NCBI GenBank assembly: GCA_964444485.1
Contig: CAYUHI010000003.1
Span: 1 to 26,714, forward strand
Source of the DNA: an uncultured Gammaproteobacteria bacterium
GTDB lineage: Bacteria; Patescibacteriota; Microgenomatia; UBA1406; GWC2-37-13
Reading direction: 5' to 3'
DNA: 26,714 nucleotides
In this document: positions 1 through 26,714 of the stretch, piece by piece
How positions within the stretch are numbered: the stretch's first letter is position 1
Layout: the number at the start of each line of letters is the position of its first letter
The notes under the pieces: generated by a model
Told to the model about the DNA's origin: nothing
What the model saw: only the letters and a program-made list of their open reading frames with translations
The model's database searches: none
Position numbers and translations under genes: made by a program

Positions 1-1070
1 GCTTGGGCGAATTCGAAGTCACGGATATCGTGCCCCGGTACACCCACCAAACATCCGGTACCCACCGTAGCAAGGGCAAAATCAGCAACATAGATTGGCA
101 ACTGCCGTCCATTGAGTTCGTTGACTGCGTACCATCCGGTGAATACCCCTGTCTTCGCCCGATCCGTTCCTACTCGCTCCAGTTCACGCTTCTTGAGTGC
201 CTCGGCACAATATACCGATACTTTCTCATGCTCCGGAAACTCTGTCATGTGTTCTTTCACGAAATCACTGTCGGGTGCGCAGACGATGAATATCGCCCCG
301 AAGTTCGTATCCGGCCGCGTCGTGAAAACCTGTACTCTGTACTCTGTACTCTGTACTCTGTACTCAATGTTTATCCCCTCACTCTTCCCTATCCAATTGC
401 GCTGCCCGGCTTTGGTACTCTCAGGCCAATCCAACGCATTCAAGTCGTGTAACAGTCGCTCTGCATAGTCTGTGATCTTGAGGAACCACTGTTCCATGTC
501 TTTTTGTATCACCACGGTATCGCAACGCTCACACTTACCGTCTACCACCTGCTCATTCGCAAGTACTGTCTGGCATCCTTCACACCAGTTCACCGCCTGT
601 TTCTTGCGGTAAGCAAGACCACGTTTGTATAGGAGCAAAAACAGCCATTGTGTCCACTTGTAGTAGTCTGGGCGGTGCGCAGCCAGTTCTAGATCCCAAT
701 CGTAGCTCAAACCCAACGCCTTCATCTGTTCGGTGAATGTTTCAATAGCTTTTTCTGTCGTGATCTTCGGATGAGTGCCCGTTTTTACTGCAAAATTCTC
801 GGCAGGAAGCCCAAACGAATCAAACCCCATAGGGTGTAATACCTTTGTCCCCCTCATCCTCAGATATCGACAGTAGATATCGGTAGCAGTGTAGCCTTCT
901 ACATGACCCACATGGAGCCCCGAACCCGATGGATAGGGGTACATATCAAGCACATACTGTTTCGTATCACCAGACGAGATAGTTGGTGTTGCATTGATTC
1001 GGTCACGCTCCCATCGCTCTCTCCATTTCGTCTCAAACGTATTTGGTTGATATTTAGGTTGTGAAGACAT
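1..1070 (-). CDS. leuS: Leucine--tRNA ligase, N-terminal ~356 codons; runs off the left edge (absent from the ORF track)
   Basis: Manual translation from ATG at 1070: MSSQPKYQPNTFETKW...YVLDMYPYPSGSGLHVGH (HIGH motif)...HPMGFDSFGLPAENFA...VNWCEGCQTVLANEQV...CERC (Zn knuckle)...WFLKIT...QRNWIGKSEG...VFTTRPDT...GTGCLVGVPGHDIRDFEFA (CP1 editing domain with conserved Asp). Confidence 0.98.
   Translation of the reverse strand, partial: MSSQPKYQPNTFETKWRERWERDRINATPTISSGDTKQYVLDMYPYPSGSGLHVGHVEGYTATDIYCRYLRMRGTKVLHPMGFDSFGLPAENFAVKTGTHPKITTEKAIETFTEQMKALGLSYDWDLELAAHRPDYYKWTQWLFLLLYKRGLAYRKKQAVNWCEGCQTVLANEQVVDGKCERCDTVVIQKDMEQWFLKITDYAERLLHDLNALDWPESTKAGQRNWIGKSEGINIEYRVQSTEYRVQVFTTRPDTNFGAIFIVCAPDSDFVKEHMTEFPEHEKVSVYCAEALKKRELERVGTDRAKTGVFTGWYAVNELNGRQLPIYVADFALATVGTGCLVGVPGHDIRDFEFAQ
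330..365. repeat. Perfect heptamer tandem repeat (CTGTACT)x5 inside leuS, encoding EYRVQSTEYRVQ
   Basis: Directly visible: c-tgtactc-tgtactc-tgtactc-tgtactc-tgtactc. The leuS reading frame stays open through it. Confidence 0.97.
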
Positions 1071-1091
1071 AAGAAACCAAAGCGTATTGTA

Positions 1092-1826
1092 CTACATTAT
1101 AGAAGTGAGCTCGCTTTTCAACATCGCAACGACTTCCAACTTAAGAGACTTCCGAATCGCTGAGAATCTCTCTGGCGGTAATAGCATGTTCAAATCTTCA
1201 TTGATGCTCGTCTGGGTAACTTTATCTTGGATAAAGTCAATGAGCTTCGTGAAAAATTCACTTACGCTAGATTTCATCCTGTCTTGGATAACTTCCTTCG
1301 TGTACGTGTGTTGGTGGGTGAAAAAGTAATGAATATCGTATATGTCTCTCCCCGCTATTGACTGATGTTTACGATATCGGTCCAACATTGCTACGAGTTT
1401 ATGTGCAAACATAGTCTCGATGGTCTGACAGAGCATATATCGATCAATGTCGACCAAATAAATAGGCTTATACACGCTTGACGGCAGAGAATACTCAATC
1501 GCATCGAGTTTGATAGTATTTCTCATATTTTGTGACGCGCGATACTTAACTACATACTGCACGGTGGCTGAACTTTTGTTTTTTATTTCGAGGCCTAGTC
1601 GGGCATATACTTTTTCGAGGTCTCTCCTGACGGTTGCTTTCGTGGTACCGGGGACGATATCAAAGTCCAAATCTACCGAAAATCTATCTAGTTGACCCTG
1701 CATAGCAGCACATGTGCCACCCTTAAATATCAAAATCTTGGAAAGTGACGGAGTATCTGCAATCTCGATGAGTAGCCTGAATAGTTGGCCACGATGTATG
1801 GCATCTAGGGGCTTGGGTAGTATCAT
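1092..1826 (-). CDS. abiEii: Type IV toxin-antitoxin toxin, AbiEii-family nucleotidyltransferase (244 aa)
   Basis: Motif FKGGT...RFSVDLDF, later KLVAMLDR and GRDIYDIHY, typical of AbiEii/DUF1814. Start placed at ATG 1826 rather than 1868 because it overlaps the upstream TGA (ATGA) and follows AAGGAGGTG. Confidence 0.92.
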   Translation of the reverse strand: MILPKPLDAIHRGQLFRLLIEIADTPSLSKILIFKGGTCAAMQGQLDRFSVDLDFDIVPGTTKATVRRDLEKVYARLGLEIKNKSSATVQYVVKYRASQNMRNTIKLDAIEYSLPSSVYKPIYLVDIDRYMLCQTIETMFAHKLVAMLDRYRKHQSIAGRDIYDIHYFFTHQHTYTKEVIQDRMKSSVSEFFTKLIDFIQDKVTQTSINEDLNMLLPPERFSAIRKSLKLEVVAMLKSELTSIM

Positions 1827-2380
1827 AGATACCCCACCTCCTTTTGTATTCTCGTAACACTCTTCCAATCGATCCTGTCTGTGGCATCAAAATGATAGTG
1901 AGGATTGAAATACAACATATCAGCGATCGCCCTCTCTGTCGAAGCTATTCTATAATTGTTTTCCTCAATTACTCCCGCAGTGTTATACAAATATTCATCC
2001 TTGAGTTGCCTGCTCCTAACAGTGTACTCGCCTATCCGTATTTGCTTCGTCTTGGAAGCACAGAATGTCACTGTGTTTATTTGTTGAAATATGATGCTAT
2101 TTTGTGCCAGAACGGTTTCAGTACTTACATAACAGTACGAATGCAATGCAGATGACCCAAGCTCACGTGGGTCGATCTGCGGCAGAGGAACAACCGAATA
2201 GAACCCACGATATATCTTGAGTAAGATGCCTTTTTTCAAATAGCGTGAGATCGTTCGTCGTAAGGATGCTAGATTTGTCGCATTCCACAAAAGCATGAGA
2301 TCAGAGATGTGGAAAATGTTTCTTTTTTGTTGCAGAAGTATGGCTATTTTCCTCGTATTGCGTTTACGTATAGTAGACAT
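1823..2380 (-). CDS. abiEi: Type IV toxin-antitoxin antitoxin, AbiEi-family transcriptional regulator (185 aa)
   Basis: N-terminal wHTH-like segment (IFHISDL...ISRYLKKGILLKIYRGFY), then YVSTETVL and IASTERAIADMLY. Directly upstream of and translationally coupled to abiEii. Confidence 0.85.
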   Translation of the reverse strand: MSTIRKRNTRKIAILLQQKRNIFHISDLMLLWNATNLASLRRTISRYLKKGILLKIYRGFYSVVPLPQIDPRELGSSALHSYCYVSTETVLAQNSIIFQQINTVTFCASKTKQIRIGEYTVRSRQLKDEYLYNTAGVIEENNYRIASTERAIADMLYFNPHYHFDATDRIDWKSVTRIQKEVGYL

Positions 2381-2396
2381 ATATGTACATTATATG
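2378..2396. promoter_or_regulatory. Near-perfect palindrome over the -10 box and start codon; candidate AbiEi operator
   Basis: CATATA-TGTACA-T-TATATG is a perfect palindrome apart from one extra T. AbiEi antitoxins are known to autorepress through promoter inverted repeats. Confidence 0.5.
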
Positions 2397-2417
2397 ACTA
2401 CGGCATATGTTTGTCAA
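2389..2417 (-). promoter_or_regulatory. Consensus sigma70 promoter of the abiE operon
   Basis: Minus strand TTGACA (2417-2412), 17 nt, TATAAT (2394-2389). Only 8 nt separate the -10 box from the ATG. Confidence 0.85.
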
Positions 2418-2424
2418 TCACTTA

Positions 2425-2559
2425 CAGAAGTTACGCATTTATCCTTCGAGTGGAGCGCCGTAAAGGGCGGAGTCGAGAAGTTTGCCATAACAGTTCTCGA
2501 CTTAGTTTAAAGTGAGCTTGTCGAGCCACTCGAACAATAACTATCTTGCGTAAGATCTG
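2425..2559. mobile_element. MITE-like element E1 (135 bp): 13-bp imperfect TIRs, 7-bp target-site duplication
   Basis: Ends CAGAAGTTACGCA / TGCGTAAGATCTG (11/13 complementary). Flanked by TCACTTA at 2418-2424 and 2560-2566. Internal stems TTCGAGTGG/CCACTCGAA and AGTCGAGAA/TTCTCGACT. Homologous to 14763-14892. Confidence 0.85.
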
Positions 2560-2572
2560 TCACTTATATACA

Positions 2573-5500
2573 TCATCTAAAATTCACCGCCTGACCACCA
2601 TTGTAGTTCAACTTGATTTGTTGCTCAGAAAGTGCGTAGTTGTAGACACGGATATCATCTATCTTGCCATTGAACCATCGGGGGGTTGCGTCATCCATCC
2701 TACCAATATAGAAATTGGTTGCAGGATTTGTCATCACGCCGGTTCTACTTGCTTGCTCTCCAAACTTCCCGTCAACATAAATTTTATAGTTGGTTCCATC
2801 CCATACTGCGGCAAAGTGGTGCCAAGTGCTGTTTGATACCGTGGGATATTTAACATACGCACCATCCCAGCCACCGTCCACGCTTAGTTTGAATCGTAAT
2901 TCACCACTCTCATGCCATACATTAAATACTGATGTGCCATAACCCTGATCTGCATCGTTGAACTTACTCACGATAGATGCGCGTGCTGAAGTATTAGCAC
3001 TATTAAACCAACCTGTTACACTAAAAGAGGTCCAACCAGTAAGATTTGGATACGTAGTCCCAAGGTCAACCTCGTCATCCGTACCGTCAAAATTCAGAGA
3101 TCCGTTGTATTTACCAGTTGCGCCATTGTACCAAGCAGACCCTACCGTTTCACAATCACCTAGACTAGTCTGGTCACCTCCCGAGCCAGACCAACTGCCA
3201 TCTAGTGCACTATCGTATATGTCGTTGGATGAGTGTATCACGGTACCTCCACACTCATCTAGTTTATACCAAGCGATAGGCGCCCCACGGTTATAATCCC
3301 AAGCGACTTGGGCCGGGGTGCGGGCATAGCTGTAGAAACGGACCTCATCAATAGCCCCAGGGAAGTTGTATCCTCCAAGTTCATACTGGCCGATATATAT
3401 CGAGCCCGAATTGTCTAGGGTACAGGTCGTTTCTGTACTGTTTGTTATAACTCCATTACGGTATAGGGTAAGTATTTTAGTGTTATGATTATAGGTAGCT
3501 GCCAAGTGTTGCCATTTGTTTGCCTCAACAGGACCTCCGTTAAAATTGGCAATGCACCAATCAGCTCCGTCTCCTAAGTTGACTCTAAAGTCGCCACCCG
3601 CGAGTTCCAGTCGTATCTGGGGATTCGGTCTAGATAGAATCATATCTTGTGAGCCATCCACTACGCTAGGTTTGATCCATACCATGAATGAGATAGATCC
3701 ACCTGCCTCGTATGGATCTAGTCCCGAGACTTCTACATAGTCATTATCCCCATCGAAGTTAAGGGCTTTCCCGAACTTACCACCTATCCATGAAGGGTCT
3801 GCTGAGTCTACCCCACCTGATGATCCAAGTACTCCAGTGTTAGAATGGCCAGTAGTATCGTTCACCGACTGCCCCGTTCCTTCGTCAAACTTCCATTCTG
3901 CAACTGGTGCAGGATCTTGCCCTGCATCGCAGTTGCCCTCGAGGTTTCCGGGCGGACAGTATGCACGCGCGGCGGAGTTGTCCCCTGTCTTGCCGTCACT
4001 GGCGGTGCTCAGCGATCCCATCACTTGGGATTTGCCCTGATTATATTCAACCTTTACTTGGTTTTCAGAAAGGGCAAAGTCGTAGATCTTGACCTCGTCG
4101 ATGGTGCCATCAAAGACACTAGCCCCATCCCATGCTGCTCCGATATTTAACCCTCCCGCCGACGTGCTCACAGTCCCCGTAGTTGTTGCACTCGCATCTA
4201 ATCTTCCATTTATATATATCTGGGCTTTATGCGTCGTCTCGTTGTATACCGCAACAAGATGATACCAAGTATCGGTAACGATAGAACTAGTCGAGCAACC
4301 TCCTTGCCAACCACCCGCATAGACACCGAACTCGATCTTATTCTGGGCACAATTGGTGCCTTTTCTCAAAAAGGTGGTAACGTTGGTTGTCCTTGCACCA
4401 AGATACCGATCGTTATTTACCGCACGAGTTTTGAACCATAACGACCAAGAAAAGCTTGAAAGGTTGCTGATAGCGGGGACTGAGATATAGTCGTTATCAG
4501 CATCAAAATTTAATGCATTACCAAATTTACCATCTCTTGTCCAGCCACTCGTTGCAGTTGCAGGTACTGCCATACCTGATTGTGCGCCGTCGTATGTGGT
4601 TCTACCACTTCCACTATTACACACATCATTGGTGCCCCCCGAGCAAGTGTTATCGGTGCCCTCATCAAATTTGTAATGTATTACTGCAGAGCCCACAGGA
4701 CTTCCTGGAGCGGGATGTCCAGCGTTCATATCTCGAGTTATCTCAGTCTGAGAACGTGCATAGTTGTAGATCCTAAGGTCATCAAGCGACCCATAAAGCG
4801 AGTTACCCGAGAGAAGTGCAGAAGTATTCGCGATCGTAGTCACCGCAGTGGTCCCCGTTGTCTTTAGCACTCCATCCACGTACAAGCTAAGCGAAGTACC
4901 CGACTTGGTGAATGCGAGATGATGATATGTATCACCTGAGATCGCCGTTGTATCGGTGATACCAGGAGTGAATGTCGCATAGCCTATACGATAATTGCCA
5001 CCTACCCGTATTCCCGAATACCAGATCCTCATCGTCGGTCCATCTTTCAAAAATGTTGGATACACCAAATAACGATCATCCCATGAATTCGCTGATCCAT
5101 AGTCGAGAATACACCCTTCATCGTATGATTCTGAGTATCCGCAGGCGGCTGATGAAGTATTGTCATATTTTGTCCACGTTACCCCATCTGTCGAGGTCGC
5201 ATAACCGAGTCGGTAGTGGTCATCGCCTGTCTTAATACCATTAAAAACCATGTGATAGAGTGCACCATCTTTGATCACCCGGGGTCCGGACACCAAGGTG
5301 GCATACCAGGTGTTGGCACCTCCTAGTCCAACAATGCATCCATCTCCCGAAGTAGAACAGTTATTCCCTGAGTTTCGTGTCCAAGTTATGCCGTCTGAGG
5401 AAGTGGCGTAACCTATCCTGTCTACATTTGATGCATCCCGACCAGAGTACCACATCTTGTAAGTTGAGCCATCTTTAATCACCGAGGGCGCGGTAACGAA

Positions 5501-8500
5501 CTTGGCATCCCAATTTCCTGAGGTTCCGATATTGAAGATACAGCCGTTGCCAGATGTTCCTGAGCAGTTATTACCATTATACAGCGTCCAGTTTGCGCCG
5601 TCGGTAGACGTCGCGTACCCAATCCGCACATTGGTCCCGTCAGATCCTCCAAACCACATCTTGTATGTTCCGCCATCTTTGATCACTGAGGGAAAATAAG
5701 ATGCATTGATATTCCATGAACTTGCTCCACCGTAGGGAAGTACACAGCCGTCACCAGTACTGCTACAGTTATTACCGGAATTGCGTGTCCAGGAATAACC
5801 GTTAGTCGATGTAGCCAAACCCACGCTTACCTTTGACCCGTCGTTTCCGCCGTAATACATTTTGTACGTTGAACCTTCTTTAAAGACAAACGGTGTGTAG
5901 ACCTGCGCATCATCCCAATTATTGGTGGCGCTTATACTAATCACACATCCGTCATCGTACGACTCACCGAAAGAGCAATCCGCCGAAGACCCATTGTCGT
6001 AGCGTGTCCATGTTTTACTCACGTTTGTTAACATGCCATAAGGGATGCCGTCTTGGGTGATGCCGAGCTCATATCCATCTGTACCGTCAATTTTTTGCAT
6101 TAGGGGAGCGTTGTTGTTGAGGAGGAGATAATCTTTGCTGGCACTCTGCGGTCTTACCCATCCTGACAAAGTAAAGTCTCCTGAGAGTCTCAAGTTTGCG
6201 TTATCTGATACGGAGATATATTGCTGTGATCCGTTCATCGCCACACCGCTCCCGTACTTCCCTGTACCCCATACGGGACTGTTGGTAAGAGTCCCTGTAT
6301 AACTATTCCCGCTTGAATCGTTTGCTGTTGTTCCAGATCCCTCATCAAGCTTATAATATGCGATGGGGCTTGGAGATAAGGTGTAAAGTGATCGAATCTC
6401 GTATTCTGATAATGCTCTTTTGTAAACACGAGCTTCATCAATAATTCCATCATAATAATTGGATGCACCTCCCGTGCTGTCCTGAGCTCCAATATGGAAC
6501 TTGCCTCCATCATCTCCTATGGCAGAAGGTATCGTGCCTGTTGTGGCAACTGTTGCTTGTATGCCATTGATGTATATTCTTGCAGTTGCGGCTGCACTGT
6601 CATACACACCCACGACTTGGTACCAAGTATCCTGCACTAGGTTGCTTGCCGAAGTTTCAATATAGTTGTTTGTATCATTCAGCTCAAGACGGATCTCGTC
6701 AGCGTTTTGCATCAACCGATAGCTTACGTTTGCTCCATCCCACTTGGAAATGATGTTATACGTCCCAGCAGACACTGATTCCGGTTTGATCCAAGCGGCA
6801 AGTGTCAGACTTCCCGTTATCGAAAGCACTGTGTTATCCGCAACTGAAAAATATTGATTGCTCCCGCTCTCGAGATCCGCACCATTTCCAAACTTAGCAG
6901 TGACATAAGGAGTAGATGCAGAGTTTGTCAGTGTTGTTGCATTACCACTTGAGTCTGTCGCATTTCCTGAAGACTCATCCATTTTCCAATACCCAACCAA
7001 ACCATCGTAGAGTCTCTGGTAATCTTGATCTGAGAATTGTGCTGATACCGGGTCAGGCGCACCTCTTCGTATATAGTCGCCTTTCACCTGTCCCGCTGTA
7101 TACTCTGTACTATCAAGACGCACCTCATCCATGAGCCCCTGGTAATAGTTCGTCGAGTTATTGCCGAGTATGATCGCAGATCCTGACACCGTCGTACCTG
7201 TTGTTGCGACGATATGCTGCCACTTGCCAGCCTCTATCGTGGACTTAGCTACTCCATCCACGTAGAACGTCGCAGTGAACCCTGTCGCGGAAAGTGTCCC
7301 CGATGATGCGCTGATATAATCCGAGTTGTTAAGCTGAAGAAATGTAGTGGTAGTCGAAACTGGTCGTACCCAAAAGGAGACTGTTCTTACATTCACTTCC
7401 TCAGAAGTAGTCACTTTTGCCGTTGTTCCCTCAAAGTACAGACATTTGCCAGACACACAATACTCCTCGTTCTGCCATGTGGGTTTTGTAGTCCCTGCGA
7501 GCGTGCCAGTATTCACCGCATCTGTGCTATCGTGCGCAGTCGTGCTATATCCCTCATCCATCTTCCAGAAAGAATAATTCACAGATGCGAGGGGTTCTGT
7601 AAATAACCAGCATGTCCCATTTCCTCCTGCATCATAGTTGTTAGCTCCAAATGCATTTATTTCCTGCGAAGTTCCGTCACACGCACTATTTTTTACACTC
7701 GTATAACTCACCGATTCTGTACCCTGGTGATTAATCGTCCAACTTGGATTGCCTGAGACTGAATCAAGCGTCACGTAGGTAGGACCCGCAGACCCGGTGA
7801 GCGTCAACAGGCCATTGATCCGATATGTAGTCGAGTCATTAAACTTGATCGTTTTCCCTGCGGCGGTTGAAGTAAAGTTATAGAAGGTAGTGGCACCACT
7901 GATAGTCCCTGTGGTGGCCGTGTTGAATGTCACGGTCCCTTGCCGAGCCTCAAACCCCGATGTTCCCGGGGTGTTTGTCCAGTTGCGACCTACAGTGATC
8001 GGGAAGTTCGAACCATTCACTGCATCAAGTACTCCAGCAGTGATCGTCAGGTCGTTGGTGACAGTGATTCCACTTGTTGCGAGTGAGAATGTATTACTCG
8101 CTTTATTGAATATGACGTTGTAGTAAGTTGTTGAAGCGACATTCACTCCCGAGGTACTGGCGGGGATATATGAGATGGTAGTTGAACCAGGGGTGTATGT
8201 GCCTGCAACCGAAAGTGGTGTGCCATTTGCGGTAAGAGTAACCACCGAAGATGAGCTGGTTCCATCCAACGCTCCTCCTGAAGCTATAGCAATGTTGCCC
8301 GATGAGAGAGCAGGACTGGAAGCCCCAGGCACCAATTTGGATGTGGCAGTACTAGAGCGGGTGATCGTAGTCGTCTTCGTATTTGATACGGTGATACTAC
8401 CTGCCATATTTACCGTAAGAAGCTGGGTCCCCGACGGCTGGATAAGAAAGTCTCCGTTCACCGTCTGTGTACCGGAACCAAATGTATATGCTCTCCCTGC

Positions 8501-11500
8501 AGTTGAGATGGCAGGAGTGAGACTCAGATTATTAAAAGTAAAAGCCCCGGATGTGAGAGTAACATCTGCATCAGGATTGAAAACTACCGTTGATGAGCCT
8601 GCAGTGAATGCACCTGCAAGTGTGAAGAGTGGTGTAGCTGAGGTACCTGTGAGGGTGATCGTAGATGTCGAGCCCCCTGCATCGAGTGTGCCTGCCGTAC
8701 CTATGTTGATATAGCCTGCTGAAAGGTTGTACGATGACCCACTAGGCATTGTATCTATGGTGGATGTGCCTGACGTCGTGCCCGTGAGACTTATTGTTTT
8801 GCTTGCAGCAATGGTGGTAGTACCACCAAGAGCAGTCGTCAAAGCATATGATGAAGATGCGGTCGGGTTGGACGTAAAATCGCCATTTATGGTGACCGCT
8901 CCATCAAACGCGTAGATGTGATCGCCAGTAAGAATAGGGTTGAAAATCAGATTATTATATGTAGGAGAGCCTGAAATAGTTGTATCATAGTCTGAAAGAT
9001 ACCTCACTGTTGATCCGGTGAGGGTATACGTCTGAAATGTCGGCATGGGTACTGTATTCGCTGAGGTGGCTACTGAGTCGCATGTCGCGGTGGTATTGAT
9101 TGCCCCTCCCCCCAAACACAGAGTGGCACCGGAGCTCACGGTGAGGGTGCCAGACGCACCAGGGCCGGTAATTGCTTCATTTGCGTTGAATACCCCCTGA
9201 GATACGTTCATGTTGCCTGACACAGTGAATGCTGAACTGCCTCCATTGATTACCGTAGCTGCAGAGTTCAGAGTGAGTGTGGAGAAGGTGGTTGAGGTGG
9301 AGCCTCCCAGAAGTGCGGGGGTACCTGATGCAGATGTTACCGTGACTGTGGATGTACCTTGGGTAAAGGTGCCAGAGTTACTAAACAGTGTCCCCGAGGT
9401 GCCGGTGAGGGTGATGGTAGAGGCTCTTGCGGTGTAGGTGCCCCCTGTGCCAATATTTACAAACCCTGCAGATAAATTATGATTTGCTCCATTGACTGCA
9501 TCGAGGTTGGAGAGTGCATTGCTCCCGCTCCTTCTCACGTATACCGTCTTTGTAGCACCAAGGGAAGTTGTACCACCAAGGTTCACGAGCAGTGTGTTGG
9601 CTGTTCCTGAAGGGATGATGTCAAAGTCACCATTGATCGTGACTGCACCTCCAATGGTGTATGTTTTATCGGCAGACAGTATAGGATTGAAGATAAGATT
9701 GTTGTATGTGGGAGTATTGGATACGCTTGTATCTGCATTTGACAGATACCGTATGGTCGACCCGGTGAACGTATACGTTTGGAAGGTAGGTAAAGTGATA
9801 GCACCCGTTGATGTTGCTACGGAGTCACATGTATTTGTCGTATTTGTCGCACCTCCCCCGAGACACAGTGTCGCGCCTGATGACACAGTGAGAGTGCCAG
9901 ATGCACCTGGACCAGTGATCGCTGCATTGGCGTTGAATACTCCTTGAGAGACGTTCATGTTGGTGCCGATCGTGAATGCATTACCGCCATTTATCACCGT
10001 AGCTGCAGAGTTCAAGGTAAGAGTTGAAAATGTAGTAGATGAAGAACCATTGAGAAGCGTTGGGGTGCCAGATGCAGAAGTTGCCGTGACTGTCGATGTC
10101 CCTGCGGTGAAGGAACCAGAATTCGTAAACAGTGTCCCTGATGTGCCTGTGAGGGTGATGGTAGAAGCGCGTGCGGTGTAGGTGCCTCCCGTGCCGATGT
10201 TTACAAATCCAGCGGACAGATTGTGATTTGCGCCATTAACTGCATCGAGGTTGGAGAGTGCATTGCTCCCGCTCCTACGGACATATACGGTCTTTGTGGC
10301 GCCAAGGGTTGTTGTGCCTCCGAGATTGACAAGGAGAGTGTTGGCTGTGCCGGAGGGGATGATATCAAGATCCCCATTTATTGTCATGGCTCCCCCAATG
10401 GTGTATGTCTTATCAGCGGTGAGGACTGGATTGAATATCAGGTTGTTGTATGTAGGAGTATTGGATACCGAAGTAGCTGCATTGGATAGGTATCGTATGG
10501 TTGAACCGGTGAATGTATACGTTTGGAAGGTGGGCATAGTGATGCCACTGCCTGATGTTGCCACAGAATCACATGTATTTGTTGTATTGGTCGCCCCTCC
10601 TCCAAGACAGAGAGTTGCTCCAGAGCTTACGGTGAGAGTACCTGATGCACCTGGTCCGGTGATCTGAGCATTCGCATTGAATACTCCTTGAGAAACATTC
10701 ATATTGGTACCGACAGTGAATGCATTACCACCGTTTATCACCGTAGCTGCAGAGTTCAGAGTGAGCGTGGAGAATGTGGTGGACGATGATCCATTGAGAA
10801 GTGTTGGGGTGCCTGATGCAGATGTCACCGTTACTGTGGAAGTCCCTTGGGTGAAGGCACCAGAGTTGCTAAATAGTGTCCCCGTGATACCGGTGAGGGT
10901 GATGGTTGAGGTAGACGAACCTGCGTCGAGTGTGCCAGATGTTCCAATCGTCAGAAAACCCGTTGATAGGTTATAACTTGTTCCGGGATTAGTGTCTAGA
11001 GTCGAGGTAGCACTGTTTGTGCGGGTAATGGTGGTTGTTTTGGTACTGGCTACGGTAGTCGTACCTCCCATATTGACGGTGAGTGCAGGAGTACCGGCCC
11101 CAGATTCATCTGGGTTTATAGTGAAATTACCATTAATGGTCATAGCTCCACCAAGAGTGTACGTATAAGAAGTCGTGACAAATTTTGGTTTTAACTCCAA
11201 ATTACCATAGGTAGGTGTATTGGAGATCGTAGTGTTGTTGTCGGAAAGATACCGTATCGTTGATCCGGACGAGAATGTATAGGTAGTAAAAGATGGCAAA
11301 GCTTGCGCAGTAGTCTGTGCTGCACCAGACACACAGTCAGCTGTGGTAGACCCCGTTGTGCCGCCGAGACAAAGAATCCCAGGATCGTCGATTTTGAGTG
11401 TTGTGTTTGCACCTGCCGTAATCGTCCGATTTTCCAGATTAAACACTCCATTCGCCACCCAAAACATGTGTGGTGCATTAGCGGCAATGGTGAAATTTGC

Positions 11501-13300
11501 TCCAGCGTTGATGACCGTCGCTGCGGAAGCATCTATTTTAAGTGTATTAAGAGTAATTGTGGAGCCAGACGTCGCAAAGAGAGTAGGTGTCCCAGATGCT
11601 GGGCTTACGATCCATGACGTCAGGCTTTCTGTCGTCATAGTTGCGGTTGAACCTGATTGCCCGAGAGTAAATAATGTGCCCGATGTACCAACTAAGTACA
11701 CAATAGAACTGTTCGCAGTAGTAAAATTGCAATTATCCCCTGAAGTTACACCGTTGACTACTATCCAACCTACAGTCATATGTTGACCGTTGGTGGAAAA
11801 TTGAGTCGTGGCTGCAGCAGAGTCAGCTGTTGTACACCCTGTGCCTGATAGGGTCAATGTCCCACCAACTGTGACACCACCGCTCAGATTTACTACCAGA
11901 TCTCTATTTTGGCTCGACGTCGGACTAGATGTCCAGTTGTTATTCACATGAACTGCTGCTCCCATAGTATATGTCCTCGTTCCTCCTAGGGCTGGGCTGA
12001 GGGTGAGATTGTAAAATGCGTTACTATTCGTCCAGCTACCCGAGAGAATTGTAACCGAGGCATCAGAGGTAATAGTCACGCTGATAAAGGTACTAGGGGT
12101 AAATGTTCCGTTATTTGTAGCAATGGTTCCAGTTGTGTTTGTGAGGGTTAACGTACGCGCATTTCCATCGTTAGTTAGTGTAGCTCCATTATTAATGGTA
12201 AGTGAGAGCACCGTAGGACTTGTATTCAGAGTAACAGTATTATTGTTCGATATTGTCACAGTATCACCCGTTCCTGGTCCCGAGGCACAATTTGTCCAGG
12301 TAATCGTAGTCCAGTTTCCAGTACCATTTGATACGCAGCTAGCATCCGAAGCTATCTGCCATTGGGCCAAGTCCTCATACACACTCCTCCCATTCACATC
12401 TCGGATGCTTGTATGACCAAGCTTGTAAAACTCCGGACTCACCTGGGGTGCCATATACTCGTACGCCAGCCGTTGACTCTCCCCTGCCTTGAGCGACACA
12501 CTCCACGTCACCGTTTTGTGATCTTTCTCCTCCCCAACGACACTTGGCCCCTGCCAAATGAGGGTGAATGACGAGGGTATTTGCTCAACTATGGTACCTG
12601 CGAAATCTTCCTTCGCGGTGACGGTGATCACCATAGGATATCGGTCAGATTTAAATGGATTTATGCGTGTGGCACTCGACCGCTGTATGCTGAAAGCAGG
12701 CTGTTTTGATACATCTTGCACAACGAATGAAGACGCGACCTTTTTGCCCGTGTCAAGATTGGTCAGCTTGACTTTGTATGTGCCCACACTATTCACTACC
12801 ATCCGTGCGATGTAGTCTGGTTCGTTCGTCACGTTGTTATCTCCACACGTCGAACTGGTTATAATCTGGTTATCCTTCGTCGTCAGAATAGTTGGTTGTT
12901 TCGCACCTGGTATGCGAACTTCGAGCCTTAGGTTGCTATGGCAGAGAGTGTCGCCCCGTGCGTCAAGCGAAGCCAGCTGGAAAAGCACAGACTCCCCGGG
13001 GGTATATACTGACTTTTCCATGTTTACGGCAAGCACACCGCGTGTGAAGTCACGATCATCTATCTTTTCCTCTGAGTGAGACATGAGCCAATATACAAGC
13101 GTGACTATCGCCAAGACAACTAGTACCGTAAGAACAAATGGGAGAATTCTCCTTACTGGTATGCGTTTCAATAGCGGGGGGATCTTCGCCATCCATGCAG
13201 TCACCTTTTGCCACATGTTCGGCCCCATGGGGCGACCATCTGTTTCATCCTGTGGTGAAGCTCTCGGCCTGGGTATGAGTCGCGCATATTTTGCATGCAT
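2573..13300 (-). CDS. Giant membrane-anchored surface protein (~3,575 aa): TM anchor, Ig/MG2-like module, Thr/Ser/Gly-rich repeat stalk, six LamG-like domains, five-bladed beta-propeller
   Basis: Uninterrupted 10.7-kb ORF. TM helix ILPFVLTVLVVLAIVTLVYWLM. Six LamG starts (FWKMDEG, YWKMDES, YYKLDEG, HYKFDEG, EWKFDEG, WYKLDEC), each closing with a G.[IML]D[ED].[RK].Y/D-type strand. ATG 13300 preferred; the track uses TTG 13348. Confidence 0.93.
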   Translation of the reverse strand: MHAKYARLIPRPRASPQDETDGRPMGPNMWQKVTAWMAKIPPLLKRIPVRRILPFVLTVLVVLAIVTLVYWLMSHSEEKIDDRDFTRGVLAVNMEKSVYTPGESVLFQLASLDARGDTLCHSNLRLEVRIPGAKQPTILTTKDNQIITSSTCGDNNVTNEPDYIARMVVNSVGTYKVKLTNLDTGKKVASSFVVQDVSKQPAFSIQRSSATRINPFKSDRYPMVITVTAKEDFAGTIVEQIPSSFTLIWQGPSVVGEEKDHKTVTWSVSLKAGESQRLAYEYMAPQVSPEFYKLGHTSIRDVNGRSVYEDLAQWQIASDASCVSNGTGNWTTITWTNCASGPGTGDTVTISNNNTVTLNTSPTVLSLTINNGATLTNDGNARTLTLTNTTGTIATNNGTFTPSTFISVTITSDASVTILSGSWTNSNAFYNLTLSPALGGTRTYTMGAAVHVNNNWTSSPTSSQNRDLVVNLSGGVTVGGTLTLSGTGCTTADSAAATTQFSTNGQHMTVGWIVVNGVTSGDNCNFTTANSSIVYLVGTSGTLFTLGQSGSTATMTTESLTSWIVSPASGTPTLFATSGSTITLNTLKIDASAATVINAGANFTIAANAPHMFWVANGVFNLENRTITAGANTTLKIDDPGILCLGGTTGSTTADCVSGAAQTTAQALPSFTTYTFSSGSTIRYLSDNNTTISNTPTYGNLELKPKFVTTSYTYTLGGAMTINGNFTINPDESGAGTPALTVNMGGTTTVASTKTTTITRTNSATSTLDTNPGTSYNLSTGFLTIGTSGTLDAGSSTSTITLTGITGTLFSNSGAFTQGTSTVTVTSASGTPTLLNGSSSTTFSTLTLNSAATVINGGNAFTVGTNMNVSQGVFNANAQITGPGASGTLTVSSGATLCLGGGATNTTNTCDSVATSGSGITMPTFQTYTFTGSTIRYLSNAATSVSNTPTYNNLIFNPVLTADKTYTIGGAMTINGDLDIIPSGTANTLLVNLGGTTTLGATKTVYVRRSGSNALSNLDAVNGANHNLSAGFVNIGTGGTYTARASTITLTGTSGTLFTNSGSFTAGTSTVTATSASGTPTLLNGSSSTTFSTLTLNSAATVINGGNAFTIGTNMNVSQGVFNANAAITGPGASGTLTVSSGATLCLGGGATNTTNTCDSVATSTGAITLPTFQTYTFTGSTIRYLSNADTSVSNTPTYNNLIFNPILSADKTYTIGGAVTINGDFDIIPSGTANTLLVNLGGTTSLGATKTVYVRRSGSNALSNLDAVNGANHNLSAGFVNIGTGGTYTARASTITLTGTSGTLFSNSGTFTQGTSTVTVTSASGTPALLGGSTSTTFSTLTLNSAATVINGGSSAFTVSGNMNVSQGVFNANEAITGPGASGTLTVSSGATLCLGGGAINTTATCDSVATSANTVPMPTFQTYTLTGSTVRYLSDYDTTISGSPTYNNLIFNPILTGDHIYAFDGAVTINGDFTSNPTASSSYALTTALGGTTTIAASKTISLTGTTSGTSTIDTMPSGSSYNLSAGYINIGTAGTLDAGGSTSTITLTGTSATPLFTLAGAFTAGSSTVVFNPDADVTLTSGAFTFNNLSLTPAISTAGRAYTFGSGTQTVNGDFLIQPSGTQLLTVNMAGSITVSNTKTTTITRSSTATSKLVPGASSPALSSGNIAIASGGALDGTSSSSVVTLTANGTPLSVAGTYTPGSTTISYIPASTSGVNVASTTYYNVIFNKASNTFSLATSGITVTNDLTITAGVLDAVNGSNFPITVGRNWTNTPGTSGFEARQGTVTFNTATTGTISGATTFYNFTSTAAGKTIKFNDSTTYRINGLLTLTGSAGPTYVTLDSVSGNPSWTINHQGTESVSYTSVKNSACDGTSQEINAFGANNYDAGGNGTCWLFTEPLASVNYSFWKMDEGYSTTAHDSTDAVNTGTLAGTTKPTWQNEEYCVSGKCLYFEGTTAKVTTSEEVNVRTVSFWVRPVSTTTTFLQLNNSDYISASSGTLSATGFTATFYVDGVAKSTIEAGKWQHIVATTGTTVSGSAIILGNNSTNYYQGLMDEVRLDSTEYTAGQVKGDYIRRGAPDPVSAQFSDQDYQRLYDGLVGYWKMDESSGNATDSSGNATTLTNSASTPYVTAKFGNGADLESGSNQYFSVADNTVLSITGSLTLAAWIKPESVSAGTYNIISKWDGANVSYRLMQNADEIRLELNDTNNYIETSASNLVQDTWYQVVGVYDSAAATARIYINGIQATVATTGTIPSAIGDDGGKFHIGAQDSTGGASNYYDGIIDEARVYKRALSEYEIRSLYTLSPSPIAYYKLDEGSGTTANDSSGNSYTGTLTNSPVWGTGKYGSGVAMNGSQQYISVSDNANLRLSGDFTLSGWVRPQSASKDYLLLNNNAPLMQKIDGTDGYELGITQDGIPYGMLTNVSKTWTRYDNGSSADCSFGESYDDGCVISISATNNWDDAQVYTPFVFKEGSTYKMYYGGNDGSKVSVGLATSTNGYSWTRNSGNNCSSTGDGCVLPYGGASSWNINASYFPSVIKDGGTYKMWFGGSDGTNVRIGYATSTDGANWTLYNGNNCSGTSGNGCIFNIGTSGNWDAKFVTAPSVIKDGSTYKMWYSGRDASNVDRIGYATSSDGITWTRNSGNNCSTSGDGCIVGLGGANTWYATLVSGPRVIKDGALYHMVFNGIKTGDDHYRLGYATSTDGVTWTKYDNTSSAACGYSESYDEGCILDYGSANSWDDRYLVYPTFLKDGPTMRIWYSGIRVGGNYRIGYATFTPGITDTTAISGDTYHHLAFTKSGTSLSLYVDGVLKTTGTTAVTTIANTSALLSGNSLYGSLDDLRIYNYARSQTEITRDMNAGHPAPGSPVGSAVIHYKFDEGTDNTCSGGTNDVCNSGSGRTTYDGAQSGMAVPATATSGWTRDGKFGNALNFDADNDYISVPAISNLSSFSWSLWFKTRAVNNDRYLGARTTNVTTFLRKGTNCAQNKIEFGVYAGGWQGGCSTSSIVTDTWYHLVAVYNETTHKAQIYINGRLDASATTTGTVSTSAGGLNIGAAWDGASVFDGTIDEVKIYDFALSENQVKVEYNQGKSQVMGSLSTASDGKTGDNSAARAYCPPGNLEGNCDAGQDPAPVAEWKFDEGTGQSVNDTTGHSNTGVLGSSGGVDSADPSWIGGKFGKALNFDGDNDYVEVSGLDPYEAGGSISFMVWIKPSVVDGSQDMILSRPNPQIRLELAGGDFRVNLGDGADWCIANFNGGPVEANKWQHLAATYNHNTKILTLYRNGVITNSTETTCTLDNSGSIYIGQYELGGYNFPGAIDEVRFYSYARTPAQVAWDYNRGAPIAWYKLDECGGTVIHSSNDIYDSALDGSWSGSGGDQTSLGDCETVGSAWYNGATGKYNGSLNFDGTDDEVDLGTTYPNLTGWTSFSVTGWFNSANTSARASIVSKFNDADQGYGTSVFNVWHESGELRFKLSVDGGWDGAYVKYPTVSNSTWHHFAAVWDGTNYKIYVDGKFGEQASRTGVMTNPATNFYIGRMDDATPRWFNGKIDDIRVYNYALSEQQIKLNYNGGQAVNFR
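4970..6016 (-). other. Five-bladed beta-propeller domain (arabinanase/levansucrase/invertase-like fold) within the giant protein
   Basis: Five repeats of W(D/N/Y)...P.(V/F)(I/F/L)K(D/E)G..(Y/M).(M/I).(Y/F).G...(I/L/V)G(Y/L)AT(S..G..WT), each with a Cys pair. Confidence 0.8.
8663..10906 (-). repeat. Intragenic tandem repeats, 744-nt (248-aa) period, three copies plus degenerate flanking units
   Basis: The TITLTG-coding anchor gtgagggtgat starts at 10893, 10149, 9405 and 8649 (spacings 744, 744, 756). Each unit carries LCLGGGA.NTT.TCDS. Confidence 0.93.
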
Positions 13301-13379
13301 ATTCGTAGCTATCAGTATAGCAAGAAAGATGCAGAGAGAAAACGCCAAACTTGTCTGCTTATGTGTTCAGCTAGGTCGA

Positions 13380-14057
13380 TTACTTGGCCTGACCCACGAT
13401 GATGAGGATCTCAGCCTCAGGCTTTGTTTCTTGCGCGGGCAAAGGTCCAACCTCACCACCCAAAAACTTCGCTACCTCTTCGACTGACTGTTTGTTCTTG
13501 CCAGTCAGGTCCACGACCAAGGTTTTGGTGTAGTCGGTGGTCTTTGCTGTACCTAACGATATTTCAACAGGAGTCCTTGATGCTTTGCGTATCTTATCAT
13601 CAGTCTCTGCAGCAAGTCCTGCATTCGTTGTGCCATTGTATATAGCTATCTTGACTGGCTGTACTTGCTGACCGTTTTGGGCGTTTGGAGTAACTAGAAG
13701 GGGGCCTGATTCAATGATCTTATTCGAAGATGGTCGGTACAAGACGGCCTTTCTCGCTGTCCTAAAGATCAGAAGCTTGTCGCCGTTTTGAGCTTGAGCA
13801 AAAAATTGTTGCTGCTCTTTGAGCTTTGCGGCATCTTTTACGATTGCTAAAGCAGGTCGCTCATTGGGAAGAGCCATGAGCTTCTTGACAAGCTCAACTG
13901 TCTTATCGATATCTTTATCAGCTTCTTTCTGCTCTTTGGGGATCTTGGCTTCAAAAGTTGTGTACATGCGATAGTAATAGACTGCAGCAAATGTTGAAAC
14001 AGCCATATAAAGCAGTATTAAGACAACGACTAGTGTTTGTTTAGAGGGTTTTTCCAT
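13380..14057 (-). CDS. Single-TM protein with shared 'YRPS' domain and C-terminal LytR_C-like domain (225 aa)
   Basis: N-terminal TM. Central LP.E.P.LA...D..KL...FF..A..GDKL....AVLYRPS..KI. C-terminal VKIAIYNGT..AGLA...DYTKTLVVDL...EILIIVG matches the LytR_C pattern. Confidence 0.85.
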   Translation of the reverse strand: MEKPSKQTLVVVLILLYMAVSTFAAVYYYRMYTTFEAKIPKEQKEADKDIDKTVELVKKLMALPNERPALAIVKDAAKLKEQQQFFAQAQNGDKLLIFRTARKAVLYRPSSNKIIESGPLLVTPNAQNGQQVQPVKIAIYNGTTNAGLAAETDDKIRKASRTPVEISLGTAKTTDYTKTLVVDLTGKNKQSVEEVAKFLGGEVGPLPAQETKPEAEILIIVGQAK

Positions 14058-14107
14058 AGGACAATGAAATATAAATATTGAATATAATCAATCAACTTTC
14101 GGTGCAT

Positions 14108-14137
14108 ATAGTACAAGATCGCCCACATATGTGTCAA
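14108..14137 (-). promoter_or_regulatory. Putative sigma70 promoter for the 14057 gene and the giant gene
   Basis: Minus strand TTGACA (14137-14132), 18 nt, TACTAT (14113-14108), in the intergenic gap. Confidence 0.6.
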
Positions 14138-14169
14138 TCGCTTCTTCCCACACCTTTTCACTACCGCAA

Positions 14170-14736
14170 CTATTCCTTCATCATAGCTCCATCTGATGCA
14201 GCTTCAGGCGACGGTGACGGTATTGGAATCTCTGTGGGAACTTGTGTCCGCGTCTGGGGCTGTGGGGGTGGGGGTGCTTGCTGAGACTGCGCCTCAGGTG
14301 AAGGTAGTGCAAACGGTCCTTGTGAAACTACTTTATTGATGCTGGGTCGATAAATATAGACCCATTGAGATTTCTGGTAGAGCAATATGAGATCTCCATT
14401 GATTGCATCTTTGAATGCTGGTTGGCTTTTGAGCTTGCTAATGTCACCGATTGTTGCAAACACAGGAGTTTCGTCGTCGGGAAGTTTTGTTAGTTTATTC
14501 ACTTTCTGAATGGTGTCAAATAGTTGCCGTGCAACAGTAATATCTCCTCCTTGTGCTTCTGCTAGACCGATGAGTTTAGACATTTCTGCCTGTCGTTGGA
14601 GATTTCTGCTTGTCGCGATAGTAAGAAGAACCATAGCAGATAGAAATATCACGATCGAAACGATAACCAACATCCGTGATATTTTTGTTTGCTTGTCCCG
14701 AAAAGTGAGTTTTTTGTGATTTTCGACTTGTATCAT
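14170..14736 (-). CDS. Single-TM protein with the 'YRPS' domain and a Pro/Gln-rich tail, no LytR_C (188 aa)
   Basis: TM MLVIVSIVIFLSAMVLLTIA. Domain KLPDDETPVFATIGDISKLKSQPAFKDAINGD...IYRPSINKVV aligns with both neighbours. Confidence 0.85.
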   Translation of the reverse strand: MIQVENHKKLTFRDKQTKISRMLVIVSIVIFLSAMVLLTIATSRNLQRQAEMSKLIGLAEAQGGDITVARQLFDTIQKVNKLTKLPDDETPVFATIGDISKLKSQPAFKDAINGDLILLYQKSQWVYIYRPSINKVVSQGPFALPSPEAQSQQAPPPPQPQTRTQVPTEIPIPSPSPEAASDGAMMKE

Positions 14737-14762
14737 ACCGAATCAATAAACTTTATAAATAA

Positions 14763-14892
14763 CAGAAGTTACGCATTTATTCTTCGAGTGGAGCGCTGTA
14801 AAGCGCGAAATCGAGAAGCTTACCTGAAAGTTCTCGACTCGTGACGCAGAGCGTCACACCGCTCGAACAGTAACTATTTTGCGTAAGTACTG
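14763..14892. mobile_element. MITE-like element E2 (130 bp), same family as E1
   Basis: Ends CAGAAGTTACGCA / TGCGTAAGTACTG. TAAATAA duplicated at 14756-14762 and 14893-14899. 50/55 nt identical to E1 at the left end and 29/34 at the right end. Confidence 0.85.
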
Positions 14893-14899
14893 TAAATAA

Positions 14900-15033
14900 T
14901 AGATCTTAACGCCTAAAATAGGGTCTTATATTGTCATTGCAATCCTGCGCTAGCCGAAGGAGAAGCAATCTCATAAAAATCATGAATTAGATTGCCGCGT
15001 CGCTCCGCTCCTCGCAATGACGCATAAGTACTG
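14900..15033. mobile_element. MITE-like element E3 (134 bp): degenerate E1/E2-type ends around a different REP-like palindrome
   Basis: Left end TAGATCTTAACGC, right end GCATAAGTACTG. TAAATAA on both sides (14893-14899, 15034-15040). Internal GTCATTGC (14933-14940)/GCAATGAC (15014-15021) and GCAATCT (14965-14971)/AGATTGC (14989-14995). Confidence 0.7.
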
Positions 15034-15073
15034 TAAATAACTTATCTTCTGGCGAAATGGTATCCCTTTGATT

Positions 15074-15133
15074 TCCTGCTTGTCCCGATTGTCTCGGGGA
15101 ACTTGCTGTGCCCGCCTTCGGAGGGGTTCAGGA
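15074..15133. repeat. Small branched palindrome directly after the 15143 stop codon; possible terminator or REP-like remnant
   Basis: TCCTG/CAGGA outer stem enclosing the CCCGA/TCGGG and CCT-TCGG-AGG hairpins. No clear U-tract. Confidence 0.35.
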
Positions 15134-15142
15134 TCCATCAGG

Positions 15143-15970
15143 TTACTCCCCTACGATCGCTAAGATATCTGCATCTGGCCTATCCTCTTCCTCAGGTAGT
15201 GTGCCTTTCTTGCCCTGGAAACTCCGAATGAGCGCCGAGACCACTGCGTCATGTCCACCCTTGAGGTCAATGATCGTTGTCCCCTTGTACTCTGTACCTC
15301 GCGTTAATGCCTCGAAACTCACTTCTATGTTGGGCATATTACTCAATACCTTTCCCACTTTTGCTCGAAGCTGTGAGCTATCAGTTGCATAATATACTGC
15401 TAGTTTAGCCTGTAACTGAGCCCCAGAAGTCGCTTGCTTTGTAACACCTTTCACCTGAGGTTTACTAGTTGATGGAGTCTCACCACCTGACTGATCGAGT
15501 ATTTGGGCCATATTCACAATCTTGCCTATTGATGGTCGGTACAGTACCGCGAGACGGGCACTGTTGTACACAAACAACTTGTCATCGAGCTCCGCATTCC
15601 TAAAAAATGTTTCCTCGTTGAGCTTACTGATATCTATGACGCTCGCGAGGTTTGGGGCTTCATCGGAAGGTACAAGGGCGATCGATTGCAACTTCTCAAG
15701 AAGCGCCGCCACTTCCGCCTGGTCTACCGGTTGAAGTGACTGTTGTATAACACTGGCTTTCGCTGGATCTGATATGGCAGACACTGGTCTGGTAGATGAC
15801 ATCTTGCTTATCTGCTGGGCAAGTTTGATATTTTCTTTGTCTATCTTCAGATAATTCATGGCTAACACGAGGAAAAGCGAGATGGAAATCATGATGAAAA
15901 AAGAATACGCGATAGTCTTGTGGCTGAATGTTGCTTTCTTACGAGGAAGACTAAGACTGGTATATGTCAT
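15143..15970 (-). CDS. Single-TM protein with the 'YRPS' domain and a divergent LytR_C-like domain (275 aa)
   Basis: TM IAYSFFIMISISLFLVLAM. Domain VPSDEAPNLASVIDISKL...FFRNAELDDKL...AVLYRPSIGKIV. C-terminus KLAVYY...EYKGTTIIDL...DADILAIVGE. Confidence 0.85.
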   Translation of the reverse strand: MTYTSLSLPRKKATFSHKTIAYSFFIMISISLFLVLAMNYLKIDKENIKLAQQISKMSSTRPVSAISDPAKASVIQQSLQPVDQAEVAALLEKLQSIALVPSDEAPNLASVIDISKLNEETFFRNAELDDKLFVYNSARLAVLYRPSIGKIVNMAQILDQSGGETPSTSKPQVKGVTKQATSGAQLQAKLAVYYATDSSQLRAKVGKVLSNMPNIEVSFEALTRGTEYKGTTIIDLKGGHDAVVSALIRSFQGKKGTLPEEEDRPDADILAIVGE

Positions 15971-15996
15971 ATGAGTGTCGAGTATAAACTGTGCAA

Positions 15997-16026
15997 ACTA
16001 TAGCATATCGCTTCACCCAAACGCAA
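15997..16026 (-). promoter_or_regulatory. Putative sigma70 promoter with extended -10
   Basis: Minus strand TTGCGT (16026-16021), 18 nt ending TGC, TATAGT (16002-15997). A 9-nt direct repeat (AAATGTTAC/AAATGTTGC, 16040-16023) abuts and overlaps the -35. Confidence 0.45.
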
Positions 16027-16055
16027 CATTTGTAACATTTTAGTTGACAAATACA

Positions 16056-18392
16056 CTAATTCACACTTACACCCTCTAGTTTGATACCATCGAAGTTTGT
16101 ACCAGGTGCCGCTGCTGCCTCGGTGTAGTAGACAGTCATACGTACGTGGTCAACATTAGCAGTATAGCCTTCTAGAGGAGGTAAAAAGTTGTGTACGAGT
16201 GCCCCGTCTACAAAGAAGTTGTGATTCTCCTCGACAGTCAGATCCCAAACAGTATCTTGGGTATTGTTTACTATAGTTATATCCTCTATCATCACTTCAG
16301 CAAGACTATCCGATAAGAGCCTGTCACCAACTTTCAGGTCCTCTGCCTGGATGTATCTGCCATTTGCATAAAACTCTTGGTTACCTGTGGCCATTATTTC
16401 TTTGCCACCAGCGTGAATCACATAATAGTGCGACCCAGCGAGAGAAATAGGGTTTGACCACACTGCCTTGACTTCCTTTTCTTCCAACAGTTGATTAACG
16501 CTATTAAAGGATAATACCTTGTCGCCTTTCCTGATATCTTTAATCTTTTTTGTACCTTCGCTGGTCACTATTTGGGTATTTTGCTCAAAACATTGATCAG
16601 GTATACCCCGTGCCGATAACACCAATCCAAAATCAGTATCATTAATGCTCACCCCATCCCAACTCTCGCTCCAGAGATCAGATGAGCTACCATAATTTGA
16701 GTCAACGTCTGAGAAGGACCAATTAACTGCAGAAGCTTTATTTTCTGTGCCTATCGTGCTATCAGCCTTTACTATCTTCACATATTCATCACGTACCACC
16801 GTCATCACCCCCCCTGCCTTTTTCTCAATATTTACTACAATGCCATTGATAGTCGCTGAGGGCGGAATTGAAAATCCGAAGTTAGTCGCCTTCAGGTAAT
16901 GAGTGACAGTAGTCCCAGTACTTGTCGCCGAGGCATACAAATTGTTGGACGTTTTTGCATTGTCGGGATTGCTCCAGGTCACTGTTCCAACAGTCGCATC
17001 ATCCGCCATCGTGCCTGGTGAGTTTGGACCAGCAGTGGTATCAATGACAACAGGATACATACGATCCAAAGAGCCTAGCCACTTTCTGCCATCTTCATCA
17101 AGTATTTTTATCAAAAACATTTTTCCCGATGTCTCTTTCAGTGCATAGTGAAGTCCATAACTGTTGTGTGACTTATCACCTAGTTCGTACATGACAGGTC
17201 TAGGGATTGTCCAGAGGATGTCATGAGTCCCTGGATCATAGAAGTTATATGAACCATCAGTTTGAGGCTCTACGAGGACATTTTCCAACTCAAGCTCTTC
17301 GATGATGGTATCTATGTTCGTCGCTGTTGCCCTATCTCGCACGATAAACTCTTCTAACATCAGTTCAGAGGAAAGTGTGTACTTGAGATCAGTATTGCTG
17401 AAAACATTTGGATAGGTAATGGTATCTCTATCTACCACAGCAACACTTGGATTGGGTCTCTCCAGACCGAATCTCATACTGGAGTTACCTATGGCAAATT
17501 TACCAAATAATCCGCTCGTGTCATTTTTGAAATATATTTGGAAAGAATTTTTCTCTGCGCCGAATTGATAATCCTGATTTCGAGTCAAAGGCTCAAGAGT
17601 AGTGTCGATCTCCTGCCAACTACCATTTGCGTCCATATAATTTTGCGTTGAGCCATCGGATGTGGCAGCAAGAATGCCGTTACCCATGGCATACGTCTCC
17701 GTCATAGCAGTCCGTTTCGCTGATATTTCTGGTTGAGCTCTATTTGGGTCGTTTATGACCGTGGGGTCTACTGTTATTGGGTAGACCCTTGCTGGATTAT
17801 CAAGCCATTGTTGGTCTATCTCCAAATAGACCTCATAGGTGTCAGACTTTCCTATCCTATGAACAGAATAAACAACATTGTCAGTCCTCACACCGTTATT
17901 ATCTATGGCATAGGGTTTGTCAAAATGGAATAGATATTGGCCTTCTCTATCAAGAAAGACTGGTGTGCTGTCAAAGTTTTTCCCCAATGTCATATTATTG
18001 AGCGTAAGACGCACCATGAAAACATTTGTTTCTGGCTTTTGATAGAGAATAATTTCTTCTTTGATCCCATTCGGGATGGGTTTATATCGTATTTCCTTGC
18101 TGCGGTCTGCATTCGTTAGAGTTACCCCATTATTATCAGATTTCAGTAGGGGCTTCTCCATAGTCGTCACTATTTCCACTGCTGCATTCCCCCTCGCTAG
18201 CCTCTGAGAGAAGGCATCTGCATTCTGCAACTGAGAAAATTCTGCACTGAGACCATTCCCTCCCTCTATCAAGGTAAGCTCAGGTTTAGTACTGGCGCTA
18301 TCACTCATAAGATTCAGAATGAGTGTGAAGAACAACACACCCCCAACAATACAAATAATTAAAATATAAATAGGGTTTAGGTCTTTAGACAT
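16056..18392 (-). CDS. Membrane-anchored surface protein (778 aa): two wall-protein-like beta modules and a jelly-roll-like domain interrupted by a Hint domain
   Basis: N-terminal TM. Two modules ending YPITVDPT and YPVVIDTT, resembling N-termini of WapA/RHS/DNRLRE-type wall proteins. Then LKATNFGFSIP...INGIVV...FGLVLSA-[Hint]-ANVDHVRMTVYY. Confidence 0.88.
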   Translation of the reverse strand: MSKDLNPIYILIICIVGGVLFFTLILNLMSDSASTKPELTLIEGGNGLSAEFSQLQNADAFSQRLARGNAAVEIVTTMEKPLLKSDNNGVTLTNADRSKEIRYKPIPNGIKEEIILYQKPETNVFMVRLTLNNMTLGKNFDSTPVFLDREGQYLFHFDKPYAIDNNGVRTDNVVYSVHRIGKSDTYEVYLEIDQQWLDNPARVYPITVDPTVINDPNRAQPEISAKRTAMTETYAMGNGILAATSDGSTQNYMDANGSWQEIDTTLEPLTRNQDYQFGAEKNSFQIYFKNDTSGLFGKFAIGNSSMRFGLERPNPSVAVVDRDTITYPNVFSNTDLKYTLSSELMLEEFIVRDRATATNIDTIIEELELENVLVEPQTDGSYNFYDPGTHDILWTIPRPVMYELGDKSHNSYGLHYALKETSGKMFLIKILDEDGRKWLGSLDRMYPVVIDTTAGPNSPGTMADDATVGTVTWSNPDNAKTSNNLYASATSTGTTVTHYLKATNFGFSIPPSATINGIVVNIEKKAGGVMTVVRDEYVKIVKADSTIGTENKASAVNWSFSDVDSNYGSSSDLWSESWDGVSINDTDFGLVLSARGIPDQCFEQNTQIVTSEGTKKIKDIRKGDKVLSFNSVNQLLEEKEVKAVWSNPISLAGSHYYVIHAGGKEIMATGNQEFYANGRYIQAEDLKVGDRLLSDSLAEVMIEDITIVNNTQDTVWDLTVEENHNFFVDGALVHNFLPPLEGYTANVDHVRMTVYYTEAAAAPGTNFDGIKLEGVSVN
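16188..16592 (-). other. Hint / bacterial intein-like domain (135 aa, Cys1...His-Asn)
   Basis: Block A CFEQNTQIVTSEGTKKIKDIRKGDKVLS; AEDLKVGDRL; blocks F/G VWDLTVEENHNFFVDGALVHN. No homing endonuclease insert. Confidence 0.92.
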
Positions 18393-18396
18393 GCTG

Positions 18397-19929
18397 TTAT
18401 TCGAACTGATACTTCAAAACTTGATTGTTTAAGGTATTTAATACTTTTGGCAATCGTTGGATTTTTTCTCGTAACTTCTGCTCTTCCTCGGTTAACCCAC
18501 TCGTAGTGAACTTCCTGTTTGAAGCAAAGAAGAACAAATTGTCTCTTTTCGTATAGCGAACATGCTCATATACTGCCTTAAGAGAATCATATAATATCTT
18601 TACATACTCATCCTTGTCCCCTCCCCCATTTAGGGTGAGTAACCCCCCTTGAGTAAGTCTGCTACTGGCGAGTGAGAAACCCTCCACCGTATACAGAGGA
18701 GACGAATGAATAGTCGCCGGATCTTCGATATCGATGATTATCAAGTCGTATGTATTCTGGGTATTTCTCAAGTAAGCGAAGCCATCCCTGATTGTCAAAT
18801 GTACCCTCTTATCTTCTAAAGGAAATACCTGGTCTTTGAAAAAATATTGTGCGAGTCGCGGTATTTTGGCATTTATCTCAACGACATCGAGTGTCGTTAT
18901 CCGTTCGTTCTGAAGTAGATAGTGTACGGTATATCCACATCCATACCCTATCACTAATACTCGTGGGTTATTTTGTTCTATGTTTTGTAAGGCTAATTGT
19001 GATAGTGCCTTCTGCATGGAAAAGGACTTCGCGCATTGGAGTTTGTGGTTGATATATAGGGCATTTTCTTGATTTTCATTAATTACTTGTACCAGGCCGA
19101 AATCGCTATTCGTCTGGTAAACAATATCTGTATTTTTGATCGTAAAGATGACACCTTCTTTGTTAACCAATCGTGTTAATTGATTGTTATCACGAATATG
19201 ATTTGGTAGTAAACAAACAAGATAGGCGGTCACCAATGTAATAAATATGAGTCTGTGGCGCTTCGTGGTCAACACAGAAACCATCAGAATAGCCGTGGCA
19301 AAATTCAGAAGTCCGCCAAACGCAAACCCAGCCTTTAAGCCGAACAAGGGAATGATGATGAATCCTATTAGCGTGCTTCCAACAATGGCTCCCAGTAGAT
19401 CTACCGAATAGAACGAGGCTATCCTCTTGCCGGTCTCATCAACAGAGTTAATACCTAGAGCGTATAAAATGGGTAATGATGCGCCAAGCATAATGTTCGG
19501 CAATAGCAAGAGAAGATTACCCGCTATGATTATTTTCAGAATCTCAGAAATATGGACACTACCTGGCACGATTGTCGGTATTAAGCTCATAAGTCGAGGG
19601 AGCAAGGAAAGGTTAGAAAGGATTGTCAGAACATATATTCCTGTGGCTATTTGCAACGCAATAAGAAGTGCTATCCGATTATCTCTGGAAAGAGTCGTGA
19701 TGATCCTTGATATCGAATATCCCCCTAAGGTCAAGCCAAAAAGGAAAATACTCAAAACTGCAGATAAAGAATAAGTACTGTTGGTTATGAAGAAGGAAAA
19801 GTTAGTCGTGGCTAGAATTTCATAAATCAATCCAGATGCACCCGAGAAGGCGACCGCTAATGCAACTTTTTTCGGTGATATTGTGTAGATAGGAAAATCC
19901 GAACTGGTTGTGTCAGATTTACGTATCAT
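18397..19929 (-). CDS. Fused membrane domain / spermidine-synthase-like SAM- or dcSAM-dependent transferase (~510 aa)
   Basis: About seven hydrophobic helices (FSGASGLIYEIL; FYSVDLLGAIVG), then VLVIGYGCG, DVVEIN, DGFAYL, YDLIIIDIEDP, LYTVEGF. Start is ATG 19929, or 19959 as in the track. Confidence 0.85.
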   Translation of the reverse strand: MIRKSDTTSSDFPIYTISPKKVALAVAFSGASGLIYEILATTNFSFFITNSTYSLSAVLSIFLFGLTLGGYSISRIITTLSRDNRIALLIALQIATGIYVLTILSNLSLLPRLMSLIPTIVPGSVHISEILKIIIAGNLLLLLPNIMLGASLPILYALGINSVDETGKRIASFYSVDLLGAIVGSTLIGFIIIPLFGLKAGFAFGGLLNFATAILMVSVLTTKRHRLIFITLVTAYLVCLLPNHIRDNNQLTRLVNKEGVIFTIKNTDIVYQTNSDFGLVQVINENQENALYINHKLQCAKSFSMQKALSQLALQNIEQNNPRVLVIGYGCGYTVHYLLQNERITTLDVVEINAKIPRLAQYFFKDQVFPLEDKRVHLTIRDGFAYLRNTQNTYDLIIIDIEDPATIHSSPLYTVEGFSLASSRLTQGGLLTLNGGGDKDEYVKILYDSLKAVYEHVRYTKRDNLFFFASNRKFTTSGLTEEEQKLREKIQRLPKVLNTLNNQVLKYQFE

Positions 19930-20115
19930 ATGTGAAACACCGGATAGTGATATGGGCAATTTGTTAAGAGTGTGATCTTACTGGTGTGTCATCTTGGATA
20001 GTCTCAGAGCCTTAAAAATGACGATGTGTCCTGTCTATTTTAGAGACGAACATAGCAATCTGACCAGTATATCAAATATATTTAAAAGCACGTAGCATCG
20101 CAGAAATTCAAGAAG

Positions 20116-23100
20116 TTAATTTACGATCATCCACTGGAACTCAATATCTTCGCTTGCGGGAGCTGCGATGGTGACAACGAACCCGACACCCGGTATCTTA
20201 CCGCTGACAAATATCGGTTTTGCGATGTAAGAAGTGGGCGTGATAAATACCATCGAATTTGCAGTCATGGCAGTGTTGTTTATCGCAATACCCAGCTCGC
20301 CAGCAGGTATGACTGCTGTTCCGATAGTCGTTTTGTTTACGTCTTGAGTATTCAGTTTAAGATGAGTCATCTCGACACTTCCGTCAACATCGATTACTAC
20401 TTTGCCCCCCATGAAGTCAATTGGTCCTTGTGCGAGAGTTTGGAATCTGATGCCACTTGATGAGTTTATCTCATCGCCGTCAACTCCTCCCCCAATCTCG
20501 ATGACTCCACTCGCAAGCTTATTAAGCACTGTGAGGTCGAACGTGGTGGTCTTTCCGCCAACCTGGAGATCGTCTTTCACCAGCAGTCCGGACACCGTGG
20601 CGTCACCCGCAAGCATTGCTGAGTTACTTGCACCCAGTACTCCTCCCCCACTCGCAATTGCTTCTTTCCAGGTTGCAAGGTCGATATTGACTTGTGCCAA
20701 AGATGCCGACATGGAAGCAATCTGGGTCTTATTTTCATCAACGTTAGTCTGTATAAGGGCTATGTCACCCACTATCGTCCCCAGTTGATTCTGGATCGCG
20801 ACAAATGTGTCCTGGATTGTCTGGACTATGGACTGTATGCCTGCGATAAGGTTGTCCCATGCGGTGACTGTAGTAGAGAGTTGGGCGAGCTGAGCACTCA
20901 TGCTCGCAATAGCAGTGTCTGGGGTGATACTACCTACGGTTGTTTGAATTGACGCGATCTCACCCTGCTGCTCTTGGATGGCTTTGGCCATAATGGGGAT
21001 GAGTCCAATGCTATTGAGCTGTTTGTACCCATATTTATCTGTCGTCACGAGGTCTGGCGCGACTTCAGCTACCTCCTGTGCGATGAAGCCAAGGTACTTC
21101 TTGCCATTTGCTCCTTGTGAGTTCCAGTTGAAGTCAACAGGTCTGAGGTTCATCACCGCATCGAGACCAAGATTACTATTCTCAATATTTTTCTTCAGGT
21201 TGCGATCGGAGCTACAAGCGATAACTCCCCCATCAGCCAATGTACATCCAGTGTTATTTGAGCCAGTGAAACGAGCGATGTCTGTGCCTGATGACTTCAC
21301 CTCAAGCTGATAAGCTGGGGCGGTTGTGCCGATACCTACATTTCCTCCTGCAAATATTGCTGCGTAGTTGGTATCTGCACCAGTAGGCGCCTCTACATAA
21401 AGCCCTATCTTTTTGGATGTGCCATTGGTGCCTGACGTACCATTCGCGACATAGAGACCATACTGATTGAGGGTGCCTGCATCGGCTGCGTGTGTTGCTG
21501 TAGTGGTGATGTACTCACCATATACGTTGGTTGTGCCTGCTGTCGCAAGCGTGGATGACGGAGCAGTGTAGGCTCCATAGAGATTAACCGTACCTCCACT
21601 TGAGCCAGCTGTTGAAACAGGCTGGTTGAAAAGTCCATAAATGGTACGTGTACCTGTTGTGATGGCGCCTGATATGGCAGCTTCTATGTCAAATGCCTTG
21701 TGAGTGTTTGCTGTGGTTGTTGAGTCTGAATAATTTACCAAAGTCGTTCCCTGATTGTACGTCTTGAATATCAGATTATTACTCTCCCAATTCTCTCCAG
21801 CTTCTATGGTGAGTGGTCCGTATGACTGTATACCTGACGATGTCTGGTTTGTCAGTATGAGATCGTACGCCATCGCAACATCTCCAGCTGCGGTAAACTC
21901 ATGAGGTATTGCTGATGTGATCTTCGTTTGGTCTACGCTGAATACTTCGGATCCATTGTCATAGAGTGCAAAGATATTGCCCACATTCCCATACTGACCA
22001 ACATCAATCTTGAACAGGTCTCCTGTGGCAAAGATTTCTGCAGCTCCACTGGGATTCCAGTACAGACTTGCAAGACTCCCGGAGGTGAGTCCTGTCGAAG
22101 TAGAGGTGAGGTTGAGTCCCTTGCCTGTGGTGAGACCGTTGAGCTCCATATTGAGGAAGTTACCGGTCGTGAGACTGGTTGACTGGAGATCTATGACACC
22201 GAGCGTGTTACCTCCATTACCTATGGTTGTCGCGGTGTTGTTAGTGAGAGTAAGTGAAGCTGCAGTATTCGAAGTATCTAAGACATCAAATTTGCCCGCT
22301 GGCGCTGTAGTTCCAACCCCTACCTTGTTATTCGCAAGATCGAGGACAAAAAGGTCATTAGCTGCTCCTCCTGCTTCTTCAAACTGAGCAAGATTCGCAT
22401 CTGTCGTGATAAGGAGACTCTTAGCAGAGGCAGTGGTGTCCTCCATCCTGAAGGTGGGGGCTGTTGAGGAGAGGGTTAGGAGTGATCCGGGTACTGTTGT
22501 ACCGATACCAACCTCTCCTGATGGTGTTAAAGTCATCTTAGTGTCAGAGATATCTGCATTTGAGCCATCGGAGGTGCTATCTAGTGCAAAATATAGGTTT
22601 TGTTTATGCCAATCATTCAGCCCATCCGCAATAATTGCGGCTTTATATGCATTTTGTACACCAAAATATATGGAGTTGTCTTTATCATCTCCTGAAGCAC
22701 CCAACTTCAAAGTAGATCCATTTGCGTTATACATATCTAGTGTTGCTCCTGGAGCTGTAGTACCGATACCCAGGTTACCAGAAAAGTAGCCTCCACCTCT
22801 AATATCTAGTGTTTGAACTGCCGAACTCGCTTGGCTTCCGACGACTAGTCCTGATGAAGTCACGCTTATCTCACCTGAGCTATCGTCGTCACCGTCTGGA
22901 CGCAATAAAAGTACTTTTCCAGTATTATTGTCTATCCCTGTTGATAATATATGATAGAGAGAACTTTCAACTCCTGAGAAGTAAGTTCTCGAACTGCCAA
23001 AATTTGCCTCTCCACCAGATATATCGAGTCTAAACGAAGGGCTTGTCGTCCCTATCCCCACATTCCCATCAGACGCACGTATGTACAGATCATCGGTGTT

Positions 23101-26100
23101 GAAGGCGAATGTGCCGGCAGTTCCTCCATCCGCAACAGAGAGGAAGGTGTTCGTGCCGTCAGAGAATTCGAGAGCATTAGAAGTCACGGCATCATAGGTA
23201 AGGAGGATATCTTGATCGTTTCCAAAGAAGAGTCCTCCTCCTGCGGTTAATCCTGATCCGTCAGCAAGGTAGAGTGAGTTCCATTCAAAGGTTGCAGATC
23301 CAAGATCATCGGTGTCTGCGGTGTCTGAGAGCAGACTGGTATTTATCGCCACTGAGTTGAGATTCGAGAGTGCGGTATTGGCATAGGCGGTACTCGTGAA
23401 GGCGTTACTGCCGAGTTCTCGAGATACCACTTGATTGGAGGGGTTGATAAGCAGTGCCGTTGCCTCTGCCCCATCGTTTGCGATACTGGAAAAGGTGATG
23501 GTGCCGGAAGAGGTGATGCCGGTTGCGGCTGCTACTGCTCCTGAGCTATTGACCTGGAATTGATTGGTTGCGCCGACTGAAAGTGCAGAGGCGGGTGCGG
23601 TTGTGCCAATGCCGAGGTTGCCATTGATATTGACGTTGTTGTTACTGAAATCACCCCAGATGAGGGGGGTCGCTGTATTCGAGTTGTCGATATATAGTCT
23701 ATTTGATGCCGTTTCGTTGTATCCAGCCTGATTGCCTAAGAACACATTGCCTGTTGCTGAGCCGATATTATATCCAGCCTGATTACCCAACACTACGTTA
23801 TTGGATGATCCGGATGATATATTGTATGCAGACTGATACCCTATGAGAGTGTTGTAGTCCGCCCTTGAGAAGTCAGTGCTGCCGCCAGAACCAGCAGACG
23901 CACCCACGGCTGTGTTATAGTTACCCTCAACAAGGTTATACAATGAATATTCTCCGATACTAGAATTAACATAGCCCCTCGTCAATTTATTCATTGACTG
24001 ACGTCCAATTGCCGAGTTTTGTGCCGTTGCAACAGCATTTTCCAACGCTCTCGATCCAACGGCAGTGTTGGCATAGTCTTCGGCATTACCCAAAGCAAGA
24101 TATCCAATACCGACACTTTCAGACGAGTCATAATCGTCTGTATATTTCCCTGCTCCTGTACCAATGAATACATTTTGGGAGGTGTCTCCTCCGGTTCTAA
24201 ATTCGACGGGTTGAGTATTGCCATCGCTTGCGGCAAGCGCCAGAACAGATGAGGATCCTGTCATCAGCTTGACTGATATATTGTCAATGCTTCCTGCCCA
24301 TGTCGCATTCGGAGTAAAGGTGAGAGGGTCACTATTGTTCGCCGTGATGTACTCAACCTGATACAAGGTACCGACCACCTGTCCTACTTTTTTGCCAATT
24401 GCATTCCCTCCAATTGCCGGAGTGAGAGTACCTGCTGTAGTTGTTATAACTGTATATTGCACCCTATACACGTTCCCCGCAACTGGATTTGCGGTGAGAT
24501 AGATATTCGGGAGTGAGTAGGCATTGGCTCCAGCAACGTGAGTCGCAACATTACTTCCTATAGACCAATTGGTTCCTGACCAATGTGAGAGATCTGAAGC
24601 GAATGTTCTATCATCGGCATTACTAATCATCTCAGTACCGAGGACCGTTAAACTCGAACTACCCTGAATTGTTAAGCTCGCTAGTAAGTTGGTCGTGCCG
24701 ATACCTACTTTGCCGTCTGCGGCATTGATGTAGAGGTCGTCAGTGTTGAAGGCGAATGTTGCAGCAGACCCCCCGTCGGAAAGGGAGAGGAAGGTGTTGG
24801 TGCCGTCGGAGAATTCGAGTGCATTGGATGTTACCGCATCATAGGTTAGCAGGATGTCTTGATCGTTTCCAAAGAAGAGTCCCCCGCCTGCGGTTAATCC
24901 TGAGCCATCCGCAAGATAGAGTGAGTTCCACTCAAAGGTGGAAGATCCCAGATCATCCGTGTCTGCAGCATCTGAAATGAGACTGGTGTTTATCGCGACT
25001 GAAGCAAGATTTGAGAGTGCGGTATTGGCATAGGCAGTGCTCGTGAATGCGTTACTGCCCAGTTCGCGGGATACTACTTGGTTTGAACCGTTGATAAGCA
25101 GTGCCGTTGCCTCTGCCCCATCATTGTTGATACCTGAGAAGGTGATGGTGCCTGAAGAGGTGACACCGGTTGCTGCGGCAATTGCGCCTGAGCTATTGAC
25201 TTGGAATTGATTGGTTGCGCCCACTGAAAGTGCTGAGGCTGGGGCGGTGGTGCCGATGCCTAAGTTACCAGAGCTTATTATTAAATTACTTGCCGGGGTG
25301 ATAATTAAGTTGCCAGTAGTATTTGAAATTGTTGAGTTGCTACCTGCAACAGTCAATTTTGCTGTTGGACTGGTTGTACCTACGCCTACATTACCAGAAG
25401 CATCTATCGTAATACCGTAGGCCGGGTTGCCACCCGTGATAAGACTTATGATATCGTTTCCAATTCTATATAAACCAGAGTTTGTATCTCCGACAAAAGA
25501 TAACGAAGGTGTAGTCTCTGATCCATCCGGAAGAAGAGCATACCCTGATGTATTAACTTGGAACTGTGAAGTGGATCCTACAGAAAATAATGCAGATGGT
25601 GCCGTTGTCCCAATCCCCACATTCCCATCAGAGGCTCGGATATACAGATCATCCGTATTGAAGGCAAATGTTCCGGCTGATCCTGCGTCAATAACGGAGA
25701 GGAAGGTGTTGGTACCGTCTGAAAGTTCAAGTGCGTTTGAGGTAACTGCATCATAGGTTAAGAGGAGATCTTGGTCATTTCCAAAGAAGAGTCCCCCACC
25801 TGCCGTTAATCCTGATCCATCTGCTAAGTACAGAGAGTTCCACTCATAGGTTGCAGATCCCAGGTCATCCGTGTCTGCAGCATCTGAAATGAGACTGGTG
25901 TTTATCGCGACTGAGGCGAGATTTGACAGTGCGGTGTTGGCATAGGCAGTGCTCGTGAATGCGTTACTGCCGAGTTCACGAGATACCACTTGGTTGGAGG
26001 GATTAATGAGAAGGGCGGTTGCCTCTGCACCATCATTTGCGATGCCGGAGAAGGTGATGGTGCCTGAGGAGGTGATGCCGGTTGCGGCGGCAACTGCACC

Positions 26101-26714
26101 GGTGCTATTGACCTGGAACTGATTGGTTGCGCCGACTGAAAGTGCAGAGGCGGGGGCGGTTGTGCCGATGCCGAGGTTTGTGCCGGTGAAGTAGAGACCG
26201 TTTGATCCGGTGAGTGCTCCGGTGCCGCTAAAGTAGGCAACCTGTCCGGTTGCACCCACTCCTCCGGCGATATAGTCGGTGCCGGCGGTTGCGGTGCCTA
26301 CCGTTCCCGTTGTTCCTTTGAGGATGCCGTTTAAGGAGCCGATGATGGCGCCCGTTGATTGAACGGTACCTGCAACATCAAGTGCCTGAGCTGGTGCGGT
26401 TGTACCAATACCTACTTTTCCATCTGCAGCTTTGATGTAGAGATCATCGGTGTTGAAGGCGAATGTTGCAGCAGACCCCCCGTCAGAAAGGGAGAGGAAG
26501 GTGTTGGTACCGTCTGAAAGTTCAAGTGCGTTTGAGGTAACTGCATCATAGGTTAAGAGGAGATCTTGGTCATTTCCAAAGAAGAGTCCCCCACCTGCGG
26601 TTAATCCTGAGCCATCCGCAAGATAGAGTGAGTTCCACTCAAAGGTGGAAGATCCCAGATCATCCGTGTCTGCAGCATCTGAAATGAGACTGGTGTTTAT
26701 CGCGACTGAGGCGA
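20116..26714 (-). CDS. Giant fibre/adhesin-like protein with a peptidase S74 autochaperone domain; 5' part beyond the right edge (>2,190 aa)
   Basis: The frame stays open beyond the track start at 26259 to the window edge. Recurrent G(N/K)(V/L)GIGTT.P units, NTAVG/NVFLG beta-roll repeats (23645-24174), S74 motif SDRNLKKNI...LRPVDFNW...GFIAQEV. Confidence 0.92.
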   Translation of the reverse strand, partial: ASVAINTSLISDAADTDDLGSSTFEWNSLYLADGSGLTAGGGLFFGNDQDLLLTYDAVTSNALELSDGTNTFLSLSDGGSAATFAFNTDDLYIKAADGKVGIGTTAPAQALDVAGTVQSTGAIIGSLNGILKGTTGTVGTATAGTDYIAGGVGATGQVAYFSGTGALTGSNGLYFTGTNLGIGTTAPASALSVGATNQFQVNSTGAVAAATGITSSGTITFSGIANDGAEATALLINPSNQVVSRELGSNAFTSTAYANTALSNLASVAINTSLISDAADTDDLGSATYEWNSLYLADGSGLTAGGGLFFGNDQDLLLTYDAVTSNALELSDGTNTFLSVIDAGSAGTFAFNTDDLYIRASDGNVGIGTTAPSALFSVGSTSQFQVNTSGYALLPDGSETTPSLSFVGDTNSGLYRIGNDIISLITGGNPAYGITIDASGNVGVGTTSPTAKLTVAGSNSTISNTTGNLIITPASNLIISSGNLGIGTTAPASALSVGATNQFQVNSSGAIAAATGVTSSGTITFSGINNDGAEATALLINGSNQVVSRELGSNAFTSTAYANTALSNLASVAINTSLISDAADTDDLGSSTFEWNSLYLADGSGLTAGGGLFFGNDQDILLTYDAVTSNALEFSDGTNTFLSLSDGGSAATFAFNTDDLYINAADGKVGIGTTNLLASLTIQGSSSLTVLGTEMISNADDRTFASDLSHWSGTNWSIGSNVATHVAGANAYSLPNIYLTANPVAGNVYRVQYTVITTTAGTLTPAIGGNAIGKKVGQVVGTLYQVEYITANNSDPLTFTPNATWAGSIDNISVKLMTGSSSVLALAASDGNTQPVEFRTGGDTSQNVFIGTGAGKYTDDYDSSESVGIGYLALGNAEDYANTAVGSRALENAVATAQNSAIGRQSMNKLTRGYVNSSIGEYSLYNLVEGNYNTAVGASAGSGGSTDFSRADYNTLIGYQSAYNISSGSSNNVVLGNQAGYNIGSATGNVFLGNQAGYNETASNRLYIDNSNTATPLIWGDFSNNNVNINGNLGIGTTAPASALSVGATNQFQVNSSGAVAAATGITSSGTITFSSIANDGAEATALLINPSNQVVSRELGSNAFTSTAYANTALSNLNSVAINTSLLSDTADTDDLGSATFEWNSLYLADGSGLTAGGGLFFGNDQDILLTYDAVTSNALEFSDGTNTFLSVADGGTAGTFAFNTDDLYIRASDGNVGIGTTSPSFRLDISGGEANFGSSRTYFSGVESSLYHILSTGIDNNTGKVLLLRPDGDDDSSGEISVTSSGLVVGSQASSAVQTLDIRGGGYFSGNLGIGTTAPGATLDMYNANGSTLKLGASGDDKDNSIYFGVQNAYKAAIIADGLNDWHKQNLYFALDSTSDGSNADISDTKMTLTPSGEVGIGTTVPGSLLTLSSTAPTFRMEDTTASAKSLLITTDANLAQFEEAGGAANDLFVLDLANNKVGVGTTAPAGKFDVLDTSNTAASLTLTNNTATTIGNGGNTLGVIDLQSTSLTTGNFLNMELNGLTTGKGLNLTSTSTGLTSGSLASLYWNPSGAAEIFATGDLFKIDVGQYGNVGNIFALYDNGSEVFSVDQTKITSAIPHEFTAAGDVAMAYDLILTNQTSSGIQSYGPLTIEAGENWESNNLIFKTYNQGTTLVNYSDSTTTANTHKAFDIEAAISGAITTGTRTIYGLFNQPVSTAGSSGGTVNLYGAYTAPSSTLATAGTTNVYGEYITTTATHAADAGTLNQYGLYVANGTSGTNGTSKKIGLYVEAPTGADTNYAAIFAGGNVGIGTTAPAYQLEVKSSGTDIARFTGSNNTGCTLADGGVIACSSDRNLKKNIENSNLGLDAVMNLRPVDFNWNSQGANGKKYLGFIAQEVAEVAPDLVTTDKYGYKQLNSIGLIPIMAKAIQEQQGEIASIQTTVGSITPDTAIASMSAQLAQLSTTVTAWDNLIAGIQSIVQTIQDTFVAIQNQLGTIVGDIALIQTNVDENKTQIASMSASLAQVNIDLATWKEAIASGGGVLGASNSAMLAGDATVSGLLVKDDLQVGGKTTTFDLTVLNKLASGVIEIGGGVDGDEINSSSGIRFQTLAQGPIDFMGGKVVIDVDGSVEMTHLKLNTQDVNKTTIGTAVIPAGELGIAINNTAMTANSMVFITPTSYIAKPIFVSGKIPGVGFVVTIAAPASEDIEFQWMIVN
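20957..21210 (-). other. Peptidase S74 / intramolecular chaperone domain
   Basis: CS-SDRNLKKNIENSNLGLDAVMNLRPVDFNWN...YLGFIAQEVAEVAPDLV...LIPIMAKAIQEQQ. The Ser...Lys dyad (SDxxxK) is intact. Confidence 0.9.
23065..26714 (-). repeat. Dispersed intragenic 555-nt (185-aa) repeats: 23065-23619, 24712-25266, 25624-26178 and partial 26419->26714
   Basis: Each full copy runs NLGIGTTAPASALSVGATNQF...RELGSNAFTSTAYANTALSNL...EWNSLYLADGSGLTAGGGLFFGNDQD...FAFNTDDLYI...DG. Confidence 0.95.

What the first reader, a model, noticed from the sequence alone, without database searches (positions are those of the whole stretch)
2418..2566. Unnamed MITE-like family: 13-bp TIRs, exact 7-bp TSDs and a conserved four-way-junction interior
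Seen: E1 (2425-2559) and E2 (14763-14892) lie 12 kb apart, share CAG(A/T)(A/T)(C/G)TTACGCA-type ends, and each is flanked by its own different 7-bp direct repeat (TCACTTA; TAAATAA), the signature of independent insertions. Both fold as an outer TTCGAGTGG stem enclosing three hairpins. The third hairpin differs completely in sequence (GTGACGC-AGA-GCGTCAC in E2; AGTTT-AAAGT-GAGCT with G-U pairs in E1), suggesting selection on structure. Both sit in short intergenic gaps; E1 lies 13 nt after the giant-gene stop and directly against a -35 box. No transposase is encoded in this window.
Basis: seen in the sequence. Interest (0 to 1): 0.72.

Follow-up and report, generated by a model that had tools for sequence, protein, structure and literature searches.

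The report
Two-layer miniature transposon in tiny bacterium
The flagged 135-base stretch is a gene-less jumping element of an ultra-small wastewater bacterium, made of short transposon ends wrapped around a second, older hairpin repeat that is spread across the whole candidate-phyla group; this is ordinary selfish DNA, not a new RNA gene.

Summary
E1 (2425-2559) and E2 (14763-14892) have 13-bp imperfect inverted ends and exact 7-bp flanking duplications. The 0.97-Mb genome, a Patescibacteria MAG by LeuRS relatives, holds about 13 copies. Five have perfect 7-bp duplications, against a chance rate of 6e-5.

It is a type II MITE, but in two layers.
- The outer layer is only the 13-nt ends, C..A..TTACGCA. 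These ends, the 7-bp duplication and the interior recur in MITEs of other Patescibacteria. They also bound a 1.17-kb insertion sequence whose transposase belongs to the IS4/IS701 superfamily. No such transposase was found in this genome.
- The "four-way junction" interior is a separate repeat, TATTCTTCGAG...CTCGAACAATA. It occurs 16 more times in this genome without the ends and in over 100 stretches across Patescibacteria and other phyla. It also sits inside an unrelated MITE type with 8-bp duplications.

In the interior, two stems never vary, hairpin 1 covaries and hairpin 3 is optional. I found no sign of an RNA-level role: no orientation bias, G-U equals A-C, both strands fold alike, and Rfam has no match.

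This scan had already noted the E2/E3 stack on this window and similar nested hairpin MITEs in other CPR genomes.

The parts
2418..2424 (.). E1 left target-site duplication, TCACTTA
   Evidence: Identical 7-mer at 2560-2566. The null rate for a 7/7 match is 6e-5.
2425..2437 (+). E1 left terminal inverted repeat, CAGAAGTTACGCA (outer 'shell' layer)
   Evidence: Matches the reverse complement of 2547-2559 at 11 of 13 positions. C1, A4 and TTACGCA are shared with MITE and IS ends of other Patescibacteria.
2440..2539 (+). E1 interior: one copy of the widespread TTCGAG core repeat (TATCCTTCGAG...CTCGAACAATA)
   Evidence: Covariance model R1 scores it at 79.5 bits. The same core occurs without the CAG ends at 16 other loci of this genome.
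2445..2453 (+). Left arm of the core's outer stem, TTCGAGTGG; pairs with 2526-2534 (CCACTCGAA)
   Evidence: Fold. The TTCGAG/CTCGAA pairs are invariant in 75 distinct copies.
2456..2469 (+). Hairpin 1 (CGCC-GTAAAG-GGCG), the variable GC-rich hairpin
   Evidence: Fold. The pairs covary across the family, with GC 26, CG 24 and TA 13 at the first pair.
2472..2501 (+). Hairpin 2 (GTCGAGAA...TTCTCGAC), a sequence-invariant palindrome
   Evidence: Fold. The stem is 97-100% Watson-Crick at every pair and essentially invariant in sequence in 75 copies.
2504..2518 (+). Hairpin 3, E1 type (AGTTTA-AAG-TGAGCT); an optional module
   Evidence: Fold. The module is shared with C13:15335, C36 and C7. It is replaced by GTGACGC-AGA-GCGTCAC in E2-type copies and has a full stem in only about 14 of 75 family members.
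2547..2559 (-). E1 right terminal inverted repeat (TGCGTAAGATCTG; reads CAGATCTTACGCA on the minus strand)
2560..2566 (.). E1 right target-site duplication, TCACTTA
14756..14762 (.). E2 left target-site duplication, TAAATAA
14763..14775 (+). E2 left TIR, CAGAAGTTACGCA
   Evidence: Contigs of other runs diverge from the window exactly at 14762/14763 (table 7).
14778..14872 (+). E2 interior: TTCGAG core repeat with hairpins at 14793-14806, 14811-14837 and 14841-14857
   Evidence: R1 scores it at 105.2 bits. Fold.
14880..14892 (-). E2 right TIR (TGCGTAAGTACTG)
   Evidence: Loose ends of contigs from other runs start at 14892/14893.
14893..14899 (.). E2 right target-site duplication, TAAATAA; also the left duplication of the neighbouring element E3
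14900..15033 (+). E3: a second MITE with related ends (TAGATCTTAACGC... / ...GCATAAGTACTG) and a different cargo (GTCATTGC... hairpin)
   Evidence: Similar GTCAT-type cargo in G206 MITEs fits the NTS consensus quoted in PMC11893778.

Best explanation
E1 and E2 are copies of a non-autonomous DNA transposon, a type II MITE, built in two layers.

**Outer layer.** It consists of little more than two 13-nt terminal inverted repeats, CAG(A/T)(A/T)(G/C)TTACGCA. A DDE transposase supplied in trans recognises these ends. It cuts an AT-rich target with a 7-nt stagger, inserts the element, and repair leaves the 7-bp duplication. By homology of the ends, that enzyme is a member of the IS4/IS701 superfamily. 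In related Patescibacteria the same C..A..TTACGCA ends, with the same 7-bp duplications, bound both MITEs and a 1.17-kb insertion sequence encoding such a transposase.

**Inner layer.** This is one copy of an independent palindromic repeat of about 70-100 bp, TA-TTCTTCGAG...CTCGAACAA-TA. It is dispersed on its own in this genome and across Patescibacteria, and it became enclosed between the MITE ends. It is now carried along as cargo. Its two invariant palindromes, TTCGAG/CTCGAA and TCGAGAA/TTCTCGA, are most likely protein recognition sites on DNA. Hairpin 1 is kept only as a hairpin, and hairpin 3 is an optional inserted module.

**Shown:** ends, duplications, copy number, recent copies, the nested architecture, and the autonomous relative elsewhere.

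**Inferred:** which transposase moves the CAG-ended copies, how the core itself spreads, and which protein reads it.
For: **Copies and duplications**
- About 13 copies with CAG-type ends lie in the 0.97-Mb genome.
- Perfect 7-bp TSDs: TCACTTA, TAAATAA, GTGTTTA, TTATTTA, and TAAACTA across the ends of contigs C4 and C21. C27:588 has a 6-bp one. The null rate for 7/7 is 6e-5.
- E2 is 100% identical to the C21/C4 copy and 99% to C27:588, each in different flanks, so transposition was recent.
- In four other metagenome runs, contigs diverge from the window exactly at the element termini.
- The orthologous intergenic spacers of two congeners (G009, G006) are short and hold no element.

**Nested architecture**
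- Model R1 finds 29 loci in G000. Sixteen lack the CAG ends, and their similarity stops sharply at TATT...AATA.
- Around 74 cores, the flanking TATT is 88-96% conserved, CAATA 84-96%, and the A after it 74%. Beyond these, conservation falls to background.
- The core also sits inside a second, unrelated shell, GTAACCGTTCAGG..., with perfect 8-bp TSDs.
- Both shells also carry other cargo.

**Partner transposase**
- MITEs in G206 and G205 have ends CTCA(T/C)(G/C)TTACGCA, the same core, and 7-bp TSDs TTATCTA, ATACTAA, TTAATTA, TAAATAA and TTATTAA.
- They align with E1 and E2 over their whole length.
- Contig L299 holds CTCACCTTACGCA...TGCGTAAGGTGAG around a 365-aa ORF. That ORF hits NCBIfam IS701_2 at 336.7 bits (cut-off 250), plus Pfam DDE_5 and DDE_Tnp_1.
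- The same two ends terminate six contigs of MAG G208.
- A 7-8-bp TSD and a preference for AT-rich targets are the published traits of the ISPepr1 subgroup of IS4. Its end consensus, YT-AA-YTT---A, is met by the G000 ends at 6 of 8 positions (PMC2266710).

**DNA rather than RNA**
- Core orientation relative to co-directional flanking genes is 17 the same and 14 opposite.
- G-U 25 against A-C 25 outside one fixed T.G position; 7 against 6 in hairpin 1.
- Both strands fold equally well.
- Rfam has no match.
Against: - No transposase with these ends was found in G000. Pfam DDE_Tnp_1, DDE_3, IS1595, Y1_Tnp and TnpB gave nothing.
- The only rve-like gene belongs to an IS1202-like element with TGTTA ends and an 18-bp duplication.
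- The L299 transposase has no homologue in G000 or in 40 relatives. The MAG is only 83% complete.
- The G000 ends share only 9 of 13 positions with the IS ends (C1, A4 and TTACGCA). The outer six bases differ at four positions.
- NCBIfam places the transposase in IS701, a family whose classical TSD is 4 bp.
- The single complete IS copy has no clean TSD: TTATTAA against TTAGGTA.
- No exact empty-site allele was recovered.
- Nesting is inferred from distribution. No shell-only copy was found.
- The palindromic TA at the core's edges cannot be told apart from part of its inverted repeat.
Confidence: 0.72

Rival explanations
1. The interior is a structured non-coding RNA, a four-way-junction RNA gene or cis-regulatory element. 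It is selected at the RNA level and merely rides on a mobile element.
For: - Stable predicted folds, z -4.9 and -5.6.
- Covariation above shuffled and slid controls in hairpins 1 and 3: 10 pairs with changes on both sides against 4.7 +/- 1.4, and score 0.137 against 0.088.
- A T.G 'wobble' at one outer-stem position in 54 of 75 copies.
- Very wide conservation of the core.
Against: - The reverse strands fold as well, z -5.4 and -4.6.
- Apart from the single fixed T.G, which is an inherited left/right end difference, G-U equals A-C at 25 each.
- Orientation relative to co-directional genes is 17 to 14.
- The two best-conserved stems never covary.
- Hairpin 3 is optional, so the four-way junction is not a family feature.
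- Rfam has no hit even at E up to 10.
- No terminator-like site was found.
Confidence: 0.07
2. The element has one layer, not two. The core is the original interior of a single ancestral MITE, and the 'naked' cores are old copies whose outer ends have decayed.
For: - The TTACGCA ends and the core occur together in several distant genomes: G000, G205, G206, G207 and G007.
- No shell-only copy was found.
- Some G000 and G007 copies do show decayed ends: C70, C16, C15 and G007:C91.
Against: - Naked cores in the same genome (C81, C15:18446, C5) have closely similar sequences, yet share nothing beyond TATT/AATA.
- Across 74 copies, conservation drops to background right outside those bases.
- The same core lies inside an unrelated shell with a different TSD length of 8 bp.
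- The TTACGCA shell carries at least three unrelated cargos.
Confidence: 0.1
3. The core, though not the CAG ends, is a REP/REPIN-like or Ssn-related hairpin repeat. It would be maintained or spread by a single-strand-specific enzyme, either a Y1 (RAYT-type) transposase or a small GIY-YIG Ssn-type nuclease, rather than by a DDE transposase. This can be true together with the main explanation.
For: - The genome holds 9 small GIY-YIG genes.
- Their 3' flanks carry GTCCCGC-loop-GCGGGGGAATC. This resembles hairpin 1 plus GAATC of several naked cores, GACCCCGC-loop-GCGGGGGAATCGAG. It also resembles the NTS consensus ...GCGGGAATCYRG (PMC11893778).
- One locus, L179, has a GIY-YIG gene between direct copies of the core.
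- Y1_Tnp-like genes of about 220 aa occur in the core-rich genomes G021, G149 and G007.
- No IS630-type transposase is present to explain the TA flanks.
Against: - Only 4 GIY-YIG genes lie in 530 kb around 80 cores, which is the background density.
- Core-free genomes of the family hold 6-16 GIY-YIG matches each.
- Y1_Tnp is found in 12 of 16 core-positive and 80 of 135 core-negative genomes, which does not discriminate.
- The Y1 genes examined have no core next to them.
- G000 has no Y1_Tnp match.
- Hairpin 1 is highly variable and mostly unlike the NTS.
Confidence: 0.15

Closest known systems
Prokaryotic type II MITEs (similarity to an IS confined to the TIRs), e.g. QMITE2 of Coxiella (DRs 7-9 bp), Correia/NEMIS, RUP; reviewed in PMC10969869
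   Same: - Short (130-135 bp) and non-coding.
- Terminal inverted repeats and a fixed-length target duplication.
- AT-rich intergenic targets and many dispersed copies.
- A stable predicted stem-loop fold.
   Different: - The part shared with the IS is only 13 nt per end.
- The conserved part is the interior rather than the ends. That interior is itself an independent repeat found across a whole phylum-level group and inside other MITE types.
IS4 family, ISPepr1 subgroup, and the related IS701 family (De Palmenaer et al. 2008, PMC2266710)
   Same: - The autonomous relative (L299) encodes a DDE transposase with a Y-2-R-3-E-6-K motif, read from the translation YQKRWKIEEYHKSIK.
- Its ends begin 5'-CT.
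- The matching MITEs make 7-bp duplications in AT-rich targets, as described for ISPepr1 (DR 7-8, AT-rich, CT ends).
- NCBIfam names the protein IS701 family, above the cut-off.
   Different: - Classical IS701 elements make exactly 4-bp duplications and mostly lack the YREK tyrosine. The family label and the behaviour therefore disagree.
- The IS is shorter (about 1.17 kb) than the published ranges of 1.4-1.6 kb.
- The G000 MITE ends begin CA, not CT, and their own IS was not found.
REP/REPIN and CGTC- or GTAG-tagged palindromic repeats (Di Nocera et al. 2013, PMC3733652)
   Same: For the inner core: a small intergenic palindromic repeat, often nested or paired, widespread, and without an adjacent transposase.
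   Different: - The core is longer (about 55-135 bp in this genome) and composite, with two invariant palindromes plus a variable hairpin.
- As I read the sequence, its ends are TATTCTTCGAG/CTCGAACAATA, with no terminal GTAG or CGTC tag.
- No RAYT gene flanked by cores was seen.
Ssn nucleases with their NTS/SRM hairpin repeats (Chenal et al. 2025, PMC11893778)
   Same: - The alternative cargo of the same MITE shell (E3 here; GTCATTCCCGCG...GCGGGAATCC in G206) fits the NTS consensus CGTCATTCCCGCGMAVGCGGGAATCYRG.
- The genome has 9 small GIY-YIG genes.
   Different: The E1/E2 core does not fit the NTS consensus. It shows no enrichment next to GIY-YIG genes and no link between its presence and theirs.

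Membership tests
Prokaryotic MITE (type II) | Short (under about 300 bp) and without a coding frame | tested here: met
   Elements are 130-135 bp (170 bp with an insert in C36). No ORF of 80 aa or more lies inside them.
Prokaryotic MITE (type II) | Terminal inverted repeats | tested here: met
   13-nt ends, matching at 11 of 13 positions in both E1 and E2.
Prokaryotic MITE (type II) | Target-site duplication of fixed length, different at each copy | tested here: met
   Five perfect 7-bp TSDs and one 6-bp TSD among about 10 complete copies. The null rate for 7/7 is 6e-5. Decayed copies lack them.
Prokaryotic MITE (type II) | Multiple dispersed copies, some nearly identical | tested here: met
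   About 13 copies; 100% and 99% identical copies lie in different flanks.
Prokaryotic MITE (type II) | Ends shared with an autonomous IS that can act in trans | tested here: inconclusive
   An IS with CTCACCTTACGCA ends and an IS4/IS701-type transposase exists in other Patescibacteria. It shares 9 of 13 positions with the G000 ends. No IS with CAG-type ends was found, and G000 has no homologue.
Prokaryotic MITE (type II) | Presence/absence polymorphism (empty sites) | tested here: inconclusive
   Two congeners lack any element at the orthologous spacer, but they are only 49-61% identical in the flanking protein.
IS701 family (as the mobilising IS) | Transposase matches the family profile above its curated cut-off | tested here: met
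   L299:173-1270:- scores 336.7 bits on NF049921 against a cut-off of 250. This is the relative's IS, not one from G000.
IS701 family (as the mobilising IS) | Target duplication of exactly 4 bp (PMC2266710) | tested here: not met
   MITEs with these ends have 7-bp TSDs in G000, G205 and G206.
IS4 family, ISPepr1 subgroup (as the mobilising IS) | YREK motif, DR of 7-8 bp, AT-rich targets, end consensus YT-AA-YTT---A | tested here: inconclusive
   The YREK spacing is present in the L299 protein. TSDs are 7 bp and AT-rich. The ends match 6 of 8 consensus positions. However, the best profile hit is IS701_2; IS4_4 reaches only 98.9 bits against a cut-off of 250.
Any Rfam RNA family | Match to a curated covariance model | tested here: not met
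   No match at gathering score over the whole window. Only chance-level hits (E above 5) at both elements.
REP/REPIN mobilised by a RAYT | Terminal GTAG or CGTC tag, and a RAYT gene flanked by the repeats | tested here: not met
   No such tag at the core ends on reading. Y1_Tnp-like genes of G021, G149 and G007 have no core beside them. G000 has none.
Ssn-related motif (SRM/NTS) | Fits CGTCATTCCCGCGMAVGCGGGAATCYRG and clusters around ssn (GIY-YIG) genes | tested here: not met
   The E1/E2 core does not fit the consensus. Only 4 GIY-YIG genes lie in 530 kb around 80 cores. The alternative cargo of the same shell does fit it.
IS630/Tc1-mariner-derived MITE (for the naked core) | TA target duplication and an IS630-type transposase in the genome | tested here: inconclusive
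   TA flanks both ends in 92-96% of 74 cores. TA is palindromic, so it may be part of the inverted repeat. No DDE_3 match in 5 core-bearing genomes.

The most novel reading that the evidence does not exclude
The TTCGAG core is not just cargo. It would be an undescribed mobile or functional DNA module that spans the whole Patescibacteria group. Its four invariant TCGAG-type half-sites, arranged as two palindromes around a free-form hairpin, would be read by a conserved protein not yet identified. Candidates are a single-strand-specific nuclease or transposase of the Ssn/GIY-YIG or Y1 kind. The module would insert repeatedly into the centre of unrelated MITEs, which would explain why the interior is better conserved than the ends.
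Probability: 0.3. Interest if true: 0.6.

Novelty: new member of a known kind. Interest (0 to 1): 0.38.

Why it matters
On its own this is ordinary selfish DNA, and it should not be annotated as an RNA gene. It is still useful in three ways.

- It gives Patescibacteria, whose mobile elements are poorly catalogued, a defined MITE family. The family has known ends, a known duplication length and a candidate transposase lineage. That lineage is labelled IS701 but behaves like the ISPepr1 subgroup of IS4.
- MITE interiors in these tiny genomes are assembled from a small set of widely shared palindromic modules: the TTCGAG core and Ssn-type hairpins. This matters for repeat masking, for MAG assembly breaks (contigs C4, C21 and C7 end in the element) and for screens for structured RNAs. 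Such screens will keep flagging these modules.
- The extreme conservation of the TTCGAG core across classes points to an unidentified DNA-binding or DNA-cutting partner that could be found experimentally.

Locally, E1 sits between the stop of a giant surface-protein gene and the -35 box of the abiE toxin-antitoxin promoter. It may therefore affect read-through into that operon.

Tried and rejected
- **Rfam:** gathering thresholds on the window and E up to 10 on both elements gave nothing.
- **Autonomous element in G000, by sequence:** I scanned for the ends with up to 2 mismatches, for loose end motifs paired with 6-7/7 TSDs, and for generic inverted repeats. The only long candidates (C9:5770-7581, C16:6136-8867) cut through ORFs and are chance. 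Solo ends at C8:2711 and C108:1563 have no transposase nearby.
- **Autonomous element in G000, by protein family:** PF01609, PF13358, PF01797, PF07282 and PF12762 gave no match in G000. PF00665 gave only a weak hit, below cut-off, to the IS1202-like ISNCY element, which has unrelated ends. The DDE_Tnp_1 transposases of G006 and G009 lack the ends.
- **TIR scan of the family:** CAGWWSTTACGCAW in 189 genomes gave 15 hits in G000 and 6 single hits elsewhere, against 7 for the reversed control. The CAG form is therefore essentially specific to this species. Two of the single hits, in G007 and G174, are shells with other cargo.
- **GIY-YIG link for the core:** rejected at the level tested.
- **Y1_Tnp link:** not informative.
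- **Recurrent neighbouring proteins:** clustering ORFs around 80 cores revealed no recurrent transposase.
- **Shell-only copies:** none in G000 or in 80 loci.
- **Interior of the IS in G208:** not in that MAG.
- **Empty sites from public runs:** contigs were too fragmented. One 184-bp skip across E1 in run X17 is a replacement with only 26 nt on one side, so I do not count it.
- **Literature:** searches for GIY-YIG with MITE and for MITE with Patescibacteria found nothing relevant.
- The 84-85% identical relatives of the neighbouring gene could not be inspected for exact empty sites.
Full report

Yes. E1 occupies 2425-2559 and E2 occupies 14763-14892. Both begin CAGAAGTTACGCA and end TGCGTAAG(AT/TA)CTG. 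They are flanked by exact 7-bp direct repeats, TCACTTA and TAAATAA. The two align at 83% column identity and differ mainly in the third hairpin.

Both fold into an outer stem enclosing three hairpins, with z-scores of -4.9 and -5.6. Their reverse complements fold just as well, at -5.4 and -4.6. E1 ends 13 nt from the stop of the 3591-aa ORF. Its left duplication touches the -35 hexamer of a 12/12 consensus promoter on the minus strand, at 2417->2389, upstream of the abiEi/abiEii pair.

**2. The family in this genome.**

The window is contig C3 of a 970,599-bp, 114-contig assembly with 83% completeness. The nearest named LeuRS relatives are Patescibacteria. The DNA recurs in wastewater and activated-sludge runs.

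BLAST finds about 13 copies. Their flanks give these duplications:
- TCACTTA, TAAATAA, GTGTTTA and TTATTTA at single-contig copies;
- TAAACTA for a copy split between the ends of contigs C4 and C21;
- a 6-bp TATAAG at C27:588;
- a 5/7 match at C13:15335.

Copies with decayed ends (C27:5747, C36, C70) have no duplication. In 200,000 random trials on this genome, a 7/7 match at this spacing occurred at 6e-5.

E2 is 100% identical to the C21/C4 copy and 99% to C27:588, each in unrelated flanks, so transposition was recent. Three contigs end inside the element. When contigs of four other public runs are laid on the window, those from other copies diverge exactly at 14762/14763 and 14892/14893. This is independent support for the termini.

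**3. The interior is a separate element.**

I built a covariance model of the interior alone (R1; 96 positions, 31 pairs). It finds 29 loci in G000. Sixteen of them lack the CAG ends. These 'naked' copies all start TA(T/C)(T/C/G)(C/G)TTCGAG and end CTCGAA(C/G)A(A/G)TA. Even closely similar copies (C81, C15:18446, C5:25428) share nothing beyond those bases.

I then scanned one genome per species for the exact pattern CTTCGAG..RAATCGAGAAG..TTCTCGAC. The hits lie in:
- Paceibacterota, Roizman-, Levy-, Curtiss-, Gottesman-, Yanofsky- and Doudnabacteria;
- Gracilibacteria, Peribacterales, Saccharibacteria and CPR2;
- MAGs titled Gammaproteobacteria, Eisenbacteria and Babeliales, and one Woesearchaeota MAG.

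The hits in Sphingomonas and Winogradskyella lack the other features and look like chance. Around 74 such cores, the four bases TATT before CTTCGAG are 88-96% conserved. After CTCGAA, CAATA is 84-96% conserved and the following A 74%. Conservation then falls to background.

Within the family of G000, 16 of 151 genomes in 8 of 63 genera hold the core. The CAG-type ends are essentially confined to G000: 15 hits there, and 6 single hits in 188 other genomes, against 7 hits for the reversed control.

**4. The same core sits in different shells, and the same shell holds different cargos.**

In other Patescibacteria the core is enclosed by GTAACCGTTCAGG... inverted repeats with perfect 8-bp duplications: CAAAAAAC, TTAAATTC, ATTCCCCT and AAGTAATC.

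In G205 and G206 it is enclosed by CTCA(T/C)(G/C)TTACGCA ends with 7-bp duplications: TTATTAA, TTATCTA and TTAATTA. Shells with other cargo give ATACTAA and TAAATAA. In G206 the same ends also enclose a GGTTCTGG...CCAGAAAC palindrome and GTCATTCCCGCG...GCGGGAATCC. The latter fits the NTS consensus of the Ssn system.

E3 in this window (14900-15033) and one element in G007 are further shells with GTCAT-type cargo. E1 and E2 align with the G205 and G206 MITEs over their whole length. The outer six bases of each end differ at four positions.

I therefore read E1 and E2 as two layers: a shell made only of 13-nt ends, and a nested core. I found no shell-only copy, so the order of events is inferred.

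**5. The partner transposase.**

In the Saccharibacteria MAG G208, six contigs end about 40 bp after CTCACCTTACGCA. They fall into two sequence types, as expected for the two ends of a multi-copy IS. A metagenome contig, L299, carries both ends around a 365-aa ORF. The element runs from CTCACCTTACGCACTAAC... to ...GGTTGGTGCGTAAGGTGAG and is about 1.17 kb long.

The protein hits NCBIfam IS701_2 at 336.7 bits (cut-off 250) and Pfam DDE_5 and DDE_Tnp_1. Its translation contains YQKRWKIEEYHKSIK, which has the Y-2-R-3-E-6-K spacing.

According to De Palmenaer et al. (PMC2266710):
- IS701 elements make exactly 4-bp duplications and mostly lack the YREK tyrosine;
- the ISPepr1 subgroup of IS4 makes 7-8-bp duplications in AT-rich DNA, starts 5'-CT, and has the end consensus YT-AA-YTT---A.

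The behaviour seen here fits ISPepr1 better than classical IS701. I therefore name only the IS4/IS701 superfamily.

G000 holds no homologue, and neither do 40 relatives. Six Pfam transposase families were searched in G000. Five gave no match. PF00665 gave only a weak, below-cut-off hit to an IS1202-like ISNCY element, which has TGTTA ends and an 18-bp duplication. The partner of the CAG-ended copies therefore remains inferred.

**6. Structure: what is conserved, and at what level?**

On 14 copies from G000 and its relatives, 89.8% of cells pair. Ten pairs show changes on both sides, against 4.7 +/- 1.4 in shuffles, and slid controls score far lower.

On 75 distinct cores from many lineages, aligned to the model and so leaning towards it:
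- TTCGAG/CTCGAA and TCGAGAA/TTCTCGA are essentially invariant;
- hairpin 1 changes freely while staying paired (GC 26, CG 24, TA 13 at its first pair);
- hairpin 3 has a full stem in only about 14 of 75.

Many family members have just AAG or TTCG in place of hairpin 3. In E1-type copies, the segment GAGCTTGTCGAG is the reverse complement of the common CTCGACAAGCTC junction. C36 carries a further inserted TCGAG...CTCGA mini-palindrome at the same place. The E1/E2 difference in hairpin 3 is therefore module replacement, not compensatory evolution.

One outer-stem position is T.G in 54 of 75 copies. This is a fixed left/right difference of the core's own inverted repeat. Elsewhere G-U and A-C are equal at 25 each, and 7 against 6 in hairpin 1. 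Core orientation relative to co-directional flanking genes is 17 the same and 14 opposite. Nothing indicates an RNA-level role. The invariant palindromes look like protein recognition sites on DNA.

**7. What moves or reads the core?**

This is unresolved.
- TA flanks would suit an IS630-type enzyme, but none is present in five core-bearing genomes.
- Small GIY-YIG genes are plentiful, 9 in G000. Their 3' hairpins resemble hairpin 1 of some cores. However, these genes are not enriched near cores and are as common in core-free genomes.
- Y1_Tnp-like genes occur in 92 of 151 genomes of the family and do not track the core.

**8. Comparison with earlier notes of this scan.**

An earlier report on this window (e1-5304831) called E2/E3 two stacked type II MITEs and tied E3's cargo to GIY-YIG nucleases. 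My results agree and add the partner IS lineage and the distribution of the core. Other notes describe nested hairpin MITEs in other CPR genomes (e1-3764516, e1-5330260, e1-1055903). One of them (e1-1210106) led me to the Ssn paper.

**9. Verdict.**

This is a real but ordinary MITE: a new member of a known kind. Its 'four-way junction' is a nested, phylum-wide palindromic repeat and not a structured RNA. The open and moderately interesting question is what protein recognises that repeat.

Noticed in passing
L102 (G000:C26:4363-7572; gene at C26:5863-6072), L252:400-720 (G000:C10), G000:C46:4980-5660, G000:C21:5134-5469: G000 has 9 small (83-135 aa) GIY-YIG genes. Several lie inside or directly beside tRNA genes, with the tRNA 3' part duplicated on both sides (for example ...gttcgaatctcgccacctccgca before and ...gggggaatctcgccacctccgca after). 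Two sit in tandem within one tRNA-like sequence on C46. They look like small nuclease cassettes that target tRNA genes.
   Followed up: partly
L252:861-2313 (G000:C10:~20009-21461): An IS1202-like ISNCY element. Its 429-aa transposase scores 172 bits on NF033594. It has TGTTA... inverted ends and an 18-bp direct repeat, AAGCCCGCTCATCCCCAT, on both sides, next to a GIY-YIG gene near the contig end.
   Followed up: partly
G016:C2:272-4396 (no locus fetched): A relative in the same family carries a tandem array of 12 identical GIY-YIG matches spaced exactly 357 bp apart at the start of a contig.
   Followed up: no
L132:3696-3828, L141:4026-4180, L156:2370-2492, L196:722-835: A second MITE type in other Patescibacteria, with GTAACCGTTCAGG... 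inverted ends and perfect 8-bp target duplications. It carries the same TTCGAG core, and in L162:2829-3018 a different hairpin cargo. From memory, GTAA ends with 8-bp duplications recall the IS66 family; I did not test this.
   Followed up: partly
L179:351-929: A GIY-YIG gene (523-819) sits between direct copies of the TTCGAG core, within a short array of core copies and core fragments.
   Followed up: no
window 2389-2417 (minus strand): A perfect 12/12 sigma-70 consensus promoter, TTGACA-17-TATAAT, lies in front of the abiEi/abiEii pair. The E1 duplication starts at the base next to its -35 hexamer.
   Followed up: partly
L147 (same sequence as G007:C91), L170 and other loci: Genomes of about 0.9-1.2 Mb carry record titles reading 'uncultured Gammaproteobacteria bacterium'. 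One of them is in the same genus as G000. The LeuRS of G000 is nearest to Patescibacteria, so these titles are probably mislabelled.
   Followed up: no
L243:1276-1941 (G021:C23) and many genomes: Stand-alone genes of about 215-250 aa, with a partial Y1_Tnp (HUH) domain covering profile positions about 37-119, occur in 92 of 151 genomes of this family, often in several copies. They are not flanked by the repeats studied here, and their role is unknown.
   Followed up: partly

Follow-up and report, generated by a model that had tools for sequence, protein, structure and literature searches.

Two MITE families with one kind of end, probably stacked by re-use of a preferred heptamer target in a genome of about 1 Mb

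Two short non-coding elements, E2 and E3, stand side by side in an intergenic spacer of a bacterial genome from a wastewater or activated sludge sample, delimited by three copies of the heptamer TAAATAA. The feature is largely explained: it is a stack of MITEs of sister families that re-use a preferred target. E3 is old and E2 is recent. Our overall reading, which we hold to be probable, is that the two MITE families have the same TIRs, that E3 was inserted first, and that E2 was inserted later into its left duplication copy.

Results

The stack and its genomic setting

The window, that is, the whole stretch of 26.7 kb (26,714 nucleotides) that was analysed, is contig C3 of a 0.97-Mb assembly in 114 contigs that is 83% complete. 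Genome sizes are 0.5-1.8 Mb in all relatives sampled, up to order level, and the coding density here is about 90%, taken as the share of sequence inside stop-to-stop frames of at least 120 codons. The stack lies in the spacer between two co-directional minus-strand genes that are paralogues of each other (Table 1); the neighbouring genes encode membrane and LytR_C proteins. About 355 bp of this 406-bp spacer consists of E2, E3, their extra duplication copies and a further repeated hairpin element, R4. Scanning the spacer for promoters and terminators gave no signal exceeding that of shuffles.

TAAATAA occurs five times in the window, and three of these copies bracket E2 and E3 exactly, in the order TSD-E2-TSD-E3-TSD; positions and counts are as the first-pass annotation had claimed. 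The DNA fold of E2 has an energy of -30.1 kcal/mol (z -4.7), the fold of E3 is weak (z -2.1), and both elements are non-coding, without any ORF of at least 60 aa inside. E3 was said to keep family-type ends, and indeed it does, in the form of degenerate copies of the family TIR: the terminal base is changed and one extra base is present at the left end, one mismatch is found at the right end, and a core arm carries one substitution. Its interior is a different palindrome, GTCATTGC..GCAATC, a loop, and GATTGC..GCAATGAC, which was rightly placed in a widespread hairpin-repeat class, with matches across many phyla. No Rfam family matches E2, E3 or the canonical core copies; literature searches by sequence or peptide strings returned primer coincidences only, or nothing, and the viral contigs searched gave one chance match, inside a coding region.

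Table 1. Coordinates of the stack, its neighbours and related features (positions without a contig or locus name are those of the window)
Feature	Position	Strand	Remarks
Downstream flanking gene	14170..14736	-	188 aa; start codon 26 nt from E2
TAAATAA copy 1	14756..14762		left of E2
E2, E2-type MITE	14763..14892	+	130 bp; TIRs 14763-14775 and 14880-14892; core is an outer stem around three hairpins
TAAATAA copy 2	14893..14899		common to E2 (right) and E3 (left)
E3, decayed E3-type MITE	14900..15033	+	134 bp
E3 left TIR	14900-14912
E3 spacer	14913-14932
E3 left hairpin	14933-14970
E3 loop	14971-14989
E3 right hairpin	14990-15021
E3 right TIR	15022-15033
TAAATAA copy 3	15034..15040		right of E3
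R4, repeated hairpin element	15068..15137	+	~70 bp; same spacer; ends 5 nt past the stop codon of the upstream gene
Upstream flanking gene	15143..15970	-	275 aa
E1, second E2-type MITE in the window	2425-2559	+	135 bp; 2418..2566 with its own duplication, TCACTTA
ISNCY/IS1202-like gene	C10 20055-21341 (L033 904-2193)	-	TGTTA..AAATAAAACCGGA inverted ends
Heptamer-like tandem runs	C17 ~11870-12030; C13 ~10880-10920; C16 ~9510-9560; C47 ~4350-4400; L053 38-95

Two families with the same TIRs

Both families carry the 12-nt TIR CAGWWSTTACGC (12-13 nt) at both ends, together with 7-bp TSDs, around two unrelated cores, which bears out the earlier proposal that the same ends hold different cargos. The terminal 12 nt, left and right, fit CAG-(AAG/ATC/TAC)-TTACGC in both families; E2 has the AAG variant, and the left end of E3 has ATC. 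This CAG-type pattern gives 18 matches in this genome against one for the reversed control, and in 120 other genomes of the family it stays mostly near the level of the reversed-pattern control, which points to a lineage-specific burst.

The E2-type family has about 13 copies in the 0.97-Mb genome (BLAST against the whole genome), and E1 is the second one in the window. One copy, which lies at C21 16646-16775 and runs on into the end of C4, is 100% identical to E2, and another, at C27 588-717, is 99% identical; near-identity at these two other loci means that the E2-type family moved recently. E3 as a whole is single-copy here and has no close copy in the genome. E3-type sequences amount to at least six copies or fragments, lying besides E3 itself at C47 1281-1444 and on C22, C16, C108 and C8, and the sister species G009 has 11 matches. 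Two full 131-bp E3-type copies in G009 have duplications of their own (TAATTGA and TAACTTA), and longer copies there measure 242 bp with TCATTAA and 210 bp with roughly TACTGTA. G007 also has E3-type copies, and so do genomes of other genera, namely G021 and G015, the latter with two copies separated by 560 bp.

Most intact E2-type copies are flanked by exact 7-bp duplications. Direct repeats of 7 bp stand at 10 loci at least and differ between copies (TCACTTA, TAAATAA at two loci, TAAACTA, GTGTTTA, TAATTGA, TAACTTA, TCATTAA and others); two copies, at C27 5747 (E2-type) and C47 1281, are without matching duplications. Short, non-coding, bounded by TIRs and copy-specific TSDs, and dispersed in near-identical copies, the two families are MITEs.

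The first-pass annotation had also supposed that the mobile unit is constrained to about 130-135 bp and packages interchangeable hairpin cassettes. The length constraint fails: E2-type elements are 130-135 bp long with one copy of 169 bp, and E3-type elements measure 129, 130, 131, 134, 164, 174, 210 and 242 bp. The modal length is near 130 bp in both families; the long E3-type subfamily is multi-copy, its long insert recurring in several G009 copies. Nor did packaging find support, as only two core types were seen, each a stable family. Two structural details may be recorded here. Elements L047, L052, L030 and L054 of G009 carry a nested hairpin insert of about 70 nt, GTCCCGATACTGTTTCCGAC.., in one core arm, and a small side hairpin, TCCGCCnnnGGCGGA, is common to E2-type (L019, L022) and E3-type (L016) elements.

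Orthologous sites and independent assemblies

The orthologous genes in G009 (64% and 55% protein identity) are 11 bp apart versus 406 bp here, and those in G006 (50% and 43% identity; full-length 269-aa form) are 17 bp apart, these 'empty' sites coming from distant species at 43-64% protein identity. The G006 spacer resembles the left flank of the stack. A spacer of 11-17 bp in relatives has probably reached 406 bp here via three small insertions, and this may uncouple genes that were formerly tightly linked.

Two independent studies of wastewater or sludge supply contigs that span the stack, from the end of E2 through TAAATAA, E3 and TAAATAA into the right flank (run X3, 14867-15134; run X6, 14345-14889 and 14860-15019); the arrangement is therefore not an assembly artefact. 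Metagenome contigs break at 14989/15021, where the depth is very high, which shows that the right hairpin recurs as a unit of its own in numerous organisms. It had been suggested to look for strains with 0, 1 or 2 units at this site. The two-unit stack was indeed recovered in independent runs, but at contig level neither a 0-unit nor a 1-unit allele was seen in the metagenomes, a weak negative since such repeats interrupt the assemblies. Scanning metagenomes for the right junction gave no match, and an exact-protein look-up returned the source samples only, with contigs breaking at the MITE.

One contig of run X5 joins the paralogous flanking genes from 14475 to 15144 and skips 668 bp, including the whole spacer. 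This skip may be a deletion allele, the paralogue of another organism or an assembly chimera; as an alternative allele we set it aside, judging it an effect of paralogy or chimerism.

Order of insertion

E3 looks old, given its mutated terminal base, extra TIR base, arm substitution and lack of any close copy, and E2 is matched by identical copies at other loci. E3 first and then E2 is therefore the likeliest order, which we infer solely from divergence. We propose the following course. E3 would have inserted at TAAATAA in an originally very short spacer between the co-directional genes and then decayed. Later, a currently active E2 copy would have entered E3's left TAAATAA, duplicating the heptamer again and giving TSD-E2-TSD-E3-TSD.

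It is also conceivable that E2-TAAATAA-E3 moved or arose as one unit, either as a composite mobilised through its outermost TIRs or by recombination between elements at two TAAATAA sites. The outer ends of the stack, E2 left and E3 right, lie 271 bp apart, make a valid TIR pair and have identical heptamers outside. However, the genome has neither a second E3 nor a second E2-E3 junction, the inner heptamer would have to equal the new target by chance, and E2 has identical solo copies elsewhere, whereas E3 is old; we find the one-unit origin quite improbable.

A second possibility is that E3 arose as a tandem duplicate of E2 plus its TSD and that a REP-like palindrome later took the place of its interior; the two elements are alike in length (130 vs 134 bp) and in their ends. 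Against this, E3 aligns end to end with elements of G009, G007 and G015 that have their own 7-bp duplications; the match to the G009 elements is 80% identity over the full length (E 2e-28) and includes the 20-nt spacer from left TIR to core. Moreover, the left TIR of E3 is the ATC variant, not E2's AAG. Full-length homology to independent elements excludes a duplicated E2 invaded by a REP, and we give this origin practically no credence.

Re-use of TAAATAA and target preference

Successive insertion, E3 and then E2, uses one heptamer twice, and the other insertions show what kind of target is taken. The form T.....A is seen in 12 of the 14 duplications pooled from both families; 11 have A at position 3 and nine have T at position 5. 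The target consensus is about TAANTWA, a near-palindrome. TAAATAA was chosen by three of the seven scorable insertions in this genome and was used at a second locus, by an E2-type copy at C13 7462-7592. The genome has 138 TAAATAA/TTATTTA heptamers, about 24 of which are outside stop-to-stop frames of at least 120 codons, and five of those 24 are the duplication copies themselves, three in the stack and two at C13. With the TAANTWA preference, and with two duplication copies among about 20 good targets, a double insertion is unsurprising. Re-use of the heptamer is accounted for by target preference, and no new mechanism is needed. The claim that the mobile unit re-targets its own previous insertion site is therefore right in that TAAATAA was used twice and goes too far in the special mechanism it implies. 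What the shared 7-mer does show is a real sequence preference of the putative transposase and the scarcity of neutral landing sites at about 1 Mb and about 90% coding density.

In its strongest form the claim was that of a dedicated array-building system, which re-targets its own insertion site and packages length-limited hairpin cassettes, and the double use of one site and the modal length near 130 bp would agree with it. Yet the assembly holds a single stack among about 20 elements, and a search for a right end followed by a left end within 15 nt found no junction besides that of E2 and E3. The lengths run up to 242 bp in a multi-copy subfamily, no associated gene lies nearby, and target preference already accounts for the re-use. 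We consider such a system very unlikely; the likeness to spacer acquisition dissolves into one stack of two units without an adjacent dedicated enzyme.

The E3 core and small GIY-YIG genes

The E3 core is made of two inverted hairpins, GTCATTGCGAG..GAAGCAATC, a loop and then the complement. A scan for the core pattern, with one genome per species, gave at least 120 matches. The matches listed include Alpha-, Delta- and Gammaproteobacteria, Chloroflexi, Planctomycetota, Nitrospirota, Patescibacteria, Nostoc, Bacteroidales and others, and among them the core is usually a naked palindrome of about 75-90 bp without CAG-type TIRs.

The same arms also flank genes. In G021 (L204 1406-1784, on G021:C2), arms identical in type to those of the E3 core enclose a 97-aa single-domain GIY-YIG ORF (L204 1441-1734), and in G015 (L197 1407-1790, on G015:C1) a 95-aa homologue lies between arms of a covarying variant, GTCATTCCGAG..GGAATC. 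The arm changes in G015 are compensatory on both sides (GCGAG/CTCGC to CCGAG/TCGG; GCAATC/GATTGC to GGAATC/GATTCC). The present genome has two hairpin-gene-hairpin units of about 363 bp with variant arms, C47 3963-4325 and C8 13394-13757, which hold a GIY-YIG ORF of about 90 aa between the hairpins and nothing more, encoded at C47 4005-4280 and C8 13448-13714; the C8 copy has an in-frame TAA, and the proteins of the two units are 42-53% identical to the GIY-YIG proteins of G021 and G015. The GIY-YIG protein has a weak match to PDB 1zg2. By Pfam GIY-YIG, small GIY-YIG ORFs number nine in this 0.97-Mb genome and 7-12 in its relatives. No CAG TIRs were found around the GIY-YIG genes, in all nine here and in 20 loci fetched from relatives.

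R4 has at least six other copies, at C17 11914-11983, C13 10922-10971 and C16 9471-9508 and on C68, C44 and C50. It matches the right arm of the C47 3963-4325 unit at 22 of 25 bases and is probably a solo hairpin of the same system as that hairpin-GIY-YIG-hairpin unit. The first 20 or so nucleotides of R4 resemble the TIR of two DDE_Tnp_1 insertion sequences of G009 (L031, L032). Heptamer-like tandem runs (GTAAACA / GTAACAG and their complements; Table 1) directly adjoin copies of R4, units with a GIY-YIG gene and one E3-type end.

Search for the mobilising enzyme

Staggered-cut transposition classically leaves TIRs combined with a duplication of fixed length, which is 7 bp here. We propose that one transposase would mobilise E2-type and E3-type MITEs in trans, most likely one of the DDE type that makes 7-bp staggered cuts and prefers AT-rich TAANTWA heptamers; it is this signature of TIRs and a fixed duplication, and nothing else, that suggests the DDE type.

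Profile searches covered seven Pfam families (five transposase, one integrase and one GIY-YIG). No gene-bearing element between CAG-type TIRs was found in this 83% complete assembly, and no transposase-bearing one in the close relatives searched or among the TIR matches of the 120 family genomes; inspecting TIR matches that are not part of a MITE yielded none either. The only transposase in the assembly is ISNCY/IS1202-like, with 429 aa (rve; NF033594, E 1.6e-50); its element is flanked by a direct repeat of about 17 bp, AGCCCGCTCATCCCCAT, and a search of ten further genomes of the genus did not find it. We rejected it as the mobiliser on account of its TGTTA ends and ~17-bp repeats, which are not CAG-type TIRs. 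Other candidates were discarded for their ends as well: the two DDE_Tnp_1 insertion sequences of G009, which end in CCTGACTTGTCCCGC-like TIRs, an IS1595-like one seen only in G006 and an IS256-like one in G015, the last two without matching TIRs. No DDE_3 was found, and no Y1 (PF01797) in this genome or G009; in G015 and G007, where Y1 did match, the ~1.5 kb fetched to the left and right of the matches holds no core arms. A co-occurring DDE, HUH/RAYT or GIY-YIG enzyme, which the first-pass annotation had proposed to look for, was thus not found with matching CAG-type TIRs. Active MITE families are documented in a genome of about 1 Mb whose assembly yielded no mobilising enzyme.

A small GIY-YIG nuclease, of which these genomes encode many, might instead be the mobiliser. 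Such ORFs are numerous here and in relatives, the E3 core belongs to the type of hairpin pair found around them, and a transposase with matching ends was not found. On the other hand, CAG-type TIRs flank none of the GIY-YIG genes examined and E2-type elements are without such a hairpin. Gene counts do not follow the MITE burst, G021 and G015 having 7-9 genes and few TIR matches, and TIRs with a fixed 7-bp duplication are what staggered-cut transposition leaves. We regard a GIY-YIG mobiliser as unlikely and retain a DDE transposase acting in trans as the putative enzyme.

Discussion

Ends and cores in these elements can be compared in both directions. G021 has a MITE family of about 168 bp (L024, L025, L026) with CTGACCCAC(C/G)TGCA ends, E3's hairpin-pair core inside and exact 9-bp duplications (GTGATTATG, GGAAAATAA and ATACTATTG); an 11-nt spacer motif is also common to this family and an E3-type copy of G007. 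Both combinations thus occur: one set of ends can enclose different cores, and one core can stand between different ends. The second case is cleanly exemplified by the E3 core, which two transposon end-sets carry. We take this mixing as evolutionary capture or invasion; no evidence for a cassette-packaging mechanism was seen. For the CAG-type family, the hairpin-pair core would have been acquired once by a TIR-bounded MITE, and the composite would then have spread as a family. It is possible, and we put this forward only tentatively, that MITE ends and cores assort independently and that the hairpin pair was captured at least twice, once by CAG-type elements with 7-bp duplications and once by CTGACCCAC-type elements with 9-bp duplications in G021. 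If this is true, Ssn-type hairpins would have another way to spread, either carried along passively by MITEs that a transposase moves or by actively invading such MITEs, and nuclease recognition sites could be sown across a genome without the nuclease gene having to move with them. The interest that is left lies in the mobiliser, in MITE activity at about 1 Mb, and in the link between the hairpins and Ssn-like nucleases, with capture by two end-sets.

Ssn proteins are site-specific single-stranded DNA GIY-YIG nucleases, which occur in SRM-ssnA-SRM units with Ssn-related motifs (SRM/NTS; Chenal et al. 2025, PMC11893778); the Neisseria NTS begins with GTCATT and ends with AATC (PMC11893778). Each half of the E3 core is likewise a hairpin that starts with GTCATT and finishes with AATC (14933-14970; reverse complement 14990-15021), the same arms in relatives stand on both sides of a single-domain GIY-YIG gene of about 97 aa, and E3-core repeats, like SRMs, are spread across many phyla. 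The E3-core hairpins differ in being longer and branched, and in E3 the pair encloses no gene and is itself enclosed in a TIR-bounded MITE. Neither E3 nor the canonical copies nor the gene-flanking arms match the published degenerate search sequence for SRMs, and its three matches in the genome equal those of shuffles. We therefore class the E3-core hairpins as relatives of SRMs that probably work alike, and not as strict members. A palindrome found across bacteria is now linked to the Ssn/SRM system (PMC11893778), and this is testable with purified nucleases.

The E3 core also recalls REP sequences and REPINs with their RAYT enzymes (PMC3116915; PMC3733652), being extragenic, palindromic, often in inverted pairs, dispersed and abundant. 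However, no Y1 transposase is present in this genome or G009, no GTAG or CGTC tag is found, and E2 and E3 have TIRs and duplications, which REPINs do not.

Type II MITEs resemble an insertion sequence in the TIRs only, as do Nezha in Anabaena/Nostoc and Correia in Neisseria (PMC10969869, PMC3184786). E2 and E3 agree with prokaryotic MITEs in several respects: they are short and non-coding (130-135 bp), with TIRs and flanking direct repeats, have AT-rich intergenic targets, stable folds and many dispersed copies, and may show empty versus filled orthologous sites. They depart from them in that no partner insertion sequence was found, in the 7-bp TAANTWA duplication, in two unrelated cores under one TIR, and in host genomes of about 1 Mb, which judging by their size are probably those of Patescibacteria; our literature search found no paper on MITEs in Patescibacteria.

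A CRISPR-like or integron-like acquisition array is a poor parallel, as there is one stack of two units and no adjacent dedicated enzymes. A closer one comes from plants, where nested or adjacent MITEs reportedly reflect target preference, a conclusion ascribed to Jiang and Wessler (2001, Plant Cell). As in plants, MITEs here land in or beside earlier MITEs through the same preferred short target. The plant targets are 2-3 bp (TA, TAA), whereas here a full 7-bp duplication is re-used, hence the conspicuous repeat.
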